Origin: Minisyncoccota bacterium
GTDB lineage: Archaea > Nanobdellota > Nanobdellia > Pacearchaeales > GW2011-AR1
Direction of reading: 5' to 3'
DNA length: 64,000 bases
Assembly (NCBI GenBank): GCA_035453125.1
Contig: DAOTCN010000002.1
Coordinates: 138,715-202,714, forward strand
The notes under the pieces are model-generated. The model did not search any database. It was not told the DNA's origin and was given only the letters and a program-made list of their open reading frames with translations. Of the stretch, positions 1 to 64,000 are shown piece after piece (within the stretch, counting starts at the first letter, position 1; each line of letters begins with the position of its first letter). Both the position numbers and the translations under genes were made by a program.

Positions 1-119
1 GCTATTATGATTCTATAAGTATATGAAAAAATTTTAGATAATATTAATGAAAAAAATATGAAAAATGAAGTATTAACTATGTCAGTTAATCCTTTCTCTA
101 TTTCAATGTTTTTTTCCAT
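1..119 (-). CDS. N-terminal fragment of a probable polysaccharide flippase (Wzx/MOP-like), runs off the left edge
   Basis: ATG is the complement of 117-119 and the frame stays open to position 1. It translates to MEKNIEIEKGLTDIVNTSFFIFFSLILSKIFSYTYRIIIA, resembling flippase N-termini. Only about 39 codons are visible. Confidence 0.3.
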   Translation of the reverse strand, partial: MEKNIEIEKGLTDIVNTSFFIFFSLILSKIFSYTYRIII

Positions 120-179
120 AAAAATAGAACTGATTAGTAGTTTAAAATTGTTACCAAAAAGTCATTTTGAAAAATAGAA

Positions 180-1526
180 TTAATCAACTATTCTGTAACT
201 ATCAAAATAGTTCTTTGTTCCTTGCCAATCAACAGATGTTTTCTTGTTTGTTATCTGATCCGTTAGCTTAATAGCCATATCCCAACACTGATCTATATTG
301 TTATAGTTAAATAATCCTTGTCTACCTAACAAGTAAAAATTATTTATCTTTTCAAAGAAATTTGTTATGTTAGAAAGATTTTCTTTATATCCTTTGAGAT
401 AAATAGGATAAGCTTTTGGTAAAGTCATTACAAAATGTTCAATAATCTCATCTTTTTTTGCTATTTTTACTTCTTCAAGTTGATTAATAATTTTATTTAT
501 TAAATCGTCAGTTATTTCTTTGGTTGTCTCAACCATAATAACAGTCTTATCTTCTGGTAAACCTTCAGATGAAAATGCTTTTTGTTCACTTACTCTCTGA
601 AAAATAATTTTATTTTCTGGGAAAAAAACCCAACAATCATTCATTGCCCTTGGCTTATTTAAAACAAAATAAATAATATTAAGCTTATTATATCTGATAA
701 GTTCTTCAGATTCTTTTTGATGATTATTTTCGGTTAAATTATAAAGATCATCTAGTGGAATTGTAGAAACATAGTAGTCTGCTTTTATCTTTTTGCCATT
801 AACTAGAACATACTGTATTTTTGATTTTGATATTTTTATTTCTTGAATTTTTGAATTAGTTAATATTTTTCCTTTATTTTTAGTTATTTCTTTATTTAAT
901 TGATCTAAAAGATTTTTTATTCCTTTTTCAGGATAATAAAAATATTCTGCACTAATCTCTTTATTATTCTTAAAAATAATACTTTTAATTAATTGTGAAA
1001 CGCTTTTAACAGCAACTCTTCTCTTTGCAAGTTCTGGATCAAGTTTTTGTGGGTCTGAATTCCATACTTTAAAGGCATAATCTTTAAATGAAAGTTCATA
1101 AAGTGTCTTTCCAAAACGATTAATTAAAAAGTTTTCATAAGAATCATCCGGTCTTTTACTTAAAGATTTTGTAAAAATACTAAATCCTGTTTTTACTGCT
1201 GTAACTGGTATTTTTGTTGCAATTTGACTTAATTTAAGAGGAAAATCAAAATATTTACCTTTCAAATAAATTGAATTTTTTTTCTGGACTTTAACAAGAG
1301 GAACTAAAGAAGAAATTTCTTCCATTATTCCTGGAAGTTCGGTATAAAGCTTATGTGGTCCTGAATCTAACAAAAAATCTCCATGTGTAAAACCTCTTGC
1401 AGTTCCTCCAATAAAATCTTCTTTCTCAATAACTGTAACATTAAAATCTTTTGACAAATAATATGCTGAAACAAGACCCGTAAAACCTGCTCCAAGAATT
1501 AATATTTTTTTTCTTTTTTTTGCCAT
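180..1526 (-). CDS. FAD/NAD(P)-binding oxidoreductase (amine-oxidase / phytoene-desaturase-like fold)
   Basis: N-terminal Rossmann dinucleotide motif KILILGAGFTGLVSAYYLSK...VIEKEDFIGG. 448 aa. Located in a glycosyltransferase cluster. Confidence 0.7.
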   Translation of the reverse strand: MAKKRKKILILGAGFTGLVSAYYLSKDFNVTVIEKEDFIGGTARGFTHGDFLLDSGPHKLYTELPGIMEEISSLVPLVKVQKKNSIYLKGKYFDFPLKLSQIATKIPVTAVKTGFSIFTKSLSKRPDDSYENFLINRFGKTLYELSFKDYAFKVWNSDPQKLDPELAKRRVAVKSVSQLIKSIIFKNNKEISAEYFYYPEKGIKNLLDQLNKEITKNKGKILTNSKIQEIKISKSKIQYVLVNGKKIKADYYVSTIPLDDLYNLTENNHQKESEELIRYNKLNIIYFVLNKPRAMNDCWVFFPENKIIFQRVSEQKAFSSEGLPEDKTVIMVETTKEITDDLINKIINQLEEVKIAKKDEIIEHFVMTLPKAYPIYLKGYKENLSNITNFFEKINNFYLLGRQGLFNYNNIDQCWDMAIKLTDQITNKKTSVDWQGTKNYFDSYRIVD

Positions 1527-1527
1527 T

Positions 1528-2946
1528 TTATTTTTTTATAAATGTATTAAAAGCCATTTTCACATCGTCAAAAATTTCTCCTTTTTTTATACTCCTAATC
1601 AACCTACTTGCAATGTAACTTGGCCTAAAATAAAACCTTTTATGAAATTTATCATAATATTCTTGAAGTGTCTCCCAAGAAAGAGTAGGATGATTATATA
1701 CTCTTGAAGCTGTATGAAAATTGTATTTTGTCCAATCTTTAGTTGTTAAAAGCCCTTTCTTTTCAAATTCCTCAAAAACCTGTGTTGATGGAAGTGGAAC
1801 AAGTATTGTTGCTTTTGCATAATCAAGACCTAAAGAAATAGCAAAATCAATTGTCTGATCCATTGTTTCTTTTGTATCTTCTGGAAGACCTAACATAAAA
1901 AAACCAGATGTTTCCATTCCTGCTTCTTTTGCCCATTTAACAGCATTTCTTGCTTGTTCTGTTGTTGCTCCTTTATTTATTGAATTTAAGATATAATCAT
2001 TTCCCGACTCAAAACCAAAAGCTACTTTGTAACATCCTGCTTTAACACATTTTTCAAAGAATTCTTTGTCAACGCAGTTAACTCTAACACCGCACTCCAA
2101 CTGCCAAGAAAATTTTAAACCTCTAGAAACAATTTCATCACAAACTGCCTTTGCTCTTGGAAGATCTGTAGCAAACATGTCGTCCCAAACATGAATCTCT
2201 TTAAATCCATTCTTTAATAACAACTCAAATTCATCTACAACCCTTTTAACAGATTTTGCTCTAAACTTTCTTCCAAAAACAGATTTATTACAATATGTAC
2301 ATCCATAAACACATCCTCTTGAAGTACCTATTGTTCCAACAGGATTTTCTCTTGCAATTGCTTTTGGATTCATATAAATCTTAGAATTAAAAAGATGCCA
2401 TGCTGGCATTGGAAGACTATCAAGATTTTCAACTAACAGTCTTGGAGAATTTTTTACTATTTTTCCATGTTTATCTTTATATGCTAATCCTTTAATTAAT
2501 TTTAAAGATTTACCTTTGACAATCTCCTGCAATGTTATATCCCCCTCACCAAAAACCACCATGTCAATTTCTTCTATTTTTGCAACTTCTTCTGGAAAAA
2601 TTGTTGAATGAACACCTCCTGCAATTATCTTTATTTTTGGAAACTTTTGTTTTATAAATAATGCAACACTTTTTGCTTCTTCGAATAATAAAGTTGTAAA
2701 GGTAATTCCAATATAATCAGGATTATAGTTATTTATTATCTCTTCAATTTCTTTATAAGGCTCTTCTGATACTTGAAGATCTAAAATTTTACAATCATTT
2801 CCAGTATTTAGTACACTACCTGCTAACTCTGCCATTGAAACAAATGGCCTGGGAGCAATTATTCCTTTAAGAGCTGACTTGCCATAAACTTTTATTGTAG
2901 ATGGCATATTCATTAAAAGGACTTTAACCTGTTTTTTGACCATCAT
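1528..2946 (-). CDS. B12-binding-domain radical SAM enzyme
   Basis: CxxxCxxC cluster motif SRGCVYGCTYC preceded by a Rossmann-like cobalamin-binding-type N-terminal domain (IIAGGVHSTIFPEE). 472 aa. Confidence 0.8.
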   Translation of the reverse strand: MMVKKQVKVLLMNMPSTIKVYGKSALKGIIAPRPFVSMAELAGSVLNTGNDCKILDLQVSEEPYKEIEEIINNYNPDYIGITFTTLLFEEAKSVALFIKQKFPKIKIIAGGVHSTIFPEEVAKIEEIDMVVFGEGDITLQEIVKGKSLKLIKGLAYKDKHGKIVKNSPRLLVENLDSLPMPAWHLFNSKIYMNPKAIARENPVGTIGTSRGCVYGCTYCNKSVFGRKFRAKSVKRVVDEFELLLKNGFKEIHVWDDMFATDLPRAKAVCDEIVSRGLKFSWQLECGVRVNCVDKEFFEKCVKAGCYKVAFGFESGNDYILNSINKGATTEQARNAVKWAKEAGMETSGFFMLGLPEDTKETMDQTIDFAISLGLDYAKATILVPLPSTQVFEEFEKKGLLTTKDWTKYNFHTASRVYNHPTLSWETLQEYYDKFHKRFYFRPSYIASRLIRSIKKGEIFDDVKMAFNTFIKK

Positions 2947-3043
2947 TTTAAGAGATAAGGTGCATTTTTAAAGATTTATAAGGTAAAGTTATGTTAAATA
3001 ATTGGAATATATCTTTAAATAAACATTATTTATTGTTTTTTAT

Positions 3044-4519
3044 ATGAAAGTTCTATTTTTGTATAATCGATTTGAAAGTTTAGGTATTGAAATATTGTCA
3101 GCTATACTAAAAGAAAAAAAACATGAAGTCAAACTTGCATTTGATCCCCAATTATTCAATGATGGATATTTAAATATTCCTTATTTAAGTAAAAGGTATG
3201 ATTATACTCAAAAAATCCTAAAATATATAAAAGAATATCAACCAGAAGTTATATGTTTTAGTGTTTTAACTGATAATTACCAATGGGCGTTAAAACTTGG
3301 AAAAATAATCAAAAATGAATTTAATATTCCAATAATATTTGGTGGTGTTCATGTTACTTCTGTTCCTGAAGAAGTAATGTCTAATGATTTTATTGATTTT
3401 GCTATAATTGGTGAAGGAGATATTGCCTTAGTTAAACTGCTTGATTGTATTGAAAATAATAAAGATTATAAAAAAATAAAAAACCTTGTTTTTAGAAAAA
3501 AAGGAGAAATTATTAAAAATGATGTTGGAAATCTAATTAAAAATCTTAATTCCATTCCATTTCCGGATAAAGATATATTCTATGAATTTATTCCATTTGC
3601 AAAAAAAACATATTCAATTATGACTGGGAGGGGATGTCCATTTTCCTGTACTTATTGTTTTAATAGTATGTACAAAAAAATTTACAAAAATAAAGGAGTA
3701 TATCTAAGAAAAAGAAGTGTTGATAATGTAATTCAGGAGTTAAAAGAAAGAAAATTAAAATATAATTATAATTTTGTATCAATACTTGATGATGTTTTTA
3801 TGACTGATGAAAAATGGACAGAAGAATTCTGTAAAAAGTATTTAGAAAATATCAATTTACCTTTTAGGTGTATAGGCCATGTTAACTGTATAAATGAGAA
3901 TATTGTTCAAATGCTAAAGAAATCCGGTTGTAAAATAATCCAAATTGGTGTCCAAACTACTTGTGACTACACTAGAAAAAATGTAATAAAAAGATATGAA
4001 ACAAATGATGCGATAAAAAGGGCAGCAGAAATAATAAAAAAATATGGAATTTCTTTAGAAATAGATCATATAATTGGTTTTCCTTATGAAACAGAGAATG
4101 AACAGATAGAAGCAGCAAAGTTTTATAATGAAATAAGGCCAGAAATAATAAACTGTTATTGGTTAAAATGTTTTCCAGAGACAGAAATAATTCAACATAT
4201 GATTAAAGATAAAAAGCTTATTGAAAAAGATGTGGAATCAATTAATAAAGGATTGGAGGCCTCTTATATAAGTGGAGGAAGTGTTAAAAATATGAAAGAA
4301 ATGAAAAAATTTTTCTCATTATTTAATATGATTTCCATATTACCTAAATCTTTTGTTAATTACATAATCAATCATAAGTTATATTACTTAACTAACTTTG
4401 GTAAAACATTTATGATTTTTATAAGAAGTATTAAAAGCATATTTTCAATAGACATAAGACTTCTTGAATTTTTTTATTTCTATAAAAGATATATTTTTAA
4501 ATCAATAAGATTAAATTAA
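3044..4519 (+). CDS. B12-binding-domain radical SAM enzyme (paralogue type 2)
   Basis: GRGCPFSCTYC radical SAM motif and N-terminal IIFGGVHVTSVPEE B12-binding-like domain. 491 aa. Divergent from 1528-2946. Confidence 0.8.
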   Translation: MKVLFLYNRFESLGIEILSAILKEKKHEVKLAFDPQLFNDGYLNIPYLSKRYDYTQKILKYIKEYQPEVICFSVLTDNYQWALKLGKIIKNEFNIPIIFGGVHVTSVPEEVMSNDFIDFAIIGEGDIALVKLLDCIENNKDYKKIKNLVFRKKGEIIKNDVGNLIKNLNSIPFPDKDIFYEFIPFAKKTYSIMTGRGCPFSCTYCFNSMYKKIYKNKGVYLRKRSVDNVIQELKERKLKYNYNFVSILDDVFMTDEKWTEEFCKKYLENINLPFRCIGHVNCINENIVQMLKKSGCKIIQIGVQTTCDYTRKNVIKRYETNDAIKRAAEIIKKYGISLEIDHIIGFPYETENEQIEAAKFYNEIRPEIINCYWLKCFPETEIIQHMIKDKKLIEKDVESINKGLEASYISGGSVKNMKEMKKFFSLFNMISILPKSFVNYIINHKLYYLTNFGKTFMIFIRSIKSIFSIDIRLLEFFYFYKRYIFKSIRLN

Positions 4520-5058
4520 ATTTTATCTTTTTTACCTTTATTTTTTAAGTCCCATAATGCAATATAAGTTCTATTAAAACAGGCCTTTTGATGTAAAATG
4601 GGTTCTCCTAAATGTTTATCTAATGCCCATGGAAAAATAGTCCATAAATGTTCCTTTGCTGGTAAAAAAAGTCTGAAAAAAGAAAAAAAGGGTTCATTTG
4701 GAACAGAAATTAAAATAAACCTCTTAGACAATCTTTTTAACTTTTTTATTGCATCAACAGGATTATCTAAATGTTCAAGTACTTCTGTACAAATAATAAT
4801 ATCATATTTTTTATTTTTTGAAATTTGTTCAACATTTTGTTTAACAATATTATTATTTTCTAACTTAGGATTATCATCAATCCCAGAATATTCAAACTTA
4901 TCGCCAAATTGATTGTTTAATTCCTTAAGTAAATAATCATCCATGCAACCAATATCTAATATACTTCCGGCAGGTAGCTTAGATAAAATTTTAATAATTG
5001 CATTCATTCTTATTGGTCTAAGAAATTTAACCTGAATAAAAGAATCCCATTTACTCAT
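4516..5058 (-). CDS. class I SAM-dependent methyltransferase
   Basis: Motif I-like ILDIGCMDDY followed by IIICTEVLEHLDNP (post-II/III pattern). 180 aa. Confidence 0.65.
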   Translation of the reverse strand: MSKWDSFIQVKFLRPIRMNAIIKILSKLPAGSILDIGCMDDYLLKELNNQFGDKFEYSGIDDNPKLENNNIVKQNVEQISKNKKYDIIICTEVLEHLDNPVDAIKKLKRLSKRFILISVPNEPFFSFFRLFLPAKEHLWTIFPWALDKHLGEPILHQKACFNRTYIALWDLKNKGKKDKI

Positions 5059-5063
5059 TTTAT

Positions 5064-5750
5064 TTAATTTGAAAACCTATATTTAATCAGAGTCCATAAA
5101 CCTTCAAAACCATCCTTCCATTTTATCTTTTTACCTTCTTCAGTACTTCTAGGATAATAAGAAATTGGAACTTCATATATTTTATACCCTTTTTTCCTGA
5201 CTTTTGCTGTAACTTCTGGACAAAACTCAAATTTCTCACATTTTAAATTTATATTTTTAATTACATCAGAAGAAAATACTTTGTAACATGTCGGTTCATC
5301 AGTTATATGGGCATTGTATAAAATGTTAGATGATGTTGTTAATATTCTATTAGCTAAATAAAAGTGATTTTTTAATAAAGAGGGTTTTTTAGCCATCTTT
5401 GGAAATCTAGTACCATAAACTACCTTTGCTTTATCATCTAAAATTGGTTGAATCAGTTTTGAATAATCATTGGGATCATATTCTAAGTCGGCATCTTGAA
5501 TAATAATTATATCTCCTTTAGCATAATCAAGAGCAGTCCTTATGCCCCTACCTTTTCCCATGTTCTTTTCATGAAAAACAACTTTAATTTCTTTATCTTT
5601 AATTTTTGATAAGATTTCTCTTGTTCCATCTGTAGAAAAGTCGTCAACAATTATTATTTCTTTAGATATGTCTACTTCTTTTATTTTTTTAATTATTTCA
5701 AGAATAGTATCTTTTTCATTGTAAACAGGGATTAATATAGACAATTTCAT
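5064..5750 (-). CDS. family 2 glycosyltransferase (dolichyl-phosphate sugar synthase-like)
   Basis: LSILIPVYNE...IIVDDFSTDGT...IIQDADLEYDP, the classical GT2 DxD architecture. 228 aa. Confidence 0.85.
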   Translation of the reverse strand: MKLSILIPVYNEKDTILEIIKKIKEVDISKEIIIVDDFSTDGTREILSKIKDKEIKVVFHEKNMGKGRGIRTALDYAKGDIIIIQDADLEYDPNDYSKLIQPILDDKAKVVYGTRFPKMAKKPSLLKNHFYLANRILTTSSNILYNAHITDEPTCYKVFSSDVIKNINLKCEKFEFCPEVTAKVRKKGYKIYEVPISYYPRSTEEGKKIKWKDGFEGLWTLIKYRFSN

Positions 5751-7654
5751 TTTATTCTAAGTAATATTAATCTATCAAACAAATAAGGGTTTAAAAATAA
5801 GATTAAAGGCAAAAATATAGAAATAATTGATATAATTATTGAAATGATAATAATTAACCAAGAAATTTTGTAAATTATGCTGTTTAAAGGTCCATTCACA
5901 TCATAATTATCAAATATTTTATCTTTTGGATAATAATTTACTGGATAATAAAACCATATGTGTGTTGATTCAATTAATTGAATAATCTGGGGGTCTAAAT
6001 CAACAGATGTTTGATATATTTTCAAGTCTTCTATATTCTCAGAATATTTTTTGTGACCTCCATCAGAAATAACCTTCTCTACTGGAAAGTTAGAAAAAAC
6101 TTTTATAATTTCTTCTGTTGAGAGATTAAGATCTGGTTGATCTTTAATCGTACCCCAACCACAATCATCGCTTAAACACTCAATAAAGTATAATTTATAT
6201 TTAGTTTTAGGATTTGTTAAATTGTTATTTAGTTCCAATAAATTCGGAAAAATACTTGATTCAACATAATTAAAATCATAAAAAGAAAGAACAGTTCTTC
6301 CACGATAAATTCTAGAATCAACTACCACTATTGAGTTTTTATCCATACTATTTATTGCATAGTCTCTTAATTTACAAAAACTACATTTAGTGTTAATTTC
6401 AGGTATCATTGAATAAATTTGAAAAATCAAAGTAATTGACAAAAAGATTATAATCAAATGTGAATATCTGATAGACTTGGACATTTTAGATATTTTATCT
6501 ACAAAAAAACCTGCAAAAATGCATAAAACAGGAATCATGGTTGTATAATGAGTACTAAGAGTATTTCCTGAAAGAATCAAAAAGAAAAATCCAAATAATT
6601 CAAAAGAGATTAATAAGAAAAATAATTTTTTGTTTATTGATTTAAATAACAAAATTGAAGCAAATATTCCCAATATTCCTAAAATAAATATAATTGGATC
6701 AAGGGATAAAAAGGGATATTTAATCAAGTTAAAACTTGTTATTGGTAGGCTTAATAATGAAGAAAAACCTTTATTATAACCTAATTGACCAGAATAAGCT
6801 TCTCTTGCATTGCCTATATCAAAATATTGGGCAAAATAAGTATCAACCATTTGTTTATCTTGATACCAGAGATAATTATGCACTAATATTGGTGAAAAGA
6901 ACAGCAGAATAATTAATCCAAAAATAAAAGCTTTTTTAATATTGACAAATAAATTTTTTTTACTTAACTTTTCTTTTTTAAACAAAAAGAAACCCAATAA
7001 AAATGCTGGAACAAAAAATAATGAAAGAGTTTTAACTAATGCTGCAAGACCAATAAATATTGCTGAAAAATAAGGAAATCTGTCATTCTCTAAAGATATT
7101 ATGAATGAATAAAGAGCAGCTAATAAAAAGAAAATAGCAGTTACATCCATTTCAGCAATAGTGTAAAAAAATAGAAAATAAGAAATTGCAAAGAAGAAAG
7201 AAGATATTAAACCTACTTTTTTGTTAAATGCTTTAGATCCAATTAAATAAATAAAAATAATTGATAATGAACCAAAAATAAATGATGAAAATCTCATTGA
7301 AAACATCGTAACTCCTAAAACTTTCATGAATATGTCTGATAAGTAAAACCATAAAGGTGAATGGAGTATTGTACTAATAAGTCCAGAATGCAAAAATCCA
7401 ATTGAATGTGGTCCATGAACCATTTCATCAGCATGAACTGGACTAAGATTTGATGCAGCAAGAAATCTTAGTATTATACCTAAAATTAAAATTAACAATA
7501 ACCATTTTCTTTCATCATTTGAAAATAAGAGATCAATAAGTCTATCTAAGGCTGGTTTTTTATCTTTTTTGATAGAATTAGACTCTTTCTGATTTGATTC
7601 TGATTCTTTTTTAATTTCTCCTGGTTCTTTTTTAATTTCTTCTATTCCTTCCAT
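5747..7654 (-). CDS. GT-C fold membrane glycosyltransferase (ArnT/PMT-like)
   Basis: 635 aa with many TM helices, an acidic first-loop motif (HADEMVHGPH), and a 4-nt overlap with the downstream GT2 gene. Confidence 0.55.
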   Translation of the reverse strand: MEGIEEIKKEPGEIKKESESNQKESNSIKKDKKPALDRLIDLLFSNDERKWLLLILILGIILRFLAASNLSPVHADEMVHGPHSIGFLHSGLISTILHSPLWFYLSDIFMKVLGVTMFSMRFSSFIFGSLSIIFIYLIGSKAFNKKVGLISSFFFAISYFLFFYTIAEMDVTAIFFLLAALYSFIISLENDRFPYFSAIFIGLAALVKTLSLFFVPAFLLGFFLFKKEKLSKKNLFVNIKKAFIFGLIILLFFSPILVHNYLWYQDKQMVDTYFAQYFDIGNAREAYSGQLGYNKGFSSLLSLPITSFNLIKYPFLSLDPIIFILGILGIFASILLFKSINKKLFFLLISFELFGFFFLILSGNTLSTHYTTMIPVLCIFAGFFVDKISKMSKSIRYSHLIIIFLSITLIFQIYSMIPEINTKCSFCKLRDYAINSMDKNSIVVVDSRIYRGRTVLSFYDFNYVESSIFPNLLELNNNLTNPKTKYKLYFIECLSDDCGWGTIKDQPDLNLSTEEIIKVFSNFPVEKVISDGGHKKYSENIEDLKIYQTSVDLDPQIIQLIESTHIWFYYPVNYYPKDKIFDNYDVNGPLNSIIYKISWLIIIISIIISIISIFLPLILFLNPYLFDRLILLRIK

Positions 7655-8124
7655 TTTACATCATCTAAAGACTTACAATTCCTTTTCTTGTATATTGAAT
7701 AAAAAAATGAAATAAGTTTATAAGATTTTATATTCCGAATTCTAAGCTCTATAAAATCCAGAATTTGGTGAAAAACAAATCCTACTAAAATATAAATAAA
7801 TAGTAATTGTTTTGTTAAGAAATAAGTTATTAATAAAAGAATAATTGCTTCAATACCATGAAGGAAATAAAAACCAAAATAAACTTTTCTTTTTAACTCT
7901 TTAGGTAATTGAGAATATTTTTTTTCTGTATCAATATACCAGTTATATGATTTTTTTATACTTAAATTTCTTTTTTTCCAAATAAAATATATATAATGAT
8001 CAAAGTCTATTAAAATAGATGATAAAAAAATTGTAAGAGAACCAAACCAACCAACTGATGGAAAAACAAAAAAAATAAATAATGAAAAGATAAAACCGTA
8101 AATTATATGATTTTTTGGATACAT
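7642..8124 (-). CDS. small polytopic membrane protein (possible DUF457/YdjM-like metal-dependent hydrolase)
   Basis: 160 aa with 4-5 TM segments, a DFDH motif and conserved His residues. Assignment is weak. Confidence 0.35.
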   Translation of the reverse strand: MYPKNHIIYGFIFSLFIFFVFPSVGWFGSLTIFLSSILIDFDHYIYFIWKKRNLSIKKSYNWYIDTEKKYSQLPKELKRKVYFGFYFLHGIEAIILLLITYFLTKQLLFIYILVGFVFHQILDFIELRIRNIKSYKLISFFYSIYKKRNCKSLDDVKWKE

Positions 8125-8126
8125 GA

Positions 8127-9719
8127 TTATTGATTCTCTTTTTCATTAATAATTTTAACAATATCTGCAAATGCCGGTCTTGATATTAAAACACCAACAG
8201 TTATTCCAATCATTGTTGTTAATGCAAATCCTTTTAATAGTCCAGCTGCAGCCCAAAAAAGAGGAATTAAAGAGACAAATGAAGTAAAGAATGCAGATAT
8301 TACAATAAAAAGAGCATTCTTCATTTTCTCTTTTAAACTTTCAACTTTACGAGACTTTGATTCATCAAGAATGATTATCTGTTGGTCTACCCCAGTACCC
8401 ATAGTAACCAAAATTCCTACAATGCTTGGTAAATCAAGATTCCAGTTTATAACTGAACCAACACCTAGGATAATTACTACTTCAGAAAAACTTGTAAACA
8501 AAAGAGCTAAAGAAGATTTAATTTGTCTATATTTAACAAATACAATTATACTTACTGTAATTAAACCTAAGACACCTGTAAGAATAATTAAATAATTGAA
8601 GTTATCTCCAAGAACTGGAGAAATTGTGTCAAGTTTTACAATGTTTAATTTATAAGGAAGACTACCCGTAATTAATATTGTCTGTGTTTTTTTCATAGAT
8701 TCTTCTGCATCTTTAATTGCTGAATCTCTATCTGGACCAGAACCACTACCTTGTATTTGAATTTGAGTTGTTACTTGTCCTTTGAGATTTTCTGAAATAA
8801 ATAATGAAGTTGTTAGTTGATCATCAACAAAAAAATCAATTTGTTTTTCTAAGTAATTTTCGCCACCTGAAGATGTTGATCTGTTTATTCCTAATTTACT
8901 GGTAATATCTGCATGCCTTTTAGCAGCCTCTTCACTTAAATGAACAACAAATCTGTAACTACAAACATATCCCTCACTAGTTTGTTGACATGATTCAAGA
9001 CCTGAACAAGTTGCATCATTTCTACAAACATAAGTTATGTCATTATTACCTCCAACAAAAGCAGTTTCATTTCCAATTTTTGCTTCAAATTTTCCTTGTT
9101 TTGATATTAAACTGTCCAAATCTTTAGGTGTTGCGCCTGCAATTTCAATAAGCATGTAACTATTTCCTGATAAATCTGATACTGGCTTAATTGTCATATC
9201 TGTAATACCATAAACATTAAATCTTTCTCTACTTACTGCAATAAGATCCTGCATTTGTTTATCATTAAGTTTAACTTCTGGTTGTACTAATGCCCTAGCT
9301 CCCCCTCTTAAGTCCAATCCAGTTTTAATTTTAGTCTTAGGAATATCTTCTACAATAATATCTAGTTCATCATTTGTGAAAAATGAAAATTTTTGAATTT
9401 GGGATGAAAAAGAGTTTGTTTTCGCATTAATTATAAATTTTATTTGAGTTTCTGTTTGATTTTGTGTTAAATTTGAATTGAATAATAAAGCTATTTCTTT
9501 AGAATAATCTTCAAAATTATTAATAGATTTGCCATTAATTTCAGTAATGATATATCCTGCTCTTAAACCAGATTCAAATGCTGAAGAATTAGAATCAACA
9601 CTTTTGATTACAACACCTTTTGAAAGAAATGTTGGAGGGAAACCAAATATTGCAAGAAGTGATAAAACTAAAATTATTAAAAACAACCAAATTTTCCAAG
9701 TAAGTTTTATTTTTTTCAT
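8127..9719 (-). CDS. secD: protein-export membrane protein SecD
   Basis: GLDLRGGARALV motif, large periplasmic-type domain, six C-terminal TM segments, immediately upstream of secF. Confidence 0.8.
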   Translation of the reverse strand: MKKIKLTWKIWLFLIILVLSLLAIFGFPPTFLSKGVVIKSVDSNSSAFESGLRAGYIITEINGKSINNFEDYSKEIALLFNSNLTQNQTETQIKFIINAKTNSFSSQIQKFSFFTNDELDIIVEDIPKTKIKTGLDLRGGARALVQPEVKLNDKQMQDLIAVSRERFNVYGITDMTIKPVSDLSGNSYMLIEIAGATPKDLDSLISKQGKFEAKIGNETAFVGGNNDITYVCRNDATCSGLESCQQTSEGYVCSYRFVVHLSEEAAKRHADITSKLGINRSTSSGGENYLEKQIDFFVDDQLTTSLFISENLKGQVTTQIQIQGSGSGPDRDSAIKDAEESMKKTQTILITGSLPYKLNIVKLDTISPVLGDNFNYLIILTGVLGLITVSIIVFVKYRQIKSSLALLFTSFSEVVIILGVGSVINWNLDLPSIVGILVTMGTGVDQQIIILDESKSRKVESLKEKMKNALFIVISAFFTSFVSLIPLFWAAAGLLKGFALTTMIGITVGVLISRPAFADIVKIINEKENQ

Positions 9720-9720
9720 T

Positions 9721-10758
9721 TTAATCTATTTTATTCTTTTCGGTATACCATTTAATTAAACAAACATTTGTTACCCATGTGTTAAGAATATCTGTTGAAA
9801 GACCAATTGCAATTATAAAAAATAATTGAAAAAAAACTTCTGAAAATGAAGAAGTAATCAAAAGACCAATCAAGACAACAGACAATGAAGTAAGTGTCAT
9901 TGTTATGCCTGTTTTAAATGAACTAAAAATCCTTGAGTTAATACCCCCTCCTTTTCTTTTTAGTACTCTTGTTGTTAAAAGTATATCGGTATCTACACTA
10001 TAACCAATTAACATCATAAAAGCAACAATACCTGCTGTTGAAAGTTCCATCCCAATTAAATTAACTACTGATAAAGTCATAAACAAATCAGCAAATGCAC
10101 ATATCATAATCAAAAATGCAGGAATACTATACTTAATGTAAATTAAAGAAGAAATTACTAAAAAAACAAATGATAAAATAAATGCTAAATTGATAGGTAT
10201 TATTCTTAACATAAAAAATAAAACAGGCACTAATGAAGCAAGAAAAATAACTAATAATTTCATTTTTAAATTATCTGAAAAAATAAAAAATAGTACTGCT
10301 CCCATAAATAAGAAAGAAAAAATAACTGCCAAAATTAATTGAGTATATGAATCTCCTGCAATTGTTGAACCAGTAAATTCTATGCTGCTATTCTTATCAT
10401 CTAACTTAAATCCCAAATATTCTTCTAAAAAAGGAGTTATTTCTTCAGGTTTTAATTTTGTTTCAACAATAAATGCAACTTGTTCTCCTGTTAAAATATT
10501 AGATACTTGTCTTATTGAAACATCACCAAATTTTTCATCAAGAACTTTTTCTAAAGCTGAAATACTAGTATTAGAAGTTATTTGGATAGATGTTCCTCCT
10601 GTTAGAGTAATGTCTTTCTTTATTAAGTCTCCATTTTGATTATAAAAAGAAACCATGAATACTGTGCATATTAAAAGTATAACTGCAGGTACAATAAGTA
10701 TTTTTTTATAATTTTTATTAAAAAAATTGTTTATTTTTTCTTTTGTTGAATCTTTCAT
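9721..10758 (-). CDS. secF: protein-export membrane protein SecF
   Basis: 345 aa with N-terminal TM, extracytoplasmic domain and C-terminal TM bundle (GYSVDTDILLTTRVLKRK). Adjacent to secD. Confidence 0.75.
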   Translation of the reverse strand: MKDSTKEKINNFFNKNYKKILIVPAVILLICTVFMVSFYNQNGDLIKKDITLTGGTSIQITSNTSISALEKVLDEKFGDVSIRQVSNILTGEQVAFIVETKLKPEEITPFLEEYLGFKLDDKNSSIEFTGSTIAGDSYTQLILAVIFSFLFMGAVLFFIFSDNLKMKLLVIFLASLVPVLFFMLRIIPINLAFILSFVFLVISSLIYIKYSIPAFLIMICAFADLFMTLSVVNLIGMELSTAGIVAFMMLIGYSVDTDILLTTRVLKRKGGGINSRIFSSFKTGITMTLTSLSVVLIGLLITSSFSEVFFQLFFIIAIGLSTDILNTWVTNVCLIKWYTEKNKID

Positions 10759-10803
10759 TTGAACAAAAATTGTGAGTTATACTTACTTTTAAATTTAACT
10801 AAA

Positions 10804-10898
10804 TGCACCAGCCGGGAGTCGAACCCGGGTCATCTGGTCTCTTCAACTTTAAATAACGATTTGGAAGCCAGAGATACTAACCACTATACTACCGGTGC
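10804..10898 (-). tRNA. tRNA-Gly(TCC) with an approx. 23-nt intron at the canonical 37/38 position
   Basis: Minus strand: GCACCGG TA GTAT AGTGGTTA GTAT C TCTGG CTTCCA[intron AATCGTTATTTAAAGTTGAAGAG]A CCAGA TGAC CCGGG TTCGACT CCCGG CTGGTGC A. Acceptor, anticodon and T stems all pair. Confidence 0.85.
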
Positions 10899-10920
10899 AA
10901 TTAGATTACATAATAAACAC

Positions 10921-11151
10921 TAAAATTTAGTTTAATAAACCTTTCTCAAGCACTTCTGAAAGACACTAAAAATTCAATCTAAATTTTAGTAACCCTTAAT
11001 TCTTACAAATGTAGGTATTTGAAAAATCCTTCCTAGAATATAAGCGCTCCCGGAAGGCACTAAAAAATCTTTTAGATTTTTGGTGACCATTCGCACTAAT
11101 GTGCTCATGTATTTGAAAAATCCTTCCTAGAATATAAGCGCTCCCGGAAGG
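10921..11151. repeat. tandem repeat (94-bp period, about 2.4 units) built from a tRNA 3' end plus trailer and a hairpin
   Basis: The 43-mer gtatttgaaaaatccttcctagaatataagcgctcccggaagg is identical at 11015-11057 and 11109-11151. The 51-nt spacers (10964-11014, 11058-11108) are diverged homologues, each with a CACTAAAAA..TTTTTAGTG-type hairpin. A degenerate third copy lies at about 10940-10963. Confidence 0.85.
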
Positions 11152-11179
11152 ATTTGAACCTTCGACCTTTGGGTTAGGA
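11139..11179 (-). pseudogene. 3' portion (about positions 33-73) of an interrupted tRNA-Arg(CCT) paralogue ('tRNA-X')
   Basis: Minus strand: TCCTAA CCCAA AGGTC GAAGG TTCAAAT CCTTC CGGGAGC G. The T arm pairs. The acceptor 3' strand is perfectly complementary to GCTCCCG at 12278-12272. Confidence 0.7.
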
Positions 11180-11254
11180 CGCCCCCGGTAGGAATTGAAC
11201 CTACAACCTTCAGCTTAGGATGCTGCTGCGCTATCCAGATTGCGCCACGAGGGC
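11180..11254 (-). tRNA. tRNA-Arg(CCT), intact
   Basis: Minus strand: GCCCTCG TG GCGC AATCTGGATA GCGC A GCAGC ATCCTAA GCTGA AGGTT GTAGG TTCAATT CCTAC CGGGGGC G. The cloverleaf is complete, with one G-U in the acceptor and one G/A at 27:43. Confidence 0.85.
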
Positions 11255-12220
11255 AAAATTTTTTAAGTTCCTACTATTTGAAGAACCTATCTCGTTAATC
11301 CATTTACTCAATTGTTTTGTACCTTTTAATTTTAGCTGTTCTACCCCTGTTTTGTTCATATAATGAATTACTTTATAACCTTGATTAAGGAGTATACTAC
11401 TTATTTGCCTTATTAAGATTGGAGATTTTAATGAAATTGAAATACAAGGATATGGTTTACCTGCAGGAGTCTTATCAAAATAAACACACCCATCTGTATC
11501 AAGTATACCTTTTATAACATACTTAGTTTTATTAAATTCGAGATTATATATTTTATTTGAAATCTGTAGATTAACTTTTTTTCCTATAGGAAAACCTAAC
11601 TGAGTATTTAATTTTTGAATGAGTATTTTGTGTCCAAGATTAATCTCAACAGAATTGTTTTTAGGTCTTAATTTTAAATAAGCTTCTCTTTTTAATAAAT
11701 CTTTAATTAATTTTTTAAGATAAATAAAATACTCCTTATCTTTAGATAAATTACCACTTAAACCGACAAGATAAAACTTTTTTTCTTTGTGATTTATAAT
11801 ACTTAACCAACCATCACCTAATAAGGCTCCATAAAGTTCTAAGAATTTTACATTTTCAAAATCTATGATAAAACTACTTTCTTTTTGTTTTCTTATAATT
11901 GATGAATTTTTTATTCCTTTTTTTTGTCTTCTTATAATTTCATCATCACCATATTTTCCTTTAATTATCTTGTATGTCTTTCTACCTCCCTTTACACTTC
12001 CCCAATTATCTGTTTTTTTGTCTAAAAAAACTATTGAAGAATACAATTCTTGAGGTATAAGATTAATTGGCAAATAACAATTAGAATAACAGTATTTATC
12101 TAATCTACTTTTTGAAACATTCAATTTTTTAGACAATTCTAAAAGAGAATTACAATTATTTTCTTTTTTAAGAAAATCAAAAAGGATTTTTTTATTTTCT
12201 TTTGATATTAAAACCCTCAT
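11231..12220 (-). CDS. double-motif LAGLIDADG homing endonuclease with an N-terminal HTH-like extension
   Basis: Two LAGLIDADG motifs, LELYGALLGDGWL and VIKGILDTDGCVY, spaced about 100 aa apart. 329 aa. The last 8 codons plus stop (ALVAQSG*) are the first 24 nt of tRNA-Arg(CCT). Confidence 0.85.
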   Translation of the reverse strand: MRVLISKENKKILFDFLKKENNCNSLLELSKKLNVSKSRLDKYCYSNCYLPINLIPQELYSSIVFLDKKTDNWGSVKGGRKTYKIIKGKYGDDEIIRRQKKGIKNSSIIRKQKESSFIIDFENVKFLELYGALLGDGWLSIINHKEKKFYLVGLSGNLSKDKEYFIYLKKLIKDLLKREAYLKLRPKNNSVEINLGHKILIQKLNTQLGFPIGKKVNLQISNKIYNLEFNKTKYVIKGILDTDGCVYFDKTPAGKPYPCISISLKSPILIRQISSILLNQGYKVIHYMNKTGVEQLKLKGTKQLSKWINEIGSSNSRNLKNFALVAQSG

Positions 12221-12254
12221 AGTTTATTAAATAAATTCAAGTATTTAAAATTAC

Positions 12255-12278
12255 CTATCCAGGCTGAGCTACGGGAGC
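12255..12278 (-). pseudogene. 5' portion (positions 1 to about 22) of the interrupted tRNA-Arg(CCT) paralogue ('tRNA-X')
   Basis: Minus strand: GCTCCCG TA GCTC AGCCTGGATA G, then non-tRNA sequence GTAATTTTAAATAC. 18 of 24 nt match the 5' end of the intact tRNA-Arg, including the terminal CTGGATAG. Confidence 0.7.
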
Positions 12279-12316
12279 ATAGTTAAATTTAAATGGATTA
12301 TGTTTATTAAAAATTT

Positions 12317-12592
12317 ATGCTAACAAAAATGCTAGGAATAATTGACATATTGATTGCAATTATCTTAATTTTATTATCTGCACATGTCTTAATTCCAAAA
12401 ACAATTTTAATACTTGCAGCACTAATTTTGTTTGTTAAAGGAATCCCGATATTCAACTTAGACTTGGCTAGTTTTTTTGATATTTATGCAGCAATTCTTT
12501 TAAGTTTAAGTGTTATTTTTACAATACCCGGAATATTATTAATAATCGGTTGTTTTTTACTTATCCAGAAGGGTGCTTTGAGCCTACTTTAA
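12317..12592 (+). CDS. small membrane protein (3 TM), unknown function
   Basis: 91 aa, almost entirely hydrophobic helices. Confidence 0.4.
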   Translation: MLTKMLGIIDILIAIILILLSAHVLIPKTILILAALILFVKGIPIFNLDLASFFDIYAAILLSLSVIFTIPGILLIIGCFLLIQKGALSLL

Positions 12593-12659
12593 TCTTTTAT
12601 TGAACTACTTATACAAAAAATAACTATGTTTAAATAGATAAAATATTAGACAATTATAT

Positions 12660-12743
12660 GCGGGAGTGCCAGAGTGGTCTAATGGGATGGATTTAGGCTC
12701 CATTGGCTTAGTGCCTTCCTAGGTTCGAATCCTAGCTCCCGCA
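12660..12743 (+). tRNA. tRNA-Leu(TAG), class II (long variable arm)
   Basis: GCGGGAG...ATGGA TTTAGGC TCCAT TGGCTTAGTGCCTTC CTAGG TTCGAAT CCTAG CTCCCGC A. Confidence 0.85.
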
Positions 12744-12804
12744 TTTTCTAAGTTAATATTTAATGTTCGAAACATTTAAAAATGGTCAAAAACTGTTAAA
12801 ATTA

Positions 12805-12910
<106 letters not shown>

Positions 12911-13087
12911 ACTTGCTTTTTTTAAAATTGTTTTTTTAAAGATTAAATAATTAATCAATTCTAAGGTAATTAAATTAACAAAATAACAAAAGAGTTAATA
13001 TTATTAGTTTAACATCTCTTGGGGTGTTTTGGTTAAGAGCTTACAATAGTCTAAATAAATTTTTAAATACCTCAATTATAAGAGTTT

Positions 13088-13546
13088 ATGGAAAAAATAA
13101 AATTTGCACCCAAAGAAATTTTTGAACAGATACTGGAATGGGCAGTAATACCAACATTTGATTTAGTGATTGAATATGGAGACCAAGGAGTTATTATTGT
13201 AAAAAGAAAAATTCCACCTTATCAGAGTCAGTGGGCATTGCCTGGATTAAGGATGTTTAAGGGAGAAAATATTGAAGAAACTCTTGTTAGAATTGCCGAC
13301 AAGGAATTGGGGTTGAAAATTGATCCTTCTCAAAGAAAATTCCTAGGTCAATATGTTGGTAAATTCAGTACCGAGCATAACCGACAAGATCTATCAACAG
13401 GATATTCTATTAGAATTCAATCCCCTCAATTAATCAAACCTAATGATGATCATTTTTCTTCTATAATGCATATAACTTCCAGAGAAAAAATTCCTCCAAA
13501 GATGGGTACAATGTATAAATTTTATTTAAATAAATACTTTGATTAA
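13088..13546 (+). CDS. NUDIX-family hydrolase
   Basis: Nudix-box-like GLRMFKGENIEETLVRIADKELGLKI (Gx5Ex7..Ex..G pattern). 152 aa. Confidence 0.55.
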   Translation: MEKIKFAPKEIFEQILEWAVIPTFDLVIEYGDQGVIIVKRKIPPYQSQWALPGLRMFKGENIEETLVRIADKELGLKIDPSQRKFLGQYVGKFSTEHNRQDLSTGYSIRIQSPQLIKPNDDHFSSIMHITSREKIPPKMGTMYKFYLNKYFD

Positions 13547-13621
13547 AAATAAAATCTTCTACAAATCACAAACATTAATAATTTCTATCGTGAGGTGTGT
13601 TACCTAAAGTAAAACTTTAAA

Positions 13622-13819
13622 CTAGAATTTCTTGAATTTTGTTGTTAATTGTAAAAGATCTTTTTGACCAAGAAATACTGCCCTACAACAATATCTCTCT
13701 AAACCTAATTCATCTAAAACTTTTTTTGGGTCTTCACCCTCAGAAACTCTTCTTTTAAAGTGTTCCCATAAATGAGCAATAGGTTTACCACAACTAAAAC
13801 ATCTTATTGGAATTATCAT
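13622..13819 (-). CDS. rpoN: DNA-directed RNA polymerase subunit N (Rpo10/RpoN)
   Basis: [14 protein letters not shown]...[10 protein letters not shown], the Rpb10/RpoN zinc-bundle signature. The real start is taken at the internal Met (MIIPIRC), not the track start at 13834. Confidence 0.85.
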
Positions 13820-13916
13820 AAATAATCTCCACAAAATAGACTTTTAAATCTTTTGATTTTAACTTTTAAGTTCTAATAAACCCAAAGTTTAAAAGTAAGA
13901 GACTTATCTTAAATAA

Positions 13917-14633
13917 ATGGCTCCAATATTAATGCTAAAGGATGTTGCAAAATACTATTTTATGGGAAGTAATATAGTAAAGGCATTAGATGGTGTAAAT
14001 ATTAAAATTAATAGTGGAGATTTTGTTGCTATAATGGGTCCTTCTGGAAGTGGAAAATCAACTGCAATGAATTTGACAGGTAGTTTAGATCTTGCAACAA
14101 AAGGAGATATTTTTTTAGGAAACCAAAATATTGAACATCTGTCTGAATCTGAACTTGCTCAAATAAGAGGAAGAAAAATAGGATTTATATTTCAAAGTTT
14201 TAATTTAATACCTAATCTTACTGCACTTGAAAATGTTATGTTGCCGATGTTATTTCAAGGAAAAAACAAAGAAGTAAGAGAAAAAAGAGCTGAGTTATTA
14301 TTAAAATTAGTTGATTTAGATGAAAGAAAAAACCATTATCCTAACCAACTTTCTGGAGGACAACAACAAAGAGTTGCAATTGCTAGATCTCTTGCAAATG
14401 ATCCAGAAATTATATTAGCTGATGAACCTACGGGAAATTTAGATACAAAAACTGGTGAGGTTGTAATTAATTTTTTACAGGAACTTAATAAAAAAGGTAA
14501 AACAATTATAATAATAACTCATGATCCTCATCTTGCAGAATCTCATGCAAAAAAAATTTATTGGATAATTGATGGAAAAATTAATAAAGTTACTGAAAAA
14601 GTAAATGGTTATTGGAAAATAGTTAAAGATTAA
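13917..14633 (+). CDS. ABC transporter ATP-binding protein (MacB/LolD-like)
   Basis: Walker A GPSGSGKST, signature LSGGQQQRVAIARSL, Walker B ILADEPTGNLD. Confidence 0.9.
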   Translation: MAPILMLKDVAKYYFMGSNIVKALDGVNIKINSGDFVAIMGPSGSGKSTAMNLTGSLDLATKGDIFLGNQNIEHLSESELAQIRGRKIGFIFQSFNLIPNLTALENVMLPMLFQGKNKEVREKRAELLLKLVDLDERKNHYPNQLSGGQQQRVAIARSLANDPEIILADEPTGNLDTKTGEVVINFLQELNKKGKTIIIITHDPHLAESHAKKIYWIIDGKINKVTEKVNGYWKIVKD

Positions 14634-14702
14634 AACAAGTCACTTTAATTCTATAATTTTTTATGCAATAAACCTTATAAACTGATTTATTATGAAAAAA
14701 AC

Positions 14703-15572
14703 ATGGAAAATAGGATAATTATTTTTAGTATTTTTGTTTTAATAATAATTTCTAATGTCTCAGGAATTATAATAAATGATGTTGATCAATCAAAAATCTA
14801 TCCTGGTGAGGCTGGAACTTTAAATATTGAATTAAAAAACAACCTTAAACAAGATGTTGAAGATATATCATTTATAATTGATCTATCAAAATTATCTTTT
14901 AGTACTGTTGGAAGTTCTGAAAAAAGTATCAATGAAATTGAGGAAGATGAAGAAGAAAATATTGAGATTATAATAAAACCTGCTCAGGATATTAAACCGG
15001 GAGAATATAATTTACCATATAAATTAAATTATTATTTAACTGATGATTCTACATCTTATTTGAATAATAGTCAATTAATTGAAAAAACAGGAACAATAGG
15101 TATTACTGTTGGAGCAAAAACAGAATTATCTTACTCTGTTAATACTGAAAACTCAATAATAGGAAGCAGAGGAAAGATTAACCTCAAAATAATAAATAAG
15201 GGTTTAGGTGACACTAAATTTGTTAATGTAAAAATTATTCCTGATGGATTTAGTCTTCTTTCAAATGAAGAAATTTATATTGGAACAATTAGTTCAGATG
15301 ATTTTGAAACAGCTACATTTGATGTAATGTTTAATAATCAAAAACCTTATCTAAATGCTCTTGTTAATTACAAAGATCTTGAAAATAAAGAATATCAACA
15401 AAATGTTAAATTGCCTATTAAAGTTTATACAAGAGAAGAGGCTTTATCACTTGGATTAATTAAAAAAAATATTAGCTGGATTTATTTAATTTTTTTAATT
15501 TTAATTGTTTTAATGTATTTAATTTATAAAAAATTTAAAAAAAATAAAAAGAAAAAACAGCAAGAGTTATAG
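14703..15572 (+). CDS. secreted/cell-surface protein with C-terminal TM anchor (COG1361/CARDB-like beta-domains)
   Basis: N-terminal signal-like segment, repeated beta-rich segments, and a C-terminal TM helix plus a KKFKKNKKKK tail. No ABC permease follows. Confidence 0.45.
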   Translation: MENRIIIFSIFVLIIISNVSGIIINDVDQSKIYPGEAGTLNIELKNNLKQDVEDISFIIDLSKLSFSTVGSSEKSINEIEEDEEENIEIIIKPAQDIKPGEYNLPYKLNYYLTDDSTSYLNNSQLIEKTGTIGITVGAKTELSYSVNTENSIIGSRGKINLKIINKGLGDTKFVNVKIIPDGFSLLSNEEIYIGTISSDDFETATFDVMFNNQKPYLNALVNYKDLENKEYQQNVKLPIKVYTREEALSLGLIKKNISWIYLIFLILIVLMYLIYKKFKKNKKKKQQEL

Positions 15573-15666
15573 AGTGTTGTTTAGATATTAATTTCTATTT
15601 TTAAAAACGAATAAGTTTAAAAAGATGGTTCGAGTTTAAAAAATATTAAATTAAAAAGAGTGGTCT

Positions 15667-15843
15667 ATGACAAAAAAATGCATATATTGTAAATGTGAAA
15701 TTCCTGAAGGAAGTGTTATTGATTTCTGCGAAAAATGTGGTGTTGGTGTATGGGGACATAAAATGTTTAAAACAATTGTAGAAAGTATGGAAAATGCAAG
15801 AAGTAATGGAAATCTTAATCAAGGGTCAATAAGCTGTAATTAG
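15667..15843 (+). CDS. small zinc-ribbon protein (58 aa), not in the ORF track
   Basis: ATG at 15667, TAG at 15841-15843. Translation is MTKKCIYCKCEIPEGSVIDFCEKCGVGVWGHKMF..., with two CxxC pairs. Confidence 0.5.
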   Translation: MTKKCIYCKCEIPEGSVIDFCEKCGVGVWGHKMFKTIVESMENARSNGNLNQGSISCN

Positions 15844-15925
15844 ACTAACAATTCTTAAATTCTATAATAGGAAGGCTTTTAAAGGCACTATTTTTAGATA
15901 ATTAATAACATAAGTATTGAATAAA

Positions 15926-16186
15926 ATGCCTAGAAAGAAACATGTAAGGGAGAGAGGAAAGTTAAATTTTAGTGAATACTTTAAAGATTTAAAGGTTGGT
16001 GAAAAGGTTGCATTAGTAAAAGAACCTTCGGTTAAATCAGGTTTCCATAAAAGAATGCAGGGAAGAACAGGAGTTATAATTGGAAAACAAGGAAGGAGTT
16101 ATATTGTAAAAGTAAATGATTTGAATATGGAGAAGAAATTGATATTACCTCCAATTCATCTAAAAAGAATAAAAACTGGAGATTAA
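15926..16186 (+). CDS. rpl21e: 50S ribosomal protein L21e
   Basis: MPRKKHVRERGKL...GFHKRMQGRTGVIIGKQGRSYIV. ATG at 15926 is preferred over the TTG at 15917. Confidence 0.85.
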   Translation: MPRKKHVRERGKLNFSEYFKDLKVGEKVALVKEPSVKSGFHKRMQGRTGVIIGKQGRSYIVKVNDLNMEKKLILPPIHLKRIKTGD

Positions 16187-16188
16187 AA

Positions 16189-16491
16189 ATGATAAAAGAA
16201 ATGAAACCCCTTAGTTTAGCAGAATCAAAAATGATGATTGAATCAAATGAGGAAAATGAAAAAATTAATGAATATTTAAAAAGATTTTCAAAAATAAAAC
16301 AAAAAGATATGGAAAAGCTTAAAGAAGAAATTTTAAGTTTAGATAATCATAAAATAAAACAAGATCATATAACTAAAATAATTGATTTTTTGCCCGAAGA
16401 TGCTTCTGATATAAATAAAATATTCACCGATATAAGCTTAGAAGACAATGAGATTAAACAAATTATTGAAATTGTTGCAAAGTACAAATAA
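16189..16491 (+). CDS. rpoF: RNA polymerase subunit F (Rpo4/RpoF)-like
   Basis: 100-aa acidic helical protein in the conserved archaeal position between L21e and DUF655. C-terminal pattern is LPEDASDINKIF...EIKQIIEIV. Confidence 0.55.
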   Translation: MIKEMKPLSLAESKMMIESNEENEKINEYLKRFSKIKQKDMEKLKEEILSLDNHKIKQDHITKIIDFLPEDASDINKIFTDISLEDNEIKQIIEIVAKYK

Positions 16492-16493
16492 AA

Positions 16494-17036
16494 ATGAAAC
16501 AAAAAGAAGAATATGCGATAATCTTAGATTATCTTCCATATGGTTATCCTTTAGAGGGGAAGATGATGCCTATAGCTCAAGCTGTAGGTGAAAATAATTT
16601 TGTACTTCTGCAATTAATACCTAGAAAAGGAGAAACACTACAAATAAAAGAAAAAGTATACATAGGTGATGGAAAAAGAGACAAAATATACTATATTCTA
16701 GGAAGACTACCTATGGACAAAATTACTGAAAATGCTAAATCACATTTAGAAGAATTTATAACTGAAAAGGTTGAAGAAAAAGAAAAAGAATTTATTGAAT
16801 TCTTTAACAAGTCATCTGCAATTAATACAAGAATACATCAAATTGAGTTACTTCCAGGTTATGGAAAAAAACATATGAAAGAAATATTAAAAGCAAGAGA
16901 GGAAAAAGAATTTGAAAGTTTTGAGGATTTAAAAAAAAGAATTCCTAATCTACCTGATCCTAAAGTAGCAATTCAAAAAAGAATTATGGAAGAACTAACA
17001 GGGGAGGAAAGACATATCTTATTTATCCAAGTATAG
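16494..17036 (+). CDS. DUF655 / COG1491 putative RNA-binding protein
   Basis: EYAIILDYLPYGYP N-terminus and an HhH-like ELLPGYGKKHMKEILKARE segment. Conserved synteny after rpoF. Confidence 0.7.
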   Translation: MKQKEEYAIILDYLPYGYPLEGKMMPIAQAVGENNFVLLQLIPRKGETLQIKEKVYIGDGKRDKIYYILGRLPMDKITENAKSHLEEFITEKVEEKEKEFIEFFNKSSAINTRIHQIELLPGYGKKHMKEILKAREEKEFESFEDLKKRIPNLPDPKVAIQKRIMEELTGEERHILFIQV

Positions 17037-17071
17037 TAAGGTTTATAACAGGTGTTAGGTAAAAATAAAAA

Positions 17072-17575
17072 ATGGAAAAGATTCAAGATAAAGTAAATAA
17101 AGGAAAAGAAGAAGTTGCTAAAAAATATGAAGAAAAAAGTAAAAATGAAGTTTTAGTTAGAATTCTTTCAACAGACATTCCTGGAAGTAAAAATGTCTAT
17201 ATTGGACTTACAAGAATAAGAGGCATTTCTTACAATATATCTAATGCTATTCTACATATATTAAAACTTGATAAAAACAGGAAAATAAGTAGTTTATCAA
17301 AAGAAGAAATAGAATTGATATCTAAAACAATAAAAGAGCTAAAGATTCCTGAATTTCTAATGAATAGAAGAAAGGATTATGATACTGGAGAATCAAAACA
17401 TCTAACATCTACAGAACTTGATTTAAGAAAAGAATTTGATATAAAAAGACTGAAAAAAATAAAATCTTATAAAGGAATTAGACATACAAGAGGATTACCT
17501 GTAAGAGGTCAAAGAACAAAAAGTCATTTTAGAAAAAAGGGAAAGAAAAAAGCTGTAGGAGTTAATAAAAAATGA
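17072..17575 (+). CDS. rps13: 30S ribosomal protein S13 (uS13)
   Basis: VRILSTDIPGSKNVYIGLTRIRGIS...IRHTRGLPVRGQRTK. Confidence 0.9.
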   Translation: MEKIQDKVNKGKEEVAKKYEEKSKNEVLVRILSTDIPGSKNVYIGLTRIRGISYNISNAILHILKLDKNRKISSLSKEEIELISKTIKELKIPEFLMNRRKDYDTGESKHLTSTELDLRKEFDIKRLKKIKSYKGIRHTRGLPVRGQRTKSHFRKKGKKKAVGVNKK

Positions 17576-18069
17576 AAAGAAAACATAAACAATTTAGTAA
17601 ACCTAGAAAAATGTATGATTCAGTAAGAATAGGGGATGAAAATAAGATTGTTGCTAAATATGGATTAAAAAACAAAAGAGAAATTTGGAAAGCAAAGGCA
17701 AAATTAGAAATAATAAGAAATATTGCCAAAAAAGTTATTTATAGTGATGAGGAAACAAAATCAAAATTAATAAATAAACTAAAACAACAAGGATTTAATA
17801 TTTCAGACCCTGTAGAGATTCTTGCTTTGACTGAAGAAGATATTTTGAAGAGAAGACTTCAAACAATTCTTGTAACAAAAAAACTTGCTACAACAGCTAA
17901 AGGTGCAAGACAAATGATTATTCATAAAAAGGTTTTTGTGGATAATCGAATTGTTAGTATTCCCTCATATATGGTTCAAACAAATGAAGAAAGTAAAATA
18001 AAAATTTTAAAACAAGAAAAAAATAAACTAGAAAAAGAGTTGAAATTAGGAGAAGAACAAAATGAATAA
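17572..18069 (+). CDS. rps4: 30S ribosomal protein S4 (uS4)
   Basis: Position in the S13-S4-S11 block. S4-domain segment RRLQTILVTKKLATTAKGARQMIIHKKVFVDNRIV. Confidence 0.85.
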   Translation: MKRKHKQFSKPRKMYDSVRIGDENKIVAKYGLKNKREIWKAKAKLEIIRNIAKKVIYSDEETKSKLINKLKQQGFNISDPVEILALTEEDILKRRLQTILVTKKLATTAKGARQMIIHKKVFVDNRIVSIPSYMVQTNEESKIKILKQEKNKLEKELKLGEEQNE

Positions 18070-18451
18070 AGAAGAAAAAGAGCATATGGCTATTATGTAT
18101 ATTTATACTTCATTTAATAATACTATTTGTCATGTTACTGATATGTCAGGTTATACTATTGCTAGATGTTCTGGAGGTATGGTAACAAAACAAGATAGAC
18201 TAAAAGCTAATCCTACAACTGCAATGTTTATTGCAAAAAAAATTGGAGAAGAAATAAAAGAATTAGGAATAATTAATTTGTATGTAAAAATAAGAGGAAA
18301 AACTAATAGTCCCTCTGTTGGACCTGGTGCACATACAATTGTTAAAACATTATCAAGAGATGGATTTAAAATATTAAGTATTTCGGACATGACAAAAGTC
18401 CCAAGAGGTGGACCTAAACAAAAAGGAGGAAGAAGAGGTAGAAGAGTTTAA
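18062..18451 (+). CDS. rps11: 30S ribosomal protein S11 (uS11)
   Basis: IMYIYTSFNNTICHVTDMSG...GPGAHTIVKTLSRDGFKI...TKVPRGGPKQKGGRRGRR. Confidence 0.9.
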   Translation: MNKEEKEHMAIMYIYTSFNNTICHVTDMSGYTIARCSGGMVTKQDRLKANPTTAMFIAKKIGEEIKELGIINLYVKIRGKTNSPSVGPGAHTIVKTLSRDGFKILSISDMTKVPRGGPKQKGGRRGRRV

Positions 18452-18475
18452 TAAACCTTAAAAATTAATACTAAA

Positions 18476-19237
18476 ATGAAAACTGTACAAAAAACAAAAA
18501 ATGAAATGGGATTTATAATTGAAACAAATGAAGTCTTAGCAAATGCAATAAGAAGAAGTGTGAACGAAATCCCGACAATAGCTATTGATGAGGTTGAGAT
18601 ACAAAAAAATGATTCTGCGTTATATGATGAAATAATTGCACATAGATTAGGCCTTATACCTCTAAAAGAAAAAAGAAAGCTTAGTGAGTTTGAAAAATGT
18701 TCTTGTGATGGTAAAGGATGTAATAAATGTCAGATACAAATAGCTATTAAAATTAAAGGTCCTATAACTGTTTATTCAGATGATCTTAAAGGAGATGTTG
18801 AAATAATCTATGAAAAAATGCCAATTGTTATACTTGATAAAGACCAAGAATTTCAGGCGATTTGCTTTGCAAGACTTGGAAAGGCAATAAAACATGCTAA
18901 GTTTTCTCCGGGATTGACTTATTATAGAAATATTTCTGAAATAAAAATAAAAAATTCAAATGATGCTGAAGAAGTTATAAAAATTATTAGTGATGAATTA
19001 GTTAACCCTCCAAAGGGAAAAATAAAGAATGGAGAAGTATATGAATCTATAAAAGATATTGATTCTCTAGAAATATTATCCAAAAAAAACAACGATTGTA
19101 TTGAAATTAAACCTGGAGGAAAACTTGTTTTTATTATAGAATCATGGGGACAAAAAGACCCTAAAGAAGTATTTAAAGAATCTGTGGATACTCTTAATAA
19201 AAATCTAAATGAAGTTTTAAAAGTAATTAAAAAATAA
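18476..19237 (+). CDS. rpoD: DNA-directed RNA polymerase subunit D (Rpo3)
   Basis: ANAIRRSVNEIPTIAIDEVEI..NDSALYDEIIAHRLGLIPL, plus a cysteine cluster CSCDGKGCNKC. Follows S11 as in other archaea. Confidence 0.85.
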   Translation: MKTVQKTKNEMGFIIETNEVLANAIRRSVNEIPTIAIDEVEIQKNDSALYDEIIAHRLGLIPLKEKRKLSEFEKCSCDGKGCNKCQIQIAIKIKGPITVYSDDLKGDVEIIYEKMPIVILDKDQEFQAICFARLGKAIKHAKFSPGLTYYRNISEIKIKNSNDAEEVIKIISDELVNPPKGKIKNGEVYESIKDIDSLEILSKKNNDCIEIKPGGKLVFIIESWGQKDPKEVFKESVDTLNKNLNEVLKVIKK

Positions 19238-19245
19238 TTATGCGG

Positions 19246-19329
19246 GCGGGAATGCCGGAGTGGTCAAACGGATCACGTTAAGGCCGTGATGGCTTAGTGC
19301 CTGCGAAGGTTCGAATCCTTCTTCCCGCA
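19246..19329 (+). tRNA. class II tRNA-Leu, anticodon reads AAG (unusual A34)
   Basis: GCGGGAA TG ... A TCACG TTAAGGC CGTGA TGGCTTAGTGCCTGC GAAGG TTCGAAT CCTTC TTCCCGC A. Same architecture as the Leu(TAG) gene at 12660. Confidence 0.75.
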
Positions 19330-19372
19330 TAAAAAGAATTCAAAATAATATCTTCATTAAAAAATAGAAAAA

Positions 19373-19738
19373 ATGAATAAAACAAAAATAGAAAAAAAAC
19401 TTAAAAATAAAACGAATCAAGAGTTAGTTGATACAATAATTGCTGGAAAGAAGAATGAAAAATGGTTAGAGGTTGCACATTTAATATCAAAACCACGAAG
19501 AAAACAAAAAAAATATAATTTAGATGAAATAAATATGTTAGGAAAAGAAGGTTCAATAGTAGTTATTCCTGGAAAAGTTCTTTCAATAGGAAATATTGAT
19601 AAAAAAATAAAAGTTGTAGCTTTATCTTGCTCAGTAGTTGCTCTTAACAAAATGAAAAAAAATAAAATTGAATTTAGCTTAATTAAAGAAGAAATTAAAA
19701 AAAATCCTGATGCAAAAAATATTCAGATATTAAAATAA
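19373..19738 (+). CDS. rpl18e: 50S ribosomal protein L18e
   Basis: 121 aa. Conserved archaeal order rpoD-L18e-L13-S9. Contains ISKPRRKQ...VVIPGKVLSIG. Confidence 0.8.
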   Translation: MNKTKIEKKLKNKTNQELVDTIIAGKKNEKWLEVAHLISKPRRKQKKYNLDEINMLGKEGSIVVIPGKVLSIGNIDKKIKVVALSCSVVALNKMKKNKIEFSLIKEEIKKNPDAKNIQILK

Positions 19739-19739
19739 A

Positions 19740-20147
19740 ATGGAAAAAGAAATGATTATAGATGGAAAAAATGCAACCATGGGAAGACTTGCAGGATATG
19801 CTGCAAAACAAGCATTGCTAGGAAACAAGATTGTAATTGTAAATGCAGAAGAAGTGATTATAACTGGAAATAAAAAAGATATTGTTGAAAGTTATAAAAT
19901 ATTTTTAAAAAAGGGAGGAAGTAGCATGAAAGGACCAAAAGTCCCTAGAAATGCTGAAAGAATATTAAAGAGAACAATTAGAGGAATGTTACCTCATAAA
20001 CAAGGTAGGGGTGCTGAAGCACTAAAAAGAATTATTTGTTATGATAAAATTCCAGAAAAGTATACTAATTCAAAAAAGATTATAACTGGAAAAGAAAAAA
20101 CAGGAAAATCAATAACTTTAAAAGAATTGGTTAGTCTCATAAAATAA
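19740..20147 (+). CDS. rpl13: 50S ribosomal protein L13 (uL13)
   Basis: IIDGKNATMGRLAGYAAKQALLGNKIVIVNAE...RTIRGMLPHKQGRG. Confidence 0.9.
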   Translation: MEKEMIIDGKNATMGRLAGYAAKQALLGNKIVIVNAEEVIITGNKKDIVESYKIFLKKGGSSMKGPKVPRNAERILKRTIRGMLPHKQGRGAEALKRIICYDKIPEKYTNSKKIITGKEKTGKSITLKELVSLIK

Positions 20148-20148
20148 A

Positions 20149-20565
20149 ATGATTGCACAAAAAGAAAAAATAATTGTTACAAGTGGTAAAAGGAAAAGTT
20201 GTGTAGCGAAGGCAAAAATATCTCCTGGAAATGGAAAGATTACTATAAACAATTTACCTTCTAATTTACTTTATAAATTTCATCAAATGGCAATTGATGA
20301 ACCATTAATGATTGCTAAAAATATTTTAAAAAATATAGAATATGACATTGAAATTACAGTTACAGGCGGAGGGAGAGAAAGTCAAATTGAGGCTGCAAGA
20401 CTTGCATTAGCAAAAGCATTAGTTCAAAAAACAAAGTCAGAACCTTTAAAAAAAGCATTCTTAAAATATGATAAACAACTACTAATTGCAGATGTAAGAA
20501 GAAAAGAGGTTTATAAACCAGGTGATTCAAAGGCAAGATCGAGAAGACAAAAGTCTTACAGATAA
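20149..20565 (+). CDS. rps9: 30S ribosomal protein S9 (uS9)
   Basis: GKRKSCVAKA...GGGRESQIEAARLALAKAL...DVRRKEVYKPGDSKARSRRQKSYR. Confidence 0.9.
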   Translation: MIAQKEKIIVTSGKRKSCVAKAKISPGNGKITINNLPSNLLYKFHQMAIDEPLMIAKNILKNIEYDIEITVTGGGRESQIEAARLALAKALVQKTKSEPLKKAFLKYDKQLLIADVRRKEVYKPGDSKARSRRQKSYR

Positions 20566-20595
20566 ATTTATATTTTTAAAATTTATTTGTATATT

Positions 20596-21099
20596 ATGAA
20601 AAAAAGTGTTTTAATTATAGTTTTATTTTTAATTCTAACTTTAGTTGATTTAAGCTACGTATTAATCAGTAATCCTAACTTAATCGGAAATATAAGTTTA
20701 GATTTATTGTCTGAAGATGAAACAGTAACTGAAGAAAAAATAGTTACAAAAATTATTGATGGAGATACAGTTATTATTGAGGGAGGTGAAAGTGTAAGAT
20801 TACTTGGAATTGATTGTGATGAAAAGGGAAAGAAATGTTATAATATTGCTAAAAAAAGAATTGAGGAATTATTGTTAGGAAAAAAGGTTATTTTGGAAAG
20901 AGATATTGAAAATAAAGACCAGTATGGTAGATATTTAAGATATATAATCCTTGATAATGAAAACATTGATGCAAAAATGGTTAAAGAAGGATATTGTGTT
21001 GCAAGATTTCAAGGAGATTCAAAATATAAAACTGAAATACAAAATGCTGAAAGTTATGCTATATCTAATAAGATAGGATGTAAATGGGAAAGTAATTAA
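20596..21099 (+). CDS. secreted thermonuclease (SNase/micrococcal nuclease-like)
   Basis: Signal/TM segment, then IDGDTVII..GESVRLLGIDCDE...DQYGRYLRYI, a staphylococcal-nuclease-type pattern. ATG at 20596. Confidence 0.7.
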   Translation: MKKSVLIIVLFLILTLVDLSYVLISNPNLIGNISLDLLSEDETVTEEKIVTKIIDGDTVIIEGGESVRLLGIDCDEKGKKCYNIAKKRIEELLLGKKVILERDIENKDQYGRYLRYIILDNENIDAKMVKEGYCVARFQGDSKYKTEIQNAESYAISNKIGCKWESN

Positions 21100-21112
21100 T
21101 AAAGGGAGAAAG

Positions 21113-21946
21113 TTAAACCATCAAATTGTCTATTGGGGATTTAATTTTTTTAAGTTCTTCTGCTGAAACATGAGTATAAATTTGTGTTGTTGATAAATCT
21201 GAATGACCTAAAAGTTCCTGAATTTTTCTTATGTCTGTTCCATTTTCTAAAAGATGTGTTGCAAAACTATGTCTTAATGTATGTGGATGAACTTCTTTTG
21301 AAAGATTTGCTTTCTTTGATGCTAGTCTAACAATTTTTTCTATATTTCTTGTTGATAATTTACCTTTTGGTCCAGAAAATAAAAGATCATTACTATTTTC
21401 TTTTTGAGAACTAACATAATTTTTCAAATCTTCAATCAAAAATTCAGGAATATTAAATATACGATCTTTTCGGCCTTTTGCTTGTCTAACATGACCTATT
21501 TTTTCAATAAAATTTAAATCATTAATTTTTAAGTTAACTAATTCTGAAACTCTGAAACCACAAGCATAAATTAAACTAATCATTAATTTGCTTTTTTCAT
21601 TATTCAATGAATTAATCAAATCTTTTACTTCTTGTTTTGATAAAACTGCAGGAATTTTTCTTTCTTTTTTTGGACGTTTAATTGAAGATGTTATATCATT
21701 GTCAAGTATATTTGAAAAAGCATATTTTATTGCTGCTAAAAAAAGAATAATTGAAGAAGAAGATTTATCTGAAATTTTTTCAGACATAAATAATTTTAAG
21801 TCATCTTTTGTTATTTGATCCGGTATTTTATTTGAAAATTCGATTAAATCTTTATTTGCAATAAGATAATTTCGAATAGTATAATGTGAATTTTTTGAAA
21901 TTTTCAGTTCAACTTCTAGTTTTTTGAGGAATTCTTCTTTTTCCAT
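21113..21946 (-). CDS. xerA: tyrosine recombinase, XerA-like
   Basis: C-terminal catalytic region HPHTLRHSFATHLLENGTDIRKIQELLGHSDLSTTQIYTH, and RVSEL with the conserved Arg. 277 aa. Confidence 0.8.
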   Translation of the reverse strand: MEKEEFLKKLEVELKISKNSHYTIRNYLIANKDLIEFSNKIPDQITKDDLKLFMSEKISDKSSSSIILFLAAIKYAFSNILDNDITSSIKRPKKERKIPAVLSKQEVKDLINSLNNEKSKLMISLIYACGFRVSELVNLKINDLNFIEKIGHVRQAKGRKDRIFNIPEFLIEDLKNYVSSQKENSNDLLFSGPKGKLSTRNIEKIVRLASKKANLSKEVHPHTLRHSFATHLLENGTDIRKIQELLGHSDLSTTQIYTHVSAEELKKIKSPIDNLMV

Positions 21947-22453
21947 TTAAATTTTTCTTGAATCATAAGCCCAGTGCAATAATGCTTGACGCTGAACTTT
22001 TCTACACACTATATCTCCTTTTTTACAATTTTTTTTAACTTGTGCTACATGTCTTTTAATTTGTTTCCATCTTTTTATTTGTCTTTCATCTTCTTTCTTA
22101 ATTCTACGTCCCATATAATATCTGCAATACCACTGAAACCAACCTCTTGGATCTTCTTTGTATATCCAACCTTTTTTTCTCCAAACAGAAAGTGGTTGAG
22201 ATGCATTAACGCCAAAATAATTTAGTTTAGGGTCATGAAATTCGTGACACAATTTTGCTTTTTGAAACCAATTTTTTGGAAATTCTTTTTTACAGTCAGT
22301 CATATATTTTCCACCAAAAACCCCTAATTCAAGCATTTGTTTTGGTGTAAGTTCTGGTTTAAAATCTTGATGAAAATTTTTTCCGGGTAATTCATTTAAC
22401 TCATAATAATAGTTTGTTTGCATTAAATCATTAACAATCACCAATTTTTTCAT
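21947..22453 (-). CDS. conserved hypothetical protein (basic, Trp-rich)
   Basis: 168 aa with distinctive PRGWFQWYCRYYMGRR and QIKRWKQIKRH segments. Family not recognised with confidence. Confidence 0.35.
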   Translation of the reverse strand: MKKLVIVNDLMQTNYYYELNELPGKNFHQDFKPELTPKQMLELGVFGGKYMTDCKKEFPKNWFQKAKLCHEFHDPKLNYFGVNASQPLSVWRKKGWIYKEDPRGWFQWYCRYYMGRRIKKEDERQIKRWKQIKRHVAQVKKNCKKGDIVCRKVQRQALLHWAYDSRKI

Positions 22454-22522
22454 TTATATGATTGTGCGAACACATTTATAAATCTTAAGAAAGCTTAAAA
22501 ATAAGATTGAATAAGTGATTAT

Positions 22523-22642
22523 ATGACAAAGAAAAAAGAGAAATATATATGTGAAATTTGTGGGAATGTTGTTGAAGTTATTGAAGAGGGGGCTGGAACT
22601 CTGGTTTGTTGTGGTGAACTAATGAAGTTAGTTAAGAAATGA
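22523..22642 (+). CDS. desulforedoxin-like small iron protein (39 aa), not in the ORF track
   Basis: MTKKKEKYICEICGNVVEVIEEGAGTLVCCGELMKLVKK, with the CxxCGN...CCG pattern of desulforedoxin / the Dfx N-domain. Confidence 0.65.
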   Translation: MTKKKEKYICEICGNVVEVIEEGAGTLVCCGELMKLVKK

Positions 22643-22688
22643 TTTAGTAATTAAGAAATTTTATAAACTAATAAATATTCTTTTCAGC

Positions 22689-23042
22689 ATGGTATGGAAA
22701 AATCTTGCTCCAAATCTCATTCGTCAAAGAGTAATTATAGAATTAACTACTGATAAAATTGTAAAACCTGTGCAAATGAAATCTTATCTTAAAAGGTTAG
22801 CAGAGATTACTAAAATGGAAGTTTTATCGGAACCTATAGCCTATACTGCTCATGATATGGGCTTTGGTGGTTGGATACATTGGAAATCATCAGGAGCAAC
22901 AGTCTATAGTTATCCTACTAATCCGCCACTATTTACAGTTGATTGTTATACTTGCAAACCCTTTTCTGCAAAAATGGCTGCTGAATTTACAAAGAAATAT
23001 TTTAATGCTATAGACTTAGTGTGGCAAGAAGTAAAGGTTTAA
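22689..23042 (+). CDS. S-adenosylmethionine decarboxylase-related (SpeH/AdoMetDC-like) protein
   Basis: GWIHWKSSGATVYSYPTNPPLFTVDCYTCKPF resembles the ..S.HTWPE....D..TCG core of PF02675-type proteins. 117 aa. Confidence 0.45.
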   Translation: MVWKNLAPNLIRQRVIIELTTDKIVKPVQMKSYLKRLAEITKMEVLSEPIAYTAHDMGFGGWIHWKSSGATVYSYPTNPPLFTVDCYTCKPFSAKMAAEFTKKYFNAIDLVWQEVKV

Positions 23043-23047
23043 CTAAA

Positions 23048-23626
23048 TTAGTAATTTTCCTCTAAGACTTCATAATAAGACTGAGGATGTTTACATGCCG
23101 GACACTGATCTGGAGCATCTTTACCTTCGTGAACATAACCACAATTTCGACATTTCCATTTTACTACTTTATCTTTTTTGAAAACTTTTTTGTTTTTTAC
23201 ATTTTCTAAAAGTTTTCTATATCTTTTTTCGTGTTGTTCTTCAACTTCACCAATTTCTTTAAATGAATCTGCAATATCCTTAAATCCTTCTTTTCTTGCA
23301 ACTTTTTCAAATTCAGGATATAAAGCACTCCATTCTTCTTTTTCTCCGTTTGCAGCAGCAAGCAAGTTTTCAGAAGTATCTCCAATTTTCCCAGCAGGAT
23401 ACATTGCTGTTATTTCAACACCACTACCTCTTGTTAAATACTTAAAAAACACTTTAGCATGCTCTTTTTCATTGTCTGCAGTTTCTAAAAATATTGCTGA
23501 AATTTGTTCAAACCCTTCTTTTTTAGCAATACTTGCAAAATAAGTATATCTGTTTCTTGCTTGACTTTCACCCGCAAAAGCTTTTAACAAATTTTTTTCA
23601 GTTTCAGTTCCTTTTAACTCTTTCAT
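23048..23626 (-). CDS. rbr: rubrerythrin
   Basis: Ferritin-like four-helix domain (EKNLLKAFAGESQARNRY..., EEQHEKRY) plus a C-terminal rubredoxin-like CRNCG...CPACKHP. Confidence 0.9.
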   Translation of the reverse strand: MKELKGTETEKNLLKAFAGESQARNRYTYFASIAKKEGFEQISAIFLETADNEKEHAKVFFKYLTRGSGVEITAMYPAGKIGDTSENLLAAANGEKEEWSALYPEFEKVARKEGFKDIADSFKEIGEVEEQHEKRYRKLLENVKNKKVFKKDKVVKWKCRNCGYVHEGKDAPDQCPACKHPQSYYEVLEENY

Positions 23627-23650
23627 TGTTTTATCCTCTTGTTTTTAAAT

Positions 23651-23766
23651 TAAACAGTTGTCTAAACAGCTGTTTGTTTAAATATTTTGCTGTTTAAAAC
23701 ATAAAAACACTTGTTTATTTCAGTGTTTATAATATATATTTTTATTTTAAATTATGTTTAAAAACA
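23651..23766. promoter_or_regulatory. cluster of TGTTTAAA / AAACAGCTGTTT operator-like motifs in the rubrerythrin-HAD divergent intergenic region
   Basis: TAAACAGTTGTCTAAACAGCTGTTTGTTTAAA...GCTGTTTAAAAC...ATGTTTAAAAACAG. The perfect palindrome AAACAGCTGTTT lies at 23664-23675. Confidence 0.5.
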
Positions 23767-23784
23767 GAGAGATTTAATAATTAA

Positions 23785-24522
23785 ATGGATAAACGAAAAA
23801 ATTTTATAAATGGAATTTGGTTTGATTCTGATGGCACTTTAGTAGACTCTTTACCTGCTCATATTTTATTTTTAAATGATTTAAATGAAGAATATAAACT
23901 TGGATTAAAATTACCATCACAGACAGATCGTGTAAGTATGGAAAAAATGTGTGAAACACCTATGGATGCTTTTTTTCTAAGGGCTGGATTTTTAAAAGAA
24001 GATGTTAATAAGTTTTTAGAAATTTACAAAACAAAATTTTGTACTGATTCAAAATATGTTTCAAAACCTTTTGAGGGTATTGAAGAGTTGATTAGCTATC
24101 TTAAAAGGTCTGGTGTAAGTCCTTTAGCAGTAATTAGTTCAAATTATGAAACAAATCTTAGACGAGATTTAGGACCTCTTTTTAATTGCTTTGATAAAGT
24201 TGTTGATAAAAATTATCTTGATAGATTTTGTAAAGGAAGTAAGGGAATTGCACTAAATACTGAACTACTAATGCTTGATAATCCCTGGCCTTACTCTTAT
24301 TTTTATATTGGAGATACAGAAAGTGATTTTCGTGCTGCTCAATTTTCAGGAGTTAATTTTATTGGAGTGGGTTATGGATGGCAAATAAAGAAAAAAGGAG
24401 AGGAAAAATTTCCTGTGGCAGAAACTCCTAAAAAGTTAATGAACTTAATTAAACAAACAAATGAATTAGGTTATAGCAGATGTGAACAAAGTCACCAATA
24501 TAGGATACCTCATACCTCTTAA
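23785..24522 (+). CDS. HAD-superfamily hydrolase (phosphoglycolate-phosphatase-like)
   Basis: Motif I WFDSDGTLVDS, motif II VISSNY, motif IV-like IGDTESD. Confidence 0.75.
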   Translation: MDKRKNFINGIWFDSDGTLVDSLPAHILFLNDLNEEYKLGLKLPSQTDRVSMEKMCETPMDAFFLRAGFLKEDVNKFLEIYKTKFCTDSKYVSKPFEGIEELISYLKRSGVSPLAVISSNYETNLRRDLGPLFNCFDKVVDKNYLDRFCKGSKGIALNTELLMLDNPWPYSYFYIGDTESDFRAAQFSGVNFIGVGYGWQIKKKGEEKFPVAETPKKLMNLIKQTNELGYSRCEQSHQYRIPHTS

Positions 24523-24528
24523 AATTTA

Positions 24529-24555
24529 GATGTTTAAACAGGTGTTTAAGAAACA
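24529..24555. promoter_or_regulatory. two further TGTTTAA motif copies directly after the HAD gene
   Basis: GATGTTTAAACAGGTGTTTAAGAAACA. Confidence 0.4.
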
Positions 24556-24584
24556 TTTATTAAGCTAACAAGCTAAATTAATTA

Positions 24585-24881
24585 ATGAATAATAAATGGA
24601 GTGTGATTGGACTTTGTTTGGGAATATTAACAATAACTGTAATTATATTAATTTTTTTATTTGCCTTTTTGATGTCTCCTATTGAAAATGGCTTTTTCAT
24701 ATTAGTAATATTAATTTTTTTAAACATTATAAGCATTTTAGGAATAGTGTTCTCAATTATAGGATTAAGAATTAATATAAAAAATAATGAAAAAAAGAAA
24801 ATGGCAATAATTGGATTGGTTATTTCAGTGATTTCTCTTATTATATCTTCTTGGTTAATTTTTTTGGTTTATGGTAATTAA
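24585..24881 (+). CDS. small membrane protein (ORFan)
   Basis: 98 aa with three hydrophobic helices. Confidence 0.4.
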   Translation: MNNKWSVIGLCLGILTITVIILIFLFAFLMSPIENGFFILVILIFLNIISILGIVFSIIGLRINIKNNEKKKMAIIGLVISVISLIISSWLIFLVYGN

Positions 24882-25006
24882 GTCCTACTTTTAATTATTT
24901 TTAGGCACTTTTCTTTATGCTAAATATTTTAAGAGATGATTAAATATTTTAGCAGAATAAATTGATATTTAGAAAGTTATAAAAACTTAAAATAAGCTGT
25001 TAAAGT

Positions 25007-25225
25007 ATGGAAAACTTTTTAGAATGGTTGTTAGAAGAAGAGATAGTTGAGTTTGAAAAGAAAAAATTCTGTGGTTTAACATATGATAAATTGGTTTCAA
25101 GAAGATATCCTTATAATGGTTATGTACTTGAACCTGGGGAGCAAGTTGTTCATCCAAACCTAAGGAAGGCTAGTATTGTTGCTATGACTTTTTTTGGAGT
25201 AATGGATTTGTTAAATATTTATTAA
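25007..25225 (+). CDS. hypothetical protein (ORFan)
   Basis: 72-aa ORF with no recognisable motif. Confidence 0.3.
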   Translation: MENFLEWLLEEEIVEFEKKKFCGLTYDKLVSRRYPYNGYVLEPGEQVVHPNLRKASIVAMTFFGVMDLLNIY

Positions 25226-25261
25226 AGAAAAATATAAAAAGATAAATTGATTTGTTAGTTA

Positions 25262-25609
25262 ATGAAAAAGAGCTGGAATAAAAGTGATTGGGTAGCAGTT
25301 CTAATTGTTTTTATTGTCCTGATGTTATTTTCTTCTATTGTACTAGGTCCTTGGGGAAAAGTGATAGTAAAAGAACCAAATGAAAGAAGGAATGGGATTT
25401 ATGGATATCCACTATCATTCTATGCAAGTGGTGCAAAAAGAATATGTCTTATGTTTGGTGATGAAGGATGTCCCGAAAGTTGGAAAGAACAAAAAGATGC
25501 TTTTGCTTTATTCTTTGACTTACTACTTTGGTTTTTAGTATCTGTTGTGGTTGTTATTAGAACAAAGAGAATTATTAGTTATATCAAAAAACCTCGTTCT
25601 AGAGCCTAA
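25262..25609 (+). CDS. membrane protein (ORFan)
   Basis: 115 aa with N- and C-terminal TM helices. Confidence 0.35.
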   Translation: MKKSWNKSDWVAVLIVFIVLMLFSSIVLGPWGKVIVKEPNERRNGIYGYPLSFYASGAKRICLMFGDEGCPESWKEQKDAFALFFDLLLWFLVSVVVVIRTKRIISYIKKPRSRA

Positions 25610-25749
25610 AAACCAGTGATTTTACGGGTTGTAACAATACATCTTGTGCGAAGCTTTTTGATGTTTTTGGGTTTTTTTAGGTACTTTAAGAGTTTTAGAA
25701 AAAAATTCAGAAAAGAAAAACTTAAAAAGAAAGGGGCTATATCAAAAGT

Positions 25750-25962
25750 ATGAAACAAAAAGAATTTGCATTAAATTTTATAGAATATTTAAAGAAAAAT
25801 AACCCTCAAGCAGAACGAACTGTGGCAAGTGCTTGGTATGTTGGTCAAAGAGTTTATGAATATCTTGAAAATAATAACCTTCCTACAGATGAAAAAAATT
25901 TATCTTTTTTTGCAGAAATTTATGGTGAAGCATTTAGAAAAGGTATTAAAAATTATTCTTAA
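25750..25962 (+). CDS. hypothetical protein (ORFan)
   Basis: 70-aa helical ORF. Confidence 0.3.
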   Translation: MKQKEFALNFIEYLKKNNPQAERTVASAWYVGQRVYEYLENNNLPTDEKNLSFFAEIYGEAFRKGIKNYS

Positions 25963-25972
25963 TTAAATTATT

Positions 25973-26035
25973 TATTAATTGTACGAACTTATTGACTGTG
26001 TTGGAAGTTTTAAGAAATGCTTAAAGTTTTTAGCT
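25973..26035 (+). repeat. conserved intergenic element, copy A (TTATTAATTGTACGAACTTATT...GTTTTAAGAAATGCTTAAAGTTTTTAGC)
   Basis: About 63 nt, aligning along its full length with copy B at 27180-27241. Lies between convergent genes. Confidence 0.75.
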
Positions 26036-26067
26036 AAAATAATTATCTGATTTTAACAAACTTTTTG

Positions 26068-26355
26068 TTAGATATAATCTGGAAAATTGTTTGGTGGTAA
26101 TTCTAAATTATCTTTTATACAAATATCTCCAAGGCATGATAAAATTGGACGGTTTATTTGTTCTGAAGAGTCATATCTTGAATCAACTTTTGAATCTTCA
26201 AAAGTTATGGTTATACTTACTTCAGAAGAACTACTTAAATTAATATCTAAAACAGTATACTTTTTTCCGTCTTCGGTTTGAAATGTTTTGCCTTCTAATC
26301 CAGCATGTAAAATACAATATTTTAGTGTTTTTCTTAACTTATTTTCTTTTGACAT
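26068..26355 (-). CDS. hypothetical protein (ORFan)
   Basis: 95-aa ORF. Confidence 0.3.
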   Translation of the reverse strand: MSKENKLRKTLKYCILHAGLEGKTFQTEDGKKYTVLDINLSSSSEVSITITFEDSKVDSRYDSSEQINRPILSCLGDICIKDNLELPPNNFPDYI

Positions 26356-26486
26356 GTTTTTTAAGAATAATTGAGATATTTAAGTTTTTATGTGACCTTA
26401 AACATTTAAGAAAGTTAATTTATGATAAAACTTTTAAGCAAAAATAGGAATGTTTAGCAATAAAGAGTTATGACAAGCTAAAAGAA

Positions 26487-27125
26487 TTAAACATAAGTTT
26501 TAGTAAGAACTGATTCAAACTTGATTTTAAAAGGATTAAATATCTTATTCTTAATTCTACTTAAAGAAGAAACATTAAACCAGTTTAGTGCTTTAAGATT
26601 AATTGAACTTTCTAACTCTTCCTCAGTTTTTGGTAAAAATTTATAACTTCTTGCCTTGTCGCAATTTTCATAACCATAAGATTTTCTTTCAAATTCATAT
26701 ACTAACTTATCATTTTTCTCCCATTCTAATCTTGCCATTTGATTGTAACCTTCTTGGACAAAGTTTAGTGGTTTAATCCTAACGTCTTGACTTTTAAGAG
26801 GTTTATTTCTCTCAGATTTATCCATACTCAAAAGTCTATAGTGTTGGTCTCTTATGTATCCAGTAAATAGTCTTCCTACCCTATCAACTAAAAAATAATC
26901 AAGATTATTGGTTTTAACTGCATTTGATATAAGAGGTTTATAATAATTATCTACTATGTGTCTTATTTGTTTATATTGACTTAAAGTTAAATTTTCTGCA
27001 TTACTACTTAGATAAACTGATAGTTCAATAGTCATATCAAATAAAGAATCAGGATTATAACTGTTGTTTAATCCCAATCCTTGACTGAGTATTGATTCTA
27101 ATTCAGTTTCATATTGTTTATTCAT
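26487..27125 (-). CDS. hypothetical protein (ORFan, 212 aa)
   Basis: Long uninterrupted ORF with no recognisable motif. Confidence 0.4.
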   Translation of the reverse strand: MNKQYETELESILSQGLGLNNSYNPDSLFDMTIELSVYLSSNAENLTLSQYKQIRHIVDNYYKPLISNAVKTNNLDYFLVDRVGRLFTGYIRDQHYRLLSMDKSERNKPLKSQDVRIKPLNFVQEGYNQMARLEWEKNDKLVYEFERKSYGYENCDKARSYKFLPKTEEELESSINLKALNWFNVSSLSRIKNKIFNPFKIKFESVLTKTYV

Positions 27126-27179
27126 TATTTTACCACAAAACGTGTATTTTTAAAGATATAGATATAATGTCTAAATTTT

Positions 27180-27241
27180 TTATTAATTGTACGAACTTAT
27201 TTTTATGTTAAAAGTTTTAATAAATAATTAAAAGTTTTAGC
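27180..27241 (+). repeat. conserved intergenic element, copy B
   Basis: TTATTAATTGTACGAACTTATTTTTATGTTAAAAGTTTTAATAAATAATTAAAAGTTTTAGC. The first 22 nt are identical to copy A. The internal hairpin shows paired changes (TTTAAG/CTTAAA in A versus TTTAAT/ATTAAA in B). Confidence 0.75.
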
Positions 27242-27314
27242 TTAATTTTTAGTATTAAGAAATAGTTAAATGAACTAAAGTAATGTTTATAAATCGAATC
27301 TTATTTTTTATTTT

Positions 27315-27692
27315 ATGATATATGGGACAAAAACAATAGATAAAAGAAAATTAATACGTCTTGAACAAAAAAAAGGATTATTTTATGTGAATGGTTTGGA
27401 AGATAAGGTAGATGTAAAAATATTAAGTGTTCCATTTAGTTTTGAGGACTCAAATCAAATATCTGCAGAAAATCATGTTTCAATGGGAAAAATAAATATA
27501 GGTAATGGTGGAATAAAAATACCGGAAAATGGAAATGCTTATTTTGTTATTAGGGACTTAAGAGCTGAAAAAACAAAACCTTATGGCAGCGGATCAATTC
27601 AAACTTTTTTAGGAATTTATTGTCAAATTGATGAGAATATTTATCAAACTGCATTAAAAATAGATCAAAAAAAGAATAGTTTTAAGAGATAA
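27315..27692 (+). CDS. hypothetical protein (ORFan)
   Basis: 125-aa ORF. Confidence 0.35.
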   Translation: MIYGTKTIDKRKLIRLEQKKGLFYVNGLEDKVDVKILSVPFSFEDSNQISAENHVSMGKINIGNGGIKIPENGNAYFVIRDLRAEKTKPYGSGSIQTFLGIYCQIDENIYQTALKIDQKKNSFKR

Positions 27693-27855
27693 GTTTAAAT
27701 GATTTTAAATGAAAATTTTAGTAATTTTTAGAAAATTTGATTATTTCTAAGTAAATTTTTGTGATTAAATTTTTGTATCCTGTGTTCTCTGTTGAAAAGT
27801 TTTAATTTTTTAAGAAAAATTCTTTTTGATTTAGCCTATTTTTAAGATATTTAGA

Positions 27856-27991
27856 GGTGTTTAAAGGTGTTTAAACAGGCTTAAACACCTTTAAATTTTA
27901 TCGACGATAATTGCTGTTTAATAACTTTTAAACAGCTGTTTATTTAAAAAAGTAGGTGTTTAAACAGTGTTTTTAGCTGTTTAAAACAGCC
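27856..27991. promoter_or_regulatory. dense cluster of (G/C)(G/C)TGTTTAAA half-sites and palindromes upstream of the wHTH gene at 28036
   Basis: GGTGTTTAAAGGTGTTTAAACAGGCTTAAACACC (10-bp inverted repeat), AAACAGCTGTTT at 27930-27941, and GGTGTTTAAACAGTGTTTTTAGCTGTTTAAAACAGCC. Confidence 0.55.
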
Positions 27992-28035
27992 ATAAAAAAA
28001 GAAACATTTAAATAGTATTTCGTTGATAAATTGAT

Positions 28036-28647
28036 ATGTTTGGTTGGTTTAAACATAAAAAAGAGGCAGAGTTAATAAAAGAAGAGGCAAGAAAGTCTTT
28101 TGAACATGTAAAGAGAGATATTGAAAAAACTAGTTCTTGGATAACACACTTAAATAATCAAGATGTTTATTTAAACAACCAGATTAAGGATTTAAGAAAT
28201 GATATCACGTCGATTAAAGATGAGATTGAACAATTAAAAGATGTAATTTCTATGTTTGGTGAGGGTGTATCTAAACAGGTGTTTAAAACAAACAGGCCTG
28301 TTTATAATAAACAAACAGCTGTTCAAGCTGTTCAAACACCTGTTCAAACACCTGTTCAAACAGCTAATTTTTATGGATTTTCAAATTTAAGTGCAACAGA
28401 AAGAGCAATAATTTGGGTTTTAATAAATAGTGAATTAAAATTAAGTTATGATGATTTAGCAGCAATGTTAGGAAAAACAAGATCAACAATTAGAGGTCAA
28501 ATAAATAGTATAAAACAAAAAAGTGATGGATTAGTAATGGAATACACTGAAAGTAATGGGAAAAAAAGAGTGTATATTCCTGAACATATAAAAGAAAAAA
28601 TAATTAAAAATGTGAAAGTGAAAGTGAAAAAAGAGAAAAGTAATTAG
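28036..28647 (+). CDS. coiled-coil / low-complexity linker / C-terminal winged-HTH DNA-binding protein
   Basis: N-terminal heptad-like region, VQTPVQTPVQT linker, and a C-terminal LSATERAIIWVLINSELKLSYDDLAAMLGKTRSTIRGQINSIKQK HTH-like segment. Confidence 0.5.
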   Translation: MFGWFKHKKEAELIKEEARKSFEHVKRDIEKTSSWITHLNNQDVYLNNQIKDLRNDITSIKDEIEQLKDVISMFGEGVSKQVFKTNRPVYNKQTAVQAVQTPVQTPVQTANFYGFSNLSATERAIIWVLINSELKLSYDDLAAMLGKTRSTIRGQINSIKQKSDGLVMEYTESNGKKRVYIPEHIKEKIIKNVKVKVKKEKSN

Positions 28648-28699
28648 AAAGTCATAAGTTTTAGTAAAGTTAAAAATAAGAAATTATGATAAAAAGGAT

Positions 28700-29215
28700 A
28701 AAAAACTATTGAAAAAGTAATGGTTTTTTTAGGTTTTAAGAAAATAAAAACCTAAAAAAACGTTAAACTATTGAAAGTGAGATAAAGGCAATAAAATGGA
28801 GTAAAAATAGCATTAAAAACACTCAAAAAGTGAAAAGTGAGGGTTAGTAGTGGTTAAAAATAGGGAAAAATCATTACAAATAAACTAAAAAGTGCCTAAA
28901 AAACAACTCAAAAAGTGAAAAGTGAGAGTTAATTTAAATAAAAATCATAAAAAATAGTGATTTTTGAGAGTTAGAGAAAAAGGGATACAGGGAAAAGTGA
29001 GTGAAAAAACAAGATTAAATAAATTTGTATTTAAACAGGGAAAAGTGAGTGAAAAAACTTATTAAAAAAATAAAGAAAAACAAAAAAAGGAAGTGAAAAA
29101 ATGATAAAAAATTTAGAAAAAGGAAGTGAAAAAAGAAAAAGGTTTTATTCAAAAATAAGGCAAAATAAAAATGAGTCTTTAGTAGTGGCTAAAGAGGAGG
29201 TAAAAGTAGTAGCTA
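28700..29215 (+). repeat. ORF-free purine-rich tract made of several pairs of direct repeats (GTGAAAAGTGAG-type)
   Basis: ACTCAAAAAGTGAAAAGTGAG occurs twice (about 28821 and about 28907). ACAGGGAAAAGTGAGTGAAAAAAC occurs twice (about 28987 and about 29035). AAAGGAAGTGAAAAAA occurs twice (about 29086 and about 29120). TAGTAGTGGCTAAA / AGTAGTAGCTAAA lie at about 29180 and about 29207. Confidence 0.7.
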
Positions 29216-29374
29216 AATATAAATAAATAGATTAATATTTGATTTTAAGTAGTTATAGAATTAAAAAGATTTATTCGGTACAGCGATTCCTAGATTTAGG
29301 GCTAGGTTAATATAACAAAATTAAATCTTGATAAAAAGTTTATGAGATTAATTGATCTAAAATTAATTAATAAC

Positions 29375-30178
29375 TTAAAAATCTCTTAATTTTAATAGGG
29401 TGTCTAAAGATATTAATTGTTTAAAATCTTGTGAAATATGAAGAACTACTTTCTTATTATTAATCTTTTCTTTAGCTAATGGGAAGCCTTTACTTATTAT
29501 TCTTTGTATATAATCTCTAATTGAACTTTCAGTTAGATTAAGTTTTGAAGAAAGAAGAGAATAGTCAACAATAAAACCTTGACTATCCAGCTGATATATC
29601 GAGGAAAAAACAATCATTTCTTGATTTGTTAATTTCTTAACTTTAATTCTTATATCTTTTTGAAAGGAATTAAGTTGGCTTAATAATAATGAAGAGTTAA
29701 GAGTATTATTTGATAGGTTAATTTGTGCTTTAACCCCCTGATTTCCTGTCGAAGTGTCTGTCTGTCTGATTGTCTGTCTGTCTGTCGAAACCCCTTCATT
29801 TCTTATGGAAATACCTATATTTTGCTCTTTAAAGTCTTTATTTGGCAATTTATCTGTCGAATTATCTGTCGGAATCATATTATCTGTCGAATTTATCTGT
29901 CGAACTGTTGAATTTTCATATTTTTCTGTTGGATTTTGTGTCTTAATATGTGTCGAAGTGTCGAAGTGTCTGTCTGATTGTCTGTCTGTTGAAGTGTCTG
30001 TTTGATTATTCTGTCTAAAAATTAAATTAGTGTTATTTCTAAAAACAAAATTATTAATGGTATTATTTATAGACTCTATACTATGATTAAGTAATTCTAT
30101 CTCTTTTTTTAAACTTAAAATATCTTCCTTAACTTTTTGAAAAGAAGATTTAATAGCTTCTTCTTTAATTAAATCCAT
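29375..30178 (-). CDS. coiled-coil / repeat linker / C-terminal winged-HTH protein, paralogous in architecture to 28036-28647
   Basis: N-terminus IKSSFQKVKEDILSLKKEIELL parallels ARKSFEHVKRDIEK of the neighbour. Central TDRQ/DTST repeats. C-terminal LTNQEMIVFSSIY...LTESSIRDYIQRIISKGF HTH-like segment. Confidence 0.5.
   Translation of the reverse strand: MDLIKEEAIKSSFQKVKEDILSLKKEIELLNHSIESINNTINNFVFRNNTNLIFRQNNQTDTSTDRQSDRHFDTSTHIKTQNPTEKYENSTVRQINSTDNMIPTDNSTDKLPNKDFKEQNIGISIRNEGVSTDRQTIRQTDTSTGNQGVKAQINLSNNTLNSSLLLSQLNSFQKDIRIKVKKLTNQEMIVFSSIYQLDSQGFIVDYSLLSSKLNLTESSIRDYIQRIISKGFPLAKEKINNKKVVLHISQDFKQLISLDTLLKLRDF
29745..30005. repeat. in-frame DNA repeats (CTGTCTGTCTG, TGTCGAA, TATCTGTCGAAT) inside the 29375-30178 gene
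   Basis: An approx. 35-nt direct repeat tgtcgaagtgtctgtctg..attgtctgtctg occurs at about 29747 and about 29957. tatctgtcgaa(t) occurs three times, plus a variant tatctgtcgga, between 29851 and 29905. Confidence 0.8.
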
Positions 30179-30238
30179 AAATAATCAGAAAGAATTATAT
30201 TATTAAAGATTACTATAATCTTAACAGAATTAATTTTA

Positions 30239-30508
30239 TTAAAAATTATGATTTAAATAAGCTTCTTGAGCTTTATTTGAAAGTCTCCACCTAACCCTTT
30301 TTTGATATTTAATACCTTCATTATTCTTATTGATAGGTACTACAAGGCTTTTAGACTCAAGTTCTTGAACAAGAATTTTAACAAATTCTTCATCTCTTGC
30401 AATCTCTCTGGAAATTTCAGAAATAAACAATGGTTTAGGAAAACTGTCAAAAAGAACTGACAAAATCTGTTCAGATATCTTTTCTTTCTTTTTGTCAGAT
30501 ATTTTCAT
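30239..30508 (-). CDS. small winged-HTH DNA-binding protein
   Basis: 89 aa. The segment LFISEISREIARDEEFVKILVQELESKSLVV...RVRWRLS is typical of a wHTH recognition helix plus wing. Confidence 0.45.
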   Translation of the reverse strand: MKISDKKKEKISEQILSVLFDSFPKPLFISEISREIARDEEFVKILVQELESKSLVVPINKNNEGIKYQKRVRWRLSNKAQEAYLNHNF

Positions 30509-30608
30509 AGGTCTAATAGAAAAGTAGGTTTTTTATAAGTTTTGTTAATGTAAATATGTTTTTATAAAATCACCTTATATTACAATAAATAGAATAAACA
30601 AACCTAAC

Positions 30609-31052
30609 CTATTTAGTATATTCTTTTTTATCAACTAAATTTTTTTCTTCTTGTTTAATAACTTGAGGTGATGGCATATGTGAAGGAAGACTTAAATCTT
30701 CTTCAATTTGTAATGCTTTTAAATTACATTTTGAAATAACTAAGTTCATTAAAAATGTTCTAAGATTTTCAGAAACGTTCTTTGTTTTCCAGTCTTTTAA
30801 TATTTGTTTAATTTCAGATTCATCTTCAATTAATAATAATAAATTGCCTGATTGATGAATATTAGCAAAATCAGGTTCATAATTAATCTTAAAATCATAT
30901 TTAAAATCTAATATTTCTCCTTTTTTAAAAAAAGATGTTGGTGATTGTTTTATATCTTTAATTTGAACGTTTACATTAACTTTTAAAGAGTTATCTATAT
31001 CTTTATATTTTTCACCTGAAATTTTACTAAAATTAAAGCCTACAAGTTTCAT
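30609..31052 (-). CDS. hypothetical protein (ORFan, 147 aa)
   Basis: ORF only, with no recognisable motif. Confidence 0.35.
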   Translation of the reverse strand: MKLVGFNFSKISGEKYKDIDNSLKVNVNVQIKDIKQSPTSFFKKGEILDFKYDFKINYEPDFANIHQSGNLLLLIEDESEIKQILKDWKTKNVSENLRTFLMNLVISKCNLKALQIEEDLSLPSHMPSPQVIKQEEKNLVDKKEYTK

Positions 31053-31109
31053 ATTCTTAAAATTAATACTTATTATTTAAAATTTATTATATTAAAAGTT
31101 ATATTTAAA

Positions 31110-31370
31110 TTATTTTAAATCCTCTTCAGAAACAACAACAAAATCACCAATAGCAATTATAGAATTATGAGGAATAAGTAATTCACCGGAATTTGATCTT
31201 TCTAAACTTAAATTTTGAGTAAATGAAGTAGGATTTTTAATAACTAATTGAATTAATTCACCAGTTCTAGTCTCAAAAGTCATATCTTGAATAAGTCCTA
31301 TTCTTCGACCTTCTTTTGTAACCACCATTTTCCCTACCATATCTTTTAAGGGTCTTTTTTCATCTAACAT
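31110..31370 (-). CDS. PRC-barrel domain protein
   Basis: MVGKMVVTKEGRRIGLIQDMTFETRTGELIQLVI...LIPHNSIIAIGDFVVV, the PRC-barrel pattern. 86 aa. Confidence 0.65.
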   Translation of the reverse strand: MLDEKRPLKDMVGKMVVTKEGRRIGLIQDMTFETRTGELIQLVIKNPTSFTQNLSLERSNSGELLIPHNSIIAIGDFVVVSEEDLK

Positions 31371-31585
31371 AAATTAAATAATCAGCTATTCATATTTAAA
31401 CTTTTCTATTGTTTATTTTTGTATACTTAATAAACATATCTTGTTAAAGATCTTGTTAAAAAAATTAAATTTTAGAATTAAATCAATTAAAAATAGAATA
31501 ATATTTTGTAAATTAAGATTGTACGAACTATTATATAAAAAGTAGAATATAATGATTATAATAAACGAAAAGTGAAAAAACCCTG

Positions 31586-31609
31586 ACCCCTTAGTTTCTT
31601 ATAGAAATG
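31586..31609 (-). promoter_or_regulatory. ORB-like box (inverted orientation) with G-string
   Basis: The reverse complement is CATTTCTATAAGAAACTAAGGGGT, which matches the two boxes on the other side of the AT repeat. Confidence 0.55.
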
Positions 31610-31690
31610 TTTAAAAAGAAAAGTAAATTTTTTTCTAATTTTTTCTAATTTTTATTTATAAAGTTTTATATTATATATTATATATATTTA

Positions 31691-31746
31691 ATAATATATA
31701 TTTAATAATATATATTTAATAATATATATTTAATAATATATAATAT
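31691..31746. repeat. 14-bp x4 perfect tandem repeat TATATATTTAATAA (candidate DNA unwinding element)
   Basis: Read directly from the sequence. Flanked by further TATA/ATAT runs and a TTTTCTAATT x2 repeat at 31631-31650. Confidence 0.85.
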
Positions 31747-31871
31747 AAAAATAGTTAATATAAAATATATAATAAATAAGATTTATTTTTAGATTATATT
31801 TTTTTATTTTGTTTTAAGTATTAAGATTATAAGATAAAAATAAACAAAATATAATATTCATAAATTTAACT

Positions 31872-31897
31872 TTTCCATTTGAAATGAAGGTGTGAGT
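31872..31897 (+). promoter_or_regulatory. ORB-like box
   Basis: TTTCCATTTGAAATGAAGGTGTGAGT, resembling the TTCCA...GAAAT core of archaeal origin recognition boxes. Confidence 0.55.
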
Positions 31898-31961
31898 AGG
31901 TTTGATTGTTTGATTATTTTTATTGAAGTTTTATTTACTTAAATTCAATTTTTTATAATTG

Positions 31962-31986
31962 TTTCCATAAGAAATAAAGGATATAG
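31962..31986 (+). promoter_or_regulatory. ORB-like box
   Basis: TTTCCATAAGAAATAAAGGATATAG. Confidence 0.55.
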
Positions 31987-32073
31987 ATAAGTAATTATAC
32001 AAAGATTTATAAAAAAGTTTAGAATTAAGATTTTGGTTAAGTTTAATTTAAAATTTTAAAAAGATTTTGAAAA

Positions 32074-33294
32074 ATGGGTGAAAAAAATAATAAAAAAATG
32101 GATGAAATTTTTAATTCTTTTATGAAAAATAATCTTTTTAATGATAAATCTGTTCTTCAAACAAGTTATACTCCTGAAACAATACCGCATAGAGATGAAC
32201 AAATAAGTCAAATTGCTAGTATTTTAGCTCCAGCTTTGAGAGGTGAAAGGACAAGTAATCTTTTTGTTTATGGAAAAACAGGTACTGGAAAAACTTTAAG
32301 TGTTCAATGTGTTAAAAATGAACTGTTAAAAAGAAATAATATTGATAAAAATAATTTAATTATTCAGTATATTAATTGTAAACTAAAAAAGGTATCTGAT
32401 ACTGAATATAGAATTTTTGCAGAACTTATAGAAAAATTAGGTGGTAAAGTTCCTGCTACTGGTTTACCTACTGGTGAAGTTTACAGTAGATTTACTAATT
32501 TAATTGACAATGAAAAAAAGTTAATTATTCTTATATTTGATGAGATTGATCATGCTGTTGATAAAATGTCAGATAATTTTTTATATACTTTAACTAGACT
32601 TAACTCTGAACTTGAAAAATCTCAAATAAGTATTGTAGGTATAAGTAATGATTTAACTTTTTTAGATAACTTAGATCCTAGAGTAAGAAGTTCTTTAGGT
32701 GAAGAAGAAATTGTTTTTCCACCTTATAATGCATTACAGTTACAAGATATATTAAAAGAAAGAGCAGAAAGAGCATTTAAAGAAGGAATACTTGAAGAAG
32801 GAGTAATTTCTAAATGTGCAGCATTTGCAGCAAGAGAGCATGGTGATGCTAGAAGGGCTTTAGATTTACTTAGGATTGCAGGAGAATTAGCTGAGAGAAA
32901 TAATAATAGTAAAATATCTTTAAAAGATATTGATTTTGCTAATGAAAAAATTGAAAAAGATAAAATTTTAGATTTTGTTAAAACAGTACCTAAACAATTT
33001 CAGATAACTCTTTTAGCTATTATTAAATTAATTGAAAAAAGAGATCATGATGAAATATTTACTGGTGATGTTTATAATTTTTATCAATCATTATGTGAAA
33101 GAACTAAAACAGATATTTTAACTCAAAGAAGAATTTCAGATATATTATCTGAATTTGACATGAATGGAATCATTAATTCAAGTGTAATCTCTAAAGGAAG
33201 ACAAGGAAGAACTAGAAAAATTAAATTAGCAATACCGAATAATCTAATTATTAAATTAAAAGAAATATTAAATGAATCTCTAAATTTAGAATAA
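32074..33294 (+). CDS. cdc6: Orc1/Cdc6 replication initiator
   Basis: Walker A GKTGTGKT, Walker B ILIFDEID, sensor motifs, ARREHGDARRALDLLR, and a C-terminal wHTH with GRQGRTRKI. Confidence 0.9.
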   Translation: MGEKNNKKMDEIFNSFMKNNLFNDKSVLQTSYTPETIPHRDEQISQIASILAPALRGERTSNLFVYGKTGTGKTLSVQCVKNELLKRNNIDKNNLIIQYINCKLKKVSDTEYRIFAELIEKLGGKVPATGLPTGEVYSRFTNLIDNEKKLIILIFDEIDHAVDKMSDNFLYTLTRLNSELEKSQISIVGISNDLTFLDNLDPRVRSSLGEEEIVFPPYNALQLQDILKERAERAFKEGILEEGVISKCAAFAAREHGDARRALDLLRIAGELAERNNNSKISLKDIDFANEKIEKDKILDFVKTVPKQFQITLLAIIKLIEKRDHDEIFTGDVYNFYQSLCERTKTDILTQRRISDILSEFDMNGIINSSVISKGRQGRTRKIKLAIPNNLIIKLKEILNESLNLE

Positions 33295-33335
33295 TCTTTT
33301 AATTTAAATAAATTTTATAAAATTTAAAATGAAAA

Positions 33336-34994
33336 ATGAATCAACAAATAATATCTTTTTGTGGTCAAAAAGGAATCTTATTAGACAAACAAATTCTTGA
33401 TTTATTTGTTAATATAAGTGAAGATTTAGGTGATATTAACATAATTAAAAATGTAATTGAACATATAGAATTAAAATATAAACAAAGAGTTATTACTAAA
33501 TCCTTTTTTTTGAATAATCCTAATAAACTAAAAGAAATATTGTTAAATTATAATGAAAATACTCAAAATATTTTATTAAATTATTTTAAATTAATTGGAA
33601 TTGAAATTAAATTAAAGACTTCAAAATTTGAAAAACCTCAAATTTCAGTTGTTAATTCTGATAGTTTAGTTAATTTTTTAAAAATTTATCAAACAGTACC
33701 CAAAAAAATAGAAGTTGATGATTTTGTTAAAAATTTAAGAAATAGATTTATTGTTTTAAAAAATATTTTACAACAACGAGTTGAGTTAGATAATTTAACT
33801 TCAATAAATAAAATAAATGAATCAAAAAATTATTCAATAATAGGTTTAGTTTATAATAAAAAAGTAACTAAAAATGACAATATTCTTTTAGAAGTTGAAG
33901 ATCTTACTGGTAAAATAACTGTATTAATTAATAAAAATAGAGAAGATGTTTTTGAAAAATCAAAAGAAATACTACTTGATGAGGTAATTGGTTTAAAGTG
34001 TTCAGGTTCTAAAGAAATATTATTTGTTAATGATATTATTTTTCCTGAATCAAGACTTACTGAAAAGAAGAAATCTAATTTTGATGAAAGTATAGCCTTT
34101 ATTTCTGATATTCATGTTGGAAGTAAAAAATTTCTTGAAAAAAACTTTTTAAAATTTATTAATTGGATTAATGGTAATATTGGAAGTGATAAACAAAGAC
34201 AAGAAGCTCTTAAAGTTAATTTTTTATTTATTACAGGTGATACAATTGATGGTGTTGGTGTTTACCCTGGTCAGGAAAGAGAATTAGATATTGAAGATGT
34301 TAATGAACAATATAAAAAACTAACTGAACTTTTGTTAAAAATTCGACCTAACATTAAAATAATTATGTGTGCAGGTCAGCATGATGCTGTAAGAGTAGCG
34401 GAACCTCAACCAATTATTGGTGAATGGTATGGAAATAGTCTTTATATGATTCCTAATTTAAATTTAGTAACAAATCCTTCTTTAATTGAAGTTGGTAGTG
34501 ATGTTAAGTTTAAAGTTTTGATGTATCATGGAGCAAGTATGCATGGAATTATTGATAGTATTGATAAATTAAGATTAAATAGGGGGCAGGATCATCCAAC
34601 AGAGGTTGTTAAATTTATGCTTAAAAAAAGGCATTTAGCACCAAGTCATTCTTTGACTACTTATACTCCTTCTGATAAAGAAGATCCTTTACTTATTTTA
34701 GATTTACCAGATATTGTTTCAACTGGAGATTTACATAGACCTGAAGTATCAGATTATAATGGTATACTTCTTGTTTCAAGTAGTTGTTGGCAATCAAAGA
34801 CAGCTTTTGAAGAAAAAGTAGGAAATGATCCAGATCCTTGTAAAGTTCCTATTTTTAATTTAAAAACTAGAGAAGTTAAAATATTAGATTTTAGTGAAAA
34901 TTGTGATAATAATGATTATAATTCTGAAAAAAATTGTGAAGAGAATATTGATGAATCTAAACAAAAAGAAAATAAATTAATAATTGGAGAATAA
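33336..34994 (+). CDS. dp1: DNA polymerase II (PolD) small subunit DP1
   Basis: Calcineurin-like phosphoesterase motifs FISDIHVGS, ITGDTIDG, GQHD and GDLH. An OB-fold segment precedes them. Confidence 0.85.
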   Translation: MNQQIISFCGQKGILLDKQILDLFVNISEDLGDINIIKNVIEHIELKYKQRVITKSFFLNNPNKLKEILLNYNENTQNILLNYFKLIGIEIKLKTSKFEKPQISVVNSDSLVNFLKIYQTVPKKIEVDDFVKNLRNRFIVLKNILQQRVELDNLTSINKINESKNYSIIGLVYNKKVTKNDNILLEVEDLTGKITVLINKNREDVFEKSKEILLDEVIGLKCSGSKEILFVNDIIFPESRLTEKKKSNFDESIAFISDIHVGSKKFLEKNFLKFINWINGNIGSDKQRQEALKVNFLFITGDTIDGVGVYPGQERELDIEDVNEQYKKLTELLLKIRPNIKIIMCAGQHDAVRVAEPQPIIGEWYGNSLYMIPNLNLVTNPSLIEVGSDVKFKVLMYHGASMHGIIDSIDKLRLNRGQDHPTEVVKFMLKKRHLAPSHSLTTYTPSDKEDPLLILDLPDIVSTGDLHRPEVSDYNGILLVSSSCWQSKTAFEEKVGNDPDPCKVPIFNLKTREVKILDFSENCDNNDYNSEKNCEENIDESKQKENKLIIGE

Positions 34995-34995
34995 A

Positions 34996-35550
34996 ATGAG
35001 TGAAATAATAAATGAAGTTATAAAATTTGTTGAAGAAGAATGTAATAAGCCAACAAGTAATTATGGTTATGATGCTTTTGATCATTTAATTCATGTTAAA
35101 AATTATGCTGAAGTATTAGCAAAAAGATATGAAGCAGATTTAGAAGTTGTGATATTAGCAGCTTTATTGTATGATATTGGATCAATTAGGGTTGGAAGAG
35201 AAAATCATCATATTGAAGGCATAAAAATTACTGAAAAAAAGTTAAAAGAATTAAATTATCATCCGGAAAAAATTGAATTAGTTAAAAAATGTATTTTTAA
35301 TCATAGAGGTTCTGTAAATAATTTAAAAGAAACTAAAGAGGAGATTATTGCAGATGCAGATTCTATGGTTTGTTTCGATAATATTGACGGGTTATTTTCT
35401 GCTGCATTAGTTTATGAGAAAAAACAAAGATTAGAAGCTAAAAAATCTGTTTTAAATAAGATAAAAAATTCATGGAATAAACTATCTTTTAAAGAATCAA
35501 AAATAATTATTAAACCCAAATATGAAGCAGCTTTGTTACTTTTAACTTAA
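34996..35550 (+). CDS. HD-domain phosphohydrolase
   Basis: HLIHVKNYAE...AALLYDIG...NHH, an HD superfamily pattern. ATG at 34996 lies right after the DP1 stop. Confidence 0.6.
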   Translation: MSEIINEVIKFVEEECNKPTSNYGYDAFDHLIHVKNYAEVLAKRYEADLEVVILAALLYDIGSIRVGRENHHIEGIKITEKKLKELNYHPEKIELVKKCIFNHRGSVNNLKETKEEIIADADSMVCFDNIDGLFSAALVYEKKQRLEAKKSVLNKIKNSWNKLSFKESKIIIKPKYEAALLLLT

Positions 35551-35551
35551 A

Positions 35552-38500
35552 ATGCAAACTGAAAAATATTTTCATTATTTTGAAGACCAAATTAAATTAG
35601 CTTATGAAGTAGCTGAACAGGCAAGATCAAAAGGTTTAGATCCTGTAAATAAAGTTGAAATTCCTCTTGCTAAAAATCTTGCTGAAAAAACTGTTGGATT
35701 AATTTCAACTATGTATCCTCAAGTTGATGACCCCAAAATTGTTAAAAGAATTATTGAGCTTGAAAAAGAATATGGGGCTTTAGATTTAGGTGTTTGTCTT
35801 AAAATTGCAGAGGAAGTTGCTAAAGAAAAGTTTTGTAAATTTGAAAGTCTTCAACAAGGTATTGAAGCAGGGATACGAATTGGTTTTGCTTATATTACTT
35901 TGGGAGTTGTTAGTTCTCCAATTGAAGGTTTTACAGGAATTAAAATTAAAAAGACAAGAGATGGAAAAGATTATTTTGCTTGTTATTATTCAGGACCAAT
36001 AAGAAGTGCAGGAGGTACTGGAGCAACATTTTCTTTAATGATTATTGATCATTTAAGAGAAGTTTTTGGTTTTGCTAAATATGATCCTACTGAACAAGAA
36101 ATAAAAAGATTTGTGACAGAAATTTTTGATTATCATGAAAGAGTAACTAACTTGCAATATTTACCAACTGAAGAAGAATCTTTGTTTATTGCATCAAATC
36201 TTCCAATACAAGTTACAGGTGAACCCTCTGAAAAAATTGAAGTTTCAAATTATAAAGATATTGATAGAATTGAAACAAATATTTTAAGAAGTGGTGCTTG
36301 TTTGATTATTGCTGAAGGTATTGCTCAAAAAGCACCAAAAGCATTAAGAGTTTTAAAAAGTTTAAGAGAAAGAGGTTTTAAATTAAGTGATTGGGATTTT
36401 TTAGAGGAATACTGTAAAATTCATGAAAAAAGATCTAAAGGGACAAAAAATTCTTCACCAACTTACCTTAAAGATATGGTTGCTGGAAGACCGGTTTTTG
36501 GTCATCCAGCAAGATCAGGAGCATTTAGATTTAGATATGGAAGATCAAGGGTAGCTGGATTTTCCGCTGCTTCTGTAAATCCTGCTACAATGATTTTGTC
36601 TGATAATTTTTTGGCTATTGGAACACAACTTAAAATTGAAAAACCTACAAAAGGTTGTGTGATTTCTGTTTGTGATTCTATTGATGGACCTATTGTTAAA
36701 TTTAAAGATGGAAGTGTTAAACAAATAAACAATTTTGAAGAATCAAAAGGATTATACAAAGATATTGAAGAAATAATTTATTTAGGGGATATTTTATTCC
36801 CCTTAGGTGATGTTATAAATAGGAATCATCCTTTAATTAAACCAGGATATGTTGAAGAATGGTGGAATTTAGAATTAGATAAGATAGGACAAAAAATTAA
36901 AAATTATCAAAATGTTTCTTTTGATGATGCTATTAATTTATCTGAAAAATTTAGAGTACCTATTTATCCTAAATTCATTTATTTTTGGACTCAGATTAAT
37001 CATGAGCAATTCTTAGAACTTTTAAGATGGCTTTCTTATGCAAGATTAAATAATAAAATAATTTTACCATATAACACTACTGAAAAGGAAAATTTTAAAA
37101 TTGGTAAACGAGCTTTAGAGTTATTAGGAATAGAACATGAGATATCTATTGAAAATGTAATTATCTCAGAAATAACAAGTAAAGCATTATTTGTTAATTT
37201 AGGTCTTGATATTGATTTGTTCAATAAAGAAGATTATTTTATTGAAAAAGAAGTTAACGAAATAGCAGAAAAAGCAATGAGTTATTTAAACATAAAATCT
37301 GAAAATAAAAATGTTTTAGAAACAATAAATTTTCTTTCAGATTTTACTATTAAAGACAAAGCTGGAGAGTTTATTGGAACAAGAATGGGTAGGCCTGAAA
37401 AAGCTAAACTAAGAAAATTAACTGGAAGTCCTCATGTTTTATTTTCAATTGGAGAAGAGGGTGGAAGATTTAGAAGTGTTCAAGAAGCTTGTTTAACAGA
37501 GGGAGTAAATGCAGAATTTCCTCTTTTTTATTGTGAAAATTGTGATAAATTGACTATTTATCCTAAATGCGAGTTTTGTGATAAGTTAACTAAAAAAAGA
37601 AGTTATTGTCCTATTTGCGATAAAATTTTTAATTTAGAAAAGTGTCAAGAGCATAATATTGGACAAGGATATAGTAAAAGAAAAATAAACATAACTGAAT
37701 ATTTTAATAAGGCTGTTAAAGATTTAAGATTAAATAATGGAGATATACCTGTGTTAATTAAAGGAATTAGAGGAACTTCATCTCAAGATCATCTTGTAGA
37801 AAATTTAGCAAAAGGATTTTTAAGAGCAAGTTTTAATTTAAATGTGAATAAAGATGGAACTATAAGGTATGATATGACTGAACTGCCTATAACACATTTT
37901 AAACCAAAGGAGATTGGAACTAGCTTTGAAAAATTAAGAGAAATTGGTTATACTTTAGATATTTATGGAAAAGAATTATTTGATGATGATCAAATATTGG
38001 AGTTAATGCCTCATGATATTATTTTACCTTGTTCTGCTGATTCAGGTGATGAAAGAGCTGATGAAGTTTTCATTTCTATAGCTAAGTTTATTGATTTATT
38101 ATTAGAACGCTTTTATGGATTAAAATCTTTTTATAATATTAAAAAAAGAGAAGATTTAGTAGGTCATTTAGCAGTTTGTATGGCTCCTCATAATTGTGCT
38201 GGTGTAATTTCTAGGATTATTGGATTTTCTAAAACTCAAGGATTGCTTGCCAGTCCTTATATGCATGCAGCTATGAGAAGAGACTGTGATGGAGATGAAG
38301 CTGCTGCAATGTTATTGCTTGATGTATTGATTAATTTTTCAAGAAAATATTTACCTTCTCATAGAGGAGGAACACAAGACGCCCCGTTAGTTTTAAATGG
38401 AAAAATTGTTGCTGGCGAGGTTGATGATCAAATACTTGATTTTGAATTAGTTGAAAAATATCCTTTGGAATTATATGAACTAGCTGAAGCTGGAGAACAT

Positions 38501-39037
38501 TCTTCAAAAATAAAAATTGAAATGGTTAAGAATAGAATAAAAAAAGGTATAGATCCTTTTAAAAATATAGGTTATACTCATGAAACAGATGATTTTAATA
38601 AAGGAGTTTTATGTTCATCATACAAACAACTTCCAACTATGAAAGAAAAGGTAGAAAAAGAAATGGAATTATGCACTAAAATACGAGCTGTTGATGCTTC
38701 TGATGTTGCTAGACTTATTATAGAAAGACATTTTATAAGAGATATAAGAGGTAATTTGAGAAAATTTTCAATGCAAGGGTTTAGATGTGTTAAATGTAAT
38801 AGTAAATTTAGAAGACCTCCCTTAAGTGGAGTTTGTTTAAAATGTAATGGAAAAATAATTTTTACAATTTCTGAAGGAGGAATTGTAAAATATCTTGAGC
38901 CTGCTATTGAATTAGTAAATAATTATGATGTACCTGTTTATGTTAAACAAAATATTGAAATGACAAAAAAGTACATTGAAAGTATTTTTGGCAGAGAAGA
39001 AACTAAACAAGTTGATTTGAAGAAATGGTTTGGTTAA
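35552..39037 (+). CDS. dp2: DNA polymerase II (PolD) large subunit DP2
   Basis: 1161 aa. Contains GPIRSAGGTGATFS, MAPHNCAGVISRIIGF, DCDGDE and C-terminal zinc fingers CVKCNSKFRRPPLSGVCLKCNG. No intein-sized insertion. Confidence 0.9.
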   Translation: MQTEKYFHYFEDQIKLAYEVAEQARSKGLDPVNKVEIPLAKNLAEKTVGLISTMYPQVDDPKIVKRIIELEKEYGALDLGVCLKIAEEVAKEKFCKFESLQQGIEAGIRIGFAYITLGVVSSPIEGFTGIKIKKTRDGKDYFACYYSGPIRSAGGTGATFSLMIIDHLREVFGFAKYDPTEQEIKRFVTEIFDYHERVTNLQYLPTEEESLFIASNLPIQVTGEPSEKIEVSNYKDIDRIETNILRSGACLIIAEGIAQKAPKALRVLKSLRERGFKLSDWDFLEEYCKIHEKRSKGTKNSSPTYLKDMVAGRPVFGHPARSGAFRFRYGRSRVAGFSAASVNPATMILSDNFLAIGTQLKIEKPTKGCVISVCDSIDGPIVKFKDGSVKQINNFEESKGLYKDIEEIIYLGDILFPLGDVINRNHPLIKPGYVEEWWNLELDKIGQKIKNYQNVSFDDAINLSEKFRVPIYPKFIYFWTQINHEQFLELLRWLSYARLNNKIILPYNTTEKENFKIGKRALELLGIEHEISIENVIISEITSKALFVNLGLDIDLFNKEDYFIEKEVNEIAEKAMSYLNIKSENKNVLETINFLSDFTIKDKAGEFIGTRMGRPEKAKLRKLTGSPHVLFSIGEEGGRFRSVQEACLTEGVNAEFPLFYCENCDKLTIYPKCEFCDKLTKKRSYCPICDKIFNLEKCQEHNIGQGYSKRKINITEYFNKAVKDLRLNNGDIPVLIKGIRGTSSQDHLVENLAKGFLRASFNLNVNKDGTIRYDMTELPITHFKPKEIGTSFEKLREIGYTLDIYGKELFDDDQILELMPHDIILPCSADSGDERADEVFISIAKFIDLLLERFYGLKSFYNIKKREDLVGHLAVCMAPHNCAGVISRIIGFSKTQGLLASPYMHAAMRRDCDGDEAAAMLLLDVLINFSRKYLPSHRGGTQDAPLVLNGKIVAGEVDDQILDFELVEKYPLELYELAEAGEHSSKIKIEMVKNRIKKGIDPFKNIGYTHETDDFNKGVLCSSYKQLPTMKEKVEKEMELCTKIRAVDASDVARLIIERHFIRDIRGNLRKFSMQGFRCVKCNSKFRRPPLSGVCLKCNGKIIFTISEGGIVKYLEPAIELVNNYDVPVYVKQNIEMTKKYIESIFGREETKQVDLKKWFG

Positions 39038-39171
39038 TTGTTTTTGGATAACATGTTTCTTAAGGTTAAATATCTCGTGTGGCGTTTATTCATTAACGAC
39101 GATAAAAAATTTAGGGAGGGCTCCCGGTAAGCGTTTAACTGAAACTTCAAATTTAAAAAGATTATATCCCT

Positions 39172-39798
39172 TTGAATAACATGAAAATAAACAAAGATAA
39201 TTCAATAATAACCCTTATTCTAATTAATCTTATTCCCCTTTTCGGATTTTTATTCTTTGACTGGTCGAGTTTATCAATAATATTATTTTACTGGATTGAA
39301 TGTGCAGTTCTTATCTTTTTTGGATTGATTAAGATGATCATGATAGTCAAGTACGACCCCTCACAAAAAAATAGAATATTAGGATATTTTTTTAGTATAA
39401 TAATATTCCTTTTTTTCTATGGTGGAATAATGGCGCTATTGTTCTTCTTATTAATTGGGCTTTCACTACCAGGAATGACTTCAAGTGAAGTATCCCCAAT
39501 ACTTATAAAAGAGCTTTTTATGGTTTTACCCTCTTCCTTCTCTTTATTACTGCATCATGGATACTCTTTCTTTTTAAACTTCATAAGAAAAAAAGAATAT
39601 GTAAGAGGCGATTCTTCTAAGAATCAAAATTGGGTGCCGTATCTTCATATGAGAATTATGGCTCTTGGCTTAACTCTGTTTGCAGGTCTTTTTTTAATAT
39701 TGATTTTTAAGCTTCCGGTAGCATTCATAATTTTATTTTTGTTTGCAAAAACACTTTTAGACATAACATTCCATAATCAAGAGCATGAAAACTTTTAG
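39172..39798 (+). CDS. polytopic membrane protein (DUF6498-like)
   Basis: 208 aa with 6 TM segments and N-terminal FFDWSSLSIILFYWIECAVL. Confidence 0.35.
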   Translation: MNNMKINKDNSIITLILINLIPLFGFLFFDWSSLSIILFYWIECAVLIFFGLIKMIMIVKYDPSQKNRILGYFFSIIIFLFFYGGIMALLFFLLIGLSLPGMTSSEVSPILIKELFMVLPSSFSLLLHHGYSFFLNFIRKKEYVRGDSSKNQNWVPYLHMRIMALGLTLFAGLFLILIFKLPVAFIILFLFAKTLLDITFHNQEHENF

Positions 39799-39950
39799 GT
39801 TTCTTTTCATTTGACACAAAAGCAATCGATTTGAACGTCTTGATTACTTTTTAAAAACTAATAATTATTTAGTAATCTATGGATGTTCGGTCAAGGTTTC
39901 TTACAAATGATAAGAAAAATTCAGAAATTATTGAGGAAAATGTTTGGGAG

Positions 39951-39967
39951 TTAATCCTTAGGATTAA
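39951..39967. promoter_or_regulatory. 17-bp palindrome TTAATCCTTAGGATTAA, copy 1 (upstream of the toxin-antitoxin pair)
   Basis: Perfect inverted repeat TTAATCC-TTA-GGATTAA, followed by an extra GGATTAAGG half-site. Confidence 0.7.
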
Positions 39968-40034
39968 GTAATCGTGGTAGGATTAAGGTGGAAGAAACAA
40001 AACATTTATATACTACTTATAGTTACTATATAAC

Positions 40035-40271
40035 ATGGAAAAAACAACAATACAGATAAATATCGAAACACTTGAAAGACTGAAAGCCCTTAAAAATATG
40101 GAAAGACAATCTTATGATGAAGTGCTAAATAATCTTATAAATAATTGTGAAGAAGAAAGTTTAAGCGAAGAAGAGATTAATGAAATCCAAAAAGGTTTAG
40201 ATGATATTAAAAGAGGAAAAGTTTATTCTATTGAATCTGTTGCAAGAGAATTAGGAATAGCTCTCAAATAA
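40035..40271 (+). CDS. ribbon-helix-helix (CopG/RelB-type) antitoxin
   Basis: N-terminal beta-strand plus helices (TTIQINIETLERLKALKNMERQSYDEVLNNLI). Stops 1 nt before the RelE-like gene. Confidence 0.6.
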   Translation: MEKTTIQINIETLERLKALKNMERQSYDEVLNNLINNCEEESLSEEEINEIQKGLDDIKRGKVYSIESVARELGIALK

Positions 40272-40272
40272 A

Positions 40273-40524
40273 ATGTTTCAAATAGAATTAACTGAAACAT
40301 CAAAAGATTTTCTTAAAAAATTACAAAAAAAGGATGCTGAAATTGTTTTAAGTAAAATTTACTCGATAAGGGAGAATCCTTATAGATTTCTTAAAAGATT
40401 GCAAGGTGAAAAACTATGGAGATTAAGAATTGGAGATTATAGAGCAATTGTTGATGTTATAGTTTCTATAAATAAAATTATTGTTTTAAGAATAGGGTAC
40501 AGAAAGAATATTTATGATAGATAA
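40273..40524 (+). CDS. relE: RelE/ParE-family type II toxin
   Basis: 83 aa. LWRLRIGDYRAIVDV....IIVLRIGYRKNIY is the typical RelE/ParE C-terminal core. Confidence 0.75.
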   Translation: MFQIELTETSKDFLKKLQKKDAEIVLSKIYSIRENPYRFLKRLQGEKLWRLRIGDYRAIVDVIVSINKIIVLRIGYRKNIYDR

Positions 40525-40543
40525 TCAAGCAAAAAGTAGAGAG

Positions 40544-40612
40544 TTAATCCTTAGGATTAATTATTTTTAACCTTATTTTAACTCTTGTATAACTTTAAAT
40601 AGATGTATTTCT
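40544..40612 (+). repeat. palindrome copy 2 plus a conserved promoter-like segment (TATA-like CTTTAAATAG at 40593-40602)
   Basis: TTAATCCTTAGGATTAATTATTTTTAACCTTATTTTAACTCTTGTATAACTTTAAATAGATGTATTT. Aligns with 40957-41025. Confidence 0.7.
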
Positions 40613-40636
40613 TAAGTAGATTATTAAAAGAGGAAA

Positions 40637-40903
40637 ATGAAATCTAAATTTAATACATTACTTTTTTCTCCAATAAATATAATTCTAATCATAATACTAG
40701 TTATTTTTATCTTTTTTTCATCAGTTATGTTATGTAATGATTGTTTACCTGCTCCCGGAATTGATTGTGGTTATTGTAATGGTTGTCATTATCAAATTGA
40801 TTGTTGGACAAAAGGATTAATTCCAAATAGTTATATGCTAACAGGCATAATAGTTGTTATTTATCTAATTGTATTTATTATAATATACAAATTTAAGAAA
40901 TAA
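40637..40903 (+). CDS. small Cys-rich membrane protein
   Basis: 88 aa with two TM helices flanking CNDCLPAPGIDCGYCNGCHYQIDC. Confidence 0.4.
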   Translation: MKSKFNTLLFSPINIILIIILVIFIFFSSVMLCNDCLPAPGIDCGYCNGCHYQIDCWTKGLIPNSYMLTGIIVVIYLIVFIIIYKFKK

Positions 40904-40956
40904 TTATTTTAGTGCTCCTTCTTTTCTCCTTTTAGGATTAAATCTCTTGTTAGGCA

Positions 40957-41025
40957 TTAATCCTTAGGATAAATTATTTTTAATCTTATTTGAACCTTTA
41001 CATAACTTTAAATAGGTATATTTTT
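40957..41025 (+). repeat. palindrome copy 3 (TTAATCCTTAGGATAA) plus a conserved promoter-like segment (TATA-like box at 41006-41015)
   Basis: TTAATCCTTAGGATAAATTATTTTTAATCTTATTTGAACCTTTACATAACTTTAAATAGGTATATTT. An extra half-site TTAGGATTAAAT lies at 40931-40942. Confidence 0.7.
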
Positions 41026-41062
41026 TATTATTTATAGCCAAGAAATAGAAAGTATAAGAGCG

Positions 41063-41527
41063 ATGTTTAAGAGTATTGGCATTAGTCAAGATTCAAAGAT
41101 TCGTGATCGAGAAATCTTTTTGGCAGAAAAATACGATTGTAAGGAGTGTAAAGAAATGAGTAAAAGATTATACATAGGTAATCTGCCCTTTAGTGTAACT
41201 AACGACGCTTTGAAACAACTTTTTTCTGAATATGGTGAAATTTCAGAATCAGGTGTTGTTGTTAACAAATTTAATGGCCGTTCAAAAGGTTTTGGATTTG
41301 TTACAGTTAGTGATGACTCACAAGCTGAAAAAGCAATTTCTGAAATGAATGGAAAAGAAGTTGAAGGAAGAGCAATTGTTGTTACAGAAGCTAAACCATT
41401 TGATCCAGATAAACCAAGACCAAGAAGAAATTTTGGTGGCGGATTTGGTGGTAGAAGAGAAGGTGGTTTTAATAGAGATAGAGGAAGATCCTTTGGAAGA
41501 AGAAGTTATAGTAGAGATGAAGAATAA
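41063..41527 (+). CDS. RRM-domain RNA-binding protein with RGG/glycine-arginine tail
   Basis: RNP2 LYIGNL and RNP1 KGFGFV. Tail is RRNFGGGFGGRREGGFNRDRGRSFGRR. Alternative start ATG at 41156 is preceded by AAGGAG. Confidence 0.85.
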   Translation: MFKSIGISQDSKIRDREIFLAEKYDCKECKEMSKRLYIGNLPFSVTNDALKQLFSEYGEISESGVVVNKFNGRSKGFGFVTVSDDSQAEKAISEMNGKEVEGRAIVVTEAKPFDPDKPRPRRNFGGGFGGRREGGFNRDRGRSFGRRSYSRDEE

Positions 41528-41724
41528 ACTATAAAGAAATAAATTATTTTATTAGTTTTTTTATTTTTTAAAACGTAAAGATATAAAAAGAGGTATTTTT
41601 TAATATTTTTATATAGAGGTGTAATAAAATGTGTTCAATTTGTGGTTGTAAAAAGAAAACAATAAAAAAGAAAAAAAGGTAGATTAATCAAATTTTTATT
41701 AAATTACAAATATTTTAAGTTAAA

Positions 41725-42111
41725 ATGAATAATTTAAAACAAGAAGTTCAAAGGTTAAAATCACATATTGAGGAAGTTGAGAATACAAATAAAGAGTTAA
41801 ATAAAAAGCTTGCTCAAAAGGTTGCAAAACATGTTGTAACAAAAACTAAAAAATCTGCATCTGCATTTAAAACAGAATTTAAGAAACAAACAGTTACAGC
41901 AATTACTGCTGCATTTGCATTTTTAATTGCATTTGCTTGGAGAGATGCAATAAATGATTGGATTACAAATTTCATAACTAAACTAGGCTTAAGTGAACAG
42001 TTAGTATTATATAAATTTTTTTTAGCAATTATAATTACAGTTATTTGTGTTGTTTTTTTAGTAATATTAACCAGATGGAGTTCAAAAGATGAGAATAATC
42101 AGGAACAATAA
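41725..42111 (+). CDS. coiled-coil plus 2-TM membrane protein (DUF5654-like)
   Basis: TAITAAFAFLIAFAWRDAINDWI segment. 128 aa. Confidence 0.4.
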   Translation: MNNLKQEVQRLKSHIEEVENTNKELNKKLAQKVAKHVVTKTKKSASAFKTEFKKQTVTAITAAFAFLIAFAWRDAINDWITNFITKLGLSEQLVLYKFFLAIIITVICVVFLVILTRWSSKDENNQEQ

Positions 42112-42529
42112 AGGATTAATTAAAATAATTGGAAGCATAATTTTAATAGTTATTATTTTAATAGTTTTAACTGGAATTTATTTTTATTATTTTCATGTTT
42201 TTAAAGAATTTAAAGTATGTATCTCTAATTCAGGAGTTATAACTCAAGTCCCTTGTATTAACAATTCAGAATGTGTTGACATATTTCTTGAAGAAAAAGG
42301 GTTGAATGGTCAAATCAATTCTTTTCCGGAATTTGTTAAACCTTATTTAAATGATATTTTTAATAAATCAATTTATTGTTCTCAGACTTGTAGGTATAAA
42401 GAAATATATGGAAATCTTGATGAAAAAATAATAGATAAATGTGAAGAAAATGATCAAGAAGTTAGTTATAAAATTCATGGAAAAGAAGGATTACAATGGT
42501 TAGTTTATAAGTTTAAACAAAAAAATTAG
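42089..42529 (+). CDS. N-terminally anchored Cys-containing extracellular protein
   Basis: 146 aa with a single N-terminal TM helix. Confidence 0.35.
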   Translation: MRIIRNNKGLIKIIGSIILIVIILIVLTGIYFYYFHVFKEFKVCISNSGVITQVPCINNSECVDIFLEEKGLNGQINSFPEFVKPYLNDIFNKSIYCSQTCRYKEIYGNLDEKIIDKCEENDQEVSYKIHGKEGLQWLVYKFKQKN

Positions 42530-43719
42530 ATTAAATAGTATAATATTGTAGGTATTACTAAACAAGACATTAAACTAATTCTTTTTACATTTGATAAAAC
42601 ACCAAATATTCCAACAGTTGTAGAAATTATTAAGATAAATAAACCTGGAAGACCAGATATTAAAAAAGTAATAAAAATTATTAAACAAATTATTACAAAT
42701 GAAATTTTTTGGTAGTTGATTTTGTTTATTATTTTTGAGAATTTTTTTGTTATATACAAAGTTATAAAAAAACAAAAGATACTTGAAACAATTATTGTGA
42801 ATATAATTAAAATTAAATCATTTATTGTTAAGTTTTGAGTGATTGAGCTTATATTTGCAGCAATTCCTGTGCGATATTTGCCCAATGAAAAAAGAACTAT
42901 AAAACTTAAACATAAGATAAGGATATTGATTATGCCTATTAAAACTAAAAAGGCTCTTTTAGACAGATTAAATATTGAAGCACCAATAAATGAGGCTTGA
43001 CCACTTCCTAATCCTGGAAAAGTTCCACAAAGCGGAGATACTAATAGTGATGCAAGAATTGGTTTTGTTAATTTTTTTAGATTTATTTTTGGTTTTTTTA
43101 TTATTTGTGGAGAAATATCTGTTTTTTGTTTTATGCTGATTATTAGAGAAGATATACCAAATAATCCTGAAAGTAAAGGTAATAAAGGTTCATTTATACT
43201 TGAATTTAAAACAGCTAATCCCAAGAAACCTGAAAGAAAAATGATTATAATTGCAAGAACTTTATTTTTTTCTTTGTATAATATAAATAATAATGAGAAT
43301 GTTAAAACAAAAGGCACAAGATAAACAATTAAATTTTCAATTTTTGGAAGAAGATAAATAAATGCTATTGAGATAAAAATAAAAATTATTGTTCCAATAA
43401 CACAACCAATGCTAGTTAGATAAACTGCTTCATATCCAAAACCTTCTTTTAAAAGTTTGTGGCCAGGAAGAATTGATAAAACTGTTTCTTCTTCAGGAGC
43501 TCCAAGAAATATTGAAGGAATAAAATCAACAAATGTGTGAGCAATTGACATTGAAACAATAAAAACAATCAAAATATTTGGTGTTGTTATTTTAAGAAAG
43601 AAAGCAAGAGAGGATATTAATATTGCTCCAACAAGATTTATGTGAATGCCAGGAGTAAGGCCTGTGATTATTCCTATAGTAACACCGACGATTAAAGCGA
43701 TAATTAACTCAATTATCAT
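42526..43719 (-). CDS. TctA-family (DUF112/COG1784) membrane transporter subunit
   Basis: 397 aa polytopic protein. N-terminus MIIELIIALIVGVTIGIITGLTPGIHINL is typical of the family. Confidence 0.55.
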   Translation of the reverse strand: MIIELIIALIVGVTIGIITGLTPGIHINLVGAILISSLAFFLKITTPNILIVFIVSMSIAHTFVDFIPSIFLGAPEEETVLSILPGHKLLKEGFGYEAVYLTSIGCVIGTIIFIFISIAFIYLLPKIENLIVYLVPFVLTFSLLFILYKEKNKVLAIIIIFLSGFLGLAVLNSSINEPLLPLLSGLFGISSLIISIKQKTDISPQIIKKPKINLKKLTKPILASLLVSPLCGTFPGLGSGQASFIGASIFNLSKRAFLVLIGIINILILCLSFIVLFSLGKYRTGIAANISSITQNLTINDLILIIFTIIVSSIFCFFITLYITKKFSKIINKINYQKISFVIICLIIFITFLISGLPGLFILIISTTVGIFGVLSNVKRISLMSCLVIPTILYYLI

Positions 43720-43886
43720 TTAATTGATTCGTATTCTTTATATTAATGTTTTATTATAACAAATGAATGATGATACTATTATCTTTTTTGAGTTGTTGAG
43801 ATTAATTTATATATAAAGACTGCTAAAGGTTCAAGATGGATTGAAGCAAAGTTATAATTTATAAATATAGATTTATTGATTATAAC

Positions 43887-44129
43887 ATGAATATAATAAA
43901 AAAATGGTGGTTTTGGTTATTAGTAATATTAGCTATAATTCTAGTCTGGTTTTTAATTGGATTTTTTAAGTGTGGTTCTAAATCAAATCCATTCACTTCT
44001 GTAATTGGAGAATGCAGATATGAATGTCCTTCAGGTTGGATTAGTTGTATGCCTGCATTATCTTTTTCTGAAGCAAAATACTGCAGTTGGGTTGGACAAA
44101 ATTGTCCTAATGCTCAAATTGCTGTGTAA
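43887..44129 (+). CDS. small Cys-rich membrane-anchored protein
   Basis: 80 aa with an N-terminal TM helix and six Cys. Confidence 0.35.
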   Translation: MNIIKKWWFWLLVILAIILVWFLIGFFKCGSKSNPFTSVIGECRYECPSGWISCMPALSFSEAKYCSWVGQNCPNAQIAV

Positions 44130-44259
44130 TCAACTCATCTCCGCCATACTTTCCTATCTTTAATGACTTGGGTTGTTGATCTGCTAATTTAAAAGTAATT
44201 CTTATAAGGAAAATGTATGGATTTTCAAAAAAATAATTCCTCATTTGTTTTTTTGAGTT

Positions 44260-44337
44260 TCAAAAGCCTGTGATTATTCCTACAAAAATATCAATTAATA
44301 ATGCTAATAATAATGCTAATGAAATTTCAAGTAGCAT
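44260..44337 (-). pseudogene. remnant of a TctA-like gene N-terminus
   Basis: Minus strand encodes MLLEISLALLLALLIDIFVGIITGF* and shares the DNA string cctgtgattattccta with the 5' end of the intact gene at 43661-43719. Confidence 0.55.
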
Positions 44338-44455
44338 TAAATTATTAATTATTTGCTGTTCTTAATTTTTATTACGTTATCTCTGTGAAAATTAAAAAAA
44401 TTGTTTTCACTTTTTTTAAGAAACATTTATAAACATCTTATTAGTTATTTTTTTA

Positions 44456-47167
44456 TTGAGTTGTACTCAAAAGGGGAAAAAGGTGAAATTAAAAAATTTT
44501 GTATTGCTCTTTGCATTTGTTTTTATGAGCATTTTTTATGCTTATTCTGTTTTTGGTTTTTATCTTAATGGAACTGTTTATGATAATCTTGGAAATCCAT
44601 TAAATGCAAGTAATGTTTCAGTTACAATTCAAAATATGAGTACTAGAACAACTATAAGCATTAATTCAACTCTTACAAATGAATCTGGAAGTTTCAATTT
44701 GTCTTTAACAGGTGATGCAACTTATGGATATCAATTAAAAATAGTTCATATAAACTCTACTTGGAATAATGTTGATTTTGTTGGTCAGTCTCTTCCTTCT
44801 TTTCCATATTCTGAATTTAATTCACTTTCAGCTTCATTAATCAATCTTTATTTAAAACAAGCAGGAACAATTAATATTACTGTATTAAATAAAAGTGAGG
44901 CAAAGACTTCAAATTATTCTGTTCAGATTAAAGATACAAAATTGGGATATCCTATTAGTTGTGAAGGAGCATCAGGAGATCAATATTTTTGTTATGTTCC
45001 AAAAGATAGAAATTATTCATTAATGATTTATCCTCAACCGGGATCAAATGAACATTTTGTTCCAGTCTCTTTTAATTGGAATAATTTTACTTCAAATACT
45101 AGTTATGATATTGTTGACGGGAATAGTGCAACACTTTCTAGTTATAATCATACTACTCTTATTTTGCATAAACAATTTAATGTAACTGAAGGTTTTTCAA
45201 GAATAGTGGGATATGTTAATGATTCTAGATATAACATGACTTGGGGTAATATAACTATAGTCCCTATTTTACTTGAACCTGGAAATATGATTTTTATGAC
45301 TTATAGTACTCTTCCTTGGAATGCTAGTGCTTGGAGAGAAGGAGGAGATCAATCTGATGTTTATGATGCAGCTGCAGGTTCATATAATATTACTGTTCCA
45401 TATTCTTCAGCTGAAACAGTTAATTATTTATTATTAGCTATTGCTGCAAATAATTCACAAATTTATGGAGGTTATAGAAATATAACTCTTAGCTCTACTG
45501 TTCGATCTGTTAATTTTACTATGTATGGTTTGTTGGGTAACGGAGCTACTATAAATATGACAAATGCTTCTGGACAAGGAAGTTTTATAGTAAATGCAAA
45601 AAAACAAAGTTTTAATTTAGTAAATAGTTCAAATGAATCAATAACTTCTTTATCGGCACATATAGAAACAATTGTTGATTATTCAAATTATAATTGCACT
45701 GAATTTACTTTTATGGAAGATTTAAATGGTCAAGGAGTAGCAACTTTTTATATTCCTTTATTAAATATAACTGGTTTTAAGGAAATGAACATTTATTCTC
45801 AAACTTATGCTCCGAAAATAGTTACTTCAAGAACTGTTTCTCAAATTATTTCGAATTCGAATATTACTATGAAAACATTTACCCCTAAAGGAACTTCTGG
45901 AAGTTTTACTGCAAGTTCTTTAAATATTACAGCTTATAGATCAAATTCAAGTTGTAACGTTCCAAATCCACCAAGTAGCTGTATTCTTAGAAATTTTCTT
46001 TTTAGTGAAGCTCAACAAAATATGTTTCCAATTGTTGTTGGTGGTGGTGCAATTAGTTTAAGAATGTCTTACGGATCAACTAGTGTACATTACTCTAATG
46101 TTGATTTACTTGCTTCTGGCCCACCTGATGCTGAGTTTGATTCAACAGCAACAACATCTACTTCAAGCGGTTTTAGTTCTACAATGAAGTTTGGTTCACA
46201 AGGTCCTAAAATATATGATTTTATTATTACATCAATTCCATATACAGCTGGTTCCTCTTCAGCTACAGGATTAAATGAATCTGCACCAGTTAATATTACT
46301 ATTCCAGTGTTTTATGATGAAGGATGGACAACACCAATATGGAATGCTACAAATGGTACAAATGCTTCTGCACTAGCAGCTAATTTTTCTCATTATTCTG
46401 GACGAACCTCTGAATGGCAAACTCTTATGGGACTTGTAAATTGTACAACTAATGTTTCAGAATTTAACTCAACAGATCCTTGTTATTTAGATGTTTCAAA
46501 CGATAAAATTTGGTTAAGATTACCTCATTTTTCAGGAACAGAACCTTCAGTGTCTGGAGGAGTTATTACTGCAACATCTACTTCAACAACTACAACTACA
46601 ACAACCGGTGGTGGAAGTGGAGCACCTACAAGTGAATGGATTGTGCCTTTTTATGTAAGTGAATCAAATTTTAAATCTGGATATACTCAAAATTTAGGTT
46701 TAAAATATGCTTTTAATTTTAAAGTAGGAAATGAAACTCATTATGTTGGAGTTATTAATATTTCTGTTGATAGTGTTAAAATTAAAGTTACTTCTACACC
46801 TCAAGAAGCAGTAATGAAAGTAGGAGAAGTTAAAAGCTTTGATGTTAATTCTGATGGAGTATATGATGTTAAAGTTAGTATAAATAGTATAGAAAATAAT
46901 AAAGCAAGAGTTAATATTATATTTACTAATGAGTCTGTTCCAGTAGTGGCTGCACAAGTAAATACTGATGTAACAGGTCAAGTAACAAATGAAGAGGTTG
47001 AAAAAACAGATGATTCTGTAGAAATAAAAGAAGGAATAAATAAAGGAATTATTTTATGGATATCAATAATTGTTTTAATAGTTGTTCTTGGCTTAATTGT
47101 TGTTTTATTAATAAAAAGCAAAAATAACAAGAGACATTCTTGGGAGAGGATGTTTAAAACAAGATAA
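44456..47167 (+). CDS. large N-glycosylation-sequon-rich surface protein (S-layer/adhesin candidate) with C-terminal TM anchor
   Basis: Signal-like KLKNFVLLFAFVFMSIFYAYS, with a possible GTG start at 44483 after AAGGGG. Dozens of N-x-S/T sequons, a Thr-rich linker TSTSTTTTTTTGGGSG, and a C-terminal TM helix plus basic tail. Confidence 0.6.
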   Translation: MSCTQKGKKVKLKNFVLLFAFVFMSIFYAYSVFGFYLNGTVYDNLGNPLNASNVSVTIQNMSTRTTISINSTLTNESGSFNLSLTGDATYGYQLKIVHINSTWNNVDFVGQSLPSFPYSEFNSLSASLINLYLKQAGTINITVLNKSEAKTSNYSVQIKDTKLGYPISCEGASGDQYFCYVPKDRNYSLMIYPQPGSNEHFVPVSFNWNNFTSNTSYDIVDGNSATLSSYNHTTLILHKQFNVTEGFSRIVGYVNDSRYNMTWGNITIVPILLEPGNMIFMTYSTLPWNASAWREGGDQSDVYDAAAGSYNITVPYSSAETVNYLLLAIAANNSQIYGGYRNITLSSTVRSVNFTMYGLLGNGATINMTNASGQGSFIVNAKKQSFNLVNSSNESITSLSAHIETIVDYSNYNCTEFTFMEDLNGQGVATFYIPLLNITGFKEMNIYSQTYAPKIVTSRTVSQIISNSNITMKTFTPKGTSGSFTASSLNITAYRSNSSCNVPNPPSSCILRNFLFSEAQQNMFPIVVGGGAISLRMSYGSTSVHYSNVDLLASGPPDAEFDSTATTSTSSGFSSTMKFGSQGPKIYDFIITSIPYTAGSSSATGLNESAPVNITIPVFYDEGWTTPIWNATNGTNASALAANFSHYSGRTSEWQTLMGLVNCTTNVSEFNSTDPCYLDVSNDKIWLRLPHFSGTEPSVSGGVITATSTSTTTTTTTGGGSGAPTSEWIVPFYVSESNFKSGYTQNLGLKYAFNFKVGNETHYVGVINISVDSVKIKVTSTPQEAVMKVGEVKSFDVNSDGVYDVKVSINSIENNKARVNIIFTNESVPVVAAQVNTDVTGQVTNEEVEKTDDSVEIKEGINKGIILWISIIVLIVVLGLIVVLLIKSKNNKRHSWERMFKTR

Positions 47168-47174
47168 TTTTTAA

Positions 47175-47510
47175 TTATTCTCTTACTAATATTATTTTAT
47201 CTGCATAAATCTGAAAGTTATTTTGGTATTTATTTACTTTACCAATAACTTCTATTGTTTTATTCATATTATCTTTGGAGATATTACATTTACAACTTGC
47301 TTCGATTTTAGCTGAATTGTCTTTTATAGAAATTATTTGGTATTCCTTAGCTTGTTTAATTTGAAAAATTTTACCTGTAATTTTAACCTGTTTGTTTAAG
47401 TTTTTATCAGATATTTCAGAGATATGTGTTTGTTTTGGTTCAGATATTGAATTTATAATTAAAATGACAAAAATACCTATTAAAGATAAGATTAGAAATG
47501 TATTTTTCAT
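47175..47510 (-). CDS. membrane-anchored OB-fold protein
   Basis: N-terminal TM helix, then VKITGKIFQIKQAKEYQIISIKDNSAKIEA...IEVIGKV, an OB-fold (tRNA-anticodon-type) pattern. Confidence 0.45.
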   Translation of the reverse strand: MKNTFLILSLIGIFVILIINSISEPKQTHISEISDKNLNKQVKITGKIFQIKQAKEYQIISIKDNSAKIEASCKCNISKDNMNKTIEVIGKVNKYQNNFQIYADKIILVRE

Positions 47511-47556
47511 AAGATACTACAGTAAGATTTAATAATAAACTTTCTGTTATCTTATT

Positions 47557-48633
47557 ATGGATATTGAAAAAAAGCTTGAAATTATTAATAGTTTTGCAGA
47601 AGAAATAATCTCTAAAGAAGAGCTTAAGGAGTTGTTTAAATCAAAGAAAAAAATTATTGCTTATGATGGTTTTGAGCCATCAGGCCAAATTCATATTGCA
47701 CAAGGACTCTTAAGAGCTATAACTGTAAATAAACTCACTTCTTTAGGTATTCACTTTAAATTTTGGGTTGCTGATTGGTTTGCTATGCTTAATAACAAGT
47801 ATAATGGTGATTTAGACAAGATTAAAGTTGTTGGAGAATATTTCATTGAGGTTTGGAAAGCTTGTGGAATGGATTTAGCTAATGTTGAATTTATCTGGGC
47901 TTCTGATTTTATTAAAACACATCCAGATTATTGGGAAACTGTATTAAAATTATCTACTCAGGCAAGTGTACAGAGAGTTTTACGTTGTGGACAGATTATG
48001 GGAAGAGAAGAATCAACAAGTAACCCTTCTGCTCAGATTATTTATCCATTAATGCAAGCTGCAGATATACATCATTTGAGCGTGGATATTGCTCAACTTG
48101 GGATGGATCAAAGAAAAGTAAACATGTTAGCTAGAGAATTATTTCCTAAATTAGGATATAAACCACCTATTGCTGTCCATCATCACATGTTACTCGGACT
48201 TCAATTTAAAGAAAGTGATCTTGAAGGAGTAGATAAAAAAATTGCAATGAAAATGTCAAAATCGAAACCAGAAACAGCTATTTTTATGACAGACTCTAGA
48301 GAAGATATTTTTAGAAAGTTTAAAAATGCTTATTGTCCTGAAGGTCAGGAAAATGAAAATCCTGTTTTAGAATATGCAAAATATATTGTTTTTGAAAAAT
48401 TTGATAAAATAATTATTGAAAGACCTGAAAAATTTGGAGGAAATATTACTGTAAAAAGTTATGATGAGTTGAAAGATTTATTTATTGAAAAAAAAATACA
48501 TCCTCTTGATTTGAAAAATACTATTGCTAGTTATATTGATAAATTAATTGATCCTGTAAGAAAGCATTTTGAAACTAATAAAAAAGCAAAAGCTCTTCAG
48601 GAAAAAGTTAAGAGTTTTAGTGTATCTAGATAG
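47557..48633 (+). CDS. tyrS: tyrosyl-tRNA synthetase (archaeal type)
   Basis: Class I motifs: AYDGFEPSGQIHIAQG (HIGH region variant) and KMSKSKP. 358 aa. Confidence 0.8.
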   Translation: MDIEKKLEIINSFAEEIISKEELKELFKSKKKIIAYDGFEPSGQIHIAQGLLRAITVNKLTSLGIHFKFWVADWFAMLNNKYNGDLDKIKVVGEYFIEVWKACGMDLANVEFIWASDFIKTHPDYWETVLKLSTQASVQRVLRCGQIMGREESTSNPSAQIIYPLMQAADIHHLSVDIAQLGMDQRKVNMLARELFPKLGYKPPIAVHHHMLLGLQFKESDLEGVDKKIAMKMSKSKPETAIFMTDSREDIFRKFKNAYCPEGQENENPVLEYAKYIVFEKFDKIIIERPEKFGGNITVKSYDELKDLFIEKKIHPLDLKNTIASYIDKLIDPVRKHFETNKKAKALQEKVKSFSVSR

Positions 48634-48637
48634 GTAG

Positions 48638-49558
48638 TCATCTGGTTTTAAATTCAATTATATCTTTGTCTTTTATTACATGTAATAAACCTACTTTTTG
48701 ATTAGGAAATTTGCTCGAAGGACCCCAAATATGTACTTCTTTAATTGATTTTGCAAGTTCTTTACTTATTTTATTTGCAACATCTAGAACAGTTGAATTT
48801 GGTTTTAAAATCATAGGTATTTTTGAAGGTTCTTTATAAGGTTCTTTTAAATATATTCTACAAATATTAAAACTGTTAAATATTTTATTTTTTAGTTCTT
48901 CAATACATTCATTATTTTTTGTTGATATTATAACAAAATTATATTTTTTTGAGGATAAATTTGCATTTATCTTTCTTTTTTGTTGTTCATCTAGTAAATC
49001 TGATTTGTTAAAAACAACTATTTTTTTTGCATTTGTTTTTTCAATTAGGGGTTCAATTTTTTTTAAATCTTCAAGATTAGTTATTGTTTCTAAAATAACA
49101 TCGGTTGTATGTATCAAACCATAATCAAAATATTCACTTTCTATTGCAGGTTCATCAATTATCTGAATTTTTACATTTTCATAATTCATAGTACCTATTT
49201 CAGGATATCTTGTAGTAAATCTTTGAGAATTATTTTGACTAATTGTTGGTTGAGCATTTGTTATTCTACTTAATAACGAGGATTTGCCAGAATTTGTAAG
49301 TCCAATAATGATTACTTGCATATCTGCTTTTTTTATTCCTTCTTTACTTCCAGTTTTCTTTTTTTTTATATTCTCTATTTTTTCTCTTAGTTTAATGCTT
49401 CTTGTTTTAAGGTTTGCAAGCATTGCCTCAGAAGATTTATGTTTGGGACATTCTCTTATCATTTCTTCTAACCAATGTAAACGTTCTTCGTCCGTTTGTG
49501 CAGATAAAAAATTAGCTTCTGCTTTTTTATAGAAAGGTGATTGGTTTGTTGATGCCAT
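48638..49558 (-). CDS. DRG/OBG-family GTPase with C-terminal TGS domain
   Basis: G1 GLTNSGKSSLL, G4 NKSD, N-terminal helical PKHKSSEAMLANLKTRSIKLREK, and a TGS-like tail VGLLHVIKDKDIIEF. Confidence 0.7.
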   Translation of the reverse strand: MASTNQSPFYKKAEANFLSAQTDEERLHWLEEMIRECPKHKSSEAMLANLKTRSIKLREKIENIKKKKTGSKEGIKKADMQVIIIGLTNSGKSSLLSRITNAQPTISQNNSQRFTTRYPEIGTMNYENVKIQIIDEPAIESEYFDYGLIHTTDVILETITNLEDLKKIEPLIEKTNAKKIVVFNKSDLLDEQQKRKINANLSSKKYNFVIISTKNNECIEELKNKIFNSFNICRIYLKEPYKEPSKIPMILKPNSTVLDVANKISKELAKSIKEVHIWGPSSKFPNQKVGLLHVIKDKDIIEFKTR

Positions 49559-49659
49559 AATAATATCTAAGAATAATCTAATTAAAAATATTATGTAAGA
49601 TGATTTTTAATCATTTTTTAATATAAATTAAAAATAAAAAAATAAAGTTAGTTGTTTAT

Positions 49660-50100
49660 TTATTCTGTTAAAACAGTATGTGCACCTTCAATTAGAGCTT
49701 GTCCACCAGTAGCATAACCTGTTGTTTGCCACACATGAACTGGGTTTGCATTCATCCATTCAGCAATTCCTGCGCCTAAACCTGCAGCAGTAGCTATATT
49801 TGTTATTGCATTAAGTGCAGGTCTTTCTTTAATATAAGTGCTAATTTCTCCTCTTTCTGCAGGATGTCTATCTGTTTTTTTATCTGCTAGAGTATATCCT
49901 AGCTGTTCAACAGTATCTAATACTCCATCCTTTACACCTTGAATAGGATTAAGTTCTGTAACTGTACTTTCAAGAACTTTATATGGTATTAACATACCAT
50001 TAACAACTGTTCTTGCACCATTATCTAATGTTGTAGCACAACCAGAAACAAACATAGCACTAAGACCTAAACCCAATGCATATTCTCTTAGTGTATTCAT
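49660..50100 (-). CDS. lipobox-containing small protein (putative lipoprotein), compositionally atypical
   Basis: MNTLREYALGLGLSAMFVSG|C lipobox. ATG at 50100 is preceded by AAAGGAGGTGA. Clearly more G+C than its neighbours. Confidence 0.55.
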   Translation of the reverse strand: MNTLREYALGLGLSAMFVSGCATTLDNGARTVVNGMLIPYKVLESTVTELNPIQGVKDGVLDTVEQLGYTLADKKTDRHPAERGEISTYIKERPALNAITNIATAAGLGAGIAEWMNANPVHVWQTTGYATGGQALIEGAHTVLTE

Positions 50101-50206
50101 TCTTTTCACCTCCTTTCACTATTTTTATTATGTATTCGGAAAGTATTGTTTCTTTTTAAGCTTGTAGCATTAGAAAAGGGTAGTAATAAAATTGAAATTT
50201 GTCTTT

Positions 50207-50911
50207 TTATTTAGGCCTGCCGGTTTTAGTTATAATTTTTAAACTGTTCATTGTAAATCCTTTAATGTCCGTTTCCAGGGGTTTTTCTGTTTTTTCAATT
50301 TCTTTCTTTTTTATTATTTCAGCAAGTGGTAAAGAGATTTTATAATTTTCAAATACTTTGCTAAAAATTTTGTCTATTTGTACTATATCTTGATTATAAA
50401 TACTTGTTTTTTTAGTTATAAAATAGTATCCCAGTAAGTAATATACTTCCTCTAGGTTCTTTATTAATTCATTATTTTTTTCAGATTGTGAAAAATTAAT
50501 TTTAATTTCTGACGATTCTTTTTTTTGATGATCTCTATTATCTTTAAATCCAAATGTAGCTGAATCAATATTTCCTATTCCTGTTTTTAAATCATCTTGT
50601 AATGAAGTATAATAATTTATACTACTTAAGAAACCTCTTGAACTTTTTCTAGTAAGTTGAAAATAAATCACCTCTGGTTTTTTGTCTATTGAAGCAGTAA
50701 TTGTTTCTTTACCTGATTTTCCTATAAAATAATAATCAATCTTTTCTTTTTCAGATAATATTTTTAAAATATCTTTTTTTGAATTAAGACAATCTGTTTT
50801 TGGGTTAATTTCTGAAGCAAGAATTATTTTAGATAATCCTGAAATTGTTGTTAATCCAATAAGTCCTTTTTCAAGTAATTCTCTTCTTGAGATAATATTG
50901 CAGTAATTCAT
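50207..50911 (-). CDS. hypothetical exported protein with a twin-arginine-like signal
   Basis: N-terminus NIISRRELLEKGLIGLTTISGLSKIILA resembles an S-R-R-x-L-L Tat motif plus h-region. Confidence 0.4.
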   Translation of the reverse strand: MNYCNIISRRELLEKGLIGLTTISGLSKIILASEINPKTDCLNSKKDILKILSEKEKIDYYFIGKSGKETITASIDKKPEVIYFQLTRKSSRGFLSSINYYTSLQDDLKTGIGNIDSATFGFKDNRDHQKKESSEIKINFSQSEKNNELIKNLEEVYYLLGYYFITKKTSIYNQDIVQIDKIFSKVFENYKISLPLAEIIKKKEIEKTEKPLETDIKGFTMNSLKIITKTGRPK

Positions 50912-51024
50912 TTGTTTTTTAAAATAAATTCATTTAAAACTATTATTATTCTTCTAAACATATTTTATTATTATCTTTTTCATTGAATCTTAAGATTTAT
51001 ATGGTCTAATTTTTTAGTTAATAT

Positions 51025-51813
51025 ATGGAAAATTTAGAATTAATAAATAAAATTATGGAAAAAAAGGAATTTTCAAGATTAAGAAAGATTGATGTACTAA
51101 AAGCTTTTTCTTTCGTGGAAAATAGAAATTTTGCTGATGAAAAAAAAATTAAATTAACAAGAGATTTATTAAGACAAGTTTTTTCCGCATTTATTAATAC
51201 TCGAATATTTTCATTTAAAGAAAGAAGTTATGAAGATGTTTTAAAAAAACATAAGTCAACAAATGAGAGATTTAATAGTTATGGCGAGGTTTATTTGAGA
51301 ATTTTAAAAAATTTTAATAAAATTGATAAATTATCTATAATTGATCTTGGTGCAGGAGTTAATGGATTTAGTTTTAAATTCTTTGAAAGCTTAAACTATA
51401 AGGTTAACTATTCTGCTGTTGAGTCTGTAGGTCAATTTGTTGACTTAATGAATAATTACTTCAAAAAAGAGAAACTAGAAGCACAAGCATTTCATTATAG
51501 CCTTTTTGAGATAAATGAAATATTATCTATTATTAAGAAAATAAAAAGTCCTCGAGTGATTCTTTTAATGAAAACAATAGATTCTTTAGAAATGTTAGAA
51601 AGAGATTATTCTAAGAAATTAATCTCAGAAATTTTAAATATTTGCGATTCAAAAGACATTTTTGTTGTAAGTTTTGCAACTGAAAGTTTAATTAAAAAAA
51701 TAAAGTTTAAAGCAAAGAGATATTGGATCTATAACTTTATTAAAGAAAATTATAATCTTATTGATGATTTTGAGATTTCGGGAGAAAGGTATTTGATTTT
51801 TACTAAGCAATAA
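51025..51813 (+). CDS. FmrO/ArmA/Rmt-family 16S rRNA (guanine-N7) methyltransferase homologue
   Basis: VLKKHKSTNERF (compare ArmA LLKIHSSTNERV), SAM motif IIDLGAGVNGF (compare ILDFGCGFNP), ILLMKTIDSLE, and VVSFATESL (compare VISFPIKSL). 262 aa, similar in size to ArmA/RmtB. Confidence 0.65.
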   Translation: MENLELINKIMEKKEFSRLRKIDVLKAFSFVENRNFADEKKIKLTRDLLRQVFSAFINTRIFSFKERSYEDVLKKHKSTNERFNSYGEVYLRILKNFNKIDKLSIIDLGAGVNGFSFKFFESLNYKVNYSAVESVGQFVDLMNNYFKKEKLEAQAFHYSLFEINEILSIIKKIKSPRVILLMKTIDSLEMLERDYSKKLISEILNICDSKDIFVVSFATESLIKKIKFKAKRYWIYNFIKENYNLIDDFEISGERYLIFTKQ

Positions 51814-51855
51814 TTTAAATAGCAAAATAAATTTATAAGATAATAAACTTATAAA

Positions 51856-53046
51856 ATGATACAAAGAAAAATTCTTAAAAATGGGATGACTGTAATTTTT
51901 AAACAAAGAAAAAATAAGGTTATAAGTGTTGCTTTTGCTGTAAGATTTGGTGCTGCAAATGAAAAGGCAGAACATAAAGGTATTGCTCATTTTATTGAAC
52001 ATATGCTTTATAAAGGAACACCAACAAGAGATAGTAAGCAAATTTCAACGCAGATTGAAAAAAATGGTGGTGAACTTAATGGATTTACAAGTGAACAGAT
52101 TACTGCATTTTGGTGCAAGATGCCAAGTAAACATTTAGATGTTGCTTTAGAGGTTTTAAGTGATATGGTTAAAAATCCTTTATTTGATGAAGAAGAGTTG
52201 AATAAAGAAAGGCAGGTTATTTTTGAAGAAATGAAAATGTATCATGATAATCCTCAAAGATATGTTCTTGAAAGAATTAAATCTATGTTATATACTGGTG
52301 ATTTTTCAATACCTATTATTGGTACAATTGATTCAATGAATAGTAATTCTCAAGAAAGATTAAAAGAATTTTTTAAACGAGTTTATGTTCCTGAAAATAT
52401 GATTTTATGTGTTGTAGGAGATACTAATTTTGATAAACTATGTAAATTTGCTGAAAAAAATTTTGAATCTGCAAAAAAATCTTTTTCAAAACCCGAAGTT
52501 TCTTTAATAACAAATTCAATTATTGAAAAAAGAAAAGAAATTGATCAAGCAAATCTTGTTTTTGCATATCATATACCTAAACCGAATGAAAAAATGCATT
52601 ATGCAGCTCTTGTGTTAAATACATTACTTGCAGGAGGTATGTCTTCAAGGTTGTTTTCAGAAATAAGAGAAAAGAGAAATTTAGCTTATGCTGTAAAATG
52701 TATGACTGAAGCTGAAAAAGATTATGCTTATAACTGTATTTATATTGGAACAAGAAAAGAACATATAGATAAAGTAAAAGAAATAATTCTTATGGAATTT
52801 GAAAAAGTAAGCAAAAAATTAAGTGAAAAAGAGCTGAATGAGGTAAAAGAACAAATTATTGGCAATTATTTAATATCTCAAGAAGATTCTCATTTTTTAC
52901 TTTTAAACTATCTTATTGCAGAAATTACGGGGAATGCTAATGATGCAGATAAGTTTGTAGAGAACATAAAGAATGTTAAAATATCTGATGTTCGAAATTT
53001 GGCTAGAATTAAGAATTATGGTTTTTTTGCATTAGTTCCAGAATAA
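51856..53046 (+). CDS. M16-family zinc peptidase (insulinase/pitrilysin-like)
   Basis: Inverted zinc motif HFIEHMLYKGT (HxxEH) with a downstream E. 396 aa. Confidence 0.8.
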   Translation: MIQRKILKNGMTVIFKQRKNKVISVAFAVRFGAANEKAEHKGIAHFIEHMLYKGTPTRDSKQISTQIEKNGGELNGFTSEQITAFWCKMPSKHLDVALEVLSDMVKNPLFDEEELNKERQVIFEEMKMYHDNPQRYVLERIKSMLYTGDFSIPIIGTIDSMNSNSQERLKEFFKRVYVPENMILCVVGDTNFDKLCKFAEKNFESAKKSFSKPEVSLITNSIIEKRKEIDQANLVFAYHIPKPNEKMHYAALVLNTLLAGGMSSRLFSEIREKRNLAYAVKCMTEAEKDYAYNCIYIGTRKEHIDKVKEIILMEFEKVSKKLSEKELNEVKEQIIGNYLISQEDSHFLLLNYLIAEITGNANDADKFVENIKNVKISDVRNLARIKNYGFFALVPE

Positions 53047-53112
53047 ATAAGAAATATTTTTATGTTATTTTTTATCTATAAATATAAAAATAAAAGATTT
53101 TTTAATTTTTTC

Positions 53113-53904
53113 ATGGTAGTTATAGCTAAATTACCCTTTGAAAATAGTTTTGATGAACTGGGTTGTATAAATGCTCCTGAAGAAATAATAAAAAATTTGC
53201 CTGAATTTTATACTAGTGAGAGCGGAAAAGAGATTATTAAAAAAAATTTAGAGATTATTGATATACACCAAGATAGTTATGAATTAATTCATAAACGTAT
53301 TTTAAATTTAATTTCAAAAGAAAATAAGTCTCTATTTTTGGGGGGAGACCATTCTATAAGCTATCATATTGGAAAAGCATTTTTTGATGTTTGTAATAAT
53401 GAAGGTAAAGAAGTTTGTTTAATTGTTTTTGATGCTCATGCCGACTGCAAAAAATGTGAAGTAAACCAAGACAATTGTCCAAATAACCTTCAATGGTTAA
53501 GATCACTTATTGAGAATGGTTTTCCTGCGGAAAAAGTAATATTAATTGGGCTTAGAAGTATGAGCAGTGAAGAAAATAAGTTTTTAGAAGAAAATAAAAT
53601 CTTGACATATTTAATGAAAAATATCCTTGATTTAAATGAAATCTGTGATATTGTTATGGAAATTGCAAATAAAAATGAAATTTATATTTCAATAGATATT
53701 GATGTTGTTGATAGTGTTTTTGTTCCAGGTACAGCAAGAGCTGAGACTACTGGTTTTACATCTAGACAACTTCTTTATTTTTTGCAGAGATTAAATTTAA
53801 TTAAAACTTTGAGAGTTATAGATATTTGTGAGATAAATCCTAAAAAAGATATCAATAATGTTACTTCTAAATTTGGAGCAAAAATTTTGGGAGAACTTAT
53901 TTGA
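53113..53904 (+). CDS. ureohydrolase-family enzyme (agmatinase/arginase-like)
   Basis: GGDHSISY, VFDAHADC and SIDIDVVD manganese-ligand motifs. Start taken at the internal Met (the track ORF begins at 53062). Confidence 0.75.
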   Translation: MVVIAKLPFENSFDELGCINAPEEIIKNLPEFYTSESGKEIIKKNLEIIDIHQDSYELIHKRILNLISKENKSLFLGGDHSISYHIGKAFFDVCNNEGKEVCLIVFDAHADCKKCEVNQDNCPNNLQWLRSLIENGFPAEKVILIGLRSMSSEENKFLEENKILTYLMKNILDLNEICDIVMEIANKNEIYISIDIDVVDSVFVPGTARAETTGFTSRQLLYFLQRLNLIKTLRVIDICEINPKKDINNVTSKFGAKILGELI

Positions 53905-53908
53905 TTAA

Positions 53909-54448
53909 ATGGTAAGAACATTTATTTCAGTTGAGATTCCTGAAAATATTAAAGAAGAAATAATTAATATTCAAAATAAACTTGTTGAATCTAAGTTATT
54001 TAGTGGAAAATTGACTGAAATTGAAAATTTACATTTAACTCTTAAATTTCTCGGAGAAATTGATAAAAATAATGTTGAAATTATTAAAGAAGAACTAAAA
54101 AACATAAAATTTGATACTTTTGAAGTTGAACTTGACAAAATTGGTGTTTTTGATAAAAATTTTATAAGGATTATTTGGATTTCTTTAAGGGGTAAAGGTT
54201 TATTTGAATTACAGAGAAAAATTGATGAAAGTTTAACTAAATTTTTTAAGAAAGAAGAGAGATTTATGGCCCATATTACAATTTCAAGACCTAAATTTGT
54301 CAATGATAAAAAAAAATTAATTGAATTTATTGAAAAAATGAATTTAAGTAAAATGAAATTTAAAGTTGATAAGTTCTTTTTTAAAAAATCAGAACTAACA
54401 AAAAAAGGGCCAAAATATAGCGACCTTATGATAATACTTAATAAATGA
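53909..54448 (+). CDS. thpR: RNA 2',3'-cyclic phosphodiesterase (ThpR/LigT, 2H family)
   Basis: Two HxT motifs: HLTLKFLG and HITISR. 179 aa. Confidence 0.8.
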   Translation: MVRTFISVEIPENIKEEIINIQNKLVESKLFSGKLTEIENLHLTLKFLGEIDKNNVEIIKEELKNIKFDTFEVELDKIGVFDKNFIRIIWISLRGKGLFELQRKIDESLTKFFKKEERFMAHITISRPKFVNDKKKLIEFIEKMNLSKMKFKVDKFFFKKSELTKKGPKYSDLMIILNK

Positions 54449-54556
54449 GGAATATAATTTAGAAAGAATTTTTTGATTTAAATATTTGTTGTTTTGTAAA
54501 ATATCTTTTTTTGTTTGTTATTTTTTTATAAATGATTGTTTTATTTAATTATTTTA

Positions 54557-54865
54557 ATGGATAACATAAAAAAGGTTGAAAGAACATATAATATTGATTC
54601 TTTTTGTGATGAACTTGTTGGTGAATTTTTAAAATCAAGAAAGGGAAAAGAATCTGATGCAGGTTTTTTGATTTATAATGCACCAACTTTATTGCTTGGA
54701 AAATTTAGAAATAGCCTTTTAGAATGTATTAATAAAAATGGAAAAGAATTTAGTGTTAATTTTTCACCGTATATAAATCCAGATAGATTACCCGAGCTTG
54801 TTGATAATGGTTTTTATGCTGTAGATATTGGTTATTTTATTAATAAAGGTTATTTTAAGATTTAA
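54557..54865 (+). CDS. hypothetical protein
   Basis: ORF with ATG at 54557 (the track start at 54536 is TTG). No motif recognised. Confidence 0.3.
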   Translation: MDNIKKVERTYNIDSFCDELVGEFLKSRKGKESDAGFLIYNAPTLLLGKFRNSLLECINKNGKEFSVNFSPYINPDRLPELVDNGFYAVDIGYFINKGYFKI

Positions 54866-54867
54866 AT

Positions 54868-55563
54868 TTAATAAAACTCTTTTGAGATTATTTTAAAAAT
54901 TTCTGCTTTTTTACCAACTGATCTCTTTAATTCTTCTTCTGAAGCATTTATTACTCCTTTTATTGTCTTAAAATCTTTAAGAAGTTTTTTTGCTGTTTTT
55001 GGACCTATTCCGGGAAAACCTTCAATTATATACTGCATTTGTTCATTTATGTTTCTTACTCTTTTATTTACTTTAATACTTAACTCCTTTTCTTGTTTTT
55101 TTGAAAGAACAATTAAGAATTTGGCAGTATCTTCGTAGTTCTTTGTAAAAATTATTGGTACTTTATGCGTTAGACTTATTGATAAAAGAAAACCTCTAAT
55201 AGCATTTTCGTTTATTCCTGAAAAATGTTTATTTTTGTAAAGATCACATTCATCTAATCCTTCAATAATTAAAAGTTTATTATCAAATTGTTGAAGATTT
55301 TGTATTTGAGTTATCAACCTTTTGTTTAACATAGAAGATACAAAGTCTGAAACAGTTTTTCTTTCAATTATTACATCTTTAACAATATAATCTCCCACTT
55401 GTAAACTTTTAAATTCAATTTCACATCCAAGATTGATTAATTCTGAAGGTATTAATGAATTTTTTTCATGATTATCAATTATTACTTTTAGTTTAATTTT
55501 GTTGTTTAATTCATTTGCCTCTATTTTTTCAATTTTTTTTGAAAGAATATCATAAAATGTCAT
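54868..55563 (-). CDS. XPF/Hef-type ERCC4 nuclease domain plus (HhH)2, as a stand-alone gene
   Basis: ERCC4 core VIIDNHEK...GDYIV...VIIERKTVSDFVSS and C-terminal GFPGIGPKTAKKLLKDF. Confidence 0.8.
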   Translation of the reverse strand: MTFYDILSKKIEKIEANELNNKIKLKVIIDNHEKNSLIPSELINLGCEIEFKSLQVGDYIVKDVIIERKTVSDFVSSMLNKRLITQIQNLQQFDNKLLIIEGLDECDLYKNKHFSGINENAIRGFLLSISLTHKVPIIFTKNYEDTAKFLIVLSKKQEKELSIKVNKRVRNINEQMQYIIEGFPGIGPKTAKKLLKDFKTIKGVINASEEELKRSVGKKAEIFKIISKEFY

Positions 55564-55591
55564 TTTTTAATTTTTATTATTTTTAAACTAA

Positions 55592-57250
55592 TTATTTAAA
55601 TTCATTTAGGAATTTTTGTTTTTCTTTTTCATTTGTTTCAATAATGGACTTATCCAAGTTATCTTTTAAATTACTTGATTCTTCTTGAAAATTTATTTTT
55701 CCTTCTTTTAGATCCTCTTTTATAGAGTTTATTGCTTTATGCATTCTTTTTTCTTTTTGAAATGCAGCCCAATAATTTATTTCGTCCCTGGTTTCTTTTG
55801 TAACTAAAGTTATTAACTCTCCAGGTATAAGTCTTGCAGTACGACCTGCTCTTTGTATCTTTCTTATGGCACTAGGTACGGGTTCATAGAATATAACTGT
55901 ATTTACTTCAGGAATATCTAAACCCTCTTCTCCAATAGATGTTGCACAAAGGACATTAAAATCACCTTTAGAAAAGTCATCTATTAGTTTTTGTTGTTCT
56001 TTTTGAGATAATCCTGAAAAATCTTTTGTTTTGTTTTGTTTTTTAGTTTGTCCTACAAATGTTTTTGAAGGTATGTTTAATTTATTCAAATCTTTGCAGA
56101 TTTTTGTAACACTGTCTCTATATTGTGAGAAGATTATTATCTTACTATTTTTATTTTTTTTAATTCTCTGTTCAACTAATTCCATTAATTCAAATAGTTT
56201 TGGATGTTCTATATTTTGTGCAACTAATTCCTGAACTAAACTATAAGCTTTATTAAACTCTGGACTTGTCGTTAATCTTTTTACAGCTTTACTTTGATTT
56301 TTACTTGATTGTTCAAATAAACTTTTTATGTAATTATCTAATGTGTATAATGTTTGAGTTTCAATAAGTTCGATAGCATGATGAATTTTTATTGCTTGTG
56401 CACATAAAGATGCCCCATTAAATAAACTGAAATTTTTATTTCCAGATGCAAGTGAGCGCATTATTCTATTTTGGGTTTCAATTAATCCAATTTTTGTTGA
56501 TGCACCAAAAAGTATTTTTCTACTTTTTAATTCATCAATTTTTTTTGAAAGTATTAATTTTAAGATATCTCTTATTTCTTTGAACTTATCCGGAAATTCA
56601 AGTTTTATTACATTAAATTGTATTTCTTGCAAATAATTTTTAACATCTTCACTTTCACGAGTTCTTATTTCAACATCTTCTATTGAAAGATTTTTGCATA
56701 TTGTTTGTATTGTTTGTTTATCTGCACCAGGTGAAGCAGTTAGACCTAATATTCTTTGATTTTTTGATTCTTCAACATATTTTTTTGCTACATAAGTATA
56801 ACTATAATTCTTTACACATCTATGACATTCATCTTCAATTAATAAAGATACATCAGATAAGTCATAAAGTTTATTTTTAAGGTCATTGCCAATACATTGA
56901 GGTGTTGAAAAAATAATATCTGTTTTTTGCCATAGTTTTAATCTTTCATTTGCGTTTATTTTACCTGTAAATAATTCCATCTGAGCAAATAGTTCAGGTA
57001 AATGTTTTTTAAAATAATTAAAATGCTGTTGTGCTAATGGTCTAGTTGGTGCGAGGAAAAGTATTTTTTCAAGGGGAAATTTTCCCATTCTAGTTATTAC
57101 AAGCATAAGAGCTATTAATGTTTTACCAACACCTGTAGGGAGAATAACCAAACAATTTTTTTCAATACATTTTTTTAGAATTTCTTCTTGGTATTCACGG
57201 GGTTTAATGTTTTTCAAAAATTTATTTATTAATTCAGTTTCTTTTTCCAT
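55592..57250 (-). CDS. Hef-type superfamily-2 helicase domain, as a stand-alone gene
   Basis: Motif I LPTGVGKT, motif II DECH, motif III TASP, motif VI QRAGRTAR. Lies 28 bp upstream of the ERCC4 nuclease gene. Confidence 0.8.
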   Translation of the reverse strand: MEKETELINKFLKNIKPREYQEEILKKCIEKNCLVILPTGVGKTLIALMLVITRMGKFPLEKILFLAPTRPLAQQHFNYFKKHLPELFAQMELFTGKINANERLKLWQKTDIIFSTPQCIGNDLKNKLYDLSDVSLLIEDECHRCVKNYSYTYVAKKYVEESKNQRILGLTASPGADKQTIQTICKNLSIEDVEIRTRESEDVKNYLQEIQFNVIKLEFPDKFKEIRDILKLILSKKIDELKSRKILFGASTKIGLIETQNRIMRSLASGNKNFSLFNGASLCAQAIKIHHAIELIETQTLYTLDNYIKSLFEQSSKNQSKAVKRLTTSPEFNKAYSLVQELVAQNIEHPKLFELMELVEQRIKKNKNSKIIIFSQYRDSVTKICKDLNKLNIPSKTFVGQTKKQNKTKDFSGLSQKEQQKLIDDFSKGDFNVLCATSIGEEGLDIPEVNTVIFYEPVPSAIRKIQRAGRTARLIPGELITLVTKETRDEINYWAAFQKEKRMHKAINSIKEDLKEGKINFQEESSNLKDNLDKSIIETNEKEKQKFLNEFK

Positions 57251-57314
57251 TTTTATTTATTAATTTTAAGAAGTTAATATTAATAACTTTTATACTTAAA
57301 AATATAATTATTGA

Positions 57315-58022
57315 TTATATAAGAATAAATGAATATGCTAAAAATATTAAATTAATAATTAAAAGTATTATCCACAATGTTGGAAGACCAAACGTGATTT
57401 TGTTGCCACTACTACCTGTACTAAAGAATATCTTTGAACCATCTAGATTACTTAGAGGAATAAGACAGAATAGGGAATAATAAATATTTAACCTTGAAAA
57501 TTCTGGAAAGTTTGCAATATATCCTATTACTGCTCCAATCAAATTGAAAAAAATTCCTGCAGCAGCAATTAAACCTAAGTGTATTTCAGTTATTTCTGTG
57601 AATCTATGAATCCCTTGACTTTTTGCAGATCTTGCACTAGTTGAATAAACATCAAATTCTAAAAAAGTCATAAACATAATGTACCCATAGCTTATTAATG
57701 AGACTAAGAAAGGAATTAATATTCCTACAGGTAACGGTTTATTAAATGCTGCTTCTCTTCTGAATCCGTATCGTTTAATCATCCATATTTTATGATTAAT
57801 TCTTGCTCCATAAAAGTTAGCTACAATCTTTTTACCTAAAATATTTATAATAATAACAAGGGCCGCTATAAAAAAACTAAATAGTATTGATAAATAGTTG
57901 ATTCCGGATTTTGAATTTGAATTGAAAATAACTATAAAAGTAAGAAGAATAATTGCAAGAAAAATAGCAAATATTTCTTTAAATAAATCTTCTGAATTTG
58001 ACATATTTTTACTAATAATCAA
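57315..58022 (-). CDS. polytopic membrane protein, unknown function
   Basis: 235 aa with about 6 TM segments. No HExxH motif seen. Confidence 0.35.
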   Translation of the reverse strand: MIISKNMSNSEDLFKEIFAIFLAIILLTFIVIFNSNSKSGINYLSILFSFFIAALVIIINILGKKIVANFYGARINHKIWMIKRYGFRREAAFNKPLPVGILIPFLVSLISYGYIMFMTFLEFDVYSTSARSAKSQGIHRFTEITEIHLGLIAAAGIFFNLIGAVIGYIANFPEFSRLNIYYSLFCLIPLSNLDGSKIFFSTGSSGNKITFGLPTLWIILLIINLIFLAYSFILI

Positions 58023-58095
58023 ATTTTTATAAATGTTCTGTTTTACTAAATAAAATAATAGAAAAGTATTTAAATAGGTTCTTGATTATTTGTTT

Positions 58096-58368
58096 ATGTT
58101 AAAAATAAAAAAGATAAGTGAAGTTCTTGGAAAAAAAGTTTTTACTGATGAAGGTAATTTTTTTGGAGAAATAGAAGAAGTTAACCTCGTTAATAATAAA
58201 ATAGAAAGTTGGAGAATTAGGTTAAAATCTGGATTAAATAATGTTTTTAGTGGTGCTAGAGGAGTGATTATACCCCATAATTATGTTAGGTCTATTGGTG
58301 ATGTTTTTGTAATAAGCCAAACTGCTGTGCCTGCTCAGTCAAATGAAGAAATGCCAGAGTTTGCTTAA
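58096..58368 (+). CDS. PRC-barrel domain protein
   Basis: VLGKKVFTDEGNFFGEIEEVNL...IIPHNYVRSIGDVFVI. ATG at 58096. Confidence 0.6.
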   Translation: MLKIKKISEVLGKKVFTDEGNFFGEIEEVNLVNNKIESWRIRLKSGLNNVFSGARGVIIPHNYVRSIGDVFVISQTAVPAQSNEEMPEFA

Positions 58369-58385
58369 GATTAAGAGGTTAAATA

Positions 58386-58886
58386 ATGGATAATATTTTA
58401 GCGAGTGATTTTGCAGTGTATGGTATATATCCTTTTTTGTTGGTATTTACTTTGATTTTTGCAATATTACAAAAAACGAAAATTCTTGGAGAGGATAAGA
58501 AACAAATTGATGCTTTAGTTGCTTTATCTGTTGCTTTAATAACTATATCTTTTTCTTATGCTACAGGAGTTATTTCTAAATTAATGCCTTTTTTAGCAGT
58601 TGCTGCAGTAATACTTTTAGTTTTTATGATTCTTTATGGTTTTGTTGCAAGTACATCTGACAAAGGTTTAGAGTTAAGTTCTAATATGAAAAAGTCTATT
58701 TTAGTATTATCAATTATTGGAATTATTTTTGCATTAATCTGGGCAACAGGACAATGGGATTTAGTTTATGGTTCTATATTTGAAGGAAGAGGATTTTCAA
58801 GTTTAGCCTCAAATGTTTTAATGATTTCAATTATTGGTGGTGCATTAGCAGTAGTTTTGTTTGCTGGAAAGAAAAGAAGTAGTTAA
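58386..58886 (+). CDS. 4-TM membrane protein, paralogue 1 of 3
   Basis: Shared N-terminal signature YPFLLVFTLIFAILQKTKILGEDKK. Confidence 0.45.
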   Translation: MDNILASDFAVYGIYPFLLVFTLIFAILQKTKILGEDKKQIDALVALSVALITISFSYATGVISKLMPFLAVAAVILLVFMILYGFVASTSDKGLELSSNMKKSILVLSIIGIIFALIWATGQWDLVYGSIFEGRGFSSLASNVLMISIIGGALAVVLFAGKKRSS

Positions 58887-59088
58887 TCCTAAAAATATCT
58901 CTTTCATTTCTTGTGTGATTGATTAAATGATTTTTTTAAATTAGACTTTTTAAAATCTACAAATGATAAATTTACATTTAAAAAAATTATAAAATAGTTT
59001 AATGTTGATTAATTGTTATTTATTTCTATTTAAATTAACTATAATCTAAAATGGAAAGGTATTTAAATAAAAAATTTGTTTTATATTG

Positions 59089-59634
59089 ATGGTAAGTTCA
59101 ATAGGGGTGATATTACAACAGTGGGCAGATATGGATATTTTTTATTATGTTATTCCATTCTTATTAATTTTTGCACTTGTTTTTGCAATATTACAAAAAG
59201 TTAAGATTATGGGTGGTGATGAGGAAGATAACAGAAGAATTAGTGCAGTTATAGCTATTTCAGTTGCTTTATTATCTTTACAATTTGATCAAGTTTCTAT
59301 ATTTTTTGCAATACTATTTCCTAAACTTGGTGTTGGTTTAGCTGTTTTACTTACAGTAATAATTATTCTAGGGGTTTTTATTGATTACCGAAAATCTCAA
59401 GGAGCATATTACATTTTTTTAATAATTGGAGGTGTTGTTGGTGCAGTTATTTTATTAAGTACTTTATCTGATTATAGTTGGTATACTGGAAGTTTTTTTC
59501 AAGATAATATGTCTGCAATTGTTGCAGGTATAATCCTTATTATTTTTGTTGGTGCAGTAATAACTTCTGGAAAAAAGGATAGAGGACAACCAAGTCTTTT
59601 CTTTTCTCCAGTTCCACCAAAGACAACAAGTTAA
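59089..59634 (+). CDS. 4-TM membrane protein, paralogue 2 of 3
   Basis: IPFLLIFALVFAILQKVKIMGGDEE. ATG at 59089. Confidence 0.45.
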   Translation: MVSSIGVILQQWADMDIFYYVIPFLLIFALVFAILQKVKIMGGDEEDNRRISAVIAISVALLSLQFDQVSIFFAILFPKLGVGLAVLLTVIIILGVFIDYRKSQGAYYIFLIIGGVVGAVILLSTLSDYSWYTGSFFQDNMSAIVAGIILIIFVGAVITSGKKDRGQPSLFFSPVPPKTTS

Positions 59635-59635
59635 A

Positions 59636-60127
59636 ATGGCAATATTAGATTTTTCATGGCTTTCGTATTATATGGCAATATTTGGTTTTTTGTTTGTATT
59701 TACAGTTATGTATGCAATACTTACTAAAACAAAAATATTGGGGGAAAATGCTTTTTCAAATGCACTTGTTTCTTTTGTTATTGCAATAATTTTTATTACT
59801 TTTTCACCTGGTGTTGAATATATTGGAACATTTATGCCTTGGTTTTCTATACTTGTTATCTGTGTTTTTTGTGTATTGGTTATTATTGGTTTTTCACAAA
59901 AAGAGATGGACAAATTTATGAAACCTTGGTTTGCTTGGGTTGGCATAATTATCTTAATTTTTATTTTTGTTTTATCTGCAATAAAAGTATTTAATCCAAT
60001 ATTGGGTCCATATTTACCTGGAGGAGATAAAGCAATGGGATTTTTTTATTCTGAAAAATTTTTAGGTGGTGCTATTTTATTAATTATTGCTGCTGCAGCT
60101 GCATGGGTTTTAACTAAAAAGAGATAA
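59636..60127 (+). CDS. 4-TM membrane protein, paralogue 3 of 3
   Basis: FGFLFVFTVMYAILTKTKILGENAF. Confidence 0.45.
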   Translation: MAILDFSWLSYYMAIFGFLFVFTVMYAILTKTKILGENAFSNALVSFVIAIIFITFSPGVEYIGTFMPWFSILVICVFCVLVIIGFSQKEMDKFMKPWFAWVGIIILIFIFVLSAIKVFNPILGPYLPGGDKAMGFFYSEKFLGGAILLIIAAAAAWVLTKKR

Positions 60128-60128
60128 G

Positions 60129-61139
60129 TTATTTTTTCTTTTTGTGACTTTTTGAAGAATAACTCTTTTTACTGTTATAATATCTTGGATAAGAACTTTT
60201 TTGTTTAGTTAATTCTGTATCTCTTATAGTATCTATCATAGGATTAATAACTTTGCTAAAGCTGGATTGCATATCTTGCATTTCTGTTTTAATATCTTGA
60301 AGATTTTGAGTTTGTTCAAATGATTTTCTTATTAATGAACTTTGTAACTGATCAATTATTGATTCTATTTTATGGAGCCGTTCATCTATTTTATCAACTT
60401 TTGATTTTAATAATTCTTTAACTTCAGTAATATTCTTTATTTCTGAGTTTGTTTTTGTTAATTTTTCTTCAATTAATTGATTAGTTATTTCACTAATTGT
60501 TTCTGTACTCAATCCGTAATTTTCTTCGGGAATATAGTCTCCCTCATTAATTTCTTCATTATATTCTTCACTTTCAGGTTCAGGAACATATTCTTCACTT
60601 TCAGGTTCAGGAACATATTCTTCAGCATATTCTTCTGAGTACCCACCTATATCTGGTTCTTGATAATTATAATCTTGATTAGGTGTTATTTCATCATTAG
60701 AATATTGTGTAGGATATTGATTACTGTATTGTTGGTCATAAGGGTTGTTATATAAAGAAGATATCGGCATTCCTGTTTGAGGATCAATCATTTGAGTGTT
60801 AAGGGGCATTCCTGTTTGTGGATCAATAGGCATTCCTGTTTGTGGATCAATAGGCATTCCTGTTTGTGGATCAATCATCTGATTTTGTTGTGTAGTGTAT
60901 TCTGGTTGGTTATCTTGACTTTGATCATTCATAACCATCATAGAAGGTTCCATACCTTTTTGACTATTTCCATAAACATCTTGTTGCATACTTGTTGTTA
61001 CTGCATCCTTTATTTTTAATTGAGCCATAGAATCATTAATCTCTTTTGAGCTAATTCCTTTTGTTTGAAGACTTTTTATTATATCACTTTCATTATATCC
61101 CATTTGCTGCATTTGTTTAATTGTATCTGTTAAAGCCAT
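60129..61139 (-). CDS. repeat-rich protein: small helical N-domain, Q/P/acidic repeats, C-terminal coiled coil and basic tail
   Basis: IDPQTGMP x4, EEYVPEPES x2, and a heptad-like C-terminal half. Confidence 0.45.
   Translation of the reverse strand: MALTDTIKQMQQMGYNESDIIKSLQTKGISSKEINDSMAQLKIKDAVTTSMQQDVYGNSQKGMEPSMMVMNDQSQDNQPEYTTQQNQMIDPQTGMPIDPQTGMPIDPQTGMPLNTQMIDPQTGMPISSLYNNPYDQQYSNQYPTQYSNDEITPNQDYNYQEPDIGGYSEEYAEEYVPEPESEEYVPEPESEEYNEEINEGDYIPEENYGLSTETISEITNQLIEEKLTKTNSEIKNITEVKELLKSKVDKIDERLHKIESIIDQLQSSLIRKSFEQTQNLQDIKTEMQDMQSSFSKVINPMIDTIRDTELTKQKSSYPRYYNSKKSYSSKSHKKKK
60561..60614. repeat. 27-bp x2 in-frame tandem repeat (EEYVPEPES)
   Basis: atattcttcactttcaggttcaggaac occurs twice in tandem. 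Confidence 0.85.
60766..60876. repeat. 24-bp in-frame tandem repeat (IDPQTGMP), 3 contiguous copies plus 1 nearby
   Basis: ggcattcctgtttgtggatcaata at 60805, 60829 and 60853, with a variant at 60766. Confidence 0.85.
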
Positions 61140-61588
61140 TATATTTTACCTCTCCAAAATTCATGTTGATTTTCTTGATTTGAAAAATTTTTTTCATTAT
61201 TTTCAGTATTTTTGTGTTTATTTAGTTTTTCATTTATTATCTTTTCAATATCTTCAATTCTTACATATTTTAGTGGTTCAAACATTCTGAATTGTCTTGA
61301 TAAAATAGCTATTTCTTCACGACGGGCACTTTTTCCGACTTCTTCTGAAATGACTTGAATAGAACTTTTCAATCTTTGAACATCTGTTTTTAAATCATTA
61401 ATTATTTTTTTTAATTCTATTATTTCATTAACATTTTTTTCTTGTAAATCAATTAAGTTTTGTCCAATTAATAAAATTCTTTCACGATTTAATTTTTGAT
61501 TCTCTTCAAGGTCCCTTATTTTTAATCCCAATTCATAAGAAACTGATTCTTGTTGAGAAGTTTTTTCTTGTTCGACTATCTTTGCCAT
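61139..61588 (-). CDS. coiled-coil protein (149 aa)
   Basis: Continuous heptad-like sequence. Its stop overlaps the start of the 60129-61139 gene. Confidence 0.4.
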   Translation of the reverse strand: MAKIVEQEKTSQQESVSYELGLKIRDLEENQKLNRERILLIGQNLIDLQEKNVNEIIELKKIINDLKTDVQRLKSSIQVISEEVGKSARREEIAILSRQFRMFEPLKYVRIEDIEKIINEKLNKHKNTENNEKNFSNQENQHEFWRGKI

Positions 61589-61806
61589 CTTTTTATTTAA
61601 AATACATAGTTAAATAGGTTTAAAATTGTTGTGGCAATAATTTTATGTGCTTTATAGAAGAGGATTTGTTGAAAGTTTTTATTTTTTGCATTATCAAAAA
61701 ATAGCAAGATATATATATTTCTTTTAAAAATTATATCTTCTTGCGAAGAAGACATTTAAAATATATTTAAAAAAGAGTGAAAGGAGGTTGTTAAAATAAT
61801 TTAATT

Positions 61807-62916
61807 ATGGTAAAAAATAATTTAGGTGTTCTACAAACAAAACAATTAGCTGTTCTTTTTGGTGCTGTTCTTATTGTTGGTTTAGTTGCTGGGGTTATTG
61901 GTAGTAGTGTTGGAAATGCATTAACTGGAAAAGTAACACTTTCTAATAATGCTGCTGGAACAGGAACATATAGAATTAGACCAGAGGGAACAAATGCAGA
62001 TACTTGGCTACCTTATAGTGATGGAAATGTTTATTTGACTAGTAATGGAGCAAAGTCTGGTGCAGGATTTGTTTTAAGAAAATGGCTTAGTGGAAGTACT
62101 TTTCAGAATTTAATGACTATTGATAAGAATGGAAATATGGTTGTTAATGGAAATTTGAATGCTGATAATGTGTATTCTAAGTCAGAAGTTAATATGTTTG
62201 TTAATAAAGTATTAAAGTATGATATCTTAAAGATTGAATCGGCATCTACAAGACTTACTCCTGGTAGAAGATTAACAGACGTGCGGACTACTTTTTTGTC
62301 AAGAATTGATTTAAAGAATTCTTTAGCTCGGGGAGTTTTTACAACTAATAAAAGTCAAGATTATATGTATGATCAAGAAATTAAGATTGGGCCTTTAGAA
62401 TTTAATCAATTCACAGATCATGACTATCAAAATAATAAATCTACACTGGGAATTAAGATACTTCCAAATACTAATTTAATGAACTATACTCTGCGATTTG
62501 CGATACTGGCTCAGTCTTCGGTTGATGCTTCTGGAAATTTGGTGGATTTTATTGGAAAGAATATAAAGCTTTTTGGTAAAAACTATAAAATTTCAGAATT
62601 TAAAAAATCTCCTGCTTCATTGACTTTGATTGATGAACAATCAAATGTTTTAAAGATCGATAATAATGGAATTGTGAAATTAAATGAAGGGCTAATAAAT
62701 GAATTAGTTGGTTATGTTTATTTAACACAAGAAAGTACAGGTGTTAAATGGGATAAACTTGAATTAAGATGGCAGGCTGAGGATAAAAAGTTCTTAGTTC
62801 CAGGAAAAGAGTTAACTATGCCTGGATTTGAAACAGTGAAGTATTCAATGCAAGATAATACATATGATTCTGATGGAACATATGGAAATGTTTATGTTGT
62901 AGGCATGTATAAATAA
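61807..62916 (+). CDS. N-terminally anchored extracellular protein (possible pilus/surface component)
   Basis: Single N-terminal hydrophobic helix LAVLFGAVLIVGLVAGVIG, then a beta-rich Asn/Gly-rich domain. Lies directly upstream of the secretion-type ATPase. Confidence 0.4.
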   Translation: MVKNNLGVLQTKQLAVLFGAVLIVGLVAGVIGSSVGNALTGKVTLSNNAAGTGTYRIRPEGTNADTWLPYSDGNVYLTSNGAKSGAGFVLRKWLSGSTFQNLMTIDKNGNMVVNGNLNADNVYSKSEVNMFVNKVLKYDILKIESASTRLTPGRRLTDVRTTFLSRIDLKNSLARGVFTTNKSQDYMYDQEIKIGPLEFNQFTDHDYQNNKSTLGIKILPNTNLMNYTLRFAILAQSSVDASGNLVDFIGKNIKLFGKNYKISEFKKSPASLTLIDEQSNVLKIDNNGIVKLNEGLINELVGYVYLTQESTGVKWDKLELRWQAEDKKFLVPGKELTMPGFETVKYSMQDNTYDSDGTYGNVYVVGMYK

Positions 62917-63042
62917 TTTTATTTTATTTCATTTCTTTTTCTTTTCTTTTTTTATTTTATTAGCATAATGTTTATAATTGACTTTGTGCTTTGTTTTTCA
63001 TATTAAAAGAGATATTAGTTTAATTAAAGAGGTATTTAATAA

Positions 63043-64000
63043 ATGATATTTGATAAAGGAACAGCGATTTATGCATATGAAGTAAGAAATGAATCGGGGC
63101 AAAATGTTGCATATGTAAATTATATGGGAGCACCTTATATCCCTTATATTGCTTCTTCACCTGAAGTAATGGGAAGAACAGTTGACATGCTTATTGAATC
63201 TCCAAATGTTTCAAGAATTGTTTTTGTTCAACAAAGAAATTACAGTTATGATCTTAAATGTGTTGCTTTATTAACTGAACTTGCTTATATTTATAATTAT
63301 CTAATTAAAAAAGAAAAAATTCTTTTAACTGAAAAACTTGGAACAGATAAAATTTTAGTTGCTCAAAGATATGATTTTTTGAATACTTTTCTTCAGACTT
63401 TAAAAACAGATCCTTTTGCAGCATATCAAAAAGTTAAGGTTTCTCTTTTAGAGGAAAAAGTTATATCTACTAAAAATAAAGATTATAAAGAAATTATTTA
63501 TAGGCTACTTCTTGAAAAGATTGTTTTAATGCTTGAGGAAAGTAAGTTAATTAAAAATATTCTTGATTTAAATAAAGAAGGTAGTAATAAGGGTAGAGAA
63601 GTTTATTCTAAGATTTTTGTTCCAGAAGTTATTCCAAATTTTGCTTTTGCAAGACTTGTTTCTTCATTACCTGAAGATTCTAAGATAATATCTCAATATG
63701 AAATTGGTGATGGTGATGATAAAAGTATAGTTACAATTTTAAAAAAAATAAACGAGTTAAAATATTTTTATCATTTAATGCCTCCAGAGTATTTTTTGAA
63801 TGAAGATCATCAAATGTTATTAAATTTGGCAAGAAATGTTCTTTTAGAACATCAACCAAGGGCAGAAGAGTTTGTTGATCCATCTAGAACAAGACAGATT
63901 TTTTTTAATGTTGCAAGAGATTTATTAAGAGAACTTTCTGAAAGTAAAAAAATAGAAATTTCTTATCCTGAATTAAATAAATTAGCTAAGGTTTTAGTTA
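63043..64000 (+). CDS. N-terminal part of a type II/IV secretion / type IV pilus assembly ATPase (FlaI/PilB/VirB11-like), runs off the right edge
   Basis: ATG at 63043 and open to the window end. MIFDKGTAIYAYEV... and ...YFYHLMPPEYFLNEDHQMLLNLARNVLLEHQP resemble the N-domains of archaeal GspE/FlaI-family ATPases. The Walker motifs would lie beyond the window. Confidence 0.5.
   Translation, partial: MIFDKGTAIYAYEVRNESGQNVAYVNYMGAPYIPYIASSPEVMGRTVDMLIESPNVSRIVFVQQRNYSYDLKCVALLTELAYIYNYLIKKEKILLTEKLGTDKILVAQRYDFLNTFLQTLKTDPFAAYQKVKVSLLEEKVISTKNKDYKEIIYRLLLEKIVLMLEESKLIKNILDLNKEGSNKGREVYSKIFVPEVIPNFAFARLVSSLPEDSKIISQYEIGDGDDKSIVTILKKINELKYFYHLMPPEYFLNEDHQMLLNLARNVLLEHQPRAEEFVDPSRTRQIFFNVARDLLRELSESKKIEISYPELNKLAKVLV

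Follow-up and report, generated by a model that had tools for sequence, protein, structure and literature searches.

The locus examined here raises the question of how a LAGLIDADG endonuclease gene and a complete tRNA-Arg(CCT) gene came to lie inside a second gene for the same tRNA, and whether that outer gene is broken or only interrupted. In the window (the entire 64,000-nucleotide stretch of DNA analyzed), a cassette of ~1.08 kb made up of a putative promoter, the LAGLIDADG gene, and a complete tRNA-Arg(CCT) gene occupies positions 12254 to 11180 of the minus strand, between the D arm and the anticodon loop of a host tRNA-Arg(CCT) gene (Table 1). The LAGLIDADG gene is the sole ORF between the outer pieces and overlaps the inner tRNA by 24 nt, and the locus has no intact tRNA-Arg(CCT) besides the one in the cassette. 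This structure was reproduced in three independent assemblies (NCBI, ENA, and Logan).

Table 1. Features of the interrupted tRNA-Arg(CCT) locus in the window, listed in minus-strand order
Feature	Coordinates	Strand	Description
Tentative native upstream flank of the resident tRNA gene	12279..12300	-	A/T rich, with a TTTAAAT box
Outer tRNA-Arg(CCT), 5' piece	12255..12278	-	Positions 1-22; acceptor 5' strand, D-stem 5' strand, D-loop, G22; sequence GCTCCCGTAGCTCAGCCTGGATAG
Cassette left end, putative archaeal BRE/TATA-like promoter for the endonuclease gene	12241..12254	-	GTAATTTTAAATAC; assigned from consensus and position
LAGLIDADG ORF, 329 aa	11231..12220	-	Ends ALVAQSG*; last 8 codons and stop within the inner tRNA
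Intact inner tRNA-Arg(CCT), "type A"	11180..11254	-	D-stem GCGC/GCGC, anticodon stem GCAGC/GCTGA
Outer tRNA-Arg(CCT), 3' piece	11139..11179	-	Positions 33-73; anticodon loop from U33, 3' anticodon stem, variable loop, T-arm, acceptor 3' strand, discriminator; sequence TCCTAACCCAAAGGTCGAAGGTTCAAATCCTTCCGGGAGCG

Comparison with uninterrupted alleles from elsewhere showed that the resident tRNA-Arg(CCT) gene is broken into positions 1 to 22 and 33 to 73, with a loss of exactly 10 nt (positions 23 to 32; AGCAGTGGGG) where the sequence-only reading of this DNA had estimated about 8 to 10; the reconstructed empty (uninterrupted) outer allele reads GCTCCCGTAGCTCAGCCTGGATAGAGCAGTGGGGTCCTAACCCAAAGGTCGAAGGTTCAAATCCTTCCGGGAGCG. 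Two uninterrupted alleles, L128 and L093, begin with the same 24 nt as the 5' piece, and so does the L034 tRNA. The contig of a further uninterrupted allele, L101, starts partway through this stretch; L101 matched the final 16 nt of the 5' piece and 41 of 41 nt of the 3' piece. A tRNA-Arg profile also matched both pieces (nhmmer; E = 0.007 for the 5' piece and 8.8e-9 for the 3' piece), and these matches are not due to chance. The two outer acceptor strands are complementary at 7 of 7 positions. The inner tRNA-Arg(CCT) matched Rfam model RF00005 over its full length at 58.6 bits, was also called by ARAGORN, and has a clean cloverleaf as its minimum free energy (MFE) fold, while no further tRNA was found between 10700 and 12800 at Rfam E <= 10.

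On the anatomy of the locus, the sequence-only reading held up well. The coordinates and sequences that it gave for the outer pieces, the perfectly complementary outer acceptor, the intact tRNA, and the 329-codon double-motif LAGLIDADG ORF with its last 8 codons and stop in the first 24 nt of that tRNA were all reproduced, and no complete outer tRNA had been overlooked. A check by eye agreed with its description of the two tRNAs as paralogues (18/24 identical in the 5' piece, with a compensatory T-stem pair). The last ~15 nt of the tentative upstream flank appeared similar to the flank of the empty-site locus L129, a likeness judged by eye without alignment or statistic. Inspection of the 3' end of the ORF by eye showed no convincing box at a fixed distance for a separate inner-tRNA promoter. 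Directly downstream in the window is a 94-bp tandem repeat, part of which is the tRNA 3' end.

The ORF encodes an N-terminal helical domain of ~120 aa and a double-motif LAGLIDADG core (LLGDGW and ILDTDG; in their longer form, LYGALLGDG and IKGILDTDG). Residues G135/D136/G137 and D241/T242/D243/G244, which include both catalytic aspartates, were invariant in 31 aligned homologues. The two halves of the core gave Pfam matches below the gathering thresholds (LAGLIDADG_3, 18.9 against 22.5; LAGLIDADG_2, 18.5 against 25), which marks the protein as a divergent LAGLIDADG member and not as a nonmember; many of its homologues have precomputed PF14528 or PF03161 matches. A sequence search of the PDB returned spurious bromodomain matches alone, so that a fold search was needed, and NCBIfam gave nothing useful. 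With an AlphaFold2 model (pLDDT of 90.1) as the query, Foldseek recovered I-AniI, PI-PfuI, the bI3 maturase, I-Tsp061I, and I-DmoI at E values of ~1e-10 and a probability of 1.00, with TM scores to the target of 0.72 to 0.75 for I-DmoI and I-Tsp061I. As modeled, the protein has the pseudo-dimeric alpha-beta-beta-alpha-beta-beta-alpha LAGLIDADG fold. Enzymes of this class cleave DNA site specifically and leave 4-nt 3' overhangs. A total of 239 homologues of the ORF were found, and the 119 non-self homologues listed were all ~330 aa, with 41 to 56% identity. Since the nearest ORF among those listed was just 56% identical, no donor has been sampled. Values of dN/dS between 0.07 and 0.24 indicate that the ORF is under purifying selection. 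A search of viral contigs gave distant LAGLIDADG cores and nothing closer, and the cassette is thus not visibly virus borne.

The arrangement recurs in other DPANN archaea. Among the loci with ORFs closest to that of the window, ~40 distinct loci of Pacearchaeota, Woesearchaeota, and Nanoarchaeota have the ORF directly upstream of tRNA-Arg(CCT), usually overlapping it. Where the layout recurs in these three groups, its left junction is homologous. In 17 of the 40, a 5' fragment of a second tRNA (the D-arm core) ends 34 to 37 nt before the ATG (background, 0 matches in 314 kb), and at most related loci a AAAATTTAAATA box directly follows the 5' tRNA fragment. A 3' fragment is kept directly after the inner tRNA in nine related loci, many others have a crisp 5' piece without any 3' piece, and the outer pieces of relatives have been shortened in various ways; within the Arg subfamily, 7 to 10 nt were lost at the insertion. 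Outer 5' and 3' acceptor strands pair at 7/7 in five loci even though their sequences differ from locus to locus (the cross-locus mean is 5.5/7). The right junction, at which G73 is followed directly by T33, is common to the window and L008 despite their different acceptor stems, and similar junctions occur in other loci. The inner tRNA of L012 is almost identical to that of the window. Related ORF subfamilies adjoin intact tRNA-Thr, tRNA-Ala, or tRNA-Leu in other DPANN phyla, and displaced second-copy fragments accompany several of the tRNA-Thr and tRNA-Ala loci. Judged from these comparisons, the nested layout is a widespread DPANN family and not a singular case, and its presence in so many DPANN archaea suggests a mobile element.

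Uninterrupted alleles were found in the same genomic setting. The locus order RpoN, tRNA-Leu, tRNA-Arg, tRNA-Gly, SecF, and SecD is conserved, with ORF-free, uninterrupted alleles at the same position. Uninterrupted outer-type tRNA-Arg(CCT) was recovered in 53 metagenomic loci, 50 of them without an ORF homologue, and in ~35 of the 53 a tRNA-Leu lies 100 to 900 nt upstream, too near for the ORF to fit in between. Compared with the neighbors of the window cassette, those of the empty-site locus L104 had 84% (RpoN), 76% (ABC ATPase), and 63% (SecD) identity. The outer pieces matched lineage-specific empty alleles: those of the window matched L101, L128, and L135, those of L008 matched L088, L095, L113, and others, and those of L018 matched L137. 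On a SecF tree, ORF-bearing and empty loci interleave, and the window falls in an otherwise empty clade; the correlation between ORF and SecF identities is weak (Spearman, 0.25). Presence or absence of the ORF at one conserved site is therefore polymorphic in a comparison between genera or families. A closely related occupied/empty pair, which could have demonstrated recent mobility within a species, was not found, the best flank identity being about 74 to 80%.

The sequence-only reading had proposed, as one of two possibilities, a selfish cassette that supplies its own tRNA copy, and had suggested looking in related genomes for uninterrupted alleles and for the same ORF beside tRNA-Arg. Both were found, and the proposal is strongly supported by the syntenic empty sites, the recurrent nested layout, the fold, and the invariant catalytic residues. 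A homing cassette that breaks a tRNA-Arg(CCT) gene and carries a replacement is the best explanation for the locus and probably the correct one. The endonuclease would recognize the D-arm/anticodon-stem region of an ORF-free tRNA-Arg(CCT) gene (~positions 15 to 36, a target site predicted from the insertion position alone) and make a double-strand break there. The break would then be repaired from the cassette-bearing allele, with the flanking tRNA pieces serving as homology arms (between close relatives, neighboring DNA might serve as well). Positions 23 and 28 to 32 of the carried tRNA are unlike those of the target, from which we infer that this tRNA may be cleavage resistant; it would thereby escape the enzyme and render the disruption harmless. 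The running of the ORF into the tRNA would keep the two tightly linked and probably cotranscribed from the cassette promoter.

Two sets of loci complicate this mechanism. In L017, L112, and L121, the ORF motifs are intact and the ORF adjoins a complete tRNA-Arg(CCT) whose presumed target region is identical to that of empty alleles; the carried tRNA, by contrast, has decayed. This arrangement suggests that specificity differs among lineages or that the target is not simply the stretch from ~15 to 36, and the L017 lineage argues against the simplest form of the cleavage-resistant-tRNA idea. Loci with a 5' but no 3' piece need extra assumptions, for example, deletion or recombination within the inner tRNA. 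A bolder extension, which we regard as quite improbable, is that the flanking tRNA halves are selected as universal homology arms for the tRNA-Arg(CCT) of any lineage and are in some lineages perhaps expressed, such that the cassettes would be the long-sought tRNA-splitting process in DPANN and the source of the split tRNA genes of Nanoarchaeota and of noncanonical tRNA interruptions.

Homing endonucleases are known to persist by residing in introns or inteins that splice themselves out or, in phages, as free-standing genes located between other genes. The cassette appears to use a third route, in which it destroys an essential-type gene but brings a spare copy with it. In fold and catalytic motifs, the window ORF resembles the archaeal intron and intein LAGLIDADG enzymes I-DmoI, I-Tsp061I, and PI-PfuI, from which it differs in its additional N-terminal domain of ~120 aa. 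The expected logic is also shared, in that an empty allele is cut and the element is copied into it, and the insertion in the window likewise lies in a conserved stable-RNA gene. However, those enzymes ride on an intron or intein that removes itself, so that splicing restores the host product, whereas the cassette does not splice, destroys the host gene, and supplies a second complete copy.

Several described systems share single features with the cassette. T4 SegB is encoded by a free-standing gene in a phage tRNA cluster, cuts the rival genome, and promotes the inheritance of its own gene and of flanking tRNAs (PMC2330249). This "intronless homing" resembles the cassette in placing an endonuclease gene among tRNA genes with no intron, but SegB is a GIY-YIG enzyme of phage, lies between genes, and is not known to leave a split target or a nested replacement copy. 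In the "fractured genes" described elsewhere, a free-standing homing endonuclease gene lies between the halves of a split-intein host gene (PMC2677866). There, as in the cassette, the host gene is physically split by the endonuclease gene; according to that description the fractured genes are rescued by trans-splicing split inteins, whereas rescue here would come from a spare tRNA gene, and the tRNA halves are apparently dead. Group I introns with LAGLIDADG genes occur in rRNA genes of Pacearchaeota and Woesearchaeota, and all 39 archaeal group I introns reported are in rRNA genes (PMC6125680). The cassette resembles such introns, which often carry LAGLIDADG genes, but has no Intron_gpI match.

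A literature search, of incomplete coverage, gave no description of an endonuclease with a replacement tRNA within a tRNA gene, and novelty is thus unproven. If confirmed, the cassette would be a new design of selfish element, with related subfamilies in tRNA-Thr, tRNA-Ala, and tRNA-Leu genes across several DPANN phyla, and would account for a class of fragmentary and "extra" tRNA genes annotated in DPANN genomes. It would also provide a concrete mechanism for the physical splitting of tRNA genes in an archaeal group that has split tRNA genes, as well as a natural set of meganucleases likely to target highly conserved sequences in tRNA genes.

Locus synteny and strong purifying selection would also fit a long-resident gene retained by the host. 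According to this explanation, which we consider unlikely, a single ancient insertion in a DPANN ancestor was followed by vertical inheritance, and the host kept the unit, for instance because its sole tRNA-Arg(CCT) relies on the promoter in the cassette or because the protein acquired a role in regulation or as a maturase; the flanking pieces would be relics, with the 5' piece kept as part of the promoter region. The conserved gene neighborhood, the low dN/dS, and the full length of all of the homologues listed are consistent with such a history, and the constant spacing between the 5' piece and the ATG implies that the left junction arose once. Between L022 and L023, moreover, the 5' piece and promoter are identical at 41 of 43 positions while the DNA just upstream is scrambled, and the L017 lineage tolerates a target-like tRNA beside the ORF. 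Yet the distribution is patchy, in that the SecF tree mixes ORF-bearing loci with empty sites and places the window in an all-empty clade, and the ORF and SecF identities are only weakly coupled. The complementary outer acceptor halves of five loci differ by locus and match local empty alleles, which is unexpected for neutral relics of one ancient event. The LAGLIDADG maturases bI3 and I-AniI are among the structural matches, but pure maturases often lose catalytic Asp residues, which are invariant here.

The other possibility raised by the sequence-only reading, an unconventional split or large-intron tRNA, did not survive and is now highly improbable. The outer pieces would in that case be exons joined in cis or in trans, with the 1.1-kb intervening sequence removed. 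Split tRNA genes are known from Nanoarchaeum equitans and Caldivirga, and tRNAs with multiple introns are known from archaea; in genuine split tRNAs, complementarity between leader and trailer sequences creates a BHB motif, and the product is a complete tRNA. The cassette locus resembles these in having a tRNA gene in pieces with noncanonical break points (25/26 and 32/33). Such tRNAs exist in DPANN, the inner tRNA of L039 itself has two introns, outer acceptor and T stems are intact in the window, L008, L018, L028, and L021, and L013 retains the complete outer tRNA in three crisp pieces. However, positions 23 to 32 are absent in the window, and the joined outer pieces were not called as a tRNA by ARAGORN and had an MFE fold without a D or anticodon arm, whereas the same pieces with the missing 10 nt were called as tRNA-Arg(CCT). 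No outer tRNA was called in the window by ARAGORN with introns of up to 1500 nt. A single long-intron call in L039 was an artefact in which the 5' fragment was paired with the 3' end of the inner tRNA. A BHB motif search that included relaxed hBH/HBh' forms, and that recovered the intron of the tRNA-Gly(TCC) of the window as a positive control, found no motif at the junctions of the window, L013, L018, L028, or L035, in agreement with the earlier inspection by eye; L008 gave one relaxed match, away from its junctions (offsets of -5/-8, inner helix of 0 bp). Cofolding of the window junctions gave no BHB-type structure and no BHB-type intermolecular helix, and the group I intron model (RF00028, Intron_gpI) had no Rfam match, whether at the gathering threshold or at a cutoff of E <= 10. 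The extent to which the outer pieces are truncated varies among relatives, and the outer tRNA is redundant beside an intact one with the same anticodon. Because neither a BHB motif nor a group I intron was found and joining the pieces does not give a tRNA, we rejected the split or large-intron explanation and retained the homing cassette.

An integrase-element scar, or an unrelated duplication or rearrangement that affected tandem tRNA-Arg genes locally, with the LAGLIDADG ORF as a bystander, would fit the 94-bp tandem repeat and the similar tRNA 3'-end duplications that occur in ORF-free loci but is scarcely credible, given that there is no integrase, that the LAGLIDADG ORF alone lies between the pieces, that the break is in the D-arm/anticodon region with both 5' and 3' fragments displaced, that viral contigs hold no relatives beyond distant LAGLIDADG cores, and that the ORF-plus-fragment geometry is fixed in dozens of genomes and extends to other tRNAs in related subfamilies. 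Integrative elements that target tRNA genes restore a functional tRNA and leave a displaced partial copy at the edge of the element (PMC9897764). The homing cassette parallels them in its target, in the restored tRNA, and in the displaced partial copy. Those elements use a tyrosine or serine recombinase, whereas the cassette, of ~1.1 kb, has a LAGLIDADG homing endonuclease and a spare gene copy; where they replace part of the tRNA, cassettes of the Arg subfamily replace the whole of it, displace both a 5' and a 3' fragment, and lose 7 to 10 nt. An element of that type would have an integrase gene and att direct repeats derived from the 3' part of the tRNA; at the locus in the window, the LAGLIDADG gene is the sole ORF between the pieces, and the displaced pieces are one 5' part and one 3' part.

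A renewed reading of the sequence bore out the coordinates and content that the sequence-only reading had assigned to the 5′ and 3′ pieces of the outer tRNA, the A/T box, the ORF, and the intact tRNA (see the table), including the overlap of the last two: the first 24 nt of the inner tRNA are the last eight codons and stop of the 329-codon ORF. The acceptor strand of the outer 3′ piece, described as fully complementary to the 5′ piece, forms 7/7 pairs with it. A tRNA-Arg profile matched both outer pieces (E = 0.007 for the 5′ piece and 8.8e-9 for the 3′ piece), and an overlooked complete tRNA, the alternative raised at the time, was not found by Rfam at E <= 10 over 10700-12800. Because the identical sequence is present in three independent assemblies, an assembly artefact is ruled out.

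Parts of the interrupted tRNA-Arg(CCT) locus in the window
Feature	Position	Strand	Sequence or support
Outer tRNA, 5′ piece	12278-12255	-	GCTCCCGTAGCTCAGCCTGGATAG; acceptor 5′ strand, D-stem 5′ strand, D-loop, G22
A/T box	12254-12241	-	GTAATTTTAAATAC
ORF, 329 codons	12220-11231	-	ORF call
Inner tRNA-Arg(CCT), complete	11254-11180	-	Rfam 58.6 bits, full model; ARAGORN
Outer tRNA, 3′ piece	11179-11139	-	TCCTAACCCAAAGGTCGAAGGTTCAAATCCTTCCGGGAGCG; U33 to discriminator

An uninterrupted allele, which the sequence-only reading had suggested seeking in relatives, was found at 53 loci in a metagenome collection scanned for whole outer-type tRNAs, and 50 of the 53 had no ORF homologue. In ~35 of these empty sites, a tRNA-Leu lies 100 to 900 nt upstream, so near that there is no space for the ORF. 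They share the window's gene neighborhood (ABC ATPase, RpoN, tRNA-Leu, tRNA-Arg(CCT), tRNA-Gly(TCC), SecF, and SecD), with identities of 84% (RpoN), 76% (ABC ATPase), and 63% (SecD) at the closest empty site, L104. Among these uninterrupted alleles, that of L101 agrees with the window's 3′ piece at every one of its 41 nt, and those of L128 and L135 have the same acceptor stem as the window's outer tRNA. Read from empty-site alleles, the gap once estimated at ~8 to 10 nt is 10 nt, AGCAGTGGGG. With these 10 nt put back between the two pieces, ARAGORN called a tRNA-Arg(CCT); the joined pieces alone were not called. By these comparisons, the resident tRNA gene is interrupted and has lost 10 nt.

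The other possibility raised from the sequence, that the outer tRNA is an unconventional split or large-intron tRNA, was rejected, given the absence of a BHB motif, the absence of a group I signal in an Rfam search, the 10 missing nt, and varied truncation, the outer pieces being cut back differently among relatives. A motif search found no BHB at the outer junctions of the window or of related loci L013, L018, L028, and L035, in agreement with the earlier by-eye impression; it did recover its control, the 23- to 25-nt intron in the tRNA-Gly(TCC) gene of the window. L008, another relative, had one relaxed match, off the junctions and without the inner helix. ARAGORN with long introns called no outer tRNA in the window.

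We fetched 79 loci from species-representative genomes encoding a relative of the ORF. The recurrence of the ORF beside tRNA-Arg, a further proposed check, was seen at ~40 distinct loci with the ORFs closest to that of the window; here the ORF lies directly upstream of an intact tRNA-Arg(CCT), usually overlapping it, which explains the conserved C-terminal ALVAQxG. The tRNA-Arg profile gave partial matches in many loci at the same two positions as in the window, confirmed in the sequences. In relatives the 5′ fragment (GCxCCxGTAGCTCAGCCTGGATAG...) is followed directly by AAAATTTAAATA, and nine distinct loci have a 3′ fragment behind the inner tRNA. A D-arm core search (<=3 mismatches in 18) placed the core's end 34 to 37 nt ahead of the ATG in 17 of 40 distinct loci, with no match in 314 kb of background; decayed versions occupy the same place in other loci. 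This fixed geometry indicates a single origin of the left junction. In L013, the outer tRNA-Arg(CCT) (2441-2467 and 3544-3757) survives as three clean pieces: positions 1-25, then the cassette, ~26-59, a T-loop insert of 175 nt made up of tandem hairpins, and ~60-73 (TCCTCCCGGGCGCG), which is complementary to the 5′ piece; a BHB was found at neither junction. Retention of positions 1-25 and 26 onward points to ancestral insertion at 25/26. The 3′ piece begins at U33 in the window and L008, as it does in L028 and L035 after 3 to 6 nt of filler. In L039, a more distant relative, the inner tRNA-Arg(CCT) (3490-3617) has two intervening sequences, in the D loop and after the anticodon; the "tRNA-Leu with a 1094-nt intron" called there by ARAGORN is an artefact.

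Predicted fold and motifs place the enzyme among the LAGLIDADG homing endonucleases. Pfam gave one sub-threshold match per half (LAGLIDADG_2, residues 129-189; LAGLIDADG_3, residues 235-306), and the AlphaFold2 model (mean pLDDT 90.1) matched I-AniI, PI-PfuI, bI3 maturase, I-Tsp061I, and I-DmoI in Foldseek (probability 1.00; TM to target <=0.75), with a ~120-aa N-terminal helical domain ahead of the nuclease core. The two motifs (LLGDGW and DTDG) are invariant in an alignment of 31 homologues, including the terminal Asp-Gly of each. The database contained 239 homologues. Those listed, 119 without the ORF itself, are ~285 to 360 aa long, have 41 to 56% identity to the ORF, and belong to MAGs of Pacearchaeota, Woesearchaeota, and Nanoarchaeota. 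Values of dN/dS (0.21 at dS 0.54 for the closest pair; range, 0.07 to 0.24) indicate that the ORF is under purifying selection. The window's 64 kb contains no second LAGLIDADG ORF.

At the sequence level, the cassette is an insertion that recurs, with the resident gene lost and a second tRNA supplied. The nested layout, the empty sites with a whole tRNA, and the LAGLIDADG fold favor the original proposal of a selfish cassette that broke the resident tRNA-Arg(CCT) while supplying its own copy. The enzyme would cleave tRNA-Arg(CCT) genes that have no ORF, at about positions 23-32, and break repair would copy the cassette in, with the tRNA pieces serving as arms. Position 23 and positions 28-32 (CAGCA versus TGGGG) distinguish the carried "type A" tRNA from the target; by these differences it may escape cutting while making up for the lost gene. 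The ORF probably shares a transcript with this tRNA, begun at the cassette promoter. A simple model with an immune carried tRNA and an outer-type target does not fit three related loci. In L017 (1870-2023), as in L112 and L121, the carried tRNA directly behind the ORF is now a decayed pseudogene; 7 nt further on lies a complete tRNA-Arg(CCT) whose positions 22-38 are identical to empty-site alleles, and the catalytic motifs of the ORF are intact. Also counting against the mechanism, many loci have no 3′ piece, no occupied/empty pair was found within one species, and no close donor was present among the homologues listed (best, 56% identity).

The main rival, an old, vertically inherited gene retained by the host, seems unlikely to us. 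At five loci that have the whole 3′ piece, the two outer acceptor halves form 7/7 pairs, yet the acceptor sequences differ (GCTCCCG, GCATCCG, GCTTCCG, GCTCCTG, and GCCCGAG; mean cross-locus pairing, 5.5/7), and outer halves match lineage-specific empty alleles (L008 matches L088, L095, L113, and others; L018 matches L137). The right junction is identical in the window and L008. Such a shared junction with lineage-specific halves would be expected from homing with short co-conversion tracts, the donor supplying the junctions and the recipient the distal arms. In a SecF neighbor-joining tree, occupied and empty loci were interleaved, with the window inside an otherwise empty clade. ORF and SecF identities correlated weakly (Spearman 0.25), and some pairs were discordant (L028/L002, 69% SecF and 49% ORF; L008/L002, 49% SecF and 65% ORF). 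These single-gene, distance-based analyses of fast-evolving sequences are suggestive, not decisive, of repeated or horizontal insertion.

Distant relatives of the ORF (loci L049-L084) lie within or adjoin tRNA-Thr(GGT), Thr(CGT), Ala(GGC), Ala(CGC), and Leu(CAA) in Iainarchaeota, Micrarchaeota, Aenigmatarchaeota, Woesearchaeota, and other hosts. An intact tRNA abuts the ORF, and several loci have a displaced second-copy fragment: a 5′ fragment and then a promoter (L058 and L073), a 3′ fragment (L079), or a 3′ piece overlapping the ORF stop, with the intact tRNA upstream (L081 and L084). The ORF is antisense to the tRNA in some loci, including L049, where a 3′ fragment lies on the ORF's promoter side. 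Judged by this layout, the non-Arg subfamilies follow the logic of the Arg cassette. MAG CAZPJW01 has two paralogues, L047 beside tRNA-Arg(CCT) and L053 on a second contig.

No description of an endonuclease plus replacement tRNA within a tRNA gene was found in the literature searched. In a systematic study of archaeal group I introns, all were in rRNA genes (PMC6125680). Intron- and intein-borne LAGLIDADG endonucleases leave a host restored by splicing, whereas the cassette is without splicing. In contrast to T4 SegB, a free-standing phage enzyme (PMC2330249), it sits within its target gene and brings a replacement, and it differs from integrase-based tRNA-targeting elements (PMC9897764) in enzyme, size, and geometry. 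Conceptually, it comes nearest to the "fractured gene" arrangement (PMC2677866).

A tandem repeat with a 94-bp period spans 10948-11151 in the window: 43 nt are identical between 11015-11057 and 11109-11151, made up of the final 13 nt of the outer tRNA (CCTTCCGGGAGCG) and a 30-nt trailer, and a third copy (10948-10997) is 70% identical. Comparable tRNA 3′-end duplications lie 50 to 70 nt downstream in ORF-free L114 and L130, and after tRNA-Ala in L051; the repeat looks like a second, unrelated type of insertion scar at tRNA 3′ ends. In the tRNA-Gly(TCC) at 10804-10898 (-), the 23- to 25-nt intron interrupts the anticodon loop and has a relaxed BHB (central helix CTTC/GAAG; bulges CAA and AGA); this tRNA was missed by ARAGORN at default settings and matched by Rfam at 53.2 bits. 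A lone 5S rRNA gene (12802-12914, +), on the strand opposite to the cassette, adjoins tRNA-Leu(TAG) (segment 12660-12914). In L001 and L011 the 5S gene directly follows the cassette's tRNA, indicating that, in different lineages, the segment with the cassette lies inverted or rearranged with respect to its neighbors. The NCBI source name for the ORF protein, "Candidatus Paceibacterota bacterium" (a CPR bacterium), is probably wrong: gene content is archaeal, including RpoN and the BHB tRNA intron, and close relatives are all Pacearchaeota or Woesearchaeota.
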